This document shows positions 1-64,000 of a DNA stretch of 64,000 nucleotides, piece after piece. Every line of letters begins with the position of its first letter. Position 1 is the first letter of the stretch. Origin of the DNA: Planctomycetota bacterium (GTDB lineage Bacteria; Planctomycetota; UBA1135; UBA2386); NCBI GenBank assembly GCA_965223545.1, contig OZ245006.1, forward strand, positions 3,200,001 to 3,264,000, written 5' to 3'. Both the position numbers and the translations under genes were made by a program. Below the pieces are notes generated by a model. It did no database searches, was not told where the DNA came from, and was given only the letters and a program-made list of their open reading frames with translations.

Positions 1-269
1 CCGGCACAGTTGACCAGCGCGTCGATCCGCCCGAAATCCGCGAGCACGCGGTCGACCAGCGTCGCGCATGCTTCGCCGTCCGACACGTCGCAGCGCAGAC
101 CGGTCGCGTGGCCGCCGAGCTCGGCGATCTCGGCGACCAAGCTCTCGGCCGCCGCCGAACTCGTGCGGTAGCAGAACGCCACGCGCCAGCCTTGCACAGC
201 GAGCCGGCGGCCGATGGCGCGCCCGATTCCCTTCGCACCCCCAGTGATCAGCGCAACCCGGTCACTCAT
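1..269 (-). CDS. SDR family oxidoreductase (partial, runs off window start)
   Basis: Manual translation MSDRVALITGGAKGIGRAIGRRLA...CDVSD...FGRIDALVNCA shows the TGxxxGIG Rossmann motif; ATGA overlap with the stop of the upstream gene. Confidence 0.85.
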   Translation of the reverse strand, partial: MSDRVALITGGAKGIGRAIGRRLAVQGWRVAFCYRTSSAAAESLVAEIAELGGHATGLRCDVSDGEACATLVDRVLADFGRIDALVNCA

Positions 270-838
270 CGCGCCTCCTCCCGCAGCGCCGCACGCAACC
301 GCTGCTCCGCCTCTTCATCCCAGTAGCCGCAATCGAGCTCGATGAAGACCGATGTGTACGGCAACGTCATGTCGGTCTTCAGCACCAGCACGGAGAACGT
401 CTCGGCGACCCGATCGAGCTGACCGATGATGTCGCCGTGCGGCGCCGAGCGCGGCCGTGAATCCGCCAACGTCTCGGCCAGCGCCTGGCGAACCTCGCCG
501 ATCCCCGGCGCGTCCGCCTCGGACACCCGACCGAGCTCGGCATCCGTCCATGGTACGGCGCGGACGTGCGCGCTGCGGCCAATCGCGGCCAGCACCGTGC
601 GCACCGCGGCCAAGTGGTCACCACCGACATACACGGTCTCGATTCCGCCACCGCTCTGCTCCGGATACGCCGCATCGGCGACGACCACCCAATTGCGGTG
701 CCCCAGCGATGGGAGCCTGCGCTCGAGCGCAGCCGCCCAATCGTCGCCGTCCCAGGTCGAACGCGCAGCCGGCACGGCGGCACATCCTCCGACCAAGAGC
801 ACCAGCAGAGGAAGCGACACGCACCATGGCCACACCAT
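266..838 (-). CDS. RbsD/FucU-like protein with lipoprotein-type signal
   Basis: LGHRNWVVVADAAYP and KTDMTLPYTSVFIELDCGYW resemble RbsD/FucU motifs; N-terminal LLVLLVGGC lipobox. Confidence 0.7.
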   Translation of the reverse strand: MVWPWCVSLPLLVLLVGGCAAVPAARSTWDGDDWAAALERRLPSLGHRNWVVVADAAYPEQSGGGIETVYVGGDHLAAVRTVLAAIGRSAHVRAVPWTDAELGRVSEADAPGIGEVRQALAETLADSRPRSAPHGDIIGQLDRVAETFSVLVLKTDMTLPYTSVFIELDCGYWDEEAEQRLRAALREEAR

Positions 839-1007
839 GGCCGGCGAGCATAGGGCGACGGGCGCGGGGATCGATCCCGATCCCGCCGGGGAACCAGCGA
901 ACCCGCCTTGCCCGTACAGTCCCGCGCCAACCGACGCCGATGCAGAGGGAGCGCCCGAAGCTTGCGTAGACTCTAGGGCGACGACTGGCCAAAGCTCGAC
1001 CCGAACG

Positions 1008-2066
1008 ATGACGATCACGCTTCGCTCCCAATGGCTGCGCCGACTTCTCCTGCTCGGCGCGGTCGGCTGTGCGATCGCCGCCGGCGCGGCCGTGCTCTGG
1101 TGGACGCGCCCACCTCTCCTGCAGGTCGAGCACGCGCCGAAGACATTCGCCCGACGCGCGGGCGCACTGAGCGCCAACATCTGCGGCACTGCGTTTCCCT
1201 GGGCAGCGCTGCGATACCGGATCAACGACGCGGAATGGCAACCGGTCCTGGCTGCCGCTCCGCGCACGCCGGCGCCGCGCTGGACCATCGAGCTGCTGCG
1301 CGAGCAGCTCCTACCGGGCGAGAACCGCCTGCAGATCGAAGCCACCGCCTTCGGCCGCGCAACGGTCGCGCGCAGCTTGCGGCTGAACTACGACGACAGC
1401 CCGGTCCGATTGCCCCTGTTGCAGGACTGGAGCGGACCGCTCGACGTACAAGACGGTCGTTGGGAGGTCGTCGAAGTCGATGGCGAGCGCCGGGTGCGGC
1501 CCGCGCTCGGCGCCGAGGGCTACGACCGGCTCCTGCTGGTCTGTGGTGCCGTCCGCGGTGGGCGCCGGGTGGAGACCGAGATCACGCTGCGCGCGTTCAG
1601 CCCCTGGCAAACCTGGGCCGGGTTCGGCGTGCTGACCATGTGGGGCGGACATCTCGACGACGGACACCGACCACGACGCGGCTGGCGCTACGCGATCGCG
1701 TGGTGGATGAAGCCGTACGGACCGTGGTGCGAGTTCTCCAACAAGCACGGCGATGCGCCGCGGCACGATTCCTTCAGCGGGGAGACCCTACCCGAGCCCG
1801 AACCCGGCTCGCGGTGGTCGCTGATCGCGGAGTGCTGGCCCGAACGCGACGCTGGCGGCCGGCATCTCCGGCATCGCCAGCGAATGAAGATCTGGCCCAC
1901 CGGCACGCCCGAGCCCGCGGCGTGGCTGGAGACGACCGACAAGGGCGCCGCCGAGTTGCCACCGGCGGAGTACGCCGTGGCGCTGATCGCGCACGAGTGC
2001 AGCGCCGAGTTCGGCCCCGTGCGCATCACTGCTTTGCCCGCGGCCACGCTGCCCGCACCCCGCTGA
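1008..2066 (+). CDS. Hypothetical membrane-anchored/exported beta-rich protein
   Basis: ATG at 1008, N-terminal hydrophobic helix (LLLLGAVGCAIAAGAAVLWW), Trp-rich beta-like body. Confidence 0.6.
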   Translation: MTITLRSQWLRRLLLLGAVGCAIAAGAAVLWWTRPPLLQVEHAPKTFARRAGALSANICGTAFPWAALRYRINDAEWQPVLAAAPRTPAPRWTIELLREQLLPGENRLQIEATAFGRATVARSLRLNYDDSPVRLPLLQDWSGPLDVQDGRWEVVEVDGERRVRPALGAEGYDRLLLVCGAVRGGRRVETEITLRAFSPWQTWAGFGVLTMWGGHLDDGHRPRRGWRYAIAWWMKPYGPWCEFSNKHGDAPRHDSFSGETLPEPEPGSRWSLIAECWPERDAGGRHLRHRQRMKIWPTGTPEPAAWLETTDKGAAELPPAEYAVALIAHECSAEFGPVRITALPAATLPAPR

Positions 2067-2413
2067 GACAACGGTCCACGGTCGCAGCGGACGGCCACAA
2101 CTCCGTCGGTTGTAACCGTGGCCCTGGACCCGCTCCCGTGACCGTCCGCGCCACCCCCGTTCGGCCCAGGACGAGGTCGGGGCTTGCCCCGTCCATAAAC
2201 AACGCTACCGTCACCACGCGTCGATGCCGGCTGCGCCCCGCGCGCGGCGGCGTAGTCACGAGACACGTCATGAAGACCAACCGGAGCTGAACCCCCGGCG
2301 GACGCGGTCACCCGCGCCCGCCATGTCGCCCCTGGACCCCTCCCCGCCCCGGCGGGGGACCGCTCCGATCCGGCGCCTTCCCTCGCGCGTTTGCGCGACG
2401 GCGGCGAGCACTC

Positions 2414-3844
2414 ATGAACGATTCACAGTCTCGGCCCGCGCGTGCGGGCTTTCTGCGCCGTGCCTGGCGAGCCACCCGCCGCGCATTGGCGGGTGAGCAG
2501 CAGAGCTACACGACCGGCAGTTTGCACCGCGGCATCTTCTTCTTGGCGGTGCCGATGATGCTGGAGATGGCGATGGAGTCGGTGTTCGCCGTCGTCGACA
2601 TCTACTTCCTCGGCCAGCTGCACGACGCCACCGACGCCATTGCCGCGGTCGGCCTGACCGAGTCCGTGTTGACCTTGCTGTACGCGTTGGCCTTCGGGCT
2701 CAGCATGGCGGTGACCGCGACGGTCGCGCGCCGCATCGGCGGGGGCGACGAAGACGCAGCGGCCACCGCGACGTGGCAGGCGATCTTGCTCGGTCTCGGC
2801 ATCTCCCTCGTGGTCGCGATCCCCGGCGTGCTGTTCGCGCCCCAGGTGTTGGCGCTGATGGACGCACCGGCCGAAGTCGTCGCCACTGGATCGGGCTACG
2901 CCCGGCTTCTGTTCGGCACCAACGCGGTGATCATGCTGATCTTCTTGATCAACGCCGCGTTTCGCGGCGCCGGCGACTCGGCCTTGGCGATGCGGAGCCT
3001 GTGGCTCGCGAACGGCATCAACATCGTCCTCGACCCGTGCCTGATCCACGGCTGGGGACCATTCCCACAGATGGGAGTCACCGGAGCGGCGCTGGCAACC
3101 ACCATCGGGCGCGGCATCGGCGTGCTCTATCAGCTCACGTGCCTGCGCCGGGGACGCGGGCGCCTGCACCTGCAAAACCGTCACCTCACCGCCGACTACG
3201 GCGCCATGCTCCGGCTGTTGCGGGTGTCGGGTGGCGGCATCGCCCAGATGCTGATCGCGACGGCCAGCTGGCTCGGCATGATGCGCATCGTCGCCACGTT
3301 CGGCAAGGTGCCCGTCTCCGGCTACACCGTCGCCATCCGCATCCTGATCTTCAGCTACCTGCCTGCCTTCGGCTTGACCAACGCGGCGGCGACGCTGGTC
3401 GGCCAGAACCTGGGCGCCGGCAATCCCGATCGGGCCGAACGCGCGGTGTGGCTCACCGGTGCCTACACCATGTGCTACACCGCCGTGGTCACGGTGCTGT
3501 TCCTCGCCACCGGCCACCACCTGGTCGCGCTGTTCATCGAAGCCGCACCCGTGCGCCGCGTCGCCGAGGACGCGCTGCGCATCATCACGTACGGCTACGT
3601 GTTCTACGGTTGGGGACTGGTGATGATGCAGGCCTTCAACGGCGCCGGCGACACGATGACGCCGACCCGGATCAACCTGGTCAGCTTCTGGCTCCTGCAG
3701 CTGCCGCTCGCCTGGACGTTGTCGGTACCGGCAGGGCTCGGCCCGCACGGCTCGTTCTGGTCGGTGATGATTGCCGAGGCCGTGCTGACGGCGATCTCGA
3801 TCGCGGTGTTTCGGCGAGGGCGTTGGAAGCAGCGGCAGGTGTGA
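2414..3844 (+). CDS. MATE family efflux transporter
   Basis: About 12 TM segments; LAVPMMLEMAMESVFAVVD, RGAGDS, NIVLDP, GVTGAALAT, VGQNLGAG motifs. Confidence 0.93.
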   Translation: MNDSQSRPARAGFLRRAWRATRRALAGEQQSYTTGSLHRGIFFLAVPMMLEMAMESVFAVVDIYFLGQLHDATDAIAAVGLTESVLTLLYALAFGLSMAVTATVARRIGGGDEDAAATATWQAILLGLGISLVVAIPGVLFAPQVLALMDAPAEVVATGSGYARLLFGTNAVIMLIFLINAAFRGAGDSALAMRSLWLANGINIVLDPCLIHGWGPFPQMGVTGAALATTIGRGIGVLYQLTCLRRGRGRLHLQNRHLTADYGAMLRLLRVSGGGIAQMLIATASWLGMMRIVATFGKVPVSGYTVAIRILIFSYLPAFGLTNAAATLVGQNLGAGNPDRAERAVWLTGAYTMCYTAVVTVLFLATGHHLVALFIEAAPVRRVAEDALRIITYGYVFYGWGLVMMQAFNGAGDTMTPTRINLVSFWLLQLPLAWTLSVPAGLGPHGSFWSVMIAEAVLTAISIAVFRRGRWKQRQV

Positions 3845-3859
3845 ACGTCACCGGCTGGC

Positions 3860-6800
3860 TCACCCGGCGGCCTGCCCCAACACCTGGCGAAGAACGCGGC
3901 CGAGGTCTTCCCGCCGATACGGCTTGGCGAGAACGGCGTCGAAGCCCACGATCGGCACCGTCGAGTAGCCGCTGCTGGCGATGATCTTCAAGTCACCCGC
4001 CAGCTCGCGGACCACGGGCAAGATCTCCGCGCCGCCCTTCCCCCCCGGCACGGTCATGTCGAAGATCGCGCAGTCAGCGGCAAGCTGGCTCGGCGGCCGC
4101 AGCAGGCGCACGACCTCCTCACCCGTCGCCGCCAAGACGACGCGGCAACCCAAGCCTTCCAACAAGGGGCGCACCGCGGCGCGGATCGACTCTTGGTCGT
4201 CCATCACCAACACGGTCGGACGGCCGGCGAGGCCGGTCGCGCGCGCCAACTCCGGCTCTCCCTCCGGATCCGTCGCCGCCACCGGTAGATCGATGCGAAA
4301 CACCGCGCCGCCACCATCGGCATCGCGCACGTCGATCCGACCGCCGTGCTTGACGACGATGGCGCGCGCGGTGGCCAGGCCCAACCCCGAACCACCCGAC
4401 TTGGTGGAGAAGAACGACTCGAACACCCGTTCGCGCAGCTCGGCGGGCACGCCGCAGCCATGGTCGCGCACTTCGAGCACGACGCGCGCCTGGCCGGTTT
4501 CGCCGCGCGAACTCTGCTCAGTCGCGGCATGCACCTCCACTCGACCACCCGGGTCGCTCGCCTGCCGGGCGTTGAGCAACACGTTCTCCAGGACGCGCTG
4601 CAGCTGGGCGGGATCCACCGCCACCGGCGGCAGATCGCCCGGGCAGCTCACTTCGCAGCGGACGGCCGCGCCGCTGAAGACGAGGTCGGCCGCGGCCCCG
4701 ATCAACCGATCCAAGCGCGCCGGGTCGGCCACCGGAACACCACCCCGCGCGAACGACAGTAGCTGGCCCGCGAGCTCGGTGGCGCGCTGCACCGCGTGCT
4801 CACAAGCCCGAACCTCGTTGCCGACGCCGGCCGCCCGGTCGGCCTTCTCGCGCATCAGCGACAGATTGCACGAAAGGGCGGTCAGCACGTTGTTGAAGTC
4901 GTGCACGATGCCACCAGCGAGGACCCCCAACGACCGCAGTCGCTCGCTGTCGGCCAACTCGATCTGATGCGCTGCCAGCTCGCGCGAACGGGCCTGCACC
5001 TCGCGCCTGAGCTCCTTGTTGTAGCGGCGCTGATAGTGCCAACGCTGCCAACCGAACCCGACCAGCGCCAAGCCCGCGGTCGCCACCAGCCAGCCATACC
5101 ATCGATTCCAGATCGGCGCTTGCACAGCGAGCATCGGCCCCGACAGCGGCGATCCCCACGTCGACCACGCATGCCGCGCTTGCGCGACGAAGCGGTAGTT
5201 CCCGGGCGGCAAGCCGGCGTAGTCCACGGTCAGGCGCGTGCGGCCCTTCGACAGGCGCCAATCGCGATCGAACCCCACCAATTTGGTGCGGAACTGCATG
5301 CGGTGCTCGTCGACGAACGACACCGCGCGCAACGCGAACTCGAGGTGGCGGGTTCCGGCGCCCACGTCGATCGACGGTCCATGCCGGGCCTCGCCGTCCG
5401 CCCGCACGTGCTGCACCGCGACGCGCGGCGGCGGGACGGTGCGTTCGCTGCTGGCCTCGTAGACCGAAACGCCCCGGTCGGTGCCGATCCAGACCCGCCC
5501 GTCGGCACCGCACAACGCGGCTCCCCGGTTGGTCTCGTGCCCGGCCAACCCCGTCGAAACCGTCTCGTGGTGAAGGCGTTGGCCGTTCCAGCGGAACACG
5601 CCGTAGTCGGTGCCGATCCAGAGCTCGTCGCGATGGTCGACGACCAGCGAGTACACCGGACGATCGATCGCCAGGGCACGGGCCTTGGGGCGCCGCAACA
5701 CCTGGCCGTCCACTCGCCAGAGCCCGTCCCCCGCACCGACCCAAACCGCATCGTCCGCCGGCAGCACCGTGAACAAGCTGCCGGGCGAGCCGTCCTCGGG
5801 CAGCAGCCGCTCGCAGCGTTCGCCGCTGAACCGATAGAGGCCCTCGATGGTCGCCGCCCACAACACGTCGTCTCGCCAAGCGACGCGACGCACGACGCGG
5901 TCGCCGACCGCGGGCACCGGCCGGACCACGCCACCTTCGCTGCGCCACAAGCCCCGGGAAGTCGCCAGCCAGACACCCCGCGGATCGGTGGCGATCCCGA
6001 CCACTTCGAGGCCGGGAACCGGGGCGACCTCGAACCACTCGAGCCCGTTGTCACCGGTCAGACAACCGAAACCTCGCTGCGATCCGGCAATCCAGACGCG
6101 GTCGTCCGCGTCGACGGCGAGGTCCATTGCCCGCTCGGCGTTGACCCGCGGCGGCCCGGGGGCGCTGAACGGCAGCGACTCGATCCGCCCGGAGTGCAGC
6201 AGGGTCAAGCCGCCGTTGTGGCCGAGAATCACCTGGCCTGTGGAACGCTCTGCGGCGGACGACACCTCGTCGCGCAACAGACCGTGTTGCCGCCCGAAAC
6301 TGGCGAACCGCCGACTCACCAGCTTCGAGACTCCGATGTCGGTGCCGAACCACAGACTCCCCTCGCGATCGCAGTACAGGGCGTTGGCGGTTCCGGACAC
6401 GAGCCCGTTCTGCGTGCCGAGCGACTCGATCCGACCGCCGAGCCCGTGCACGAAGAAGGTCCCGCCGCGCGCCGACACGTACACCCCACCCCGGCGGTCC
6501 GCGGTCACCGCCACCCGCTGCAGCCGGAGCCGGTCGAAGTCGAAGCTCGCGGCCCGGTGCTCGACGCCACCGTCGGGCTGCAGCAGCCCGACCCAGTCCA
6601 GCCCCGCGAGCCAGAGGCCGCGATCGCCATCCGCGGCGAGACCCCACACGCCCTTCTCGGCCGCGTCCGATCCGCCCCACAGCTCGACGACGGAATCGGG
6701 CGACACCGTGAACACGCCGTTGCTGGTGGCGACGCGCAGCACGCCTTGCCAGACTGCGAGGGCGCGCACGTCGCCGTGCCCACTGTCCGGTGCCAAGCGC

Positions 6801-7276
6801 TGCAGCCAACGCTCGCCGTTCCAAAGGAACACTCCTGCTCGGTGGGTGCCGACGACGAGCCCGGCCACCCCGCCGACGTCGACTCCGCGCACGGTGAAGG
6901 GTTGGGTGGCAACCGTGTTCGCCGCGAACTGCGGCAACTCCCGCCACTGCCCTGCACGGTGCAGCCAAACCACTCCGTCGTGGTTCAAGAGACAGAGCTC
7001 ATCGGGTCCGGTGGGCGAGACCGAGATGACCGCCCGCCGCCTGCCGTCAGCACCGGCCTGTAGGCCGGTCCATTGCGTGCCGTCGTAGCTGACCGCGCCG
7101 ACGCGGGTCGCGAACCACATGCGACCGTCCTCTGCCTGGCTCACGTCGTCGACGACAGAACTCGGCAGCCCATCGTGCTCGGTGTAGGAATGCACCAGGT
7201 AGCGCTGAGCAGGTAGCGCACACGCGCAGACCAGCGGCAACAGCACGGCGCGAGCTCGGAGCAGGCAGGCGGACAT
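3860..7276 (-). CDS. Hybrid sensor histidine kinase/response regulator (two-component regulator propeller, Y_Y_Y, HisKA, HATPase, receiver)
   Basis: GLPSSVV..DGRMWFAT and DREGSLWFGT propeller repeats; YAGLPPGNYRF; TM helix; HDFNN H-box; FFSTK..GSGLGL; VMDDQ..DMTVPG..KPY receiver. Confidence 0.92.
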   Translation of the reverse strand: MSACLLRARAVLLPLVCACALPAQRYLVHSYTEHDGLPSSVVDDVSQAEDGRMWFATRVGAVSYDGTQWTGLQAGADGRRRAVISVSPTGPDELCLLNHDGVVWLHRAGQWRELPQFAANTVATQPFTVRGVDVGGVAGLVVGTHRAGVFLWNGERWLQRLAPDSGHGDVRALAVWQGVLRVATSNGVFTVSPDSVVELWGGSDAAEKGVWGLAADGDRGLWLAGLDWVGLLQPDGGVEHRAASFDFDRLRLQRVAVTADRRGGVYVSARGGTFFVHGLGGRIESLGTQNGLVSGTANALYCDREGSLWFGTDIGVSKLVSRRFASFGRQHGLLRDEVSSAAERSTGQVILGHNGGLTLLHSGRIESLPFSAPGPPRVNAERAMDLAVDADDRVWIAGSQRGFGCLTGDNGLEWFEVAPVPGLEVVGIATDPRGVWLATSRGLWRSEGGVVRPVPAVGDRVVRRVAWRDDVLWAATIEGLYRFSGERCERLLPEDGSPGSLFTVLPADDAVWVGAGDGLWRVDGQVLRRPKARALAIDRPVYSLVVDHRDELWIGTDYGVFRWNGQRLHHETVSTGLAGHETNRGAALCGADGRVWIGTDRGVSVYEASSERTVPPPRVAVQHVRADGEARHGPSIDVGAGTRHLEFALRAVSFVDEHRMQFRTKLVGFDRDWRLSKGRTRLTVDYAGLPPGNYRFVAQARHAWSTWGSPLSGPMLAVQAPIWNRWYGWLVATAGLALVGFGWQRWHYQRRYNKELRREVQARSRELAAHQIELADSERLRSLGVLAGGIVHDFNNVLTALSCNLSLMREKADRAAGVGNEVRACEHAVQRATELAGQLLSFARGGVPVADPARLDRLIGAAADLVFSGAAVRCEVSCPGDLPPVAVDPAQLQRVLENVLLNARQASDPGGRVEVHAATEQSSRGETGQARVVLEVRDHGCGVPAELRERVFESFFSTKSGGSGLGLATARAIVVKHGGRIDVRDADGGGAVFRIDLPVAATDPEGEPELARATGLAGRPTVLVMDDQESIRAAVRPLLEGLGCRVVLAATGEEVVRLLRPPSQLAADCAIFDMTVPGGKGGAEILPVVRELAGDLKIIASSGYSTVPIVGFDAVLAKPYRREDLGRVLRQVLGQAAG

Positions 7277-7350
7277 GCGGGTTCTGGTCAAGACGGTAAC
7301 GCATCCGCGCAGGCAGCGCGCACACGGCATTCATACGTGCAACCGCGCGA

Positions 7351-8358
7351 TCAGCGGACGCTCGCCGGCGACCCTCGGCGGGCGGCGGCGACCACGTCAT
7401 CGACGCGCACGACGGTGCCCCCCGACGCCGCACTCTCCTCCGCTGCCGCCATGAAGGCGTAGATGGCCAAGGTCTCTTCTTCCGGCACAGGCACCCGCCG
7501 GTCGACGAAGAACTGCGCGATCGCCTCGACCAGGGGCCGGTAGCCGGTGAACCCAACCGAGTGCGTAATGCTCTCGCGACCGAACACCAGGGCGCCGTAG
7601 TCACGGTGGCCGTCGCGCACGCCGCGCAGCGTACCAACCCGCCCGTCGCTCCAGACTCCGGTCACGACGTCGGCGCCGGCCGTCCGCGTGCACTGCACGG
7701 TCTCGCAACCGGGCCCCATGACGGTGACCAAGATCTCGGCGCCGTGCACACCGTACCAGAACAGGCCGGGGTGGTGCGGCTCGGTGGGCGCCGGACTGAA
7801 CGCGACACAACCGACCGCGTCGCGACGCGCCGCGGGCCGGCCAAGCCGGGCGAAGTCGGGACAGAAGCGCAGTGCCGAGCTCGAGAAGCACGGCACTCCG
7901 CGCGCTCGCGCGCGGTCGAACAAACGCAACACGTCGCCCAGCGACGCCGCCACCGGCTTGTCGACGAACACGGGCAACTGCCGGGCGAGGACCGGTTCGA
8001 TCTGTTCGAGATGCTTGCGCCCATCGACACTCTCGAGCAGCACCGCGTCGACCTGGCCAACCAGCGTCTCGATGCTGTCCACGAGAGTGACCCCCATGTC
8101 CCGGATTTCGTCGCAGAACCGCTCGATCCGGTCCCGGCTGGCGGCGATGTCCGGACTACCGCCGGCGAACGCAGCCGTGACGCGCACCCTCGCCAGCGAC
8201 CCGCGCGCGTCCGGGGCGTTCAACAGCCGGGTGAAGGCGACGGCATGAGAAGTATCCAAGCCGATGATGCCGACGCGCAGGACCGGCGCCTCGCCGGTGT
8301 CCTGTGCCGCGCACGCGGCGGTCCAGCAGAACAACCATCCGATCGCCAGGGTGCGCAT
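7351..8358 (-). CDS. Gfo/Idh/MocA family oxidoreductase (exported)
   Basis: Signal peptide, then RVGIIGLDTSH, VFVDKP, SSSALRF, WYGVHGAE. Confidence 0.88.
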   Translation of the reverse strand: MRTLAIGWLFCWTAACAAQDTGEAPVLRVGIIGLDTSHAVAFTRLLNAPDARGSLARVRVTAAFAGGSPDIAASRDRIERFCDEIRDMGVTLVDSIETLVGQVDAVLLESVDGRKHLEQIEPVLARQLPVFVDKPVAASLGDVLRLFDRARARGVPCFSSSALRFCPDFARLGRPAARRDAVGCVAFSPAPTEPHHPGLFWYGVHGAEILVTVMGPGCETVQCTRTAGADVVTGVWSDGRVGTLRGVRDGHRDYGALVFGRESITHSVGFTGYRPLVEAIAQFFVDRRVPVPEEETLAIYAFMAAAEESAASGGTVVRVDDVVAAARRGSPASVR

Positions 8359-8386
8359 TGCATCGAACAGTAGCCGATCACCGCCG

Positions 8387-9082
8387 TCACGACCCGCGGC
8401 GGGCGGGCTCCCGCTCCAACCACTCGCGGACCAAGTCTCCGTACGGGTCGGCTGCGGGCAGCGGCCACGAGGCCACCGGCGGCCGCGGGTCGTCGGTCGG
8501 CGCGAGCACCACGACCGCGGCGCGCAGCGCGGCATCGACACCGGGCACCTCGTGCGCCAGCGCTTCGACACTGCCGACGACCGCGTGCCGGGCCTCGCCC
8601 GCAGCGAGCATGTCCTGGGCCTCGACCAACGCCGCTCCCTCCTCACCGGGCTCCACCGACAAGCACAGGGTCGGTCCGCGCAGGCCGTGGCGCAACGCCA
8701 CTTCGCCCGCGCACGAGCTGAGCAACGTGTAGGGAAAGATCGAAGCCTGGACGATTCCTTCGCGCAGGCCACCGACGTACTGCAGGTCGACCTCGAGGCT
8801 GCCCCGCCGGGTCTCGGTGACCAGTGCGGCTCCGGCCCGCGCGCCGCCATCCAGCACGCCCTCCAGCCCGCTGGCCATCGCCGCCAGCGCCAGCGACCGC
8901 GACTGTCGGTCGAGGCGACGGAACGTGTCGTCGCGACGGCCGAACACGGTGCGCGGCGTGCTCCCCCTGCCGGGGGCCGCCACCCCGAGCTCCGACCAAG
9001 CAACCCGCACACCTGCGCTGCCGGCGATGCCGTCCCGATCGACGTGGCCAACGGCAATGATCTTGGGCTGCGGCACGGTCAC
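8387..9082 (-). CDS. Ketosynthase-like chain length factor (short, apparently non-catalytic)
   Basis: FRRLDRQSR..SLEVDLQY..ASIFPYTLLSSCAGEVALRHGLRGP; GTGA overlap with the upstream KS. Confidence 0.75.
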   Translation of the reverse strand: MTVPQPKIIAVGHVDRDGIAGSAGVRVAWSELGVAAPGRGSTPRTVFGRRDDTFRRLDRQSRSLALAAMASGLEGVLDGGARAGAALVTETRRGSLEVDLQYVGGLREGIVQASIFPYTLLSSCAGEVALRHGLRGPTLCLSVEPGEEGAALVEAQDMLAAGEARHAVVGSVEALAHEVPGVDAALRAAVVVLAPTDDPRPPVASWPLPAADPYGDLVREWLEREPARRGS

Positions 9083-10197
9083 GACGCGAACACCACCGCC
9101 TGCTGCAGGCCACCGAATCCACCCGCGACCTTGAGCGAACTCCGAGAGCGAGACAACTGCCGCGGCGCGCGCACCAACGCGAGACGATCGTCGACGCCGA
9201 CCGTGTCGAGCCCGACGTTGGCCGGCGCCATTCCGCGCTGTAGCGCGGCGATCGCGATCAACGATTCGATGATCCCCGCGGCGCCGAGGGTGTGCCCGAG
9301 CTGGGCCTTGCTGCCCACTGCCGGAGGCGTGCGGCCACCGAACACCCGGGCCAAGCCGCGCGCCTCGCTGGAGTCGTTGGCCAGCGTGCCGGTGCCGTGC
9401 AAGTGCACCAAATCGATGTCGGCGGGCTTCATCCCGGCATGCACCAAGGCACGCTCGGCGGCCACGGCCAACCCTCCGCCCTCGCGGTCGCACGCGGTGA
9501 CGTGACAGGCGTCGTTGCCGCCGCCAAACCCCGCGACGCGCATACCGACCGATTCCGCCTCGCGCGCGGACAACACCAGCGCGCCCGCGCCATCGCCCAG
9601 CGAGATGCCGCGGCGGCCGGCGTCGAACGGCCGGCACGGCTGCGGATCGAGGATGTGCATTCCGCTGAATCCGGCCAGGATGAACTGGTTGATCGCATCC
9701 GTGCCGACCACGAGCACTCGCTCTTCGCGACCGCTGGCGATGCGGCGCGCAGCCATGGCGATCGCGGCCAACCCGGAGGCGCACGCACAGGAGACGGCAC
9801 CGAGGACGGCGCGGCAACCGAGCGCGACCGCGACCCGGCGCGCCAGCCGCATCGGCGAGGCCAGGCCATCGCCGGGACAGTGGATGCCGGTCAGCTCGGC
9901 CTTGGTCGTCGCCAACACCAAGCCCACGGCGGCGGCATCGATCCAGGCTTCGGCCAGAGCCTCGCGGGCAGCAGCGACCGCGGCAGCCCCCGGCAACGAC
10001 GCTTCGTCGATCCCCTCGCACCAGGGATCGGCGGGGAACTCGGCGACGGCCTGTGCCGCAACCGCCACTGCCGCAGTGCGGCGGCGGGCGCGCAGCGCGC
10101 GCTCGCCGGCGAAGATCCCGCTCAGGAGGGCCGGGACGCCGGCGCCGAACCCGGTGACCGCACCGCGGCCAGAGACGTGCACCGCGCGACTCAGCAC
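9079..10197 (-). CDS. Beta-ketoacyl-ACP synthase (FabB/F-type KS)
   Basis: SCACASG (catalytic Cys), HGTGT, KAQLGHTLGAAG, GFGG. Confidence 0.92.
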   Translation of the reverse strand: MLSRAVHVSGRGAVTGFGAGVPALLSGIFAGERALRARRRTAAVAVAAQAVAEFPADPWCEGIDEASLPGAAAVAAAREALAEAWIDAAAVGLVLATTKAELTGIHCPGDGLASPMRLARRVAVALGCRAVLGAVSCACASGLAAIAMAARRIASGREERVLVVGTDAINQFILAGFSGMHILDPQPCRPFDAGRRGISLGDGAGALVLSAREAESVGMRVAGFGGGNDACHVTACDREGGGLAVAAERALVHAGMKPADIDLVHLHGTGTLANDSSEARGLARVFGGRTPPAVGSKAQLGHTLGAAGIIESLIAIAALQRGMAPANVGLDTVGVDDRLALVRAPRQLSRSRSSLKVAGGFGGLQQAVVFAS

Positions 10198-10299
10198 GGC
10201 GTCGAGCGTGCGGCCGCGAAGGCAGATGGACCGGGAGCGGACATCGACGCGAATGCTAAGGCGGTGCCGGTGGAATCGCCGCTCTCGTTTTGGCCCCGT

Positions 10300-10929
10300 C
10301 TAGCGCGACGGCTCGAGCCGCGTCTCCTCGCGGGTCTCGATCACGAGCCGGTAGCCGAACCAGTGGTTGTCGACGACCGTGCGTCCCGGCGCGGCCCACC
10401 GTGGGTCGGCCCAGGTGTGGCGGACGACGATCTCGCCGGATGGCTCGCCGTCGACCCGGCGAAAGCGCCGCTCGAGCAGGCGGCCGCCCTCCCACCGTTC
10501 GGAGACCAGCTCGCCATCGACCTCGGCCGAGCGCTCGCCGGCGCCTTCACCCGCCAACCACGGATAGAACGCGCGCTGCACGTCGAGCAGGATGAAGCGC
10601 GGGGGAAACGGCAGGGGCTCGGAGGTGTTGTTCTGCAGGCTCACCTCGCCGTCGTGCAGCTCGATGGCGAACCCGACCCCGACCGGCGACAGCCCCAACA
10701 CCGTGAGCTCGTCACCGCGCTTCTGCACCACTGCGTCGAACCCACGCCGCTCGCCATCCCCCCACTGCGCCGAGACCCGCTGCCGCCACAGGACGTCGAT
10801 CGACAGGTCAGAAACAGCGCGCAGCTCACCGGGATAGTCGGCGTCTACGAGGCGCGGCCGGGGCGGCGACGCGCACGCCGCCATGCCGAGCGCCAACAAG
10901 AGAAGATCCCTCGACTTCGTTCTGCTCAA
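10300..10929 (-). CDS. DUF3261-like lipoprotein of aryl-polyene clusters
   Basis: LLLLALGMAAC lipobox; LTVLGLSPVG and LPFPPRFILLDVQRAFYP; lies after MMPL; TTGA overlap. Confidence 0.75.
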   Translation of the reverse strand: MSRTKSRDLLLLALGMAACASPPRPRLVDADYPGELRAVSDLSIDVLWRQRVSAQWGDGERRGFDAVVQKRGDELTVLGLSPVGVGFAIELHDGEVSLQNNTSEPLPFPPRFILLDVQRAFYPWLAGEGAGERSAEVDGELVSERWEGGRLLERRFRRVDGEPSGEIVVRHTWADPRWAAPGRTVVDNHWFGYRLVIETREETRLEPSR

Positions 10930-13292
10930 GGCTCGGCGGACTCGACCGTCAACAGGACGCAGACGGTAGGCGCCACCAGGAGCGCGCACAAGGTGCCGAC
11001 GCCCGCCGTCAGACCGATTCCCGCCAGCGACGGCTGGCCGGAGCACGCCAGCAGCAAGAAGCTCCACGACGTGGTCACTCCAGAAACCGCCACCGCCAGC
11101 AGGGTCGCCTCGAGGGCGCCGCGATCGCCCCGCACTTCGGCCAGAAACACCCCGGAGTCGACGCCGAGGCAGACGACGAACAGCAGCGCCACCAGCGAGA
11201 GCGTGTTGAGCTCGACGCCCAGCAACGCCACCACGCCCATGGCCGCCGCGGCGGCGAGCACTGCCGGCAGGTAGGCGATCGCCGTCGGTCTCAGCGCGCG
11301 GTGGCGCAGCAACACGAGCAGCAAGACCGCCACCAGCCCACCGCCCAGCAGGCGGCTCATGTCAGCGCGGTACGCACCATAGGCGCGACTGAGCACGGCC
11401 TCGATGTCGACCAACCGCGCGCCGTCGATCGCCGCCAACCGCGACTGCACCGCCGCCTCGTCGGCCAGCTCGTGCAAGAAGCTGACGAAGCCGACGCGCT
11501 CGCCCAGAGTGACGCGGAAGGAGCGCACCAGCGGCGCCATGGCGCTGCTCTCCAGCGCGGCCCAGGTCAACGGTGCGGGCGGCTCCGTCGCCAGCGAGGC
11601 CTGCGCCTCGGCGAACGCGTCAGCGCGGAAGCCGTGCGCGGCGAGCGCCGCCCGCAGCCGTGGCCAGACCTCCTCGCCCCGCGCGGCCGCGTCGATCGCC
11701 CGCTGCCGCGACGCGCTCGGCAGCCAACTGGCAAGCGAGCGCACCGCGCCGAGCTCGCCGGCGTCGACGGCGGCCGACAGCACACCGTGCACCGCATCGT
11801 TCACCTCGAGCGCGGCCTGCTCGTCGCTGCCGACCGCGACCACCAGCCGCCGCTGCTCGTAGCGCGTCACGCGCTCGACCACCGCTCGGTCCTCGGCGAG
11901 CAGCGCGGAGTCCGGAGCGTTGAGTCCGGCCAAACTGTCATTCCAACGCAAGCGCGGCAGCCCGACGGCGGCCACCGCGACCGCGAGCACGACCGGCAGC
12001 GCGAGGACCCAACGCCGCGCACCGCGTGGCGACAGCAGCCGCGCCAGCCCGCGCGACGCCCAGCGCGCACAGCCGCCGGCCGCTCCGGCCCCGGCCAGCG
12101 GTGGCAAGAACGCCCAGGTCGCCGCCAGGGCGGCGGCCACCCCGGCTGCCGCGAACCACGCCAGCTCGCGCAACCCCGGGTAGGCCGACACCGACAGGGC
12201 GGCGAACCCCAGCACCGTGGTGGCGGCACCGAGCGTCAGCGCGGGCAGGATCCGTCGCAGCGTGCAGCGCGGCCCGCCGGCGGCAGGCGCCAGCACGTGG
12301 TGGCAGTAGAAGTGCACGGCGTAATCGACGGACACGCCGATGAGCGCGGCGCCGAAGGCCAAGGTGAGCCCGTGCACCGCGCCGCCGGTGAGCAACACCG
12401 CGGTGGTGCCGGCGAGGAAAGCGGCACCGAGCACCGGCAGGACCATGAACACCAGGCGGACCGAGCGAAACAACAGCGCGAACAAGACGGCCAAGCCGAG
12501 CGCCGAGCCGATGCTGACCCGCTGGATGTCACTCTTGATTGCCGCCTCCGCCGCGACGGCGTAGCGATGGGCACCGCTCTGCAGCAGCGACCATTCGGCG
12601 CCGGAGGCGCGGCGCACGCGCTCGAACGCGGCACGCACCCCGGCGAGGAAGGGCCGCTGCTGGCCGGCGTCCACCGACGACGCCCGAGTCGCCAGGAACA
12701 GGACCGCAGCCGTGCCGTCGCCGCTGACAAAGCGGCCGTCGATCACTTGCAGCCCCTCTGCCCTGCCGCCGAGCCAACTCTGGAACAGTCCGGGAAGGAT
12801 CAACAGCGGGTCTCCCGGCGCGACCCGCGTCAGCAACGTCGACATCGGCGACGCCAACCGGCGCTTGAGGCCGGCGACGGCGTCGCCGATCCCTTCGGTC
12901 GACAACACCCGCGCCGCGGCGTCGGCATCGCCCGCGACGAACGACCACCGCCGCGGGTGGTACAACCGCCAGAGCTCTTCCTCCAAGTCCGGCGGAGGCC
13001 CGCCGTCGACGAACGCCAGCTGCTCCGCGACCCCCGGCTGCGCGCGCAGCGCGGCCTCGAACTCGCGACTGGCCCGCACCGCCGCCTCGGTGCTGCCCGT
13101 CTCCACCAGCAGCACCAACATGCGCGACAGCTCACCAGCAGCCAATTGCTTGGCCAGGCGCACGTCATCGCCAGGCGCGCCGTCGGGCAAGAAGTGCGCG
13201 ACGTCGGTGTTCACCGCCAAACGCGCGGCGACGAACCACGCCATCACCGCGAGCGCGGCAATCCCGACGGCGGCCCGCCGGCCAGCGGTCAC
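10926..13292 (-). CDS. MMPL/RND-family exporter (APE cluster type)
   Basis: Two TM bundles; VNTDVAHFLP, HGLTLAFGAALIGVSVDYAVH, CLGVDSGVFL. Confidence 0.88.
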   Translation of the reverse strand: MTAGRRAAVGIAALAVMAWFVAARLAVNTDVAHFLPDGAPGDDVRLAKQLAAGELSRMLVLLVETGSTEAAVRASREFEAALRAQPGVAEQLAFVDGGPPPDLEEELWRLYHPRRWSFVAGDADAAARVLSTEGIGDAVAGLKRRLASPMSTLLTRVAPGDPLLILPGLFQSWLGGRAEGLQVIDGRFVSGDGTAAVLFLATRASSVDAGQQRPFLAGVRAAFERVRRASGAEWSLLQSGAHRYAVAAEAAIKSDIQRVSIGSALGLAVLFALLFRSVRLVFMVLPVLGAAFLAGTTAVLLTGGAVHGLTLAFGAALIGVSVDYAVHFYCHHVLAPAAGGPRCTLRRILPALTLGAATTVLGFAALSVSAYPGLRELAWFAAAGVAAALAATWAFLPPLAGAGAAGGCARWASRGLARLLSPRGARRWVLALPVVLAVAVAAVGLPRLRWNDSLAGLNAPDSALLAEDRAVVERVTRYEQRRLVVAVGSDEQAALEVNDAVHGVLSAAVDAGELGAVRSLASWLPSASRQRAIDAAARGEEVWPRLRAALAAHGFRADAFAEAQASLATEPPAPLTWAALESSAMAPLVRSFRVTLGERVGFVSFLHELADEAAVQSRLAAIDGARLVDIEAVLSRAYGAYRADMSRLLGGGLVAVLLLVLLRHRALRPTAIAYLPAVLAAAAAMGVVALLGVELNTLSLVALLFVVCLGVDSGVFLAEVRGDRGALEATLLAVAVSGVTTSWSFLLLACSGQPSLAGIGLTAGVGTLCALLVAPTVCVLLTVESAEP

Positions 13293-14005
13293 CGCACAGC
13301 GCGCTCGCCGCGCTTGGCCTCGCCGCCTTCGGCGCGCCCCGCCTCGACAGCGGCCGGACCGAACAGCTGCCGCCGCTCGGCCGCGCTGAAGCGGCGCCGC
13401 GGATCGGCGGCCGTGATCCGCGTCACCGAGCGGTCGCCGTTGGGCTCCTGCACCTCCAGCTCCTCGACCGCCGCGCCGACGCCACGCAGCTCCAAGACTC
13501 GCAGCATCTTCGTCAGCGGCTCGCGCCGCGGCACCAGCCGCAGACGCCATCTCCCGTCATCCGGCGCCGGCACGAACTCGATTTCGTAGGCCTCTGCCAA
13601 CCCGGCCCGATCACCGGACAGCACGCGCACCAACGAGGTCACGAACACCCGCAGCGCGTCGTTCTGCCGCAGGTCGATCACCTCTTCGCCGTCCTCCCCG
13701 CGCATCCGCAGAGTCTTCGGCGTGATCACCAACTCGGTGCGCTCCGGAGCGGTGACGTGCCGGGCGAGAAAGCCGGGGTGCAGATAGTACAGCCGCCCGC
13801 GACTCTCCAGCGGCACCGCCAACAGGGACAGGTGCTTCTCCTCGACGAACTCGGCCTGCAGCCCGCGCACTTCGGCCAGCAGCGCGAGCAACTCGTCGGC
13901 GGTCGTCGGCGAGGGCGCCGCGACCGCGGCGCCCTCGTGCTCAACCTGCTGCGCGGACAGAGGCGTCACGAGCAGACAGCAACCGAGGACGGAGGTGCGC
14001 AACAT
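13289..14005 (-). CDS. LolA-like outer-membrane lipoprotein carrier
   Basis: Signal peptide; AEFVEEKHLSLLAVPLESRGRLYY, WRLRLVPR, EPNGDRSV. Confidence 0.82.
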   Translation of the reverse strand: MLRTSVLGCCLLVTPLSAQQVEHEGAAVAAPSPTTADELLALLAEVRGLQAEFVEEKHLSLLAVPLESRGRLYYLHPGFLARHVTAPERTELVITPKTLRMRGEDGEEVIDLRQNDALRVFVTSLVRVLSGDRAGLAEAYEIEFVPAPDDGRWRLRLVPRREPLTKMLRVLELRGVGAAVEELEVQEPNGDRSVTRITAADPRRRFSAAERRQLFGPAAVEAGRAEGGEAKRGERAVR

Positions 14006-14172
14006 TTCGTCGAGTCCAAAGCTTGGAGGCGTGGATTGTGTCGCGCTTCGACGACACAAGCCAGCGGTGTAGCGCAGACCGATGGGACACCGAGTGGCCG
14101 TGGTCCGAGCTTGGGTTTCACGGCAGCCGCCCCCTGCCCGAGCCGAAGCCCCTGCAGTAGAAGCCCACTGAC

Positions 14173-14871
14173 TCACGCCGGCCGCTCGCGGAAGTCCAAC
14201 CGCCCCCGCGACCGCCGCCACCCCCCCTTCAGCAGCCAGGTCCGCGCCCGCACCGTCGGCCGCGCCACCGGCTCCGACAGCTCCACCCCCTCGCGCCACC
14301 CGTCGAACCAGGGCCCGGACGAGTAGACGTCGATCGCCTGCCGCGGCCGCTGCCGGTGGTGCCAAGCATTCTGCAGCACATACACCAACGCCCGCCGCAC
14401 CTCCGTCGGCGAGCGCAGCACCCGCTCGTGAAACCGTTCGGCAAACACCCGCCCCGAACGCCCCCACAGCTTGTTCAACCCCCGCGCCATCCGCACCAAC
14501 AGCCCGGTCATCCCCCGCGTCAACGCCTCCCGATCCTTCGCCTCGACCAAGAGGTGCAAGTGATCGCGCTGCACCGAGAACTCCACCAACCGAAACCCGA
14601 ACCGCCCACACCCCGCCCGGATCCGCTCCACCAACATCCAGTAAGTCCGCGCATTCCGTAAGCCCGGCAACCCCCGACACAACCGCACCGTCACGTGCAA
14701 CGGATACCGCGCCACCAACGCCCCCCGCGCCAAGTGCGGCACCGTCTCATCACTCACCTTGGGCCGACCAGCCCCCTCCCGAGCCCCACCCCACTGCCGA
14801 AACGGCAACTCACCCTGCACCACCCCACGGCGTCGTCCACCGCGCCCCGATCGAACTGCCTTGCTCGTCAT
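14173..14871 (-). mobile_element. RAYT-like / Y1 HUH tyrosine transposase
   Basis: WGGAREGAGRPK N-terminus, PLHVTVR, FSVQRDHLHLLVEA (HUH motif), GRVFAERFHERVL, VYVLQN (catalytic Tyr). Confidence 0.88.
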
Positions 14872-14986
14872 TTGAATTAGCGACCTTATCAAAGAGGGAG
14901 TCAACATGCAAGAATCCGACAAGGAATCTGCGAAAGCGGCCGGCGAATCGCACGCTACCCTGCTCCCAACAATCTCGACTCCAGAA

Positions 14987-15088
14987 CTGAGGCGAGTGCG
15001 CTCCACTCCGCGACGAAAACCGCAATCTTGATTCCGCGACCTTCAGTCTAAGAGAGCCAGCCCATCAAATAGGATCGGGACCGCCGCC
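14987..15088 (+). repeat. 102-bp direct repeat, copy A (copy B at 17369-17470)
   Basis: By-eye alignment gives 8 substitutions in 102 bp and no indels. Confidence 0.92.
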
Positions 15089-15170
15089 CGCAGCTCCGTC
15101 ACCATCGGCGTCGGTCGCACCCTGTGCCTCGTCTTGGACCGATGCTGATGGTGATGGAGCTGCGGGCAGC
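15083..15170. repeat. Long REP/REPIN-like palindrome (34-bp stem, 20-nt loop)
   Basis: GCCGCCCGCAGCTCCGTCACCATCGGCGTCGGTC (15083-15116) pairs with GACCGATGCTGATGGTGATGGAGCTGCGGGCAGC (15137-15170), with 1 mismatch and 3 G-T pairs. Confidence 0.9.
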
Positions 15171-15275
15171 CCCGCTAGCTCTCGATCCAGAGGCCGAGGG
15201 AGCAAGCGCTCGCGCTTCCCTCTCCTGCTCCCACACACCTCCAGCTCCAGAGCTGAAGGCTCGCCTCACCACCAT

Positions 15276-17308
15276 GCCGAGTAGCCGCGGGGGGTTGCCC
15301 CCCCGCAGCTCTCACAGAACCGGACTTGTGGGTCACACATCCGGCTCTTCAGGACGGTATCCCCCAAAGGGGCCGCCAGTCGTAACGGCGCTCGTCCCAG
15401 AGCTTGGAAAGCGACACCAGCCGCTCAGCAAACCACTGATTGGGATAAGCGCGTTTGATCGCTCCCGAGTTGCTCTGCCACCACGTGCCACGCCGGCCAA
15501 ACGCGGTGCGTGCAGCCGACTGCCAGCTGCACCCACGGGCGACAAGGTCTCGGAAGAGGTATCGCGGTCTCTTCTTCTGCCGAATGATGATCGCCCGCAG
15601 GCGTCGTCGAATATGGCCATCGAGATTCCGCAAGGTCCGCCACGCGGCCTTCGTGATCAGCTTGAAGTAGCCGATCCAACCACGGAGGTAACGGTTCAGT
15701 CGTTCGATGCACCAGGACAGCCGACCACCCCAGGACCGCGGCGTAAGCTCACGGATTCGGGCGTCGATGCGATCCAGAGTGCGACGGGACAACTGCACCG
15801 TCAGCCAGCCCTTTCGAGTTGCGCCTACGCGAAACCCGAGGAAGTGCCGGCGATGGGCCAGGTCGACGGAACTCTTCGCTTCGTTCACTTTCAGTCGCAC
15901 GCGACGTTCGATGAACCTGCGAATCGAAGCCATGACCCGGTGTCCTGAGCGCTCGCTACCGACGTAGATATTGCAGTCGTCGGCGTAGCGCACAAAACGC
16001 AACCCGCGTCGTTCCAACTCCCAGTCCAGTTCGTCCAGGACGATGTTGGACAGCAGAGGTGATAGCGGGCCGCCCTGGGGCGTTCCTTCTTCCGTGATGA
16101 CGCGGGTGCCATCTGGAAGAACCACGTTCGCTTTCAGCATCAGGCGGATGATCCGCAGCACCCGACGGTCCTTCACCTTCTGAGCCAGCCGGTCCAGGAG
16201 GCGTTGGTGATGGACACGGTCGAAGAACTTCTCCAAATCGATGTCCACCGTGTACCGCCGACCCTGCTTCACGTAACCCGCTGCTTCGGCGATCGCTGTG
16301 TGGGCTCCCCGCCTCGGCCGGAAGCCGTGGCTGCTGTCGTGGAACGTCGGGTCGTAGATCGGCTCCAGAATCTGGCGCACGGCCTGTTGGACCCAGCGGT
16401 CGATCACGGTTGGAATCCCGAGACCCCGCTGCCCACCACTGGGCTTCGGGATCCACACCCGACGAATATCGCCGGGCGCGTAGGTCTCCATGAGCAGAGC
16501 ATCGCGGAGTTTCGGGAGCAGGTGTTTCGCATGACGCTTGACCTCTGACACCGTCTGTCCGTCGACGCCCGGGGCGCCCTTCTTGCTTACGACATGTGCC
16601 AGTGCGCTTCGCAGGTTGCCCTGCTCCGCGACCAGCTCCAGCAGATGGCAGTAGCCGTCCGCTGGCGGTGGAGCCGATTCCGATCGATGGCTGCAATCCG
16701 TCGTAGGCACCGACGTGGACTTCGTGGCAGATTCGTCTGCCCTTCCGGCCACGCCGTCCCCTTGCGGGCTCTCGGCGAAAGCGAACTGCAGTTGCCGTGG
16801 TTTCGGCTTTCTCATCCTGTCACCCCCTTCGCTCCACCGGCATTACCCGGCTTCATCACTACTACGGGGTGATCCGACTTCGCTGCATGCCTTGGTGGGT
16901 CGTCGTTGCCTCCTCCCCACCTACCGCTCGAAGCGGACACACAGAGATCTCCCTGGGTAAGAACGCAGAGTTTCGCGCCGCCGCCGGTTCCAGTACTCCG
17001 AGGTCGCGACTGGATATCGGGCGTCACGTTGGATGGCACGCTGACCCAGACCTCGAGAGCCTTACGGAACTTCGCTTTCGCTCGGTGCTGCGCTGCGTCT
17101 AGGGCTTCCATCCCACACGACCTCGCGGGAACAGCACGGCACGGTGTCCGTCCTGTTCTGGCATCCCGGATCAACACCGCGCACCGCCCTCTCGGACGGC
17201 ACACGGCTCCCCTTTCTGCCTCGTGCAGCTGCCTTCGACTCATGGTTTCCTCCAGTACGGATCCATAAAGAACTTTCATCTTCAACTCTGCGCCCATGCC
17301 AGGCGCAA
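15276..17308 (-). mobile_element. Group II intron, IIC-like, about 2033 nt
   Basis: 5' TTGCGCCTGGCATGGGCGCAG; DI end CTGCGTTCTTACCCAGGGAGATCT; DIII GTAGTAGTGATGAAGCCGGGTAATGCCGGTGGAGCGAAGGG; DV GAGCCGGATGTGTGACCCACAAGTCCGGTTC; DVI ending CTACTCGGC. Joined exons restore a palindrome arm. Confidence 0.9.
15349..16815 (-). CDS. ltrA: Group II intron reverse transcriptase/maturase (no En domain)
   Basis: GAPGVDG, IPKPSGGQRGLGIPTVIDR, SHGFRP, DLEKFFD, GTPQGGPLSPLLSNI, RYADD, X domain LNRYLRGWIGYF; no HNH tail. Confidence 0.96.
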   Translation of the reverse strand: MRKPKPRQLQFAFAESPQGDGVAGRADESATKSTSVPTTDCSHRSESAPPPADGYCHLLELVAEQGNLRSALAHVVSKKGAPGVDGQTVSEVKRHAKHLLPKLRDALLMETYAPGDIRRVWIPKPSGGQRGLGIPTVIDRWVQQAVRQILEPIYDPTFHDSSHGFRPRRGAHTAIAEAAGYVKQGRRYTVDIDLEKFFDRVHHQRLLDRLAQKVKDRRVLRIIRLMLKANVVLPDGTRVITEEGTPQGGPLSPLLSNIVLDELDWELERRGLRFVRYADDCNIYVGSERSGHRVMASIRRFIERRVRLKVNEAKSSVDLAHRRHFLGFRVGATRKGWLTVQLSRRTLDRIDARIRELTPRSWGGRLSWCIERLNRYLRGWIGYFKLITKAAWRTLRNLDGHIRRRLRAIIIRQKKRPRYLFRDLVARGCSWQSAARTAFGRRGTWWQSNSGAIKRAYPNQWFAERLVSLSKLWDERRYDWRPLWGIPS

Positions 17309-17371
17309 CACCGACGACAGCGGTCCAAGACGAGGCACGGGGTGCGACCGCCGCCGACGGTGACGGAGCTG
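17309..17371. repeat. Inverted second copy of the 15083-15170 palindrome, cut by the intron
   Basis: CACCGACGACAGCGGTCCAAGACGAGGCACGGGGTGCGACCGCCGCCGACGGTGACGGAGCTG closely matches the reverse complement of about 15091-15153. Confidence 0.88.
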
Positions 17372-17494
17372 AGGCGAGTGCGCTCCACTCCGCGACGAAA
17401 ACCGCAATCTTGATTCCGCTACCTTCAGTCCCAGAGGGCCAGGCCATCAAACACGACCGGGACCGCCGCCAGCTCTCGATCCAGAGGCCGAGGG
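17369..17494 (+). repeat. Direct repeat copy B plus a 24-bp tail (tail identical to 15177-15200)
   Basis: 17369-17470 matches 14987-15088; AGCTCTCGATCCAGAGGCCGAGGG occurs at both 17471-17494 and 15177-15200. Confidence 0.9.
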
Positions 17495-17509
17495 CTTCCG
17501 GAGGCGGGA

Positions 17510-17950
17510 CTACTCACCATGGTTGACGCTCGGCTCCGGCAGGCGCGCCAGCAGCGCGTCGGGCGTCGTCGCCAACAGCGTCCCGTCAGCGTCGGTGGTC
17601 GCCAACACGGTCGTCGCCCGCGCGCTCCACCGGTCCACCTCGGGGTTGCGGACGTCGTAGCTGATGCGAATCAGCGGCGAGACCTGGCCGAACCACGCGG
17701 TTACGTGCACTGGGTCGCCGTAGTGCAGAGGCGCCATGTAGCGGCACTTCGCCTCGACGACGTACATGCGGAAGCCGAGCTCGCGGATCTGGTGCACTTC
17801 GAGATCGACGCTGGCGAACAGGGCGGCGCGGGCGACTTCCAGCCACTCGAAGTAGCGGCCGTGCCAGGCGACGTTCAGCGGGTCGCAGTGGTGGAACGAC
17901 ACGCGGGTCGTGCTGAGGATGGCGTGTTCCGGGCGTCGGATGCGCGTCAC
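17510..17950 (-). CDS. Acyl-CoA/ACP thioesterase (4HBT/YbgC-like hotdog)
   Basis: RVSFHHCDPLNVAWHGRYFEWLEVAR..CRYMAPLHYGD. Confidence 0.88.
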   Translation of the reverse strand: MTRIRRPEHAILSTTRVSFHHCDPLNVAWHGRYFEWLEVARAALFASVDLEVHQIRELGFRMYVVEAKCRYMAPLHYGDPVHVTAWFGQVSPLIRISYDVRNPEVDRWSARATTVLATTDADGTLLATTPDALLARLPEPSVNHGE

Positions 17951-17958
17951 AACAGGAT

Positions 17959-19206
17959 CTAGTTCAGGTGGGCCCAGATGGCGTCCGCGATCAGCGCCGC
18001 CTTGGCGTGGATGCCACGGTCGTTCATGTGCCCCAGGTCGAGGAACACATCGGAGTAGTCCGCCAGCATCGCGGCGTCGAGGTCGACGAACAACACCGCG
18101 TCGCCATAGCTTTCGGCGATCTCGCGCATGCGCTGGTTGCACTGCTCGACGTGCGCCTTCTGTGGTTCACCGATCTCTGGCGCTCGGTTGTACGGCTGCG
18201 TGGTGAGCACCGGAACCACGCCGCGCGCCAGAGCGAGGTCGGCAAAGGTGCGCACGTTGCGCTCGTACCACCGGAGATCCTCCATACGTTCGCGCTTCGC
18301 ACCGGCATAGCGAACGTCACCGCGCATCGCCGCTGCACCAATCCAGCCCCACGCCGGAGTCTCGAACCAGGCGTCCTGCAGACCGCGGTAGATCACACTC
18401 GCACGCAGCAACCAGCGATCGGGAATCGGCGGCATCGAGAACCGGCGGAGCACATGGCTGTAGTCGGAGCGGGCCTCGGCCCGCACGTCCCGCACCCTTC
18501 CGTCGTTCCACGCGTGGTGGAACACGACGTAGTCGGGCGAGAACCACAGGCCGTTCAAGACGAGATTCACCAGCGAATGGGCGCTCGTGTAGTAGCCGAT
18601 GCCGAAATTGAAGGCTTGCACCTCGGTGCGGCCGCGCACCGGACCGTTCTCATCGAGCGCTCGTTGCAGTCGGGCCCGCGCGATGTCCGGGAACCCCGTC
18701 GCCGTGGTCGAGCCACCGTGGCACACGACGCGCAAGACATGCGCCGGCTTGTCTCGCTCGTGCATCGGACCGAGGAAGCCGAGCTCGTTGAAAGGGGTCG
18801 GCCACCGCATCTGCGCACTGTCCTGCGGCCGGGCCTTGGGCCGGCCGGTGAACTGCAAGAACGGGTGGGCCTGGAACACCACGAGGTCGGGATAGGTCCG
18901 CGCCGAGAGGTCGAGCAAGTGCTGGCGCAGCTCCGGGTCGCGCGCCATCACGACGCGCGCCGTCAGCTCGATGCCGACCAGCAGCAACAGCGGCAATCCG
19001 GCGGCCGCCAGCCGGCCGCCGGACGGACGGCGCCAAACGGCCCAGGCCCACGCCAGACAGAGCGCTGCGCCACACCACAGCGGAAGCCGCTCGGCGGAAT
19101 GCAGCGGTCCCATCGCCACCGTGCGCTCGGCCACGGGAGGCATCAGCAGGATGCCGGCCATCCCGCCGATCACCGCGATGCCGCGCAACAGCGCTCGACG
19201 ACTCAT
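17959..19206 (-). CDS. Membrane-anchored SGNH/GDSL hydrolase-like protein
   Basis: N-terminal TM helices; NELGFLG, VVCHGGSTT, HHAWND, DLGHMND. Confidence 0.75.
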   Translation of the reverse strand: MSRRALLRGIAVIGGMAGILLMPPVAERTVAMGPLHSAERLPLWCGAALCLAWAWAVWRRPSGGRLAAAGLPLLLLVGIELTARVVMARDPELRQHLLDLSARTYPDLVVFQAHPFLQFTGRPKARPQDSAQMRWPTPFNELGFLGPMHERDKPAHVLRVVCHGGSTTATGFPDIARARLQRALDENGPVRGRTEVQAFNFGIGYYTSAHSLVNLVLNGLWFSPDYVVFHHAWNDGRVRDVRAEARSDYSHVLRRFSMPPIPDRWLLRASVIYRGLQDAWFETPAWGWIGAAAMRGDVRYAGAKRERMEDLRWYERNVRTFADLALARGVVPVLTTQPYNRAPEIGEPQKAHVEQCNQRMREIAESYGDAVLFVDLDAAMLADYSDVFLDLGHMNDRGIHAKAALIADAIWAHLN

Positions 19207-19294
19207 CTCGCGCGGAGCATTCGACACAACCACGGCATCGAGACGATCATATGCCGAGCTCGGCAGTCGTGAGACCGAGCCGGCGCACCATGCG

Positions 19295-20197
19295 CTGATC
19301 GCCATCCTGCCGTGGCATCACCGCTACCTCGCCGCTGCCGTCGGGACGCTGGTCGTCGCCAGTGCCTATTGGACCCACCAGCTCGGCCTGACTCTCCTCC
19401 CGGGCTGGGTCGCGCTCAGCGTGTGGGCCGGGCATCGTCAGGGTGCGCCAACCACTCTTGGCACGGTCTTGCTGCTGCTCGCCGCCTACACCGCCGCCGT
19501 CACGCTCGCATTCGCTGCTCCCGCCTGGCGGCACGGCCTCGACGTCACTCCCTCGCTGGCAGCGGCCAGCGGGCATCTCCGACTTCTCGCCGCCGGCGAC
19601 CAGTCGTGGCTCGACGTGCTGTGGCACGGGTGGCTATGGCCGAACGCCGGCATCGTCGGGCTGGCACTCGCCTGCGCATTCCGGTCCGCGGCAGGCGCGC
19701 CAGCCGCGGTCTTCGTGCTGCCGTTGGTGGCCACCGGCATCGTCAGCGGCGCCCTCGAACACGGCGGCTACTCGGTGGGAGCTCTGCCGATGCTGGGCTT
19801 GATGGTGGCACACGGCCGTTGGCGCACCGCGGTCTGGGGGACGTCGGTCGGCTGCGCCCTGGTCGCGCAAGGGTGGCTGGCGCACGGCCACCTCGAACGC
19901 TGGAACGCCCCGGCGAGCGCAACCGAGGCGCAGCAGCGCGTCCCCCGGCTGATCGCCGCCGTCGAGGGAGACGAACCTCCGCAGCGGATGGTTTCGACGA
20001 TCTGTGCGCACATCGATCTCATCCTCGAGCGAGGCGGTCGGGTCGGCTGGGACCTCGGCTTCGCGCGGCACCTCGAACACTTCCCGCGCGCCACGCCGTA
20101 TGCCACCGCGCTGAGTGCCGCGATAGAGAGTCGTTACCGCACCGAGCACCACGCGCACGACACGTGGCCGCTGCTACTCGTCTCCGCGCTGCGGTGA
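19295..20197 (+). CDS. Hypothetical multi-pass membrane protein (start uncertain, possibly a fragment)
   Basis: Hydrophobic segments in the 18971..20197 frame downstream of the divergent SGNH gene; no clear in-frame ATG. Confidence 0.4.
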   Translation: MIAILPWHHRYLAAAVGTLVVASAYWTHQLGLTLLPGWVALSVWAGHRQGAPTTLGTVLLLLAAYTAAVTLAFAAPAWRHGLDVTPSLAAASGHLRLLAAGDQSWLDVLWHGWLWPNAGIVGLALACAFRSAAGAPAAVFVLPLVATGIVSGALEHGGYSVGALPMLGLMVAHGRWRTAVWGTSVGCALVAQGWLAHGHLERWNAPASATEAQQRVPRLIAAVEGDEPPQRMVSTICAHIDLILERGGRVGWDLGFARHLEHFPRATPYATALSAAIESRYRTEHHAHDTWPLLLVSALR

Positions 20198-21103
20198 GAC
20201 ATCCGGCGACGGTGCCTGCCAGAAGTCGAAGAAGTTGAACCAGTTGTCCGGCGCCGAACGGGCGTAGACCTGCAAGCGGTCGGCGTAGCGCTGCACGACC
20301 TCGGCCAAGCACTCTTCGCGCCGCGCGCGCGGCAGCTCGATCACGTCGGCGAACGGCTCGCAGTGCAGGTCGTACCGATTGGGCTCGCGATACAGCCCGA
20401 AGACCAGGTAGACCGGGCAGCGCAACAGCGATGCCAACAGGAACGGGCCGGCGGGAAAGCTGGCCTCGTCACCGAAGAACCGGGCGCGGACGGTGCGCTC
20501 GTTCAAGCCGACGCGATCGCCCAAGATGGCCACCAGGTCACCGGCATCGACGCGCTCCTTCACCTTGACCATCGAACCGACGAGGTCGTCGCCGAGGTGG
20601 ATGACGCGCGCGGCCTGCTCGGGATTCAGCGCCTCGAGCAGGCTGTTGATCATCTTCGCGTTCTTGAAGTAGCCGAGGATGTGGATCGGCACGCGGTCGG
20701 CATCGCCGCCCGCCCGCATCGCCTCGAAGCTGCCGAGGTGGGCGCCGAGCAACACCGCGCCCCGGCCGGCGTCGGTCTGCCGCCGCAGGTGTTCGTCCCC
20801 GGTCCGCGTGAAGCGCAGGGCGCCGACCCGGCCGCTAGCGAGGAACACCCGGTCCATGGTGGCCTGGGCGAACGTCCTGATATGACGGTACACCTGCCAA
20901 AACCCGGGCGGCGCCCCGTGCACCCGTTCGAGCCACGCCTTCGAGCTCGCGACCGCGCGTCGATCGAACAGCCTGTAGTAGAGCGCGACGCCCCACACCA
21001 CGAGTCGCATGGCGCGACGACCGAGCAAGGTCGCGAGCCGATAGGTCACGCGGATCAAGAGCAAGGTCCCGCGCTCGCCCTGGCTCAACCAGGTGTCGCT
21101 CAC
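20174..21103 (-). CDS. LpxL-like (LPLAT) acyltransferase of APE clusters
   Basis: WLSQGERG, LLGAHLGSFEAMR, ILGDRV, FFGDEASFPAGPF, PDNWFNFFDFW. Confidence 0.9.
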   Translation of the reverse strand: MSDTWLSQGERGTLLLIRVTYRLATLLGRRAMRLVVWGVALYYRLFDRRAVASSKAWLERVHGAPPGFWQVYRHIRTFAQATMDRVFLASGRVGALRFTRTGDEHLRRQTDAGRGAVLLGAHLGSFEAMRAGGDADRVPIHILGYFKNAKMINSLLEALNPEQAARVIHLGDDLVGSMVKVKERVDAGDLVAILGDRVGLNERTVRARFFGDEASFPAGPFLLASLLRCPVYLVFGLYREPNRYDLHCEPFADVIELPRARREECLAEVVQRYADRLQVYARSAPDNWFNFFDFWQAPSPDVSPQRGDE

Positions 21104-21861
21104 CCGGCGTCCGCGGTCCGGCGCCGCCCGGTGACCGAGTCCCAGAGCCAACCCACCGAGCCCGCCGTGCAGAGCCGAGCATGCAGCCAGGCGAACGCGA
21201 GGTTGTCGCGCAGCGGCCGAAAGTGGGACACGCCGCCCGCCTCCGGGGTCAAGTAGCGCACCGCCACCGGCAAGTTGACCACCGGAGTGCCACAGCGGAC
21301 GAGCCGGACGATCACCTCGACGTCGAAGCCCATCCGGTCCCCCGTGCGCCCCAGCCGTTCGACGGCGGCCAACGGATAGACGCGAAAGCCGATCATCGCA
21401 TCCGCCACCGTCACCTGCCGGCCGACCTCGAGGGCGACCCACATCGTCGTGAACCGCCGCCCCACGGCACGGACGCGCGGCACGGTCTCATCGTACTGAG
21501 GGTAGCCCAGCACCAGCGCTTCCGGTGCCGCGCGCGCCGCCGCGACGAACTCCGGCACGCGGCCGAGATCGTGCTGTCCATCGGCATCGACCTGCAGCGC
21601 GTGGCTGAACCCGAGCTCGCGCGCCACCGCAAACCCAGTCTTCACCGCGGCTCCCTTGCCGCGGTTGCGGTCGTGGCGGCGCACCGTCGCCGCCCCCGAG
21701 GCGCCGAGCGCGGCACACGCCGCTCGCCCCTCGGCGGCACTACCGTCGTCGATCAGGACGACGGCGAGGCCGTGGGCACCGAGGGTTTCGACGACCGCGG
21801 CGACCGTGCGAGGGTTGTCGTAGGTCGGCACCACCGCGCACACTTCGACCACCGAGCTCAT
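21100..21861 (-). CDS. Glycosyltransferase family 2
   Basis: VVPTYDN, IDDGS, NRGKGAAV, QVDADGQH, GFRVYPL, SHFRPLRDN. Confidence 0.92.
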   Translation of the reverse strand: MSSVVEVCAVVPTYDNPRTVAAVVETLGAHGLAVVLIDDGSAAEGRAACAALGASGAATVRRHDRNRGKGAAVKTGFAVARELGFSHALQVDADGQHDLGRVPEFVAAARAAPEALVLGYPQYDETVPRVRAVGRRFTTMWVALEVGRQVTVADAMIGFRVYPLAAVERLGRTGDRMGFDVEVIVRLVRCGTPVVNLPVAVRYLTPEAGGVSHFRPLRDNLAFAWLHARLCTAGSVGWLWDSVTGRRRTADAG

Positions 21862-23258
21862 CCCGGGTGCACCTCGTCGACGGTGGCCGGCGCGGTGTCG
21901 ACGCTGGCAAACTCGAGCCGCCCGAAGCTGCAGCGCGTCGCAGCACGGCGGACGCAGAACTCGACGCGGCCGGAGCCGGGCGGCGCGAGGACCGCGACCG
22001 TCAGCGTGTCCCCGGGTGCAATGCGCGCCGCGAACTTCAGCCCGTTGAGTCGACGCAAGTCGCCGAGCGCCGGGTTGGCCCGCCGCACACACGGCAAGAC
22101 GAGCTCGTGGAGCTGCACGGCGCCGGCGAGAACGGGATAACCACTGAAGTGGCCGGCGAAGAACGCGTAGCGGGGCGGAACATGCACGCGGTAGCACTGC
22201 CAGCCCGCTCCGAGGGCCGACGCATCGGCCGGCGCCGGCTCGAAACGCAGCGCGCACGTCAAGCGCACTCCGGTCCGGTCGCGGTGGCAAGCCGCCAGAA
22301 CCGCGTTGCGCTGCGGACGCCCGTTGGCGTCCCGTGCGATCTCGGCAACCTCGTGCACGGCAACCGCGCCGGCTTTTTGCATCGCGGCCAGCCGGGCGCG
22401 GACCGCGTCACCTTTGGCGCCAGCCGACTCCGAATCGCCAACGACGGCGACGGCGTGGCCGGCGTCGGCCTCCGCGCTGAGACGCAGCGCCACCGCGTCG
22501 GCGATCCCATCGACTTCGAGCGCCGCGCCGGCGAGGGCGTCGGCCACCGGCTCGCGGTGCGCCGGCGGCACCAACTCCGCGAGCGACGAGACCGACCGCA
22601 CGCCGACTGCTCCGGCACGGGGATCGCCCGTCACGGCGCCCGTCACGCGGCCGGCTTCGCGCAGCGGGATCAACAGCGCCGCGACCAGCGCCGGCGGGTA
22701 CATCGGACACAACGCGCGCGCTGCCGCCCGCGACTCCGCCGTCGCGCCCGCGCGCACGTCCTCGATGCACCGGCGGGTCGCGGCGACGCTGTACGCGTCG
22801 GATCGCAGGGCGCCTTGCCAGTCGAGGGCGAACCCCGTCCACGCGACCTCGTCGCCGGCACCCGGCGCAGCGGCCGCCACGGCCGAGAATCGCGATCCGT
22901 CTCGCAGCAGCCCGGGGACGTAGTGCCCGCGGCCGGCACCGGTGTCGTGCAAGAACTCGACGACCTCCTCGCGCGCCAACACCGGAGCCACGACGACGCG
23001 ACTGGCCGTCTCCGGCAGCGCGGCGGCGTGACCCGCCAACCACGTGCCCAGCAGCGCGACGGCGAACGCGTGTCGATCGCGCTCGAAGGCGAACGCGACG
23101 TGAGATCCCGGCCGCGGGGCCGGCAGCACCGCGGCCACTGCCGCCGCCTGCGCCAAGAGCTCGGTGACGGTCACCGTGCCGCCGGCGCTGCCCTCCAAGA
23201 CCGCGTCGCCACTTGCCCGCAAGAGCCAGAACGGCAAGCCCCGCAACCCCTCGGTCAC
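21858..23258 (-). CDS. Degenerate acyl-AMP-ligase-like region fused to a C-terminal hotdog dehydratase
   Basis: N-terminus DRHAFAVALLGTWLAG, IARDANGR, C-terminal FFAGHFSGYPVLAGAVQL..LKFAARIAPGD; no TSGSTG P-loop. Confidence 0.65.
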   Translation of the reverse strand: MTEGLRGLPFWLLRASGDAVLEGSAGGTVTVTELLAQAAAVAAVLPAPRPGSHVAFAFERDRHAFAVALLGTWLAGHAAALPETASRVVVAPVLAREEVVEFLHDTGAGRGHYVPGLLRDGSRFSAVAAAAPGAGDEVAWTGFALDWQGALRSDAYSVAATRRCIEDVRAGATAESRAAARALCPMYPPALVAALLIPLREAGRVTGAVTGDPRAGAVGVRSVSSLAELVPPAHREPVADALAGAALEVDGIADAVALRLSAEADAGHAVAVVGDSESAGAKGDAVRARLAAMQKAGAVAVHEVAEIARDANGRPQRNAVLAACHRDRTGVRLTCALRFEPAPADASALGAGWQCYRVHVPPRYAFFAGHFSGYPVLAGAVQLHELVLPCVRRANPALGDLRRLNGLKFAARIAPGDTLTVAVLAPPGSGRVEFCVRRAATRCSFGRLEFASVDTAPATVDEVHPG

Positions 23259-23866
23259 GACTCGCGGACCTTTGGCCGGGCGACCGGCCGCGGAAACCGC
23301 TGGCGGCGCAACCACCACTCGAGCAGCAGCAGGCCGCCGATCAGGCCGTAAGCCAGCATGCCGTTGTACAGCGCCCACCAAGACACCGGCGCCCAAGCAC
23401 CGAGCGCCAACGCGATCGCGCCGTTGACCACGAAGAAGCCGCACCAGATCCGCGTCCATCCGCGACACCACGCGCGCTGCTCGAGACTCAACGACGGCTC
23501 CTGCAACCTCGCGAAGCGCTCGATCATCGGCACCGAGCCAGCGCGCAACGTCGCGCCGAACGACAGCAACAGAACGGCGTTGACGGCGACAGGGACGGCG
23601 AGCATGAAGCCCATCCGGTCGAGCGCGGCGGCGGACGCCAGCGCGGCAATCGTGACCAGAGGGACGAGGGCGATTCCGCCCACCGGGCTTCGGGCCGCGC
23701 GCCCCCGCAGCAGTGCCGCCGGCACCAGCAGACCGAGCAGCACCAAGGCCGTCCACCGCGGGCCGCGCGCGGTCAGCCCCCACCAGACGAGAACCGGATA
23801 GGCGACCAATACGCAGCCGGCCGCGACTCGAATCAGGCGCGACGCTGGCGTTGGCGTCGACCCCAC
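23255..23866 (-). CDS. COG4648-like membrane protein of APE clusters
   Basis: YPVLVWWG, PVAVNAVLLLSFGATL, MIERFARL, WCGFFVVNG, WALYNG. Confidence 0.85.
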   Translation of the reverse strand: MGSTPTPASRLIRVAAGCVLVAYPVLVWWGLTARGPRWTALVLLGLLVPAALLRGRAARSPVGGIALVPLVTIAALASAAALDRMGFMLAVPVAVNAVLLLSFGATLRAGSVPMIERFARLQEPSLSLEQRAWCRGWTRIWCGFFVVNGAIALALGAWAPVSWWALYNGMLAYGLIGGLLLLEWWLRRQRFPRPVARPKVRES

Positions 23867-23875
23867 GTCACGACC

Positions 23876-24190
23876 TCACGACAGCTCCGACGCCGACGCA
23901 CCAGAAGCCGGTGAGCCGGCGGGATCGGCCGCCGCCTGCCGGCTGCGGATGAACTCGGCGAGCGACTTCACCGAGTAGTAGTAGTCGCGGTTGCGCTCGT
24001 CGTTCTCCTCGGTCTTGACCCCGAACTCGGTATGGAACGCGAGGGCCAGCTCGAGGGCGTCGATCGAATCCAGCCCGAGCCCCTCCCCGAACAGCGGCGC
24101 GTCGGTCTCGATGCTCGCCGGCTCGACGTCTTCGAGGCCGAGCGTATCGACGATGATGTGCTTGATGCGGTCTTCGAGCTGGTCTGACAT
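23876..24190 (-). CDS. Acyl carrier protein
   Basis: Small acidic protein; PLFGEGLGLDSIDALEL phosphopantetheine Ser motif. Confidence 0.93.
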   Translation of the reverse strand: MSDQLEDRIKHIIVDTLGLEDVEPASIETDAPLFGEGLGLDSIDALELALAFHTEFGVKTEENDERNRDYYYSVKSLAEFIRSRQAAADPAGSPASGASASELS

Positions 24191-24231
24191 GGGCTGATCT
24201 CGTTCGTTGGGTGTTCTCGGTTGGATCCTGA

Positions 24232-25035
24232 TCAGGCGGCAGTCGACGCACCTCTCTGCCAGTCCACGTATCGGGCGGCGACCCGGTCCCGCAAGCCGCG
24301 GCTACCGTCTTCGAACGACGCCGGCGGATCAACCGCCAGCAGGGCCAGCCGCAATCTCGGCGTCGCGCGGGGCGGTCGGAACAACGGCACGTCCTTCGAC
24401 AAGTAGACCGGATCACAGCGCACGGTCAACGAGACCACGGGGACCCGCGCCTGGCAGGCGATCTCGAACGGCGTCCGCGCGAAGCCGTGCAGCCCGCCCG
24501 CCGGCGAACGCGTCCCCTCCGGAAAGACGATCACCGAGAAGCCGGATCGCAACCGCTCGACCGCGGCCTGCACCACGCGCTGGATCGCCACGACGTCGGT
24601 TCCCGGTCCCTCCACGTGTCCGGCACCGACCAACAAGCGGTGCATCAGCCAGCGGCGATAGACCGCCGGCTTGACGATCGTGCAGCCACCGCCCAGCGTG
24701 GCGGTGATCGCCGTGATGTCCATCAGGGTCGGGTGGTTGGCGACGACGACGCACGGTCCTTCCGGCATGCCGGCGAGGCCGCGGCGATGGTCGAAGTCGG
24801 CGATCCGCAACACGCGGAGCCAATCGTGCATCAGCCGATAGGCGACCACCGTGACGCGCTGCAGCCGGCGTGCCCGACGGTTTGGATCTGCGCGCCACAG
24901 CGCGCACAGCACGGCGAAGCCGGCCCAGCCGAACGGAGCGATCACCGCGTAGACTCCGACGGTCAGCACTACGGCCAGCTTGCGCACCGGATACGCCCAC
25001 GCATCCCGAGTCTGGAGTTGGGCGGCGTTCGGCAT
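24232..25035 (-). CDS. PlsC-like acyltransferase
   Basis: ANHPTLMD (HX4D) and FPEGTRS. Confidence 0.9.
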   Translation of the reverse strand: MPNAAQLQTRDAWAYPVRKLAVVLTVGVYAVIAPFGWAGFAVLCALWRADPNRRARRLQRVTVVAYRLMHDWLRVLRIADFDHRRGLAGMPEGPCVVVANHPTLMDITAITATLGGGCTIVKPAVYRRWLMHRLLVGAGHVEGPGTDVVAIQRVVQAAVERLRSGFSVIVFPEGTRSPAGGLHGFARTPFEIACQARVPVVSLTVRCDPVYLSKDVPLFRPPRATPRLRLALLAVDPPASFEDGSRGLRDRVAARYVDWQRGASTAA

Positions 25036-25088
25036 GGCAGTAGGATGCGGCCCCGCGCGGGCGACCGCATCGACTCTATCCCACGCCG

Positions 25089-26855
25089 ATGACCGAGCCG
25101 AACAAGATTCGCGAAGTTCAAGACCCCTGGGACGTGGTGATTTGCGGCGGCGGCCTCGCCGGTCTGCTGCTCGCGCGACAGCTCCACCGCGAGCTCCCCG
25201 GCCTGTCGATCACCGTCCTCGAGCGCACCGCCCGCCCGCTGCCCGACGCTTGCCACAAGGTCGGAGAGTCCTCGGTGGAGCTGGCTTCGCAGTACCTCGA
25301 GAGCTTGGGGTTGGAGAGCTATCTCCTCGATCGACATCTGATCAAGCTGGGTCTGCGGTTCTTCCCGGGCGGCGGCGAGCTGCCGTTGGCCGAACGCACC
25401 GAGATCGGACCGTGCGCAGAGCCCATCGTGCGTTCCTACCAGCTGGATCGCGGCCGCTTGGAGAGCGACCTCCGCGACATGCTGGAGGCCGACGGACACA
25501 CGCTGATCGAGGCGGCTCGGGTGCGGGCGATCGACCTTGGCCACGGCGGCGACGCGCACCGGATCGAGTACGAGCTGGACGGCGAGCCGCGCCAACTGCG
25601 CGCGCACTGGGTCGTCGATGCCACCGGGCGCACGGCGCTGTTGCGGCGCAAGCTCAAGCTGACGCGAGGCTCGCGCCACGCGGCGTCCGCCGGTTGGTAC
25701 CGCGTCAAGGGGCGCGTCGACCTCAACGACATGGTGCCGGCCAGCGCCACCACCTGGCACCAGCGTCCGTGCGCCGAGGAGCGGTGGCGCTCGACCAATC
25801 ACTTCATGGGGCCGGGCTACTGGGCGTGGCTGATCCCGCTGAGCACGGGCTACACGAGCGTCGGCCTCGTCATCCACGACGAGGTGCACGACAAGCGCTG
25901 CATCGCCGGGGTCGAGCGCATGCAGGAGTTCTTCGCGCACCACGAGCCGCACCTGGCGCGCCTGCTCGAGCAACACGCGGCGGCCGATTTCCTCTGCCTG
26001 CACAACTACAGCCACAACGTCGCGCGCGGCTGGTCGGCAGAGCGCTGGGCGGTGGTCGGCGAAGCCGGCGCCTTCGTCGATCCGCTCTACAGCCCGGGCA
26101 GCGACTTCATCGCGCTCGCCAACTGCTTCACGGTGGAAATGATCCGCCAGGAGCGCCAGGGCGGTGATCTCGAGTCGAAGGCCAACCAGCTGAACTCGCT
26201 GTACCGCGCGCTGGTGAGCGGCGCCATCGACTTGTTCCGCAGCGCGGCGCCGGTCTACGGCCATCCCAGCGCGATGGGCACCAAGGTGTACTGGGACAAC
26301 TTCTCCTATTGGTCGCTGACCTGCCATCACTACAAGCAGCACCTGTACCGACTCACGCCGGAGCAGTACGAGCCCTTCAGCCAGATCGGACGGCGCTTCG
26401 TCGCGCTCGGCGCCAACATGCAGCAGCTGCTGCGCGAGTGGGCCACGGTCGCTCCCGAGCAACAGAAACCGATCTTCATCGGCGCGCCGCAGTTTCCCTC
26501 CGTCCTCATCGACGCCCACGTCAAGGTCGCGGAGGAGATGACCACCGAGGAGACTCTCTCCTACATGCGCGAACGGCTGGCGCAGGCCGAGGAGATCGCC
26601 GTGGAGATCGTGCTCCGCGTCGTGCAGCAGCTCGGCCCGGAACAAGCGCGCGGACTGCTCGACAAGATCCAGTTCTCGGGCTGGGACCTACCGATTCCGC
26701 CGGAACGCCTCGACATCGAGGCGCTCGTCGGCCGTGCGCGCCGCGCGCGGCTTTCGCCGATCGCGCGCGACGTCGAGCACACCCTGGGTCGCATCAACCG
26801 TCACGAGCACGCCGATCAGAGCCGCGACCTGCTGGCGCAGGGGGCGGCATCGTGA
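25089..26855 (+). CDS. Flavin-dependent halogenase-like protein (long form)
   Basis: GGGLAG, HKVGES, IKLGLRF (candidate catalytic Lys), YQLDR, WAWLIP (WxWxIP), FVDPLYSPG. Confidence 0.82.
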   Translation: MTEPNKIREVQDPWDVVICGGGLAGLLLARQLHRELPGLSITVLERTARPLPDACHKVGESSVELASQYLESLGLESYLLDRHLIKLGLRFFPGGGELPLAERTEIGPCAEPIVRSYQLDRGRLESDLRDMLEADGHTLIEAARVRAIDLGHGGDAHRIEYELDGEPRQLRAHWVVDATGRTALLRRKLKLTRGSRHAASAGWYRVKGRVDLNDMVPASATTWHQRPCAEERWRSTNHFMGPGYWAWLIPLSTGYTSVGLVIHDEVHDKRCIAGVERMQEFFAHHEPHLARLLEQHAAADFLCLHNYSHNVARGWSAERWAVVGEAGAFVDPLYSPGSDFIALANCFTVEMIRQERQGGDLESKANQLNSLYRALVSGAIDLFRSAAPVYGHPSAMGTKVYWDNFSYWSLTCHHYKQHLYRLTPEQYEPFSQIGRRFVALGANMQQLLREWATVAPEQQKPIFIGAPQFPSVLIDAHVKVAEEMTTEETLSYMRERLAQAEEIAVEIVLRVVQQLGPEQARGLLDKIQFSGWDLPIPPERLDIEALVGRARRARLSPIARDVEHTLGRINRHEHADQSRDLLAQGAAS

Positions 26856-26897
26856 CCGTCGCGCAATAGGCGCGTTCGCCACCCGCCGCTGCCCGCG

Positions 26898-27911
26898 ATG
26901 AGGCCAGCCGACACCGACGCGCTGCTCGATGTGCTCGCCGGCAAGCACCGCGCGCAAGCGGTCTCGACGGTCGCGGCGCTCGGGGTCGCCGATCGGTTGA
27001 TGGACGGTCCGCGCTCGCTGCAGGACCTGGCGCGTGAGCTCGACTGCGACGCGCGCGCGCTGCAGTCTGTGATGCGCGTGGCCGCCAGCCTGGGCTTCTT
27101 CTCGGCGGCGATGCCGGGGGTCTACGCGCTGACCGAACGAGGCAGGGCGCTGTGCGCCGACGCTCTCGGCCCACTGGCGGCGTTCGCCGGCAGCCCGCCG
27201 CAGTGGGATCCGTGGTCGCGCCTGCGCGACTGCCTGCGCACAGACCGCAGTCGCCCACCGTTCGAACAGACCTTCGACCGCGACCTGTATCGCTATCTGA
27301 GCGAGCACCCGGAGGCGGCGGCGAGCTACGACCTGGCGATCGAAGCCTTCACCCGACACGAGGCACGGCTGCTGCTGCAAGCCTACGATTTTGCCACCGC
27401 AACGACGGTCGCCGATGTCGGTGGCGGCCGTGGCGTACTGTTGCAGACTCTGCTCGAGCACCACGCGCAGCTGCACGGTGTGCTGATCGATCTGCCGCAC
27501 GTCGTGGACGCCGCTCGCGCGGTGTGGCCGGAGTCGACGGCCGCCCGCGTCGAGCTGGTCGCCGCGGACTTCACCGCGACGCCGCCGCCGGGTGCCGACG
27601 TCTACGTGCTCAAGCACGTGCTGCACAACTGGGACGACACCCGCGCCGGGGCGCTGTTGGCGCGCTGCAAAAGAGCACTTCACTCCGGCGGTCGCGTGCT
27701 GGTGATCGAGACGATTCTGACCCCGGGCGCGCACGCCGATCTGGCCTGCCTGCTCGATCTGGAGATGCACGTGCTGACGCGGGGCCGCGAGCGGCAGAAG
27801 CCGGAGCTGCGACGCCTGCTCGGCGCCGCCGGCCTGCGGCTCGAACGCGCGGTTCGGCTGTCTGCCGCCAGCCACCTGCTGGTCGCCGCGGTCGCCGACA
27901 GCGGCACTTGA
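26898..27911 (+). CDS. SAM-dependent O-methyltransferase (family 2, with dimerisation domain)
   Basis: LGVADRL, ADVGGGRG, DLPHVV, ADF, KHVLHNWDD. Confidence 0.9.
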   Translation: MRPADTDALLDVLAGKHRAQAVSTVAALGVADRLMDGPRSLQDLARELDCDARALQSVMRVAASLGFFSAAMPGVYALTERGRALCADALGPLAAFAGSPPQWDPWSRLRDCLRTDRSRPPFEQTFDRDLYRYLSEHPEAAASYDLAIEAFTRHEARLLLQAYDFATATTVADVGGGRGVLLQTLLEHHAQLHGVLIDLPHVVDAARAVWPESTAARVELVAADFTATPPPGADVYVLKHVLHNWDDTRAGALLARCKRALHSGGRVLVIETILTPGAHADLACLLDLEMHVLTRGRERQKPELRRLLGAAGLRLERAVRLSAASHLLVAAVADSGT

Positions 27912-27914
27912 CGA

Positions 27915-28358
27915 TCACTCCGGCGGGCGGTCGGCGTGCACCAACGTCATCAGCGCACTGGCAACGACTGCGCCGCGCGCATCGCGGGCCTCGGTGCGGA
28001 ACTGGCTGACGTCGTCGTTGCCCGAGACCCGCTCGGCGAGCAGGGTCAGTCGTTCGCCGACGCGCAGCCGCGGGCGGCCCAGCTCGAGCCGGCGACACGC
28101 GACGACCATGCCAACCCGAACGCCACCGCCACCCGAGAACGCCTCTTGGCCGAGACAAGCCGCCACGCCCTGCGCCATGTACTCGAGCCCGATCACGGTG
28201 TCGACGGTACCATCGACGCTGAGCCAGGGATCGTCCGGCACCGTCATCTCGCACCGCGCCTGCCCACTCTGCCACTCGACGAGCGCGCCGACTGCCAGCA
28301 TGGGTGGCTCGTGCGGCACCAGCTCTAGGATGTCCGGATAGCGCACCATCGCGTTCAC
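27915..28358 (-). CDS. ApeP-like hotdog dehydratase
   Basis: LVPHEPPML, GLEYMAQGVAA. Confidence 0.87.
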   Translation of the reverse strand: MNAMVRYPDILELVPHEPPMLAVGALVEWQSGQARCEMTVPDDPWLSVDGTVDTVIGLEYMAQGVAACLGQEAFSGGGGVRVGMVVACRRLELGRPRLRVGERLTLLAERVSGNDDVSQFRTEARDARGAVVASALMTLVHADRPPE

Positions 28359-29131
28359 TGATCGAAGCCGAGGTGCGCGACGTAACCGCGCCCACCGCCG
28401 CGGTCCAGGGCCACGCGACCCGGCCGTTCGCGCAGGACTGCGTCGACGAGATCGAGCAAACCGACCTGTGGGTTGTGCCGCAGCGCGTCCCCGACGCTTG
28501 CCGGCGCCAAGTCAGCGGGCGGGCCACTCTCCACCGCGACGCGCGCGCAGCGAGCGTCGTCGCCGAGCGGTGCGAGCACCACGGCAGCCGCCAGCAAACA
28601 CCAACGCGGGTTGTCGCCCACCAGACTCTCCGGCACGGCCTCGTCGGCGCACACCACCACGACCGGCCCCCCGCGCGTGGCCACCAGCCCGATCGCCTCG
28701 AGCAGGGCCGCGGCGGGCGTGTCGTCATCGGCGGCGAGCGAGGTGGTGAACCCGCGGTTGCCGTGAGAGATCGAGAGCAGCCCCGAAGCGGCGTTGTGCA
28801 CGCTCGTGGTGAAGGCCGCCGGCGACATCGGCTCTTTGGTCCGCCACAGCTGGTCGAGGAGCCCGATCATCGTCACCGCCTCGCCCACCGACGAGCCGAC
28901 CACGATCGGCACCACGGCGGGATCGACCTGCGCCTCCGTCATCGCCTCGCTGGCGGCATCGGCGATGGCCCGACCGAGAGCGCCCGCGCGTCGCCGATTG
29001 GCCCGGCCGAATGCCGCCCCGACCGGCGCGGGCTGCGCGGCATCGGCGACGCCGCCGGCCCAGGCGGACATCGACGGGAAGCCCGGCGCCCAGAGGCCGA
29101 GGCCCTTGATCGACACCCAGGGACCGGTCAT
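28355..29131 (-). CDS. Beta-ketoacyl synthase chain length factor
   Basis: RRRAGALGR, GSSVGE, MSPAAFTTSVHNAASG; no catalytic Cys motif; coupled to the KS. Confidence 0.87.
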   Translation of the reverse strand: MTGPWVSIKGLGLWAPGFPSMSAWAGGVADAAQPAPVGAAFGRANRRRAGALGRAIADAASEAMTEAQVDPAVVPIVVGSSVGEAVTMIGLLDQLWRTKEPMSPAAFTTSVHNAASGLLSISHGNRGFTTSLAADDDTPAAALLEAIGLVATRGGPVVVVCADEAVPESLVGDNPRWCLLAAAVVLAPLGDDARCARVAVESGPPADLAPASVGDALRHNPQVGLLDLVDAVLRERPGRVALDRGGGRGYVAHLGFDQ

Positions 29132-30309
29132 CGAGGCGCCTCCACCAACAGACTGACGTTGTTGCCGCCGAAGGCGAACGAGTTGCTGAGCACGCGCGCC
29201 AACCGGCCGCGGGTCACCGTCGTGGGGATCTCGAGTCCGATTTGCTCGTCCTGCGGCTCGAGCCCGAGCGCGGGCGGCATGAAGCCCTCCTCGATGGCCA
29301 GCGCCGCGAAACCGAACTCCAACGCCGCCGCCGCGCCCAAGGTATGGCCGGTGTAGGCCTTGGTCGACACCACTGGCGGCGGGTCACCGAAGACCTCGAC
29401 GATCGCCTTGGCTTCGGCGACGTCGTTGAGTCGCGTACCGGTGCCGTGCGCGTTGATGTGGTCGATGTCCGCCGCCGCACACCCCGCGCCCGCCAACGCC
29501 TGCGCCATCGCCGCGCGCGCGCCGCGGCCGTCGGGGTGCGGCGCGCTCACGTGATAGGCATCCGACGTCTCGCCGACCCCGGTCACCAACACCCGCGGCT
29601 CGCCGCGGCGCTCGACCAACGCCAACGCCCCGCCTTCGCCGATGCTGATCCCCGCACGCTCCGCGCTGAACGGCCGGCACGGCTGGCGATCGAGCGCCTG
29701 CAGCGACTGAAAGCCGTGCAGCGTCAACGCGCACAGCGTGTCCAAGCCACCGACGATGGCGGCGTCGATCAGATCGGCAGCCATCAGCCTGGCCGCCGTG
29801 GCGAACGGCTTGCCGCTGGAGGTACACGCGGTCGACGCCATCCACGCCGGGCCGCGCGCGCCGGTGAGCTCGGCGACGACGTGCAGCACGGCACCGAACG
29901 TGTGCTGCCGGCGGAAGTCGTAGGCATCGGGAAACCGACCGCACTCGACGAACTCGCGATAGGCGTGCTCGGTGGTCTCTGCGCCCGCGGTACTGGTGCC
30001 GAGCAAGACCGCGATGCGCTCCGGCCGCCACCGTTCGCGAGCCCGCGCCAGCGGCTCCTCGAGCTGGCCGATCAGCTGCATCGCCATGCGCGCGATGCGC
30101 GTCGACCACGGGCGCAGCGGCGGCGGCAGCTCGGGCAAACCGGCGTCCACCGCGCCGACCGCGGTCTCGAACGACAGCGCAAACGGCGGCGCCAGCAGAC
30201 CGCTCCGCCCCGTGGCCAGGGCCTCGACGTGCTCGGCGCGCGTCGCCCCCAACGCGCTGAGCAAGCCGTAGCCCGTGACCGGGAGCGGGAAGTGACGGTC
30301 TGGCGACAT
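29128..30309 (-). CDS. Beta-ketoacyl-ACP synthase (APE-type KS)
   Basis: GTSTAG, STACTSSGK, HGTGT, TKAYTGHTLGAA, SNSFAFGGNN. Confidence 0.94.
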   Translation of the reverse strand: MSPDRHFPLPVTGYGLLSALGATRAEHVEALATGRSGLLAPPFALSFETAVGAVDAGLPELPPPLRPWSTRIARMAMQLIGQLEEPLARARERWRPERIAVLLGTSTAGAETTEHAYREFVECGRFPDAYDFRRQHTFGAVLHVVAELTGARGPAWMASTACTSSGKPFATAARLMAADLIDAAIVGGLDTLCALTLHGFQSLQALDRQPCRPFSAERAGISIGEGGALALVERRGEPRVLVTGVGETSDAYHVSAPHPDGRGARAAMAQALAGAGCAAADIDHINAHGTGTRLNDVAEAKAIVEVFGDPPPVVSTKAYTGHTLGAAAALEFGFAALAIEEGFMPPALGLEPQDEQIGLEIPTTVTRGRLARVLSNSFAFGGNNVSLLVEAPR

Positions 30310-30384
30310 CGGACCTGGTCTGCGCGTGCGTGGCTGCCGAACGATGGTGCGGCGGGGGCCGGAGAATACCGCCGCAGCACCGCG

Positions 30385-32898
30385 TCAGCGACCCGAAGAA
30401 CGGCCGGCAACCGGCAGCACGCCCGGGCGCAGCACGTTGAGTCCTTCGATCTGCAAGGCGATCTCGTGGCGTGCCACCTCGACACCCACGCGAAACAGGA
30501 TCAGCGAGCGGGCGGTCTCCGGCAGCACCAGCACGTCCGAGCGGCCGCCCTCGATCGGTCGGGTCTTGGCGCGCGGCAAGCGGAACGGATTGCGCTCGCC
30601 ATGGATCCGAGGGTACAGCCACAGCGCGGTGCCGGCCTCGTTGCAGACCCCGAACGCGTCCGCGGTCGCCGGATCCTCGAGCTCGACCTGTGCCAACACA
30701 CGGCGCACCATGGTGATCTCGACCGTCGACTGGGTCTCCGCCGTGAGCGGAGCGTAGGCGACCAGCGTCTCCGGCGACGTCGCGTGCAGCGTGACCCCTT
30801 CCGTGGCCAGCCCGGCGAACGCGAACCGACCGCCGGCGTCGGTGCGCGCCCGACGGCCGTTGAGGTTGATCGACAGCGGCTTGGGAGACGAGGGGTCCTC
30901 GGTCGGAATCTGCATCGACAGGACCGGGACGGTCGCGATCACGGTCGCTCCCTCGACCGGCGCGCCATCCGGCGTGCGCGCGATCCCGCGCAGCCGCGCG
31001 TGGACTCGATCGGTATCGACCACCAGCATCGCGTCCTCGGTGCCGGCGCGCAGCACGGCTTCGGTGCAGACCAGCGATCGCTTGACCATGCAGCGGACGA
31101 CGTAGTCGCGGTCGGCGAGGCCGCCCAGGGCGAACTGGCCGCGATCGTCGCACTTGACCCGGACGCACGGGTCGGTGCGCCGCCCGAGCACGAGCGGTTC
31201 GGCGAACCACGGTCGGTGGTCGTCGCCGATCGGCGTCGGATCGGCGATCCACACCTCCGCGCCGGCCACCGGGTTGCCGCCGTGGTCGATGACGCGGCCG
31301 GCGATGCGCAGCGCGGCGTTCTCCAAGCGCAGCGTGAGCGGCGCACCCGGCGAACCGGAGAGCCCGGTACGCGGGATCGACCGGGGACGGCGACCCGGCG
31401 CCGCGACGCAAAGCGCGTCGATGTGGTCCAGCCGATCGACGGACAACTCGAATCCGCCATCAGCGTCGACGCCGACCATGCGCGGCCCGAAGCCGACCAC
31501 CGCGTCTGCGATCGCCGCACCGGCGGCGTCCACCACTCGGCCGCGAAGCACGACGTCCGCCGACGGCAGTCCGGTCAGCTCGATTCCGATCACCGCACTC
31601 GCGTCCTGCGGCAGCGGCACACGCCGCCCGGTGTAGCCGTCCGCCGCGACGACCAGGTGCGCGGAATCCACCCGATAGGCGGCCTGCAAGGTGAAGTGCC
31701 CCGCGGCATCCGTCACCACCCACGGATGCACGGGGTAAGGGCGGTGGAAGGCGCGCGGCACGGCGCGCCAAGAGCGCTCGGCATGGACCAGGCGGACGGC
31801 CGCACCCGCGATGCCGCGCCCCGCCGGGTCGCGCACGACTCCGCTCAACGTCCGCCGCGGCGCCATCACCAGGGTGCGCGCTCGCGCCGGTCCGCGCCCC
31901 ACCAGCGCGGCGACGACCGGCACCCAGCCGGCTGCCGACGCGGTCAGCTGGCCCGCGCTGCCGCGCGGCACGCGCATCACGAACTCGCCGTGCGCGTCCG
32001 CCGGCGCGCGCACCTGCGGCCGCGCCTCGTCGGCGGCGAAGCGGGATTCGCTGCCCGGCACGGTGCGCACGACGCCCTCGCGATACGTCACCGTCGCCCC
32101 CGACACCGGCACTCCCCGCGCGTCGACGACGACACCACGGACCTCGACCGACGGCGCTGCGGCCGCGGTCGACAGCAGCGGCGACCGCGGCCTGCCAGGC
32201 GCCCGGACCGCGCTGCTGGGCGCGGTCGGCAGCGCGACCGTCGACGCGGGCGTCGCCGACGGGTCGCCGCTCTCCCGCGGCGCGAACGGCACCACCCAGA
32301 GCGCGACGACGACCGAGCCCGCGGCGGCGAGCATGCCACGGCGGCCCATCCGTCCACCGGCGCGCCACCACGCAATCGGTGCCCACCGCGACCGCCGCGC
32401 GCGCGGCTCGGCGCGCAGGCGCCCGCGCATCATGCGCAGTCCCCGGGCCAGATGAGAGTGGACGGTCCGCACCGGCCGCCGCTCGCGCCGCGCGATCTCG
32501 CGCGGCGTCAACCCCTCGACGTAGCGCGCCCAGAGCGCGCCGCGATACGGCTCCTCGAGCTCGAGCAAGACCTCGCCGACCCGCGCCAAGAACGCTTGGC
32601 GCGCCACCACATCCGCGGTCGGTTCGGAGTGGTCGGGAACCGCCGCGACCTTCTCGCGCTCGACCCGCCGGCGCTCGCCGCGCAATCGCAACCGCAAGCT
32701 GTTGCGGGTGATCCCGACCAACCACGCGCGCAGCGAGCCGCCGTGCGGCGGCGGTCCGCGCAGCGCCGCCAACCAAACGTCCTGCTCGAGATCGTCGGCC
32801 AGGTCGGGGTCGGCCACCCACCGGCGAACGAGCCGACGCAGCCACGCGCGCTGGGCGACCAGATCGCCCTCTTGGTCTGGGAGTTTCACCGAGTCCAC
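30385..32898 (-). CDS. ECF sigma factor with TM helix and carboxypeptidase-regulatory-like repeats
   Basis: ADDLEQDVWLAAL..LRAWLVGITRN (region 2); LEEPYR..EGLTPREIA..RTVHSHLARG (region 4); repeated GxVVDxxGxPVxGAxV..DxxGxF. Confidence 0.85.
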   Translation of the reverse strand: MDSVKLPDQEGDLVAQRAWLRRLVRRWVADPDLADDLEQDVWLAALRGPPPHGGSLRAWLVGITRNSLRLRLRGERRRVEREKVAAVPDHSEPTADVVARQAFLARVGEVLLELEEPYRGALWARYVEGLTPREIARRERRPVRTVHSHLARGLRMMRGRLRAEPRARRSRWAPIAWWRAGGRMGRRGMLAAAGSVVVALWVVPFAPRESGDPSATPASTVALPTAPSSAVRAPGRPRSPLLSTAAAAPSVEVRGVVVDARGVPVSGATVTYREGVVRTVPGSESRFAADEARPQVRAPADAHGEFVMRVPRGSAGQLTASAAGWVPVVAALVGRGPARARTLVMAPRRTLSGVVRDPAGRGIAGAAVRLVHAERSWRAVPRAFHRPYPVHPWVVTDAAGHFTLQAAYRVDSAHLVVAADGYTGRRVPLPQDASAVIGIELTGLPSADVVLRGRVVDAAGAAIADAVVGFGPRMVGVDADGGFELSVDRLDHIDALCVAAPGRRPRSIPRTGLSGSPGAPLTLRLENAALRIAGRVIDHGGNPVAGAEVWIADPTPIGDDHRPWFAEPLVLGRRTDPCVRVKCDDRGQFALGGLADRDYVVRCMVKRSLVCTEAVLRAGTEDAMLVVDTDRVHARLRGIARTPDGAPVEGATVIATVPVLSMQIPTEDPSSPKPLSINLNGRRARTDAGGRFAFAGLATEGVTLHATSPETLVAYAPLTAETQSTVEITMVRRVLAQVELEDPATADAFGVCNEAGTALWLYPRIHGERNPFRLPRAKTRPIEGGRSDVLVLPETARSLILFRVGVEVARHEIALQIEGLNVLRPGVLPVAGRSSGR

Positions 32899-32985
32899 TC
32901 GAGTTGCCGCCGCATCGCGATCGACTGCAGCAAGTCTTCGAATTTCCTCGGTGCGCCGCAGATCCGGCGCGTGGCGGCCGGCTGG

Positions 32986-34521
32986 CTACGGCTGCACGGT
33001 GATCTTGATCGCGTTGGACAGCGAGAAGCCGTTGGAGGCCCCGGCGTCCAGGATGATGTACTGGGCGTAGAGGTCGATCGGGCCGCCGCCGCCCTTGACG
33101 TTGAACTGCAGCACGCCCTGCGGGTCGGTGGCGATCGGGATCTGTGCCACCGGCGGAACCGGGACGATGGTGCCGCCCTGGAACGGGAACGGGTTGGAGT
33201 TGAGGCCGACCCAGAGCGCTCCGGGCGCACTGGGCGCCGCCGAAGTGAGCCGCATCTCGGCGCTGTTGCCGGTGTTGAGCAGGCCGCACATGTCGAGGTT
33301 GGGGATCAACCCGTTGGCGCCCGCCTTGGCGTAGCCCAGGGAGACCGCGGGAGCAGGCGCCGCGGCGACGATCTTGAAGAGACGGCCGGCGCGCCCGGTG
33401 TAGTAGATCTCACCGCGTGCATCCTCGCCGAACGTGGTCAGGCGCAGCGCCGACGGCACGCTCAGCTCGGACGTGCGGTTTTGCCACGCAGTGGCCATGC
33501 CGCTCGCGAGCCGGAACGACATGATCGAGAAGGTCCCGCCGCAGTGATCGCCGTAGAAGTACGTGCCGCGCAGATCGGGAATCGCGCAGCCGCGATAGAC
33601 CGCGCCGCCAATCACGCTACAGAGGCTACCCGCGCCCAAGTAGTTGTACTCGAACACCGGCTGCACGAAGACGGAGCTGCAGTTGCCACAGAACATGGCT
33701 CCGTGGCAAAACGTGCCTTCGTACACCGGCCAACCGTAGTGGCGACCCGGCTTGCCCGGTTGCCAGACGTTGATCTCCTCGCGCGTGGTCCAGCCGACGT
33801 CGCCGATGTACAGGTCGCCCGTCGCGCTGTCGAACGACATGCGCCACGGGTTGCGCAACCCCATCAGGAAGATCTCGTCGCGCACACCCGGCGAACCGAC
33901 GAACGGGTTGGTGGGCGGCACTGCGTACGGCGAGCCACCGTCGACATCGATGCGGAGGATCTTGCCCAGGAACGAATTGCCGTTGGTGGCCACGCACAGC
34001 CCGAGCGACTCGCCGAAGGCGATGTAGAGGTAGCCGTCAGGTCCGAACTTGATGCAGCCGCCGTTGTGGTTCTGGTTGGGCTGCTGCTGGGTCAGGATCG
34101 TGAATCCGCTGGTCGGATCGGCGACGTCGGGATTGGTCGCCGACACCGAGTAGCGCTCGATGACGGTCCAGCCGTCCGGCTTGCGCGTGTAGTTGACGTA
34201 GAAGTAGCCGTTGTTGACGTAGTTGGGGTGGAAGGCCAAGCCCAGCAGGCCGCGCTCGACGAAGGCGAACTCGACCTTGTCGGTGCCGTTGGGGCCGATA
34301 TCGAGGAACGGAGTCGTCTGCAGGGTGCCATCCTTGACCAGGTGGATGGTCCCGGGCCGCCGCGTGACCCAGAGCCGACTCTCGTCTCCCGGTGCCGACG
34401 CGATGTCGGTGGCGTCGCCCAGGCCAGAGGCGATCTCGACCGAGGTCAGCGGCGTTTGCGCGACACACGGCGCGACGAGGAGCAGAAGCGCGGCGACGGA
34501 GAGACGATTGCGCGAGAACAT
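32986..34521 (-). CDS. PQQ-dependent sugar dehydrogenase (GSDH) family, secreted
   Basis: Signal peptide; ERGLLGLAFHP, NHNGG, FGPDGYLYI, GKILRID, GLRNPWR, DVG..REEIN, YGWP. Confidence 0.9.
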   Translation of the reverse strand: MFSRNRLSVAALLLLVAPCVAQTPLTSVEIASGLGDATDIASAPGDESRLWVTRRPGTIHLVKDGTLQTTPFLDIGPNGTDKVEFAFVERGLLGLAFHPNYVNNGYFYVNYTRKPDGWTVIERYSVSATNPDVADPTSGFTILTQQQPNQNHNGGCIKFGPDGYLYIAFGESLGLCVATNGNSFLGKILRIDVDGGSPYAVPPTNPFVGSPGVRDEIFLMGLRNPWRMSFDSATGDLYIGDVGWTTREEINVWQPGKPGRHYGWPVYEGTFCHGAMFCGNCSSVFVQPVFEYNYLGAGSLCSVIGGAVYRGCAIPDLRGTYFYGDHCGGTFSIMSFRLASGMATAWQNRTSELSVPSALRLTTFGEDARGEIYYTGRAGRLFKIVAAAPAPAVSLGYAKAGANGLIPNLDMCGLLNTGNSAEMRLTSAAPSAPGALWVGLNSNPFPFQGGTIVPVPPVAQIPIATDPQGVLQFNVKGGGGPIDLYAQYIILDAGASNGFSLSNAIKITVQP

Positions 34522-34651
34522 GGAGTGTCCTGGGTGGTGTGGGGGGGTGGAGGTGCTCGTGGACGGAGTCCTGCGCCGGGACCCGAACTCCCCGGCGCTG
34601 CAGGCATTGGCGGCGCAGAGGAAATCCGACGCTAATCCAGCGTCCGAGCGC

Positions 34652-35860
34652 TCACAACTCCCCCGCGGCGCCCTGCCCATGGCCGCGCGGCCGGCGGGCG
34701 GCCAGCAGCATGTCCTGAAACGCGTTGCCACGGCGCCAGACGTCGCCGGCCAGAACCGACATTACTCCTCGGCGCAAATCCTCCGCCGTGGAACGTTCGA
34801 GGAACATGAGCTCCGCGAACCGCGAGTTGTAGAAGCGGTCGATCAGGTTGGCGAAGGTGCGAAAGGCGCGGTCCATCCCGGCTTGCGTCGTTTCCAGCAA
34901 AGCGGGATCGGCCTCGCCTCCGGCGGCGAGCGCGGGCCCGACCGCGTCGGCCAACGCCTCGGCCCCGCGCAGCGCCAGCGTGACGCCGGACGAGAACACC
35001 GGATCGAGAAAGCACGCCGCGTCGCCGATGGCGCCATACCTGGCCCCGATCGGCTGCCGGTTCTGGTAGCTGAAGTTGCCGACCACGCGGGTCTCCAGCC
35101 GCTCGGCCCCCGCCGTCAGCCGGCGCACCAACGGCCCACTCAGCAGCCCGGCGTCGAGCTCCTCGCGCGTCAACTTGCCTTTCGACACCATGCCGACGCT
35201 CAATCTGCGCTGCGGCAGCGGAATCACCCACCCCCAGCCTTCCTCGCGAAGCATGATGCGGATGTCGAAGTGGGGCGCGAGCTCGTCGTGGGCGGCATCC
35301 GACAGACCCGCGTAGTGGGTGAACACCGCCGAGGTGCCGAACCGGGTGTAGGGCTGCATCGCCGCGCGACGGCGCGCCATCAGCCGCGACTGTCCCGAGG
35401 CGTCGACCAAGAAGCGCGCGACCAGCCCCGCCGTGCGCGTCGCCACGCGGACCGTGTCGCCGATGTCGATGTCGACCACCGTTTCCCCGTGGCGCACGTC
35501 CGCACCCGCGGCCAGCGCGCGGTCGCGCAGCACGGTGTCGAACACCGAGCGCTCGACGTGCCAGGCGTGGTCCGGACAACCCGGCAGCGCGGCGGCGAAC
35601 GGAAATTGCTGGGATCGCTGGCTCGCTTCGCAGACGAACTCCGCACCGCGCTTGTGGACGAACGCACTCGGCGGAGTCTCGACCCCGAGCCGATCGAGCA
35701 CCGGCAGGCCGGCGGGCAGCAGCGACTCGCCGATGTGGAAGCGCGGAAACTGCTCCTTCTCGAGGACGACGACGCGGTGTCCCTGCTCGGCCAGCAGCGC
35801 TGCCGCCGTCGAGCCGGCCGGCCCCGCGCCGATGACGACCACGTCACAGCGCTCGGTCAC
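34652..35860 (-). CDS. FAD-dependent oxidoreductase/halogenase-like protein
   Basis: GAGPAG, FPRFHIGESLLP, HKRGAEF, WGWVIP (WxWxIP), GDAACFLDPVFSSGV. Confidence 0.85.
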   Translation of the reverse strand: MTERCDVVVIGAGPAGSTAAALLAEQGHRVVVLEKEQFPRFHIGESLLPAGLPVLDRLGVETPPSAFVHKRGAEFVCEASQRSQQFPFAAALPGCPDHAWHVERSVFDTVLRDRALAAGADVRHGETVVDIDIGDTVRVATRTAGLVARFLVDASGQSRLMARRRAAMQPYTRFGTSAVFTHYAGLSDAAHDELAPHFDIRIMLREEGWGWVIPLPQRRLSVGMVSKGKLTREELDAGLLSGPLVRRLTAGAERLETRVVGNFSYQNRQPIGARYGAIGDAACFLDPVFSSGVTLALRGAEALADAVGPALAAGGEADPALLETTQAGMDRAFRTFANLIDRFYNSRFAELMFLERSTAEDLRRGVMSVLAGDVWRRGNAFQDMLLAARRPRGHGQGAAGEL

Positions 35861-36600
35861 CCGAAGCCCCCGTCGATGCCGATCACCTCGCCGGTGATGT
35901 AGGCGGCCTCGGCGGAGGCGAGGAACGCGACCAGCGCCGCCACTTCTTCCGGCTGGCCGACGCGCTGCATCGGGATCTGCTTGACGACGAAGTCCGGCAC
36001 ACCGGCGATCATCTCGGTCTCGATCAAGCCGGGCGCGACCGCATTCACCGTGATCCGGCGCTTGGCCAGCTCCAGCGCGAGGCTGCGGGTGGCGCCGATC
36101 ACGCCGGCCTTGGCGGCCGCGTAGTTGACCTGACCGCGATTGCCGCGCAGCGCCGAGATCGAGGACAGGTTGATGATGCGGCCCCACTTCTGCCGCACCA
36201 TCTGCATCACCAGCGGCCGGGTGACGTGGAAGAAGCCATCCAGCGACGTGCGCAGCACGGCGTGCCAGTCCTCGGCGGACATCATCGGGAACGCCGCGTC
36301 GCGGGTGACGCCGGCGTTGTGCACGATGACTCCGATGGGCCGCGGATCGGCCAGCAGGCCTTCGAGCGCGGCCGCGGTCGCCTCGGCGTCGGCCACGTCG
36401 AAGCCCGACGCCACGGCCTCACCCCCGCCCGCCTCGATCGCGGCCACGACTGCGGCTGCGGCGTCCGCATCGCTGCGGTAATTGACGATGACCGGGTGAC
36501 CGGCGTGCGCCAGGCGGCGCGCGATCGCCGCGCCGATACCGCGCCCCCCGCCGGTGATCAGCGCGCGCTGCGATCCCGGCGACTGTCGTTCAGCGGCCAA
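35857..36600 (-). CDS. fabG: 3-oxoacyl-ACP reductase
   Basis: TGGGRGIG, HNAGVTRD, GNRGQVNYAAAK, VAPGLIETEM. Confidence 0.92.
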   Translation of the reverse strand: MAAERQSPGSQRALITGGGRGIGAAIARRLAHAGHPVIVNYRSDADAAAAVVAAIEAGGGEAVASGFDVADAEATAAALEGLLADPRPIGVIVHNAGVTRDAAFPMMSAEDWHAVLRTSLDGFFHVTRPLVMQMVRQKWGRIINLSSISALRGNRGQVNYAAAKAGVIGATRSLALELAKRRITVNAVAPGLIETEMIAGVPDFVVKQIPMQRVGQPEEVAALVAFLASAEAAYITGEVIGIDGGFG

Positions 36601-37216
36601 TGTCGACCACGCGTCCGTCGTCGCCGAACCGGACGAAGAAGGTGGTGAACCGCGTGTTCCAGTACTTCCACTCGTCGGACTGCAGCGACATCGTGCCGAC
36701 CGCCGGCGGTGGGCCCATCGCGGCGAGCACCGCGGTGCGGTCCATGCCCGCGATGGCCCTGCCCTCCAGGATCGCGGCCTGCTCTTCGGCCGAGAACCGG
36801 CTCAGCTCGACGGGCTCGGTGGCGAACACCTTGGCGAACGCCGCCTGCATCGAGTCACTCGTGTGCCGCTCGATGTTCTCGATGGTGAGCTCGCGGTCGT
36901 GCTCGAGGATGCGCACGACCGCGCGGCGGCCACCCATCGACACCAGCTCGACTTCGGTGTTGATCGGCAGCAACAAACCGTTGGTCGTGCGGTAGTTGGT
37001 GGTGCGGTAGAGGTCGCGCTCGAAGCGGAGCGAGAACCGGGTGAAGTAGCGGGTGCCGACCGACGCGCCGGCCCCGGGCTCGCCCGCTTCCCGGGCGTGC
37101 GCGCCGGCCTGGCTGCACGCCACGCACCACAAGACGAGCGCGGCGAGAGCGATCGCCCACACCGAGCCCCGGGACGTTGCCGCACCCCGCAACGCCGAGC
37201 GACCGTCATCCAACAT
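36590..37216 (-). CDS. Hypothetical lipoprotein with SmpA/OmlA-like C-terminus
   Basis: LVLWCVAC lipobox-like; GMDRTAVLAAMGPP..EWKYW..VRFGDDGRV. Start uncertain. Confidence 0.6.
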   Translation of the reverse strand: MLDDGRSALRGAATSRGSVWAIALAALVLWCVACSQAGAHAREAGEPGAGASVGTRYFTRFSLRFERDLYRTTNYRTTNGLLLPINTEVELVSMGGRRAVVRILEHDRELTIENIERHTSDSMQAAFAKVFATEPVELSRFSAEEQAAILEGRAIAGMDRTAVLAAMGPPPAVGTMSLQSDEWKYWNTRFTTFFVRFGDDGRVVDIGR

Positions 37217-37334
37217 GGCGTCGACCGTAGCCGTGGCTCGACCGCGATCCAAGCAACGGAACCCGGGCAGAATCGGCGCGGGCTTTCTCGACCGATCGGG
37301 AACGGGGTGGGGCCACAGGCGTAGCGCTTGCCCG

Positions 37335-38663
37335 ATGCGCAACCTCCCTGCTCTCGCCATCGCCGCGCCGGTGCTCGCCATCGCCGCGGCGCACTCCACG
37401 CCAGCACTCGCCCAAGTGCGCCCCTACCACGCCATCGTGGCGACCGCGTTGCCGGGAGGCCCGGCGACGGCGCTGATCGAGCTCGACTTGGTCACCGGCC
37501 TGCAGACGCCGCTCGGCCGGTTCGCCGCCGACTCGGCTCGGCCGCGCGCGGTGGCGATCAGCGACGACGGCGCTCTGGTCGTGGTCGCCGTCGACGCCGC
37601 CGGCAACACCGACCTGGTCGAGTTGCAGCTGGCCGGCAGCCAGGTGATCGGCGAAACCCGGCTGGCCGTCGTGCCGGGTCGAGTCACCGACCTCATCCGC
37701 CTCGACAGCGGCGCGGTGATCGCCTCCACCGGGGGTCCGTCGGGCGCCCTGTTCCGGGTCGCCGCCGGCGGCGGAGCGGCGGTGTCGATCGCGTCGATGC
37801 CCCGCGCCACGGCCATGCAGCACGACGGGCTGCGCAGCTCTGCCCTCGTGCTGCAGTCCGGCGACGTCGGCCCGCCCGTGATCGAACCGAGCATGGTGCG
37901 CGTCGACCTGACCACCGGTCAGAGGATCGGCGGAGCCGTGGTCTTCGCGGGCTTTCGCCCGGTCGACCTGACCGGTGTCCACGCGATTCCGAGCGCCGTG
38001 GACCAGCAGCTGATCACGACCGCAGCCGGCACGGTCGGGCACACGATCTTCGGGGGCCCGCTGCAAGCCGTCGCCGCGCGCCCCGCCCTTCCGCCCGGGG
38101 CGACCACCGCGATCGCGGCGGGCGCGTTTGGCTGGGAGGCCATCGTGCTCGGCGACGCATCCCACCCCTTCGTGCAGCGCCTCGACCTGGACTTCGCCGG
38201 CGGCGGCCAGTGGGCCCCGCTCGCCGGGCCGATCGCGGGGGATCCCGTGGATCTGGCGATCGTACCGTTCGGTGCCGCGGCGGTGACCACGCAGGGCTCG
38301 TCCTGCGGCGGGCCGCGCGCGGGCGCCACGGGCGGCAGGCCATACCCCGGCAACGCCTCCTTTGCGATGACCCTGGCCGGCGCGCGCGCCGGCGCGGCCA
38401 CGCTGTTCGTGCTCGGCATCGACGATCAATCCATCGCCGGTGCGCCGCTGCCCCTCGCGCTGCCCGGCGGTTGCGCGCTGCGCGTCGCCCCGTTGCTGGC
38501 CATCCCGCACGTCACGTCGGCCACCGGCGACGCGGCGCAGGCGCTGCCGATCCCCAACCTCCTCGACTTGCGCGGGGGAGTCGTCTTCGGCCAGTGGCTG
38601 CAGGCGACGGCACCCGCGGGCTTCGCCACCAGTGACGCGATCGCCGCGCAGATCGGCGTCTGA
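37335..38663 (+). CDS. Secreted beta-propeller-like protein with shared C-terminal domain
   Basis: Signal peptide ending ALA-Q; C-terminus GSSCGG..CALRV..FGQW..TSDAI. Confidence 0.7.
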   Translation: MRNLPALAIAAPVLAIAAAHSTPALAQVRPYHAIVATALPGGPATALIELDLVTGLQTPLGRFAADSARPRAVAISDDGALVVVAVDAAGNTDLVELQLAGSQVIGETRLAVVPGRVTDLIRLDSGAVIASTGGPSGALFRVAAGGGAAVSIASMPRATAMQHDGLRSSALVLQSGDVGPPVIEPSMVRVDLTTGQRIGGAVVFAGFRPVDLTGVHAIPSAVDQQLITTAAGTVGHTIFGGPLQAVAARPALPPGATTAIAAGAFGWEAIVLGDASHPFVQRLDLDFAGGGQWAPLAGPIAGDPVDLAIVPFGAAAVTTQGSSCGGPRAGATGGRPYPGNASFAMTLAGARAGAATLFVLGIDDQSIAGAPLPLALPGGCALRVAPLLAIPHVTSATGDAAQALPIPNLLDLRGGVVFGQWLQATAPAGFATSDAIAAQIGV

Positions 38664-38701
38664 CCGGCGCTCCCATTCCAACCGCCTCCAGCAAGAACCC
38701 G

Positions 38702-39727
38702 ATGTCGTCTGCTTACCCTCCCGCGACGCGCTTCGCCTTCCACGCAGCACTCTGGCTGGCCGGTGCCACCGCCCCCGCCCAGGGCCCCACCCTGACGACC
38801 GCCACCCCGACAGGAGTCTGGGCGACCGACGGCAGCACGACGGTCGTGCAGGCGATCCCGGCCAACCAGGCGATCGGGCAGCGCGCCGAGGCCGCCGCGG
38901 TGATCGGCCGCGAAGCGTGGGCCGCGCTCTCGGCCGAAGCGATCGGCCCGGACCTGTTCTCGATCACCGAGAACGCGGCAGTGCTGCGCGGACCGGCAGC
39001 ACCGGCCGCCGGTACGACCGCATCGAGCGGCGGACCCGGCTCGACGCCGGGACCACACGACTTCGTGCTCAAGGCTCCCTCGACCGCGGCCCAGCCACTG
39101 CAGCTGTCGCTCGCCCTGCGCGGCTCGGCGACCCCCGGCGCGCAGTTGCTGGTGGCGATCGACGTCGGCGTCGATGGCAGCTTCGAGTGGCAGCAGCTGG
39201 TGACCGGAACGGTGGAGTCCGCGGTCCTGCCGCTGACCGGCCCGGCGGGCACCGACGTGCTCGTGCAGCTGACGGGCAGTGTCAGCCTGCCGGCCGGCGC
39301 CACCGGGGCGCGCTACGCGGCGGTGCTCGACCTCGACGTCCAACCGCTCGGCGAGCAACCGTGCGGCATCACCCAGCTCGGCACCACGTGCGGCGCGATC
39401 CTGACCGGCGCAGACCAAGTCGGACCAGGCAGTACGCACCGCTTCGCGCTGACCATGAACAGCGCCCTGCCGTCGACACCCGTGGTCTGGGTGTTGGGCA
39501 ATGGAATGGTCAACCTGCCGCTGCCCAACAGCACCTGCCGCTTGCTGGTGGCGCCGCTGGTCGGAGTGCCAGGGAACACCGACGCCGCCGGCACGGCCCG
39601 GCTGGCAGCCTCCGCCACCGGCCCGTTGGGCGGCCGCGTTTGGATTCAGGCCGTTCCGGTCGTCGTGCCGGCGGTGGGTGCGCCGGTGCTGCACAGCAGC
39701 AACGCGCTGCTCATCGACTGCCATTGA
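38702..39727 (+). CDS. Secreted hypothetical protein with shared C-terminal domain
   Basis: Signal peptide ending APA-Q; C-terminus GTTCG..CRLLV..WIQAV..SSNALLI. Confidence 0.7.
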   Translation: MSSAYPPATRFAFHAALWLAGATAPAQGPTLTTATPTGVWATDGSTTVVQAIPANQAIGQRAEAAAVIGREAWAALSAEAIGPDLFSITENAAVLRGPAAPAAGTTASSGGPGSTPGPHDFVLKAPSTAAQPLQLSLALRGSATPGAQLLVAIDVGVDGSFEWQQLVTGTVESAVLPLTGPAGTDVLVQLTGSVSLPAGATGARYAAVLDLDVQPLGEQPCGITQLGTTCGAILTGADQVGPGSTHRFALTMNSALPSTPVVWVLGNGMVNLPLPNSTCRLLVAPLVGVPGNTDAAGTARLAASATGPLGGRVWIQAVPVVVPAVGAPVLHSSNALLIDCH

Positions 39728-39923
39728 GCCTCCGGCGCCTCGAATCGTCGAGCGTCGACAACATTCTCGAGGCGACGTCGCCGCCTTGGCAGCGACGCTG
39801 CCGCGCCGGAGGCTCGGAGAGACAGTGCCTTCTGGCTCAGCGCGGCGGCGGATGGGTCGGACCTTCCAAAGCGTTCCGGCAAGAGCGGCATCCGAGTTTG
39901 GTTGCGGCCGTGGCCGCGCTGAG
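39725..39923. repeat. About 200-bp double-hairpin intergenic element, copy 1
   Basis: GAGCCTCCGGCGC (39726-38) / GCGCCGGAGGCTC (39803-15) and CTCAGCGCGGC (39836-46) / GCCGCGCTGAG (39913-23); homologous to 47414-47619. Confidence 0.8.
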
Positions 39924-39925
39924 GG

Positions 39926-41311
39926 TCACGATCCGGCGATCAGCAGCAGCCCATTCGACCACTCGAGCCCTCCAGCGCCATCGGTCACGACCGTCTGGGC
40001 CGTGATGACGAGGCCGCTGATCGCCGCCGTGGCCGGCACCGCATAGCCGAGCACCAGACCACCCCGCACGCCGGTGACGAAGGGCACCACGACGTCGGGG
40101 CTCGGGTACACCGTACAGGCCCCCGCGGCACGCAAGCTCGGCCGCCCGGTGCCCAACAGAAGTGCTCCCATCGATCCCGGTACCCCCCCGACCATGCGCA
40201 GCGTCGGGCGCGTGCCGAGCCGCGGCTCATCGCCGTCGAGCTGGGGTACGACCGGCCGGGCGCCGCAACCGACGCCGAGCGGCGCGACCGCGGCGGTGCC
40301 GGACAACGGATCGAGACGCACCATGCGGGGCATTCCCTGGCCGTCCAACGCGTGCACGAGGATCTGGCCCGCGTCGTTGATGTCCCTCGCGCTTCGCAGC
40401 GAGAGGCCGGTGCCCGCGGGAATCAGGGTGTTGAGGTCGCGCATGCCGCTCGCGACGCTCGCGACGAAGGCCTGCGACCCGACGATGACCCGCTCTCCGA
40501 CGACGATTCCACCCGCGTTGACCCCGTACACCCGACCGTTGTCGCCGACCCTGCCGAGGTCGTGCACCACCGTGCCGTCGTCGAAGAACGCGTGCTCCGT
40601 GTTGCCACTGGCGGTCTTCATCACGCCCGCGACCTGGCCGTGCCGGTTGATGGCCATGCCGTAGCTGAAGCCGAACGGCGCCGGCATGGTCAAGTAGGTG
40701 ACCACGCCCGCCGGCGACGCGCGAAACGCGCGCGCGCCCGCGTAGCCGGTGACTTCGCCGCGGTCGTTGATGTCGTAGGCGCGGCCGTTCGCGCTCGGCA
40801 CCAGCTCGGTGGGCACGCCGGCTGCATCCCAGACGACGGGCGAGAAGCGCAGCAGGAAGTCCGGGTAGAGCGTGCCCGCCACGATCCCGCGTTGGTTGAT
40901 CGCGTGCGGCCGGGCGGGACGCGGATCGAGCTGCCGAGCCCCACCCGCGGCGTCCCAGACGTAGGCGTAGCCACTGGCTTCCCCCGCGACGCGGCCCGAG
41001 TCGTTGACCGCGCGGCCGCTCGACCCGACGCGCCCCACCAGCCCACCGGCAGGAACCGCCGCCCCGCCCGCGGGCTCGTAGAAGGCACCGAGGGCTCCGC
41101 TGGCGAGCACGCACGCGCCGGTCACGTCGCCCAACTGGGACAGACCGGCGCCGGCGCACCGCGAGCCTCCCGCGAGCCCGGACGGATAGGAGACGCGGTA
41201 AGCGGGCTGCCCGGCCAGGGCAGCCGTCAGCGTGAAGATCAGCAGGGCGGCGCTCGAGCAAATGCCGCGGCGGTCCGGGCATCCCGACGGTGGGTTCGTG
41301 TTGGCGTTCAT
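39926..41311 (-). CDS. Secreted HAF-repeat-like protein with shared C-terminal domain
   Basis: Repeats AVNDSGRVAG, AINQRGIVAG, DINDRGEVTG, AINRHGQVAG..HAF, DINDAGQI; C-terminus GVGCG..CTVY..TAQTV..WSNGLLL. Confidence 0.82.
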   Translation of the reverse strand: MNANTNPPSGCPDRRGICSSAALLIFTLTAALAGQPAYRVSYPSGLAGGSRCAGAGLSQLGDVTGACVLASGALGAFYEPAGGAAVPAGGLVGRVGSSGRAVNDSGRVAGEASGYAYVWDAAGGARQLDPRPARPHAINQRGIVAGTLYPDFLLRFSPVVWDAAGVPTELVPSANGRAYDINDRGEVTGYAGARAFRASPAGVVTYLTMPAPFGFSYGMAINRHGQVAGVMKTASGNTEHAFFDDGTVVHDLGRVGDNGRVYGVNAGGIVVGERVIVGSQAFVASVASGMRDLNTLIPAGTGLSLRSARDINDAGQILVHALDGQGMPRMVRLDPLSGTAAVAPLGVGCGARPVVPQLDGDEPRLGTRPTLRMVGGVPGSMGALLLGTGRPSLRAAGACTVYPSPDVVVPFVTGVRGGLVLGYAVPATAAISGLVITAQTVVTDGAGGLEWSNGLLLIAGS

Positions 41312-41437
41312 CGTGTTCACTAGTTGCACAGAGCAAGTTCTTAGTTGCGCCTTACAACTACTGTGCCGGCGCCGGATCGGCCACCCGTGTCCGCGGACAG
41401 CACATCCGGCCGCCCGGGGAGGTTTTCCCACATCTCA

Positions 41438-41488
41438 ACTACCGGGGTAGTCAAGGCCGATAGAGTCGCTACAACTACCGCGGTAGTT
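41438..41488. promoter_or_regulatory. Two BlaI/MecI-type operators
   Basis: ACTACCGGGGTAGT (41438-51) and perfect palindrome AACTACCGCGGTAGTT (41473-88), just upstream of blaI; resemble the ACTAC-N4-GTAGT MecI box. Confidence 0.8.
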
Positions 41489-41506
41489 CGAACACTAGAA
41501 GTCGCC

Positions 41507-41899
41507 ATGGCTGGAACCCCAATCGTCGGCGAGCTGCAGCTCGCGATCCTCCGCGTTCTTTGGGAACGCGGTGAAGCCACCGTCGCCGACGTGCACGCTG
41601 CACTGCTCGACGCCCGCGGCCTGGCACCGACCACCGTCGCCACGATGTTGACCAAGATGGAACGGAAGGGGGTCGTCACGCACCGCACCGACCGGCGTCG
41701 CTTCATCTACCGCGCTGTCGTCGCGGAAGACGCCGTACACCGCTCGATGGTGCGAGAACTGGTCGACCGCGCCTTCGACGGGGATCCAGCCGCGCTGGTC
41801 CACCATCTGGTCCGCGAGGGAGAGATCGATGCCCGCGAGCTCGACTCTTTGCGCGCGCTGGTTCGAAGCCGCCGCGCGGGAGACGGTCGCGATGCCTGA
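41507..41899 (+). CDS. BlaI/MecI/CopY family repressor
   Basis: ELQLAILRVLWERGEATVADVH..LAPTTVATMLTKMERKG..RRFIYRA..LVDRAFDG. Confidence 0.92.
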   Translation: MAGTPIVGELQLAILRVLWERGEATVADVHAALLDARGLAPTTVATMLTKMERKGVVTHRTDRRRFIYRAVVAEDAVHRSMVRELVDRAFDGDPAALVHHLVREGEIDARELDSLRALVRSRRAGDGRDA

Positions 41900-43268
41900 A
41901 CCGACTTGGACCCTGACGGGGCTCGACTGGCTGCTGACGTTTGCGCTGCACAGCACGGTGCTGCTGTTGGCAGTTTGGCTCACCATCGTGCTGGTGCGCG
42001 GACTGTCGGACACCGCGCGCGAGCAGCTGTGGAAGACGGCGGTCGTCGGCGGACTGCTCACCGCCAGCTGGCAGGTCGCCACCGACGCACCGGGATTGGC
42101 AGGACACATCGTCGTGCAGTCGACGCCCGGCCCGAACGCAGCACTGCCGGCGGCGCAGGCCGCGACGCCGCCGCGTTCCAGCGCCGCACCGGCGAATGCG
42201 CCGGTGCGCCCGCCATCCCCGCCCAGCGCCGGCGCGGCACCGAACCCCGCCACGCGCGACCCCATGACCGTGCTGATGCTGCTCTACGGCGGCGTGGTCC
42301 TCGTCGGGCTGACCCAGCTCGCGCACAGGCGATGGCTGCTGCACCGGTGGCTGCGCGACCGCAAGCTCATCGTCGACGGTCCACTGCCGCTGCAGCTGCT
42401 GCGATTGACCGAGCGGGCCGGGTTGCGGCGGGCCGTCCGCCTGACCGAGTCCGCCCGTCTGAACACGCCGATCGCATTCGGCATCGGCCAGCCGGAGATC
42501 TGCATTCCGGCCCGCGCGCGGACCGAGCTCGACGTCGAACAGCAGGAAGCGATGCTCGCGCACGAGCTCGCCCACCTCGCGCACGGCGATCCGCAGTGGC
42601 TTTTGGCCCGTGAGATCCTCCAGCGGGTGCTGTTTTGGCAGCCGCTGCTTTGGGTGGCCGCGCGGCAGCTCGACCGCTTGGCCGAGTACCGTTGCGACGC
42701 CTGGGCCTCCCGCCACGCCCCGCGCGTTCCGCTCGCCCAGTGCCTGGTCGAAGTCGCGGGCTGGCTCCGGCCGGCGGACCGAGCTCCCGCCGGAGCACCG
42801 GCGATGGCGACGCCGCGGTCGATGCTGCGCCAGCGCGTCGACCGCATCCTGGCGGAGCCCGGCGCGGCGCCGCGGCGCGGTGACGGGCGTGGCTTGGGCC
42901 TGCTGCTGCTGATCACGGTCGCCTTGGCCCTGCCATCGGCGTCGTGGGGCCGATCGCAAACAGCACCGGTGCCCGCCGAGCACAACGACGCACCGGACCC
43001 GCTGTCGCTGCCCGTCGGTCTGGACGCGCTGCACGACGAGCTCTCGCTGCTCGATGCCGAGCTCGCCAGCCTGCAACGGCTCGCGGCGCGGCGCGACGAC
43101 CCGGAGATCCACAGCCTGCTCAGTCACATCGAGGCCGCCGCCGCCGAGCTCCGCGCTCAGCGCGCACGCCTGCTCACTCTGCTGCCCGCCGCACTGGACG
43201 CCTTGCGCGCGCGCGATCCGGCCGCGGCGGACAGCGTTTCAACCGAAAGCCCAGGAGAACGACCATGA
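41892..43268 (+). CDS. BlaR1-like M56 metallopeptidase (no penicillin-binding domain)
   Basis: TM helices; TPIAFG..PEICIP, LAHELAH, FWQPLLW, EYRCD, LRQRVDRIL. Confidence 0.9.
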   Translation: MPEPTWTLTGLDWLLTFALHSTVLLLAVWLTIVLVRGLSDTAREQLWKTAVVGGLLTASWQVATDAPGLAGHIVVQSTPGPNAALPAAQAATPPRSSAAPANAPVRPPSPPSAGAAPNPATRDPMTVLMLLYGGVVLVGLTQLAHRRWLLHRWLRDRKLIVDGPLPLQLLRLTERAGLRRAVRLTESARLNTPIAFGIGQPEICIPARARTELDVEQQEAMLAHELAHLAHGDPQWLLAREILQRVLFWQPLLWVAARQLDRLAEYRCDAWASRHAPRVPLAQCLVEVAGWLRPADRAPAGAPAMATPRSMLRQRVDRILAEPGAAPRRGDGRGLGLLLLITVALALPSASWGRSQTAPVPAEHNDAPDPLSLPVGLDALHDELSLLDAELASLQRLAARRDDPEIHSLLSHIEAAAAELRAQRARLLTLLPAALDALRARDPAAADSVSTESPGERP

Positions 43269-44368
43269 TCCGTTCGAAGCATCCGCTCGCGCTCGGCGCG
43301 ACTCTCATCATCCTCGCGTCGCCCGCCGTGGCGGCCCCGCAAGACCGCGGCGAACGCGCGCGCAATCCCCTGCACTCCCAACTGAAAGAGGTCGAGAGCT
43401 ACGTCAGCCAACTGCAGGCCGAGCTCGACGCCTTGAAGGCACGAGGAGAACACGCGAAGGCCGACGTAACCGCTGCCGAGCTGCAGGCGCTCGAGCAACA
43501 GTACGCGAACCTCACCGACCTGCTGCACCGAGACGCGCAGCGCACGACCGACGGGCAAGACGCCAAGGCCAAACGGCACAACCTGCAGCAGTTTCGCCAA
43601 CACCTGCTGCAGAACTACGAGCGCGAGCGCGCGGACCTGCTCGAGAGCGCAAAGCGCGATCTGGCGGTCGCCGAGAAGCGGCTCGAAGACGAGGTCCACG
43701 ACCTGCAGGTGGCCCGCGATCACGCGCAGATGGACTACCAGCGCGCGCTGGACAGGATGAACAGCACGCTGGCAAGCGAGAACGCGGAGGTCACTGACCT
43801 GACCGCACAGCTGCACGTGGAGCTGGAAGCCAAGCTCGACGACCTCAAGAAGGCGGCGGCCGGTGAGGAGGCGATGCAGTCGGTGATCACACAACACGAA
43901 CGCCAGCTGGCCGCTCTGCAAGACCAGCGCGTGCGGGCCGAGCGCGACGCCACCGTCGCCCGCGAAGACCTCGAGCAACAGCTGCACCACCAGCTGCAAC
44001 GCCACGAGGTGCAGCTCGACCGATTGCGCCAGCGCGTCGCAACGGAGCGCGCCGACACCGAGGCCAAATCGCAGCACCAGCTCGAACGCCTCGAGGTCCG
44101 ACTGCAACAGCAGCTCGCCGATCTCGACCAACACCGGCAGCGCTTGGAACAGGACCTGCGCACCCGGCACGAGAACCTCGATCGCGAGCGCGCCGCGGCG
44201 CGCGCCGACCGGCGCCCGCGCGCAGCCAACCCCGAGACAACGGAAGGCTCGGCCCCGGTCGTGCTGCAGATGCAGCAGTCGGTGAACGAGCTGCGCGAGG
44301 AGGTGCGCGAGCTGCGCGGCCTGGTGCGGCAGCTCGAGCGCCTGCTGCGCCACAAGCAACCCCACTGA
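43265..44368 (+). CDS. Secreted long coiled-coil protein
   Basis: ATGA-coupled to the M56 gene; signal peptide ending AVA-A; heptad-rich L/E/Q/R body. Confidence 0.75.
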   Translation: MIRSKHPLALGATLIILASPAVAAPQDRGERARNPLHSQLKEVESYVSQLQAELDALKARGEHAKADVTAAELQALEQQYANLTDLLHRDAQRTTDGQDAKAKRHNLQQFRQHLLQNYERERADLLESAKRDLAVAEKRLEDEVHDLQVARDHAQMDYQRALDRMNSTLASENAEVTDLTAQLHVELEAKLDDLKKAAAGEEAMQSVITQHERQLAALQDQRVRAERDATVAREDLEQQLHHQLQRHEVQLDRLRQRVATERADTEAKSQHQLERLEVRLQQQLADLDQHRQRLEQDLRTRHENLDRERAAARADRRPRAANPETTEGSAPVVLQMQQSVNELREEVRELRGLVRQLERLLRHKQPH

Positions 44369-44425
44369 CCGGGAGCCCGGCGCCGCTGGTCGCCACCCGG
44401 CCTCTCGGCTACAGTCCGGGGCACC

Positions 44426-47416
44426 ATGCGCCGGACGCTGCCAGCGGGCTGGCTGGTGTTGGCCTTGGGCGGCACCGGCGGCGCGATCGTCGCGCAAGAC
44501 GTCGCCAACCTCCTGCCGAACTCCTCGTTCGAGGCCGCCGCCGGCGACGAGGGGGACCTGGCGACCACACCGGCAGATTGGCACCGCCGCACGTGGAGCG
44601 GTGCACCGCGCTTCGCGCTCGACCTCGCGGTGGCCCGCACCGGGGAGGGCAGCGTGCGCATCGACTCGACCGAGGGCGCCGACGCCAGCTGGAGCACCGA
44701 GGTCGAGGTCCAGCCACACACGCGCTACCGGTTGAGCGGCTGGGTGCGGAGCCGCGGCCTGCTGGCCGGCAGCGGGCGCGGCGCACAGCTGGGCGTGCAC
44801 CAGCTGCAGTTGCGCGCCGCGACCCGCGCTGTCCACGGTGACCAGGACTGGACCGAGCTCGCGATCGAGTTCGACAGCGGCGCGCACGACCGCCTGCTCT
44901 TCAACCTACTGTTCGGCGGCTGGGGCCGGTCAACGGGGACGGTGTGGTTCGACGACGTGGCGCTGATCGACCTGACCCCACCGCTTCCCGAGCTGACCGA
45001 CGCGGCGGCACACGCGTGGTACCGAGAGCGCGTGCATCCGATTCTGCAGACGCACTGCTACAAGTGCCATGGGCCGGAATCCGAGCTGCGCGGCCACCTG
45101 TTCCTGGGCAACCGCGAGAGCGTGCTGCGCGGCGGCGAGTCGGGACCCGCGATCTCGCTGGAAGAGCCGCGCAACAGCCTGCTGCTGCGCGCAGTGCAGT
45201 ACGAGGTGTTCGAGATGCCGCCGAAGCGCAAGCTGGCGGCCGAGCACATCGAGACCCTGCGCACGTGGGTGCGGTTGGGGGCGCCGTTCGACCCGGCCCT
45301 GGCCAGCGCCACGCCGGCGGCACTGTCGGCGGAGAAGCCACCGCTGATCACCGAGGCCGCGCGGGCGCACTGGGCCTTTCAGCCGGTCGATCAGCCGGGT
45401 CCGCCGGCCGACGGCAGTGATGACGCACCGATCGACCGCTTCGTCCGCGCCCGGCTGGCGGAGCAGGGCCTCGACCTCGCACCGCGCGCCGACCGCGCGA
45501 CGCTGATCCGCCGCCTCTATCACGACGTGCTCGGGCTACCGCCGACCCCGGCCGCGGTGCGCGCCTTCGTCGCCGACCCGTCACCGGATGCCTGGCCGGC
45601 ACTCGTCGACTCCGTGTTGGCGTCTCCGCACTACGGCGAACGCTGGGGCCGGCATTGGCTGGACGTGGTGCGCTATGCCGAGACCAACAGCTTCGAGCGG
45701 GACGGCAGAAAGCCGTTTGCCTGGCGCTACCGCGACTGGGTGATCGATGCGTTCAACGCCGACATGCCGTACGACCGCTTCCTGCTCGAACAGCTCGCCG
45801 GCGACGAGCTGGCACCGCAAGACCCGGGCGCGCGGATCGCCACCGGCTACTACCGGCTGGGACAATGGGACGACGAGCCAGCCGACCCGGAGCAAGCCCG
45901 CTTCGACGAGCTCGACGACATCCTCACCACGACCGCGCAGGGGATGCTCGGCCTCACGCTCAACTGCGCGCGCTGTCACGACCACAAGCTCGACCCGTTT
46001 CCGCAGACCGACTACTACCGCATGCTCGCGTTCTTTCGCGGCGTCCGGCGCTACGGAGTCCGGTCGCCGGCGAGCGTGGAAGAACGCTCGGTGCGGGTCA
46101 TCGCCAGCGCCGAGGAGCAGCGGGAGCACGCGGATCAGATCGAGCGACACCAGGCCGCGCTCGCCGCACTGCAAACCCGGATCGAAGCCCTCGCGGACCG
46201 CGCGCGGCCACGGTTCTCGCCAGTCGACCACGAGGAGTTCGCGCACGAGCGCAACCAGCTCGCGATCCTGTCCAAGCACGTCGGCGAGAGTTTCGATCGC
46301 GCCGCACTGACCGAGTTCGAGGCGCTCCTCGGCGAGCGGGATGCGCTGCGCCGCGCGCCGCCGCCGGCGTTGGCGCAAGCGCTGTGCGTCACCGAGCGCG
46401 CCGCCCCACTGCCGGCGACCCACGTCCTGATCCGCGGCAATCCGCACGTGCAGGGGCCGCCGGTCGAGCCGGGAGTGCCGGAGGTGCTCGGCGTTGCCGA
46501 CCCCGCCATCGAGCCCCCGCCGCAAGGGGAGAGCAGCGGCCGGCGACTGGCCCTGGCGCGCTGGATCGCCAGCGCCGACAACCCGCTGACCCCGCGGGTG
46601 ATCGTCAATCGCATCTGGCAACACCACTTTGGCCGGGGCATCGTCGCGCAGGCCAACGACTTCGGCACGCAGAGCACACCACCGACACACCGCCGGCTGC
46701 TCGACTGGCTGGCCGCCGAGCTGGTCGCGCGCGGCTGGCGCCTCAAAGCGCTGCACCGGCTCATCCTGTTGTCCCGCACCTGGTGCCAGGATTTCCGGCG
46801 GCACCCGCAGGCCGAGCGCGTCGATCCCGACAACACCCTGCTGTGGCGCTTCGAGCCGCGGCGGATGACCGCCGAGGAAGTGCGCGACTCGATGTTGGCG
46901 GTCAGCGGCCAGCTCGACCGGGCGATGCACGGGCCGAGTGTCCATCCCGAGATTCCCGCCGCGGTGCTGGCCGGACAGTCGCGGCCCGGTGACGGCTGGC
47001 CGACCACGCCGGCGCCGGCGGCCAATCGGCGCAGCATCTACGTGCACGCCAAGCGCTCGTTGCGCCTCCCGCTGATCGAGGCGTTCGACGCGGCCGACAC
47101 CGACTTCACCTGCCCGGTGCGCTTTCAGACCATCCAGCCAACCCAGGCGCTGACGCTGCTCAACGGTGATTTCGCCGTTCGTCAAGCGGCGTCGTTCGCC
47201 GGCGATCTGTACCGCGTGCTGCCGGACGACCCGGACGGCCGCGTCGCGCTCGCGCTCTGGCGTACGACTCAGCGGCCGCCGCGATCCGACGAGGTCACGC
47301 GCGGGGCCGCGTTCGTCGAGTCGCTCCGGCAGTCCGAGGGCTACGACGCCGAGGACGCACTGGCCCGCTTCTGCCTGCTGACCTACAACCTCAACGAGTT
47401 CGTGTACTTGCGATGA
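44426..47416 (+). CDS. Planctomycete cytochrome c / DUF1549 / DUF1553 protein with N-terminal CBM4/9-like domain
   Basis: NLLPNSSFE..YRLSGWVR..VWFDDV; CYKCH; HWAFQP, SPHYGERWGRHWLDVVRYAE, CARCHDHK, NPLTPRVIVNRIWQHHFGRG, RRSIY, NLNEF. Confidence 0.92.
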   Translation: MRRTLPAGWLVLALGGTGGAIVAQDVANLLPNSSFEAAAGDEGDLATTPADWHRRTWSGAPRFALDLAVARTGEGSVRIDSTEGADASWSTEVEVQPHTRYRLSGWVRSRGLLAGSGRGAQLGVHQLQLRAATRAVHGDQDWTELAIEFDSGAHDRLLFNLLFGGWGRSTGTVWFDDVALIDLTPPLPELTDAAAHAWYRERVHPILQTHCYKCHGPESELRGHLFLGNRESVLRGGESGPAISLEEPRNSLLLRAVQYEVFEMPPKRKLAAEHIETLRTWVRLGAPFDPALASATPAALSAEKPPLITEAARAHWAFQPVDQPGPPADGSDDAPIDRFVRARLAEQGLDLAPRADRATLIRRLYHDVLGLPPTPAAVRAFVADPSPDAWPALVDSVLASPHYGERWGRHWLDVVRYAETNSFERDGRKPFAWRYRDWVIDAFNADMPYDRFLLEQLAGDELAPQDPGARIATGYYRLGQWDDEPADPEQARFDELDDILTTTAQGMLGLTLNCARCHDHKLDPFPQTDYYRMLAFFRGVRRYGVRSPASVEERSVRVIASAEEQREHADQIERHQAALAALQTRIEALADRARPRFSPVDHEEFAHERNQLAILSKHVGESFDRAALTEFEALLGERDALRRAPPPALAQALCVTERAAPLPATHVLIRGNPHVQGPPVEPGVPEVLGVADPAIEPPPQGESSGRRLALARWIASADNPLTPRVIVNRIWQHHFGRGIVAQANDFGTQSTPPTHRRLLDWLAAELVARGWRLKALHRLILLSRTWCQDFRRHPQAERVDPDNTLLWRFEPRRMTAEEVRDSMLAVSGQLDRAMHGPSVHPEIPAAVLAGQSRPGDGWPTTPAPAANRRSIYVHAKRSLRLPLIEAFDAADTDFTCPVRFQTIQPTQALTLLNGDFAVRQAASFAGDLYRVLPDDPDGRVALALWRTTQRPPRSDEVTRGAAFVESLRQSEGYDAEDALARFCLLTYNLNEFVYLR

Positions 47417-47613
47417 GCCTCAGGGTCCGAAAATCTTCGCGCGGCGACAACCTCTCGGAAGGCTCGATGCCGCTGGAACTTCGACAACGCAGCTCCCGGA
47501 GGCTCGAAGACAACACTGGCCTCTGGGCTCAGCGCGGCCGCCGGCGACCGCGGGACCCGCGAACGACGCTCGGGTCGCCGAATGCTCCGCGTTTGGTTGC
47601 GGCCTCGGCCGCG

Positions 47614-47619
<6 letters not shown>
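47414..47619. repeat. About 200-bp double-hairpin intergenic element, copy 2
   Basis: GAGCCTC (47415) / GAGGCTC (to 47505); GCTCAGCGCGGCCG (47527-40) / CGGCCGCGATGAGC (47606-19); shares CGACAAC and GTTTGGTTGCGGCC with copy 1. Confidence 0.8.
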
Positions 47620-49076
<1,457 letters not shown>

Positions 49077-49080
<4 letters not shown>

Positions 49081-50162
49081 GTCGTGGGGCGATGGGACGC
49101 CATCGGCATTCGCTCGCCCGACGATTGCTGCTGGCGGCCATCGCTCTCGGCTGCGCCCTCGGGGCCGGTGAGCTCGCGGTGCGCATGCTGCCGGAGGAGA
49201 CCCTCGGCTTTCGCTGCAACGGCGAGGTCTTTCGCCGACCACGCGAGTTCATCGCCGACCAGACCAAGAACCGGCTGGGGTTCCACGACGTCGAGCACAC
49301 CGCGATCGGCGAACCCGGCGTGCAGCGGCTGATCCTGCTCGGCGACTCGTTCGTCGAATCCAAGTCGGTCGCCATGCACGAGATCGTCGGCCAGCGCTTG
49401 CAACACCACCTGGAGACGGCGAGCGGAACGCGTTGGGAGGTGATGTCGCTGGGCGTTTCCGGCTGGGGCCAGACGCACCAGCTGGAAGCCCTGCGGCGGT
49501 TCGGCCCGCGGTTCCATCCCGCTGTCGTGGTGACCCTGTTCTTGCACATGAACGACCTGAGCGACAACGCCCCCGAGCTGAAGACGCTGTCGATGCAGGA
49601 GCAGCGCGCGATGAGCCGGGTCCAGCCCGGCTGGGGGACGATGAGGGTCGACCAAGCGCCGCTGCTGTTGGTGCGCAGCTCGGTGCTCAACCAGCTGCTC
49701 TCCCACCGCCTGGCGCAGCTGTCGGTGATGCGCAGCGAGAAGATCCCCACGTCCTACCTGGTGTACGAGGACCCGATCGACGTGCGGTTCGAGCGCGCTT
49801 GGCGCATCACGGCGCGGGCGATCCGCGCCACGCACGCCCTGTGCAAGAGCCTGGGGGCGCGCTACCTGATCGCCTCGGCGCCCACTCCGCACGGCGTCCT
49901 CGGCCCCGACGCCGGCCTCGACTACCTGACCGACGCCTACCCGGCGATGGCCGAGCGCGATTGGGATCTCACCGCTCCGGATCGGCGCATGGCGCGCATC
50001 TGCAAACGCAACGCGATCCCGTTTCTCCAGCTCGAGCCGGAGTTCGCCCGCCGCACAGCGAGCGGAGAGGTGCTCCACTTCCCGTTCGACGGCCACTGGA
50101 ACGCCGCGGGCAACGATCTCGGCGGCCGGCTGATCGCCGACTTCGTCGCCGCCAACGGCTGA
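49077..50162 (+). CDS. SGNH/GDSL hydrolase-like protein
   Basis: N-terminal TM; NRLGFHD, LLGDSF, GVSGWG, MND, DGHWNAAG. Confidence 0.85.
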
Positions 50163-50175
50163 GATGGTGGTCGCG

Positions 50176-51033
50176 TCAGCGACCCCGGGGCGGCGCTCCC
50201 ATTGCCATGCCGAGCAGCCCCTCGACGACCTCGGCGAACTCCTCTTCGGTGTTCGCTTGCTCGAGCTGGCTGACCGCCGAACCGGCCAGGGTCAAGAACA
50301 TCCGGGCCTGCGTCGAGCTGGCCGAGCTCGAGGCGGCCATCGCGTCGATCCGCTCGCGCATCCGCGCGACTTCCGACGACCAGTCGTCCACCATGTCGAC
50401 CGGCAGCCATCGGCCCTCGACGCGCTTCAGCTCGAGAGTCGACGGCGACTCTCCCGGCGTCGACAGCGAGAGCTTGGCGCGGTCCGCCGAGCTGGTGAGC
50501 ACATCGACCGTCATTCCGCGCAGCTTGGCCAGTGGGTCGTCCGCCGACTGACTGGCACCGCGGCGGAGGTGCTCCATGAACCGCGCGCCGTCGGTGGCCA
50601 GAAAGGCGCCGACGTCGATCTGCGCCAGCTTGCCGCTGTCGGCGAGATCGCTGGAGACGATCGCATCGAGCATGCCGACGAACGCGTCCCAGCCGGCCTC
50701 GACGTCGCTGTCGACCTGGCTGGCGATCATCGGGTGCGCCAGGATCAGCTCCTTCTTGGTCCGCAGCAGGCCGACGACGCGCCGCGCCAAGTCGAAGCTC
50801 TCGTCGTACAGCTCGGGATCGACCCCCGCACCGAACGCCCGCGCCAGCGCGGTGACGTCGTCGCGATAGCTCGGCGGCAACGCCGCCCACAGGACTGCGG
50901 GCCGGCCGGCCCCGAGATGCGACACCACGGCCTCGACCGTCCCCTTGGCATCGCCGGGCAGAGTGATCGCATCACCGCCACCGCAACCACCGACCAAACC
51001 ACAGGTCACCAACCCGACTGCAACGCGCTTCAT
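50176..51033 (-). CDS. Hypothetical lipoprotein
   Basis: MKRVAVGLVTCGLVGGC lipobox; helical body. Confidence 0.7.
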   Translation of the reverse strand: MKRVAVGLVTCGLVGGCGGGDAITLPGDAKGTVEAVVSHLGAGRPAVLWAALPPSYRDDVTALARAFGAGVDPELYDESFDLARRVVGLLRTKKELILAHPMIASQVDSDVEAGWDAFVGMLDAIVSSDLADSGKLAQIDVGAFLATDGARFMEHLRRGASQSADDPLAKLRGMTVDVLTSSADRAKLSLSTPGESPSTLELKRVEGRWLPVDMVDDWSSEVARMRERIDAMAASSSASSTQARMFLTLAGSAVSQLEQANTEEEFAEVVEGLLGMAMGAPPRGR

Positions 51034-51152
51034 CTGACCAAACCGCCCCTTGTTCGACCCAACCGACCTCGGGCCTCACGCCGCACTATCGGCAGCGCGG
51101 CCGCTCGGCCTGCAGCCGCGCGACACACGGGCCACGTCATCGCCAGCGCAAG

Positions 51153-54080
51153 CTAACGCTGTTGGAGTGCCGCGTTCGCGGCGAGCGCCAGCTCCGCCAG
51201 CGCCTGCTCGACGAGTCGCGCATCGGGAGTCAGCGTGGCGAGGGCCACCTCATCGCCGCTCAGCACCGCGTCGATCACCCCTACCGAGCGGGAGACCGGC
51301 CGGCGCACGCCTTCGACGTAGAACCTGCAGACGACCTCGTAGCGCCCCTCGAGCATCAACCGCACCCGCACCCGATCGCTGTCGCCGAGCCACGCCCCGC
51401 TGCTCTTGCCGAGGGCGGCGCGGGCAAAGCCCCGGGTCTTGCCGGTGCGCTGATCGATCGCCTCGAAGTCACTCATCGGCAAGCCGGTGTCGCCGGCATA
51501 GACCAATGAGACGCGCACTCGCCGGTCGGCACCCACCATCGCGCGCAGTCCGGGCAGCTCGACGTCGAGTGGCTGTCGCGCGCTCAGCACGATGCGCGCC
51601 TCGCCGGGAAACAGCCGCTGCTGGCGCGGCGCGTGGCCGTTGCTCATGGCGACCACGTCGACGACGGGGTCCGTCGCGACGAACTCGACGCGGTTGCCGC
51701 GCCACGGGTAGCCGATGGTCTGTCGGGCGCCGTTCGCGTCGGTCAGCTGCACGAGCAACGGCGAGGCGGGTCGCAGCGCGCGCCCCGAGAGGTCGAACGC
51801 CGCGACCTCGTAGCGAAACAGTCGACCGTTCAGGTCGACGCCCTGCAGGCGCGGATCCACGACCCGTTGGCCGGGCCCGACATGCAAGCCGGACACCCGC
51901 AGCAGCGGGCGGGCCGCGCCGCGCAGCGCGAGGGCCAGCGTGTAGTCGCCGGCGTGCAGATTCCTCACTCGGAAACCGAACTTGCCACGGCGGACACGGA
52001 GCTCGTCGTCGCGCACGCGTTCACCATTCCGCCACAGCTCGAGACGCAGCACACCACGGGGCAGCCAATCGGGACCCTTGCCTCCGCCCTGCAGCTGGCC
52101 GAACCGTTCGAGGCTGAAGTCGCGGCGTTCGCCGAACGCGATCTCGGCGCTGTCGGGGGTCGCGTGGCCCGAAGCGCGGACCGCGACGCGGACCCGCCCC
52201 GCCCGCCGTTCGCCGCGCAGCTCATAGCGTCCGTCGGCGTCGGTGCGCACCTGCAACCCGGCCTCATCGCGCCAGCGGGGCCCGCGGTCGCCGTTCGCGC
52301 GCAGCTGCTGCAGCGAGACCCGGGCGCGCCGGATCGGCGCCCCCACGTCGTCGACGACGACGCCGTGCACCAACACCGGCAACTCGGAGACCACGACGTC
52401 ACCCACGTCGTGCACGCCGCCGGCGCGCAATGCCGTCACCGGTACGAGAGCTCCACTGAGGCGATCGCCATTGTCGATGCGCACCTCGAGGGCGTAGGGG
52501 GGCCTCGGCTCGCCGAGCTTGAACATGAGCTCGAACCGGCCGTCGGCACCGATGGAGATCCGCTCCCCCTCGATCCTTCCCCTGGCTCCGGACAGCATCA
52601 AGTCGGCGTCGAGCGCCACGGGTCGCCGCTCGGCGTCGACGAGCCGGCCGCGGAGCACGGTGACCCAGTCGGGCACGTCCAGCGCGAGAGTGACGGTCTC
52701 GCCCGCCGCCGGCCCGCGCAGATCGGATTGCACGAAATCGAAATCGTCGTCGGCGAAGCGCACCGCGGCGTCGAGCAACAGCCCCGCGCCGACGGGGGCC
52801 AGCCACACGGTGTGCGCGCCGAGTGGCTTGGACACCTCGAGCGCGGCCAGCTTGCGCAAGCTCTCGACCTGCTCCGCTGGAACGGCGAACGACGCCGGCG
52901 ACGACGACGCCAACCGGAGCCCGACCTTGCACGGGGTCTGCAACGGCGTTCCATCCGGGCCGCGCAGCACTACTTCGACGGCACCGAGACCGCCGACGCG
53001 CAGCTCGATCTCGCGCTCGGGCACCGCATGGATCGCGAACCGCGCGAGCGCGGGTGCCTGCTGCGGCGTCACCACCAGCAGAACGAACTCCGCGTCGGTC
53101 GCGTCCGCCGCGTCCGCCGCCGACGGCTTCCGCCAACGGGTCGTGCCCGCCAGCGAGCCCAGCTCCGCCGCGGCTCGCTGCTTCTGCTCGGCAACACGGC
53201 GCAGGTTCTCCACCGCCGACCGCACCAGCGCTTGCTCCGCCGCGCGACTGGCGGCGCTCGCCTGCCGTTGGCGGCGCTGCCGCGCGGCGTCGATCTCGGC
53301 GCGATGCGCGCGGATCACACTCTCCGCTTCGCGCAGCTGGGCCTTGAGCGCGACCTGGCGGGGTGACACCGATTCGCGGTAGAGCTGAAGGTGCGACAGC
53401 CGCACCCGCCCCTCTGCATCGCTGATCTCGGTGCGCCGCAGGCGCAGCGAGACCAGCAGGTCGTTGCAGAGCCCGACGGGCACACCCGGCACCGGCAGTC
53501 CTTCGGCATCGACGACGCGCGCCGATACCGAGTAGTCGGCGTGCAGCTCCAGCACCGGCTCCTCGCTCTCGGGAGCGCGCCCGTACAGCGCCAGGACCCC
53601 GAACTTCTGCGGCGCCCGCGCCGCGACCAGGAGCCGGCTGCCGAACGCCGGCAAACGGACCAGCCCCTGTGCGTTCGTCAGCTGAGCGGTGGCGCGCGCC
53701 TCGACGATCTCGGCCCAGTGCGCGCGCTCCCATGAACCCGGGCGGTCGGCGCGCCACCGGTCGACGGCGTCGTTCTTGGCGACGAACACCTCCGCCGCCA
53801 CCGCCGGCTGGCGAGTGACGGCATCGATGACGCGCAGCAACCGGCCGGCACCGGCGGTGTCGTCCACCGCGTCGAGCGCCCGCCGCGCGCCGCCGGATTC
53901 CGGCGCGTGCGCGCGGCTCGCGGCGGCGTCGGCGGCCAGAGTCGAGGTTTGGCTCGACTCCGCGGTCCCGCCGCGGGGGGCGGCGACCGGCGGACCCTGG
54001 GTTGCCGGCGCCAGCGACCAAGCCGCCATCCCGACCGCTCCACAGAGGACGAGTCCGAGGATCGTGGCTTGGGCTTTCAT
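51153..54080 (-). CDS. Exported carboxypeptidase-regulatory-like repeat protein
   Basis: N-terminal anchor; repeats ARVVDAEGLPVPG, GRLVDAE, GVVVDDVGAPI..TDADGRY. Confidence 0.72.
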   Translation of the reverse strand: MKAQATILGLVLCGAVGMAAWSLAPATQGPPVAAPRGGTAESSQTSTLAADAAASRAHAPESGGARRALDAVDDTAGAGRLLRVIDAVTRQPAVAAEVFVAKNDAVDRWRADRPGSWERAHWAEIVEARATAQLTNAQGLVRLPAFGSRLLVAARAPQKFGVLALYGRAPESEEPVLELHADYSVSARVVDAEGLPVPGVPVGLCNDLLVSLRLRRTEISDAEGRVRLSHLQLYRESVSPRQVALKAQLREAESVIRAHRAEIDAARQRRQRQASAASRAAEQALVRSAVENLRRVAEQKQRAAAELGSLAGTTRWRKPSAADAADATDAEFVLLVVTPQQAPALARFAIHAVPEREIELRVGGLGAVEVVLRGPDGTPLQTPCKVGLRLASSSPASFAVPAEQVESLRKLAALEVSKPLGAHTVWLAPVGAGLLLDAAVRFADDDFDFVQSDLRGPAAGETVTLALDVPDWVTVLRGRLVDAERRPVALDADLMLSGARGRIEGERISIGADGRFELMFKLGEPRPPYALEVRIDNGDRLSGALVPVTALRAGGVHDVGDVVVSELPVLVHGVVVDDVGAPIRRARVSLQQLRANGDRGPRWRDEAGLQVRTDADGRYELRGERRAGRVRVAVRASGHATPDSAEIAFGERRDFSLERFGQLQGGGKGPDWLPRGVLRLELWRNGERVRDDELRVRRGKFGFRVRNLHAGDYTLALALRGAARPLLRVSGLHVGPGQRVVDPRLQGVDLNGRLFRYEVAAFDLSGRALRPASPLLVQLTDANGARQTIGYPWRGNRVEFVATDPVVDVVAMSNGHAPRQQRLFPGEARIVLSARQPLDVELPGLRAMVGADRRVRVSLVYAGDTGLPMSDFEAIDQRTGKTRGFARAALGKSSGAWLGDSDRVRVRLMLEGRYEVVCRFYVEGVRRPVSRSVGVIDAVLSGDEVALATLTPDARLVEQALAELALAANAALQQR

Positions 54081-54239
54081 CAGCTTGAGCAGCGCCGCTT
54101 CGCCGGGCGCCGACTTCCTACCCTACGGATCGGCCGGGCGAGTGGCGCGATTGCAACGCAAACGATACAGAAGGCCGTGCCGGCCGGCCGCGGTGCAGGG
54201 ACGGTTGCGGCCAAGCCGGTCGGCCGGCAGGATCGCGGC

Positions 54240-54947
54240 ATGCGGGTTTTGATCGTGAAGACCGGCGAGACCGTGGCCCCTCTGCAAGGTACTCGTGGAG
54301 ACTTCGAGGACTGGTTCCGGCAGGGGCTGGGGCTCTCCGCCGAGGCGGCTCCGATGGTCCGACCACACCGCGGCGAGCCGCTGCCGACGCTCGACGAGGT
54401 CGAGGTCGCCGTGATCACGGGCTCACCGGCCATGGTCACCGACGCCGCGCCGTGGAGCATCGAGACCGAGAACTGGATCCGCCACTTGGCGGATGCCGGC
54501 AGGTGGATCCTGGGTGTGTGCTACGGGCACCAGCTGCTCGCCCGCGCGTTCGGCGGCGCGGTCACCGATCACGCCGAGGGGAGCGAAGTCGGCACGGTCG
54601 AAGTGCAGCTGACCGAGACCGCCAAGGGCGATCCACTGCTCGGCGGCCTGCCGTCCCCGTTGATCGTCCAGAGTAGCCACCGACAGGTCGTGAGCCGACT
54701 GCCCCGCGACGCGCGGCGGTTGGCTTTCAACGATCACGATGCCAACCAGGCATTCGCCATTGGCGAGCGCGCGTGGGGCGTGCAGTTCCACCCGGAGTTC
54801 GACGCCGACATCATCCGCGGCTACCTTGCGCACCGCGCGGACGCGCTCGGCGACGAGGGCATCGACGTGCGCGCGCGCGCCGCCGCGGCGCGCGACAGCG
54901 ACCACGGCGTGCGCATTCTGCGGCGGTTCGTCGAGCTGGCGCGCTGA
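54240..54947 (+). CDS. Class I glutamine amidotransferase (standalone)
   Basis: ITGSP, LGVCYGHQLLA, GVQFHPE (Cys-His-Glu triad). Confidence 0.92.
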   Translation: MRVLIVKTGETVAPLQGTRGDFEDWFRQGLGLSAEAAPMVRPHRGEPLPTLDEVEVAVITGSPAMVTDAAPWSIETENWIRHLADAGRWILGVCYGHQLLARAFGGAVTDHAEGSEVGTVEVQLTETAKGDPLLGGLPSPLIVQSSHRQVVSRLPRDARRLAFNDHDANQAFAIGERAWGVQFHPEFDADIIRGYLAHRADALGDEGIDVRARAAAARDSDHGVRILRRFVELAR

Positions 54948-55005
54948 GTGACGGGCCGCGGCGGCGGTCGATGGCGAAGCGAGAAAATCGAGTCTGACTC
55001 GGTAC

Positions 55006-55494
55006 TTATCGCAGGCAGCACTTTTTGAACTTGCGGCCGCTGCCGCAGGGACAGGGGTCGTTGCGGCCGGTCTTTTCCGCGCGGTGGACGACGGTCTTGC
55101 CGGGTCGACGCACGACACCGTCACGGTGGGCCGCGCCGGTGGACACCGCGTGGGCGAAGGCCGCCAGGGCGGACTCCATGCCGGCGCGCAGCTCGTAGAT
55201 CGCGGGTACGACGTGCTCTTCTGCCAGGTGCTCGAGGAACGCCGGCAGCACTTCTGGCACGGCGGCCGCCAGCGGATCGCGCACGCCGAAGCGCCGCGGC
55301 AAGTGCTCGGCCAGTGCGACGACCAAGTCGTCCCCGTCCAGCAGGCGCGGCGCCTTGCCGACGTCCTCGTAACAGGTCGCCGCAAAGTGTTGCACGATGC
55401 GACGCTGTTCGTCGGCAGAGCGACCGCGAATGCCGGTCGCATGGACGGAGTCCATGAACTTCGCGGCATCCAGCAGCACCCGGTTCTCGGCCAT
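55006..55494 (-). CDS. SEC-C motif protein
   Basis: C-terminal [18 protein letters not shown]. Confidence 0.85.
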
Positions 55495-55605
55495 CCAGCC
55501 AATGCTACGGCACGGGGACCCGGCGGTCGCATGGTCGTGGCGCGCGTTTCTCCTCAACCCCGCGGGTCGCCGGCGTCGATGCGAGCTTCGAACGGGGTTA
55601 GGAGT

Positions 55606-56709
55606 ATGAGTCGCCTGGACAAGTCCGTCGCTTCGCAAGATCACGCCTCTTCGGAGGAGCTGGCTGCGCTCGTGCAGCAATGCGCCAAGCTCTGCGCTAG
55701 CGCCGAGACCAAGATCGGCGCGCTGCCCAGCGAGTCCGCGACCTTCTTGGCGCAGAACCTGAGCGCATCGATGCGCCAGGTCGAGCTGATCCTGCGGGTC
55801 ATCGACGACCAGGGAGCGCACCGCGATCAGGAGCGCAAGAGCTTCTTGCGCCGCCTGTTCGGACGCGACGCCGACAACGCGGGAGCGGCGGATGGCGCGG
55901 CCGACCCGGGCCTGCCGACGTTCGACGTCTCGTCGCAAGGGCTGCAGGGCAACGCCTGGACCATCTCCATCGCCGAGCTGCTCGGCTTCCTCGCCTTCGC
56001 CCACAAGTCCGGCATCCTGTGGGTCGACGGTCCGGGCGAGAACTTCTTGATCGGCATCGTCGAAGGTCGCCTGATGCACGCCAGCAGCGACAGCACCCCT
56101 GAAGGGCTGCGGCTCGGCGAGGTCCTGGTCGGGCTCGGGTTCTTGACGCGGCGGCAGCTCGAGCGCTTCCTCAACCGCGAGGAGATCGCCAACAACGACG
56201 CGGTGTGTGGCGAAGCGCTACTGGAGAGCGGCATGATCTCCGACGAAGAGCTGCGCGAGGCGCTGGTGCACCAAACGACCAGCCTGTTCTCGCGCATGAT
56301 CGGGCACCAGCACGCGGTGTTCCGCTTCCAAGAAGGCGTCAACGTGCAGCTCGCGTTCCAGGTCGACCTCGACATCAACCAGCTGTTGCTCGACTGCGCA
56401 CGCATCGGCGACGAAGAAGACAACCCCGCGGCCCTCGCCTCGTCCATTCTCAACGAATGGGAGTCCTGGCGTTCGGAGCTCAGCGAGAAGGCGCCGGCAC
56501 TGGCCGCCAGCGATACGCCTGCAGAAGAGGACGACGCTGCGGGCGACCATGCGAGCGCCGCCGACACCACGCTGGTCGACAGCCCGCTGGACCACGCGTC
56601 CGGCGACGACGACGACACCGACGACGACGCCCTCGAGAGTGCCCTCGCAACCGACGGCGACAGCGCCGCTGAGAACGAGCCCCCGACGACGAGCCCCAAC
56701 GCGGGCTGA
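55606..56709 (+). CDS. DUF4388-like protein with acidic C-terminal tail
   Basis: [57 protein letters not shown] upstream. Confidence 0.78.
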
Positions 56710-56731
56710 TCAAGGGCCGCCCGGGGGCTGG

Positions 56732-58030
56732 CTACAGCTGTCGGTGCACGGCGCCGATCCGCGCCGCGGTGTCGCCGTCGACACCCGCTTGCTCGGCGAA
56801 GCGCGGCCACTCACGCACCGCGCCGCGCACGTGGTCCAGGAGCTCCTCTGCACCGGAACGCCGCAGCGACACCGACTTGCCGCAGGCGACGAAGTCCGCC
56901 ACGTCGAAGGCCTCGCGCTTGCCGGCGATCGACATCTGATGGCGGCCTGTCCACGCCCCGTCGGGGTTGTAGGCGTAAGTGACGTCGAACGCCGGCGACA
57001 GGCTCCATTGGCCGCGGCGATCCATGAGGAATGCGATGTTCTTGACGTGGTCGTCTTGATTGCGCGCCAGGACGTTGAACAGCATCCGGCGGAACTGCTC
57101 TTCGATGGCCGCCATCGGTAGACCCAAGCGGCGCATGACGAGCATCGCCTGCTCGTAGCTGTGCGCTCCCGCGGCGTTGAAGTCGTAGTGTGCGATCGCC
57201 GCCAACGACTGCATGTGGCGCTTGGTGCCAACCTCCGGGTCGCGGTCGAAACGCCGCGTGACGAAGTGGCTGCGTCCGTTCTCGTGCAGCAGACGACTCT
57301 CCGTCATCTCCACCCCGGCGGCGCGGGCCATCAGGTGGTAGGCGTACTCGATGCGTCCGTACCCCTGAGGATCAGCCAGCTCCCGGTCGCGGTTGCCACG
57401 CACGCCGTCGAACTTGAGCAGCCAGTGTGAGAACCCGGCCGCGGCATCGACCTGGCCGGAGCGAACCTCGCCGGTCTGTGGGTTCCAGGCGATCACCGCC
57501 TTGGCGCGGGCTCCCCCGGCCGACGTCCCAACGCGCAAGATGTCCTGCACGGCGCTGGGCTGCGGGCGGTCGCTCAGCAGCGCGACGAAGTGCTCTCGGT
57601 CGGTGAGCACCGCGTCGGCGAGCGCGACCAACGCCGCGACATCGAGGGGCTCGTCACTGCGGGGACGAGGGCCGAGCGCAGGCGAGAACTCGAGCGCCCC
57701 CATCCCGCGCTGACCGGTGTAGCAGAGTCGCTCGACGGGGTTGAAGGACTCCGGCGTGCGCCCGCGCGCCGCCAACCATGCATCGATCACCGCGTTGCCG
57801 AAGCGGTCCGGCAGCACGTCCGCCAGCATGCCGGGAAGCCCGGCGAAGGAGTCGCGGGGAAGCGCCGGAAACGAGTAGGGACGCCGCCCCAGCGGCATGG
57901 TGAGCGGCGCCACCTCGATCCCGCTCGCGGCGAACGCGGGGTCGTACTCGAAGAACCCCAAGGCGCGGCCGGCATCCCAGTGGACCGCGCCGATGCGCGA
58001 GCCCCACAACTCGACCCGCGCGGTGGTCAC
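56732..58030 (-). CDS. hipA: HipA family toxin kinase (with N-terminal couple_hipA domain)
   Basis: FEYDPAF, LPDRFG, GMGALEF, TSAGGARAK, WLLKFD, RRFDR, RNQDDHVKN, LSPAFD. Confidence 0.93.
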   Translation of the reverse strand: MTTARVELWGSRIGAVHWDAGRALGFFEYDPAFAASGIEVAPLTMPLGRRPYSFPALPRDSFAGLPGMLADVLPDRFGNAVIDAWLAARGRTPESFNPVERLCYTGQRGMGALEFSPALGPRPRSDEPLDVAALVALADAVLTDREHFVALLSDRPQPSAVQDILRVGTSAGGARAKAVIAWNPQTGEVRSGQVDAAAGFSHWLLKFDGVRGNRDRELADPQGYGRIEYAYHLMARAAGVEMTESRLLHENGRSHFVTRRFDRDPEVGTKRHMQSLAAIAHYDFNAAGAHSYEQAMLVMRRLGLPMAAIEEQFRRMLFNVLARNQDDHVKNIAFLMDRRGQWSLSPAFDVTYAYNPDGAWTGRHQMSIAGKREAFDVADFVACGKSVSLRRSGAEELLDHVRGAVREWPRFAEQAGVDGDTAARIGAVHRQL

Positions 58031-58410
58031 TTCTCGTCGCCCCAGCGCCAGCTCGAGTCGCGCGGAGTCGACTTGCGCCGGCCCCCGGTCGCCCGCTGGC
58101 GTCGCCGCCCCTCGCGCTCGAGCATCTGGAGCGGACGCACCTCCGGCGCGGGCACGAGGGCGTCGAGGTTGGCGAGCAAGCCCAGGGCGCGCAGGATGCG
58201 GACCAAGTTGGTCAGCTGGGTCGACTCCCCGGCCTCCAGCCGGCGGACCGTCGATCGCGAGACCCCAGCCTCCTGTGCCAGCTCGGTCTGGGTCCAGTTG
58301 CGGTCGAGGCGAGATCGGGCGAGGCGGCGCCCCAGCTCGGCCAGGACCTCCCCATCTGCACCCTCAGCAACGCTCCGTATCCGAGTCACTGATGAGAGTA
58401 TCGGCGACAA
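58027..58410 (-). CDS. XRE-family HTH antitoxin (HipB-like); start may be GTG at 58389
   Basis: RLDRNWTQTELAQEAGVSRSTVRRLEAG; GTGA overlap with hipA. Confidence 0.88.
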   Translation of the reverse strand: MSPILSSVTRIRSVAEGADGEVLAELGRRLARSRLDRNWTQTELAQEAGVSRSTVRRLEAGESTQLTNLVRILRALGLLANLDALVPAPEVRPLQMLEREGRRRQRATGGRRKSTPRDSSWRWGDEK

Positions 58411-58496
58411 CGATCCAAAAGAGAATCAGTTTCTAGAATGATTCAGATCTGGATCATTTGCGCCGTATTCTCGATTTATGACTCTGTTTTGGACCA
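58411..58496. promoter_or_regulatory. Three 18-bp imperfect palindromic operators upstream of hipBA
   Basis: CGATCC-N6-GAATCA (58411-28), TGATTC-N6-GGATCA (58439-56), TGACTC-N6-GGACCA (58479-96), in an AT-rich patch. Confidence 0.7.
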
Positions 58497-58512
58497 CACA
58501 AGGAGATGGCGC

Positions 58513-58968
58513 TCAAGGCACGAAGACGAAGCTGATCGCGCCGTCCAAATCGACGCACGATGTACCCGGCACCCACGCCAAGCTCTGGACCGCGATGGTC
58601 CCGTAGCTGACGAGCAGCGCCGGGTTGTTCGGGATCGTGAAGGAAAGACTGTTGACGCCCTGCGGCAGCGAGACCCACAGCAGCTCGACCGACGTATCAC
58701 CGTAGAGCCGACACCCCGCCGCACACGCCAACGGCTGCGGCAAGGCAGTGGTGAACCCGGCGTGAAACGTGAGCCGGACCCACGAGAACGCCGTCGGCCC
58801 GTGACTGGGCACACCCAGCGTGGTCATCGTGCCCAGCTTGGTCGACGTGGCGGTCGGATACGCCGCGCCGGGGCAACCCGTGTTGTTGATCGGTGCCGTT
58901 TGCGACTGAGACGCCAGCGGCGCCACCAACAGACCGAGGCAGAGAAGGAAGGGGGCAGCTCGGAACAT
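58513..58968 (-). CDS. Small secreted protein resembling the shared C-terminal domain alone
   Basis: Signal peptide, then TGCPG..CRLY..FTIPNNPAL..AVQSL..DGAISF. Confidence 0.65.
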   Translation of the reverse strand: MFRAAPFLLCLGLLVAPLASQSQTAPINNTGCPGAAYPTATSTKLGTMTTLGVPSHGPTAFSWVRLTFHAGFTTALPQPLACAAGCRLYGDTSVELLWVSLPQGVNSLSFTIPNNPALLVSYGTIAVQSLAWVPGTSCVDLDGAISFVFVP

Positions 58969-59067
58969 TCGCCCACTATACCGCCCTGGGAAAAGCACCA
59001 CGTCCGCCGAGCCCACGCAAAGCAGGAGACCGACTACCCTCGAGTCTCCACATCCAAGGAGACCATC

Positions 59068-59574
59068 ATGAATGCCCGAACTTCCATCATGTGCGCGCTC
59101 GCTCTCTCCAGCGTGTTGCTCTCGGCGACGCAGTCGTCCGACCATGCGAACCGGTACGCCCCGGCACCGACGACCATCACGCAGAACGAGCCGATGGTGA
59201 TCTACAGCGTGACCGGCGGCACGCTCACCGGCGGAGTCCACCGGCAGCTCACGGTCTACAACAACGGCTTCGCCACGATCGCCAAGCTCGACACCCCGGT
59301 GTTTCCAACGCCGGGCACCTTCAAGGACGTCGAGACCACTTCGGTCGGCGCGACCGCGGCGCTCCAGCTTCTCATCGACCTGGTCAACGCCGGCGCCGCC
59401 ACCTTGCCGGAGCAGCAGTTCATTCTACCGGACGTCCCCTTGACCACCCTGACCGTCCTCGAAGGCCGCGAGATCGGGTTGTCGCGCACCATCAGCTTCA
59501 GCGGCGGGCCGCCGTACTCGGCGATGCAGCAGGTCATCGACCGCTTCGTCAACGCGACGTTCCCGGGATTCTGA
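59068..59574 (+). CDS. Secreted hypothetical protein
   Basis: AAGGAG RBS, signal peptide, LTVYNNG. Confidence 0.7.
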   Translation: MNARTSIMCALALSSVLLSATQSSDHANRYAPAPTTITQNEPMVIYSVTGGTLTGGVHRQLTVYNNGFATIAKLDTPVFPTPGTFKDVETTSVGATAALQLLIDLVNAGAATLPEQQFILPDVPLTTLTVLEGREIGLSRTISFSGGPPYSAMQQVIDRFVNATFPGF

Positions 59575-60703
59575 GCGCGCCGGCGGGCACGACCAAGACC
59601 GCCGCACCATCGTCGAGCGGTGCCTCGACACGCACCTCGCCCTCGCGCTTCTCGATGAGCAGCCCGCCACCGAACGGGCTCTCGAGCCCGAGATCGCCGC
59701 CCCCGGCGGCCAAGTGCGCCAGCTGCCGCAGCACCCGCAGCTTGGCCACGACCCGCCGCGGCTCGCACATCTGAGCGGTTGCCGGGCTGTAGAACACCCG
59801 CGTCATCGGATTGATCGACGCGGACAGCTCCGCTCTCACCTCACCGGTGACCCGCTCGAGCTCTTGCCAGCCAGCGCGCGCGGCCTCGCGCACACGCAAC
59901 ATCGCGCGCTGGTTCTCATCGGCGGCGTGCGGTCCGAGCACAGAAAACGCGACCTTGCCCCACCAGCTCGACGCCATTCCCGCGAACGGAGGAGCCCCGA
60001 CCCCGGCAAACCCACCGACGCACGCCTCGACCTCGTACGGCAGAGCCAGGTCCGGCATCTCCTCGTCGAGCACGGCGAGCTCCCGCGCCAATCGTCTCAG
60101 CATGGCTACGGGCCAACGCGTCAGCCGCGCTTCATCGCCAACGACATCCAGCACGTTGCGGATCGCAACGGCACCCGCCATCTGCTCGACCAACGTCCCC
60201 GCCGCCATCAAGTCGCGGCCGAACAACGCGCAATCGAGCAGCAGCCCCACTCCGGCACCGCGCTGCTCGAACACCGGATCGCCGACGACCCGTTGCACCG
60301 CGTGGTCGACCAACTCGATGGCGGCCAGCACGTCGATGCAGACCAGCGACGCGCCCGCGTGCAATGGTCGCTCGAACCGGGCCACACCACAGGCCGCCCC
60401 GGCACGGAGCGCGGCCAACGCCGGGCCATCCCCACCTTCGTCGCCGATCTGCTCGAGCGCGCGCCGGTAGTACTGCCACGCGTTGCCCTCGGTCGGCTGC
60501 CCCCGCAACGGCGGGCGCACGCCGCTGGCCGACGCCAGCCGCGCGGCGATCTCTCGGGCCCGGTCCACGACCCGCGTGCGCACACTGCTCAGACTGAGCA
60601 ACGACAGCGCACAGAACAAGACCAGCAGCGCAACGATGACGCCGATCACGGTCCCGGCTCGGCTCCTGCGACTCGTGCCGCGGCCTGCATCGTGTTCACT
60701 CAT
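59549..60703 (-). CDS. Hypothetical membrane-anchored helical protein
   Basis: N-terminal TM helix; GNAWQYYRRA..GTLVEQMAG..LESPFGG. Confidence 0.65.
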   Translation of the reverse strand: MSEHDAGRGTSRRSRAGTVIGVIVALLVLFCALSLLSLSSVRTRVVDRAREIAARLASASGVRPPLRGQPTEGNAWQYYRRALEQIGDEGGDGPALAALRAGAACGVARFERPLHAGASLVCIDVLAAIELVDHAVQRVVGDPVFEQRGAGVGLLLDCALFGRDLMAAGTLVEQMAGAVAIRNVLDVVGDEARLTRWPVAMLRRLARELAVLDEEMPDLALPYEVEACVGGFAGVGAPPFAGMASSWWGKVAFSVLGPHAADENQRAMLRVREAARAGWQELERVTGEVRAELSASINPMTRVFYSPATAQMCEPRRVVAKLRVLRQLAHLAAGGGDLGLESPFGGGLLIEKREGEVRVEAPLDDGAAVLVVPAGALRIPGTSR

Positions 60704-60832
60704 GGGTCCTCGGTCGATGAGCCCGCGGGAGCGCCCCGCCTTGAGCGCGCCCTTGGACCAACCGGCCCCCGACTTCTTCCCCACAAACGGTGAACCATTG
60801 CACGCACCGAGCGTTGCGCGTTCTTTTTGGCC

Positions 60833-62968
60833 ATGCCAACACACCCCTTCGCAGCGTGTCGGCGCGGCCTCGTGGCCGCGGCCTCCGGGACGCTCGTCGC
60901 GACCGCAGCACCTGGACAAACTCCGGATCGCGAACGGATCGTCATCACGGCGACGCGCACCGCCACCGACCCGTTCGACCTCGCGTACGCCGTGGACAGC
61001 ATCGCCGCGCAGGACATCCTGCGCCGCGCCTACAGAACCACTCCGCAAGTGCTGCGCGACACTCCCGGCGTCATGGTGCAGGAGACCGCGCACGGCCACG
61101 GGTCACCGTACATTCGCGGTTTCACGAGCTTTCGCACCCTGATGATGGTGGACGGCGTCCGCCTGAATCACTCGGCGTTCCGACCGGGACCGAACCAATA
61201 CTGGAACACCGTGGACCCGCTTTCGCTCGAACGGGTGGAGGTCGTGAAAGGACCGAGCTCGGTGCTGTACGGCTCGGACGCCATCGGCGGCACGGTCAGC
61301 GTGTGGACCGCCGGGCCGACGTTCGCGCCGCCGGCAACCGAGGGACTGTTCACCGCCGGAAGGCTGTGGACGCGCTACGCATCGGCGGAAGACTCGGTGC
61401 AGGGCCGCGGCGAGATCAGTGTTGCGCACGACTGGCACGACGGGGCTCGCACCGGGCTGTTGGTCGGCGGTTCGGCGAAGGCCTTCGGCGATCTCGAAGG
61501 GGGGCGGGGGAACGGCACGCAGCCCGAGACGGGCTACGACGAGACCGACCTCGACATCAAGCTCGAGCACTGGTTCGACGAAGACGCGCGCCTTGTGGTC
61601 TACCACCAGCGAGTGGCGCAGAACGACGTCCCGCGCACGCACCGCACGATCCACGCGATCCCGTGGCGCGGCTTGAGTCAGGGCTCGGATCTGCGGCGCA
61701 ACTTCGATCAACGGCGCGAGCTGTCCTACGTTCAGTACCACCACGACGGGGGCGGCGGCGCGATCGACACGCTGCGCGCCAATCTGTCTTGGCACCGCCA
61801 CCGAGAGGTTCGCGATCGGATCCGAGGCAACGGCAACCAGGAATTCCAGGGCTTCGAAGTCGGCACGCTCGGCGCGTGGCTGCAGATGGAAGCCACCAAC
61901 GCTACCGGGCATTGGACCGTCGGCGTCGAGTACTACCGCGACCACGTCGACTCGTTCTTCCGCCGCGCCGGCACGCCGCAGCCGGGAGACGAGATCCAGG
62001 GCCCCGTGGCGGACGACGCGACGTACGACCTCCTTGGGGTCTACATCCAGGACCGCATCGAGGCCGGCGACCGGGTCGAACTGATCCTCGGTGGTCGCTT
62101 CAACTTCGCCGCGGCCAATGCGGACAGCGTGCGCGCCCCGACGACGAGCACGCGGATCTCCATCGACGATGACTGGAGCGCGTTCGTCGGCAGCGCACGC
62201 GCGCTCTGGCGCGCGCTGCCCGAGCACGTCAACGTCTACGCCGGTGTCAGCCAGGGCTTCCGCGCTCCCAACCTCTCCGACCTGACGCGATTCGACAGCG
62301 CGCGCAGCAACGAGTTCGAGATCCCGGCACTCGGTCTCCAACCCGAGGACTACCTGACCTACGAGGTCGGCACCAAGGTCGAGACCGAAGCCATCGCGCT
62401 GGAGACCGCCTACTTCTACACCGACATCGAGGACCAGATCCTGCGCTTCCCGACCGGCAACACGAGCACCGCAGGCGAAGTCGAGGTCACCAAGGGCAAC
62501 GTCGGCGACGGCCACGTCTACGGCATCGAACTCGGGTTTGCCTGCGAGGTCGCACCGGCGACGACGTTGTTCGGCAATGCGACCTACATGGAGGGTCGCA
62601 TCACCAACTTCGAGAACAGCAGCTCGACGCTCGCCGAGACCTATCTGACGCGGCTGATGCCGTTCACCGCGCAGCTCGGGTTGCGGTGGGAAGACGAGCG
62701 CGGCCGCTTTTGGGCCGAGGGCGTCGTAGTGCGCGCCGAAGACGCCGACCGGCTGTCGTTCAACGACGAGGGCGACACCAGCCGCATCCCGCCCGGCGGC
62801 ACGCCGAGCTACACGGTGGCCCACCTGCGCAGCGGCTGGAACGTGTCGGACCGCAGTCGCCTGCACGTCCTGCTCGAGAACATCACCGACGTCGACTACC
62901 GCATCCACGGCTCGGGGCTCAACCGCCCGGGCCGCAACCTGGTCCTGTCGTTCGAGACGAGCTTCTGA
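60833..62968 (+). CDS. TonB-dependent receptor
   Basis: IVITATR (TonB box), PGV..SPYIRGF, VDGVRLN, ERVEVVKGPSSVLYGSDAIGG, QGFRAPN, ENITD..Y, PGRN..terminal Phe. Confidence 0.94.
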   Translation: MPTHPFAACRRGLVAAASGTLVATAAPGQTPDRERIVITATRTATDPFDLAYAVDSIAAQDILRRAYRTTPQVLRDTPGVMVQETAHGHGSPYIRGFTSFRTLMMVDGVRLNHSAFRPGPNQYWNTVDPLSLERVEVVKGPSSVLYGSDAIGGTVSVWTAGPTFAPPATEGLFTAGRLWTRYASAEDSVQGRGEISVAHDWHDGARTGLLVGGSAKAFGDLEGGRGNGTQPETGYDETDLDIKLEHWFDEDARLVVYHQRVAQNDVPRTHRTIHAIPWRGLSQGSDLRRNFDQRRELSYVQYHHDGGGGAIDTLRANLSWHRHREVRDRIRGNGNQEFQGFEVGTLGAWLQMEATNATGHWTVGVEYYRDHVDSFFRRAGTPQPGDEIQGPVADDATYDLLGVYIQDRIEAGDRVELILGGRFNFAAANADSVRAPTTSTRISIDDDWSAFVGSARALWRALPEHVNVYAGVSQGFRAPNLSDLTRFDSARSNEFEIPALGLQPEDYLTYEVGTKVETEAIALETAYFYTDIEDQILRFPTGNTSTAGEVEVTKGNVGDGHVYGIELGFACEVAPATTLFGNATYMEGRITNFENSSSTLAETYLTRLMPFTAQLGLRWEDERGRFWAEGVVVRAEDADRLSFNDEGDTSRIPPGGTPSYTVAHLRSGWNVSDRSRLHVLLENITDVDYRIHGSGLNRPGRNLVLSFETSF

Positions 62969-63019
62969 CGTCCCCTGCGTTGGGGCGGAATTCCACCACA
63001 CGGCGCCGCCCTGACCGCC

Positions 63020-64000
63020 ATGATCGTCCCGACCATGCGTTCTATCGGAACTGCCGCGGCGCTGGCGGCAATCGCTCTCGCCGCCCCTGCACCGATCGCG
63101 GCGCAAGCACCGATCATCGTCGACGCCGCCGGTGGACCCGGCGCGCAGTTCACCCAGCTCCAGCCCGCGATCGACGCCGCCGGCCCGGGCGCCGTGCTCT
63201 TGATCCGCGCCGGCACGTATCGCGCGTTCACCCTTGCCAAGGGGCTGGCGCTGGTCGGCGAGGACGGCGCGATCGTCACCGGCCCAAGCGCGGTCCGGGA
63301 CGTGCCGGCGGGCCAGCACGTGCGCATCCGCAATTTGTTCTTGGAGACGTTGGTCATCGAGCGGTGCCCGGGCCTGGTCGCGGCGGAGATCCTCAACCTG
63401 ACGCCGCCGAGCACGCCATTCGGGCCGAGTGACGTGACGGTGATCGACATCGTCGACTCCGCCGACGTGCGCATGCGGCAGCTCGGCATCAACCCCGGGC
63501 GCAACAGTGGCCGTGACGGCGTGCGGGTGCGCAACTCCCGATTCTCCGTCGACGGCGGCGCCATCGACGGCGCTGCCGGCAGCGCGACCGGGATCGCGAG
63601 AACCGGCGGTGTCGGCTTGCGCTGCTTTGCCGGAGCCGACGTCACCGTCGCCTTCAGCCGGGTGCGCGGCGGCGCAGGCGATGTCGGCTTCCAGGGCGGC
63701 GTCGCGCTGCACGTCGGGGCGGGGGCGCGCGCCGCGGTCACCGGCAGCGAAGAGAACGAGCTGATCGGGGCGGCCGGCTCGATCTTCGGCTGCAGCCAAC
63801 CCAACGCCGCGGTCCACGTCGACGCGGGCGGCAGTCTGCGGCTATCACACCGCGTTCGGGTGAGCGGCGGAACCTCGCTCTGCGCGCCGCAAGCCCCGGC
63901 GTTCACCGGACCGGGAGTCGTCTCGCTCGCCAATCCGGTCGACCTCAGCCTGGTGGTGCGCGGGGGCATCGTGGCAGTCGGCGTGCCTTCGCAGCTGCTG
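63020..64000 (+). CDS. Secreted beta-helix (pectin-lyase-like) protein, partial
   Basis: Manual translation: signal peptide, then IIVDAAGGPGAQFTQLQPAIDAAGPGAVLLIRAGTY; absent from the ORF track, consistent with an ORF running off the window end. Confidence 0.7.
   Translation, partial: MIVPTMRSIGTAAALAAIALAAPAPIAAQAPIIVDAAGGPGAQFTQLQPAIDAAGPGAVLLIRAGTYRAFTLAKGLALVGEDGAIVTGPSAVRDVPAGQHVRIRNLFLETLVIERCPGLVAAEILNLTPPSTPFGPSDVTVIDIVDSADVRMRQLGINPGRNSGRDGVRVRNSRFSVDGGAIDGAAGSATGIARTGGVGLRCFAGADVTVAFSRVRGGAGDVGFQGGVALHVGAGARAAVTGSEENELIGAAGSIFGCSQPNAAVHVDAGGSLRLSHRVRVSGGTSLCAPQAPAFTGPGVVSLANPVDLSLVVRGGIVAVGVPSQLL

Follow-up and report, generated by a model that had tools for sequence, protein, structure and literature searches.

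Introns of group IIC (class C), among them B.h.I1, the E.r. intron and GsI-IIC, are found at terminators. A distal stem of domain V shortened by 2 bp is a feature of this group (PMC1702495). Moreover, g1 introns are tied to Actinobacteriota and U1/U2 introns to terminators (PMC8919778). IIC-attC introns such as S.ma.I2 insert strand-specifically into a repeated, recombinase-associated imperfect palindrome (PMC3001079). Of the copies of a P. putida group II intron, two out of nine are located at REPs (PMC1525189). Here we describe a class C-related intron in a planctomycetal genome that resides in long palindromes beside a multi-copy RAYT-like gene. All coordinates refer to the stretch of 64,000 nt that was analysed (the window).

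Intron and interrupted palindrome

The intron is located on the minus strand at 15276-17308 (2033 nt), starts with UUGCG and ends with GC. These limits had been proposed in a preliminary description and turned out to be exact: the genome contains 14 near-identical copies (99.4-100% identity) with identical first and last bases in differing flanks, and the exons rejoined after removal of 15276-17308 agree with family members that carry no intron. The near identity of the copies suggests recent mobility. One RNA run, of which about 6% was covered, gave 0 reads. A reverse transcriptase/maturase of 488 aa is encoded at 15349-16815 (minus), with YADD motif, RVT_1 and GIIM but without endonuclease domain (TIGR04416 373 bits, cut-off 300). 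Domains V and VI comprise 15276-15347 (minus, fold z = -5.6). Domain V (15317-15347) exhibits an AGC triad, a short distal stem and an AA bulge, domain VI a bulged A at 15282. The domain I core (16962-17132, minus) matches Rfam RF02001 with 73 bits and includes the predicted EBS1 (CAUC, 17032-17035, minus), which was assigned by EBS1-IBS1 covariation.

On the minus strand the 5' exon (17309-17378) consists of a 5' arm (17346-17378), a 20-nt loop (17326-17345) and the first 17 nt of the 3' arm, at whose end IBS1 (GGTG, 17309-17312) closes the exon. In the 3' exon (15260-15275, minus) the interrupted palindrome continues with the distal portion of its 3' arm, the +1 base (IBS3) being at 15275. 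The 17-bp hairpin arm described as abutting the 5' splice site is present, 17309-17325 pairing with 17346-17362 with two G.T wobbles and one T-T mismatch, and the stem runs past the splice site into the 3' exon. An empty palindrome of the target family is located at 15083-15170 (34-nt arms, 20-nt loop), plus being its favoured strand; the rejoined palindrome is an inverted relative of it, as had been noted, with 86% likeness. The array further contains a spacer module at 14984-15091, a 108-nt direct repeat of 17366-17473 (91%) that is found again upstream of other HUH copies, and outer modules at 17366-17494, which are copies of 14984-15091 and 15165-15200. A terminator model gave one terminator-like site in 14000-17700, away from the splice site, while shuffles gave 2.6.

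The adjacent HUH gene

The Y1-HUH (RAYT-like) transposase gene at 14173-14871 (minus) encodes 232 aa with the motifs DHLH and YVLQNA. Its ATG at 14871 is 212 nt from 15083, in line with the gap of about 200 bp given before. The protein matches Pfam Y1_Tnp with 25.8 bits (cut-off 23), its Atlas neighbours are Y1_Tnp, and no PDB sequence match was found for it. The HUH motif and the single catalytic Tyr expected of a RAYT are conserved in homologs. The NCBIfam model REP_Tyr_transpos (NF047646), however, scores only 35.4 bits against a cut-off of 80, and 44-58 bits in seven of seven homologs, all under the cut-off. In the homolog rows compared, the tyrosine motif is followed by N-A, N-G or N-H and never by N-P, which differs from the class 2 signature Y-x-x-x-N-P, and inspection of the palindromes revealed no GT[AG]G foot. 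RAYTs have genome-dispersed REPs and few, divergent copies. Here, 23 of the 26 palindromes adjoin the gene, of which the genome holds 12 full copies (92.4-97.7% identity) and one fragment. Judged from these sequences the gene is RAYT-like, lacks several RAYT hallmarks and behaves like a mobile element. The earlier RAYT label thus holds for a RAYT-like Y1-HUH gene, not for a RAYT proper.

HUH homologs occur in 20 of 60 relatives, with at least 47 matches in one of them. Nineteen further genomes were sampled for related palindromes, and in two of these such palindromes lie next to homologous HUH genes. The present genome has two additional Y1 genes of the YIDHNP type, neither of which is flanked by a palindrome. 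Of the hits that a search with a short pattern of the palindrome gave in 100 genomes of the class, the 14 inspected were due to chance: none was palindromic, and none lay close to an HUH or intron gene. As a side observation, in G040 an HUH homolog is preceded by a hairpin that harbours an intron of an unrelated class.

Class and relatives of the intron

The intron is a member of a class C-related clade, combining the short IIC-type domain V with an AGC triad. A FastTree of 74 sequences, computed without named reference introns, places it in a clade of 31 (support 0.994) whose sister group consists of 30 CGC-type proteins; the root is weak (0.365). The whole clade has AGC in place of the CGC of group IIC. 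Other features are those of group IIC, namely the 31-nt domain V with short distal stem, an AGGAA motif near intron position 50 and three to four bp of EBS1-IBS1 pairing, the three core positions being paired in 18 of 19 introns. RF02001 matches 7 of 7 CGC loci (116-144 bits), 4 of 4 AGC loci (78-82 bits) and the present intron (73 bits), while 4 of 4 loci of other classes match RF02005 and not RF02001.

Over 19 introns EBS1 and IBS1 pair in 66 of 76 positions, as compared to a mean of 37 and a maximum of 54 in 10,000 shuffles. EBS1 thus covaries with the target across the clade; 20 introns have 15 different EBS1 3-mers. The targets of the clade vary in sequence. U-tracts were found at 0 of 17 insertion sites, and the stem score exceeds the 95th percentile of local scores in only 6 of 17. 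A distant group (30-41% protein identity) that was also caught by the domain V pattern was removed with a 48% cut. No close DNA relative of the intron was found in 338 genomes of the class. The best DNA match (G542, 72% over domain I) starts with GUGCG, lies in an unrelated context and was rejected. Most relatives at 65-82% are located on contigs of 1.5-4.6 kb. The closest complete relative has 75% protein identity and the same odd ends; it, too, is inserted midway along an arm, here of a similar palindrome of 33 bp beside an IS1182 transposase.

Intron copies in the palindrome family

Thirteen of the 14 intron copies reside in one palindrome family with 26 members in the genome, only three of which lie away from the HUH gene. 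Eleven are found in arrays upstream of an HUH gene and two within ISL3 elements; at the one copy outside the family the hairpin is weak, with a stem score of 4.5. No terminator precedes any of the 14. With 98,619 G-R-T-G/R sites genome-wide, this concentration is far above chance. It had been considered beforehand that other copies might follow terminators or unrelated sequences, or that the palindrome might be unique and without RAYT link; neither applies. The proposed hairpin targeting holds insofar as 13 of 14 copies are at a hairpin, but insertion takes place inside the 3' arm of the stem and not downstream of it.

All 13 palindrome insertions are on the strand with the better-folding apical hairpin; this strand is the better folder in 26 of 26 hairpins (median difference 3.6 kcal/mol). 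Although IBS1 matches are also present on the opposite strand of all 26, that strand is unused. Every insertion follows G-R-T-G, paired by EBS1 (CAUC), at 14 nt (one copy), 17 nt (four) or 20 nt (eight) down the 3' arm from the loop, whereas sites at 23 and 26 nt, six each on offer, are not used. Homing by sequence only into double-stranded DNA, with longer EBS2-like pairing or protein contacts and an incidental hairpin, would draw on a single conserved repeat whose 3-nt periodic arm gives the registers a similar context. We regard it as highly improbable, given that exon positions -5 to -12 differ among the sites, that similar sequence on the opposite strand is left alone, and that domain I is recognised by the class C model of Rfam but not by the model that other classes hit.

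Among hairpins outside the family, 0 of 110 strand-loci with IBS1 and similar stem score are occupied, a contrast that is inflated by selection as many of these loci look coding; the copies, moreover, are not fully independent. A rival repeat of 39 copies with GATG/R at the stem end and several perfect REP-like doublets carry no intron in this genome. A generic hairpin rule alone leaves such unused competitors unexplained. They would be expected if the intron lineage were a dedicated parasite of the HUH element, reading sequence or loop features of the palindrome family and possibly using HUH-made single-stranded DNA or a nick with free 3'-OH as primer. Likewise 8 of 13 HUH loci bear an intron, 4 of 13 palindrome insertions are oriented against the replication fork (the fork bias of 10 of 14 copies is not significant, p = 0.09), and the intron of G040 also sits upstream of an HUH homolog. 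In three of five pairwise comparisons the target of the relative L146 also resembles family members (0, 1 and 1 of 500 shuffled palindromes as high). The other two comparisons are not significant, however, and the score of this target against the family profile is 0.6 bits (22 of 500 shuffles as high). Moreover, two of three ISL3-borne palindromes are occupied at >450 kb from the nearest HUH gene, an HUH homolog was found at 0 of 143 relative loci (many of them short), and clade targets vary. Such a dedicated parasite thus appears unlikely. The idea of homing to RAYT-associated palindromes is supported in the present genome; a lineage dedicated to them remains unproven because of the 0 of 143 relative loci, the 2 of 13 sites in ISL3 and the location of the closest complete relative beside an IS1182 transposase.

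Evidence for independent insertions

Alternatively, there may have been few homing events, after which HUH arrays and ISL3 elements already carrying the intron were duplicated, transposed or subjected to gene conversion. In favour of this, the arrays show homology on either side, the two ISL3 insertions do not differ, and two neighbouring copies near 6.35 Mb have a common junction type. Against passive spread, there are five junction types inside the palindrome family. One intron haplotype is present at three of these and a single junction type carries several haplotypes, while the flanks agree with the local array variant and are not co-converted. The introns (99.4-100%) are far more alike than the HUH copies (92.4-97.7%) and are younger. 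Even five events, all within 27 of 137 candidate loci, give p of about 2e-4. Differing registers, flanks and haplotypes point to repeated independent retrohoming. Passive spread is very unlikely as a general explanation; it is largely refuted and accounts for at most a few copies.

Proposed mechanism

We favour, with a probability of roughly two in three, an active endonuclease-less class C-type intron that retrohomes by the IIC route into HUH-associated palindromes. The intron RNP would reverse-splice into single-stranded DNA, with its protein gripping 10-16 bp at the apex of a DNA hairpin. EBS1 (CAUC) would pair with G-R-T-G in the 3' arm just under the gripped stem, with a purine at +1. In place of a terminator, the preferred hairpin would be the long palindrome of the multi-copy Y1-HUH element, being intergenic, repeated and harmless. 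Boundaries, copy number, target family, strand, register and EBS1-IBS1 covariation are read directly from the sequence. The single-stranded state of the target is presumed, as is priming at the replication fork, and hairpin shape may be recognised by the protein in analogy to the E.r. IIC structure. The registers used (none at 23 or 26 nt) are compatible with the IIC structure, whose stem measures about 12 bp, and the mid-arm position of the closest complete relative is in line with this reading as well. The structure, however, needs a single-stranded IBS1, whereas some sites place it in a fully paired 33-bp stem; the lower stem would have to be locally unpaired or incompletely zipped to free IBS1. 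Further points against this reading are the weak hairpin at one of the 14 copies, the weak fork bias, the unused competing hairpins and the stem scores of the clade sites, with just 6 of 17 beyond the 95th percentile. Purifying selection against insertions in coding regions probably adds to the apparent specificity.

A bolder version is speculative and doubtful: this class C offshoot (AGC triad, UUGCG...GC ends) might have specialised as a parasite of a mobile RAYT-like element not described before, recognizing the palindrome on one strand, opening a fully paired stem for reverse-splicing and possibly using HUH-generated single-stranded DNA or nicks as primer source. If true, a retroelement would be coupled to an HUH transposase.

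The locus provides a natural dataset on IIC-type target choice, with 13 insertions and 26 near-identical hairpins in one genome, from which the rules for strand, register and EBS1 are readable and in which IBS1 is hidden within a stem although the solved structure requires it to be unpaired. It also reveals an AGC-triad clade next to class C which avoids terminators and whose EBS1 has been reprogrammed many times, useful for hairpin-directed insertion tools. Moreover, a multi-copy RAYT-like element comes to light whose palindrome is conserved across genera. It is relevant to the question of how REP-associated transposases originate from mobile elements or return to that state.

Comparison with known systems

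Compared to group IIC/class C introns at terminators, the intron has an AGC and not a CGC triad, UUGCG...GC instead of the usual class C ends GUGYG...AY, and no U-tract at the site. There IBS1 follows a single-stranded spacer, whereas here it lies within the 3' arm of a longer stem. With IIC-attC introns (S.ma.I2) it shares the strand-specific use of repeated, recombinase-associated imperfect palindromes. It differs from them in the target, which is no attC but a Y1-HUH-associated palindrome used in three registers, flanking HUH genes or in ISL3.

RAYT/TnpA-REP REPtrons and TIRYT (TnpA-Y1 class 2; PMC6006769) likewise combine HUH and a single Tyr with flanking mosaic palindrome arrays, and the HUH protein is closer to REP_Tyr_transpos than to IS200 TnpA. 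In contrast to them, it stays below the family cut-off, has Y-x-x-x-N-A/G instead of Y-x-x-x-N-P, and comes with no GT[AG]G foot, 12 copies of about 95% nucleotide identity and only 3 of 26 palindromes off the gene. ISPa11, ISPpu9, ISPpu10 and the P. putida intron (PMC1525189) are similar as mobile elements landing in repeated extragenic palindromes; the present case differs in that 13 of 14 copies of a retroelement occupy the family, at fixed registers set via RNA-DNA pairing. That such introns choose DNA hairpins as harmless landing sites is known; the use of one long-hairpin family beside a multi-copy transposase gene is new.

An intron with multiple copies in the host genome

The minus strand of 15276-17308 carries a complete group II intron, and the preliminary description had its coordinates, the adjoining hairpin and the inverted palindrome copy right. 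Domain I matches RF02001 of Rfam (73 bits), domains V and VI form stable folds (z = -5.6) and an ORF of 488 aa encodes an RT/maturase without endonuclease. The host genome (G000, 8.1 Mb, 70% GC) contains the intron in 14 full-length copies (2033-2034 nt, 99.4-100% identity). Since their flanks differ the termini are fixed, with UUGCG at the start and GC at the end. The terminal C agrees with the G in J2/3 (GGA), and these two bases are invariant across 20 aligned introns. The copies at G000:C1:1,355,549-1,357,582 and 6,127,148-6,129,181 have in common a 1-nt insertion near the ORF end which alters the last residues. In the window the element is flanked by a LolA-like gene (13289-14023) and a thioesterase gene (17510-17950), and the intron is oriented like the neighbouring same-strand gene run, which we take to resemble an aryl-polyene-type cluster.

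Insertions in a family of long palindromes

The introns were removed in silico and G000 was searched for long palindromes using a strict pattern, disregarding a few single arms as well as a degenerate copy near 6.578 Mb. This yielded 26 palindromes (arms ~30 nt, loops 11-20 nt), 23 in mosaic arrays upstream of a Y1-HUH transposase gene (HUH gene; 14173..14871, minus strand, in the window) and three in the 5' region of an ISL3 element (NF033550 at 318 bits; three copies in G000). Introns occupy 13 of the 26, 11 in HUH arrays and two in ISL3, and at least one is present at 8/13 HUH loci. The ISL3 copies (L287, G000:C1:2,606,800-2,608,600; 99.7% identity, two of three with an intron) carry the HUH palindrome in a short-loop form, placed between element end and transposase start. 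Intron copy 14 (2.459 Mb) has a weak hairpin only. The proposed location directly beside a hairpin holds for the hairpin itself (13/14 copies) and not for its boundary: the stem runs on beyond the splice site in 13/13 folds and is perfect there in one subtype.

Judged from sequence comparison, the insertion events are for the most part mutually independent. Five junction types are found and intron haplotypes cross them, the flanks agree with the local array variant, and the HUH host genes (92.4-97.7% identity) are older than the introns (99.4-100%). The ISL3 pair may represent one event, as may a tandem pair. Ten of the 14 copies are oriented along the replication fork as inferred from GC skew (p = 0.09).

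Every 5' exon of the 14 copies ends in G-R-T-G (IBS1, pairing with EBS1, CAUC, of the intron) and all 3' exons have a purine as their first base. All 13 palindrome insertions are on the strand with the more stable apical hairpin (p = 0.0002 if insertions are independent, 0.004 for 9 events). This strand folds better in 26/26 hairpins (median difference 3.6 kcal/mol) owing to G.T wobbles where the other strand has A-C mismatches, and IBS1 matches are also present on the unused strand in all 26. Used sites lie 14 nt (once), 17 nt (four times) or 20 nt (eight times) from the loop, whereas none of the 13 insertions occupies sites at 23 or 26 nt, each available six times. Junctions of the 20-nt type (X5, X9) and the 14-nt type (X10) are also seen in contigs from three other studies, which probably come from this species or a very close one.

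Relatives of the intron

Searches with a domain V pattern and with proteins gave 143 oriented loci, of which 19 with both ends and a protein identity of at least 48% were kept. A FastTree of 74 proteins and 410 columns was built from 33 with the domain V triad AGC, every second of 64 with CGC and 9 others. Here 31 proteins, that of the G000 intron included, form one clade with a support of 0.994. Its sister group consists of 30 class C proteins of the CGC type, and the root is weak; two CGC rows and three distant ones with the AGC pattern lie outside. In 19 introns, with one further intron dropped for a flank of just 3 nt, pairing between EBS1 and the exon end holds at 66/76 positions, the maximum in 10,000 shuffles being 54. 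T-runs of at least 4 occur at 13/22 CGC sites vs 0/17 AGC sites, a difference confounded by GC content. Stems at AGC sites are better than local controls (p = 0.001), although only 6/17 pass the 95th percentile. One clade member (L034) lies 4 nt past a perfect palindrome, apparently inside an opposite-strand gene.

L146, at 75% protein identity the closest complete relative, shares the odd ends of the G000 intron and has an EBS1 changed to CCUC, matching its own target. It interrupts a 33-bp palindrome 15 nt down the arm, at a position shortly downstream of an IS1182 transposase. This palindrome may belong to the G000 family; its profile score is 0.6 bits, equalled in 22/500 shuffles, and pairwise alignments are significant in 3/5 comparisons, these picked after inspection.

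Proposed recognition of the apical helix or of the palindrome family

The targeting pattern in G000 is well supported as real. In the simplest reading the RNP would bind the apical helix on single-stranded DNA, the lower arm being still unzipped or opened by the RNP, and EBS1 would select the insertion register. Strand, register and covariation are explained in this way; unused competitors and access inside a perfect stem not fully. Among 98,619 G-R-T-G/R sites in G000, 189 reach a stem score of at least 13 and merge into 140 strand-loci. Introns occupy 13/30 family loci vs 0/110 others (Fisher 1.7e-10); with many controls apparently coding and the copies related to each other, this contrast is overstated. 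Likewise without intron insertions in G000 are two further repeat families, namely a GTAC-headed REP-like family (113 hits in 80 clusters, e.g. G000:C1 58,675; 1,404,829; 6,975,198) and a 57-copy repeat with GATG/R at a stem end in 39/57. Differing in geometry, they are no proof of sequence specificity. The unused competitor hairpins, together with IBS1 being accessed within a perfect stem, leave room for family-specific palindrome recognition or help from HUH; the apical-helix reading remains the simplest.

The REP-like repeats form a short hairpin, some copies perfect doublets, and neither of the other two Y1 genes of G000 is nearby. The 57-copy repeat has a ~195-nt period and occurs either singly or as up to 6 tandem units, with one copy at 3,239,834 (window about 39,830).

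The HUH element

G000 contains 12 full HUH gene copies and one fragment, with arrays upstream only and similarity stopping at the stop codon. The 3' end of the ORF (14173-14225) resembles loop-proximal palindrome sequence and may be the right end of the element; a lone remnant of it with one arm is seen at G000:C1 about 7,282,350. Homologs occur in 20/60 relatives, reaching at least 47 per genome. At four of 27 loci sampled from 19 other genomes, all four in G011 and G017, the gene is flanked by related palindromes whose similarity to those of G000 is significant (0/500 in each comparison); the sampled loci of the other 17 genomes showed none. In G017, hand comparison places the arm motif at most ~110 nt downstream in 18/23 genes among the matches listed, of 33. 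The palindrome is therefore a conserved companion of some HUH family members, and we infer that the protein acts on it.

The gene was initially labelled RAYT. The protein is indeed closer to RAYT than to IS200 TnpA; it scores below both cut-offs and lacks the class 2 (TnpA-Y1) signature of PMC6006769, thus it is RAYT-like and not a RAYT. HUH homologs were found at 0/143 relative loci, many of them short or from the group excluded by the 48% cut. That the intron is coupled to the HUH element appears improbable to us.

Other group II introns were also encountered. An unrelated one (L018, G040:C1 about 610,550-612,610; RF02005, standard-length domain V, GC at the end) is located in the 5' arm of a short hairpin ~200 nt upstream of a HUH-family gene, with empty counterparts of the site at L121 and L138. 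A similar intron lies upstream of a HUH gene in G047 (L015). G000:C1 about 4,530,300-4,531,540 (L288) partially matches a second intron of a different class (RF02005).

Comparison with known introns

In the literature covered, mostly outside subscription journals, no description was found of introns dedicated to REP- or RAYT-flanking palindromes, nor of a class C clade with an AGC triad. IIC introns are described as following inverted repeats, terminators among them (PMC1702495), attC sites host a smaller fraction of them (PMC4424553; PMC3001079), and a table lists 2/9 copies of a P. putida group II intron at REPs (PMC1525189). In the E.r. IIC structure (PMC10190682) a DNA stem of ~12 bp is gripped by shape, and next come a single-stranded spacer, IBS1 and IBS3; the G000 sites have 10-16 bp above IBS1. 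The intron behaves like IIC yet misses one defining IIC feature, its domain V triad being AGC in place of CGC, and is therefore a variant of IIC rather than a typical member.
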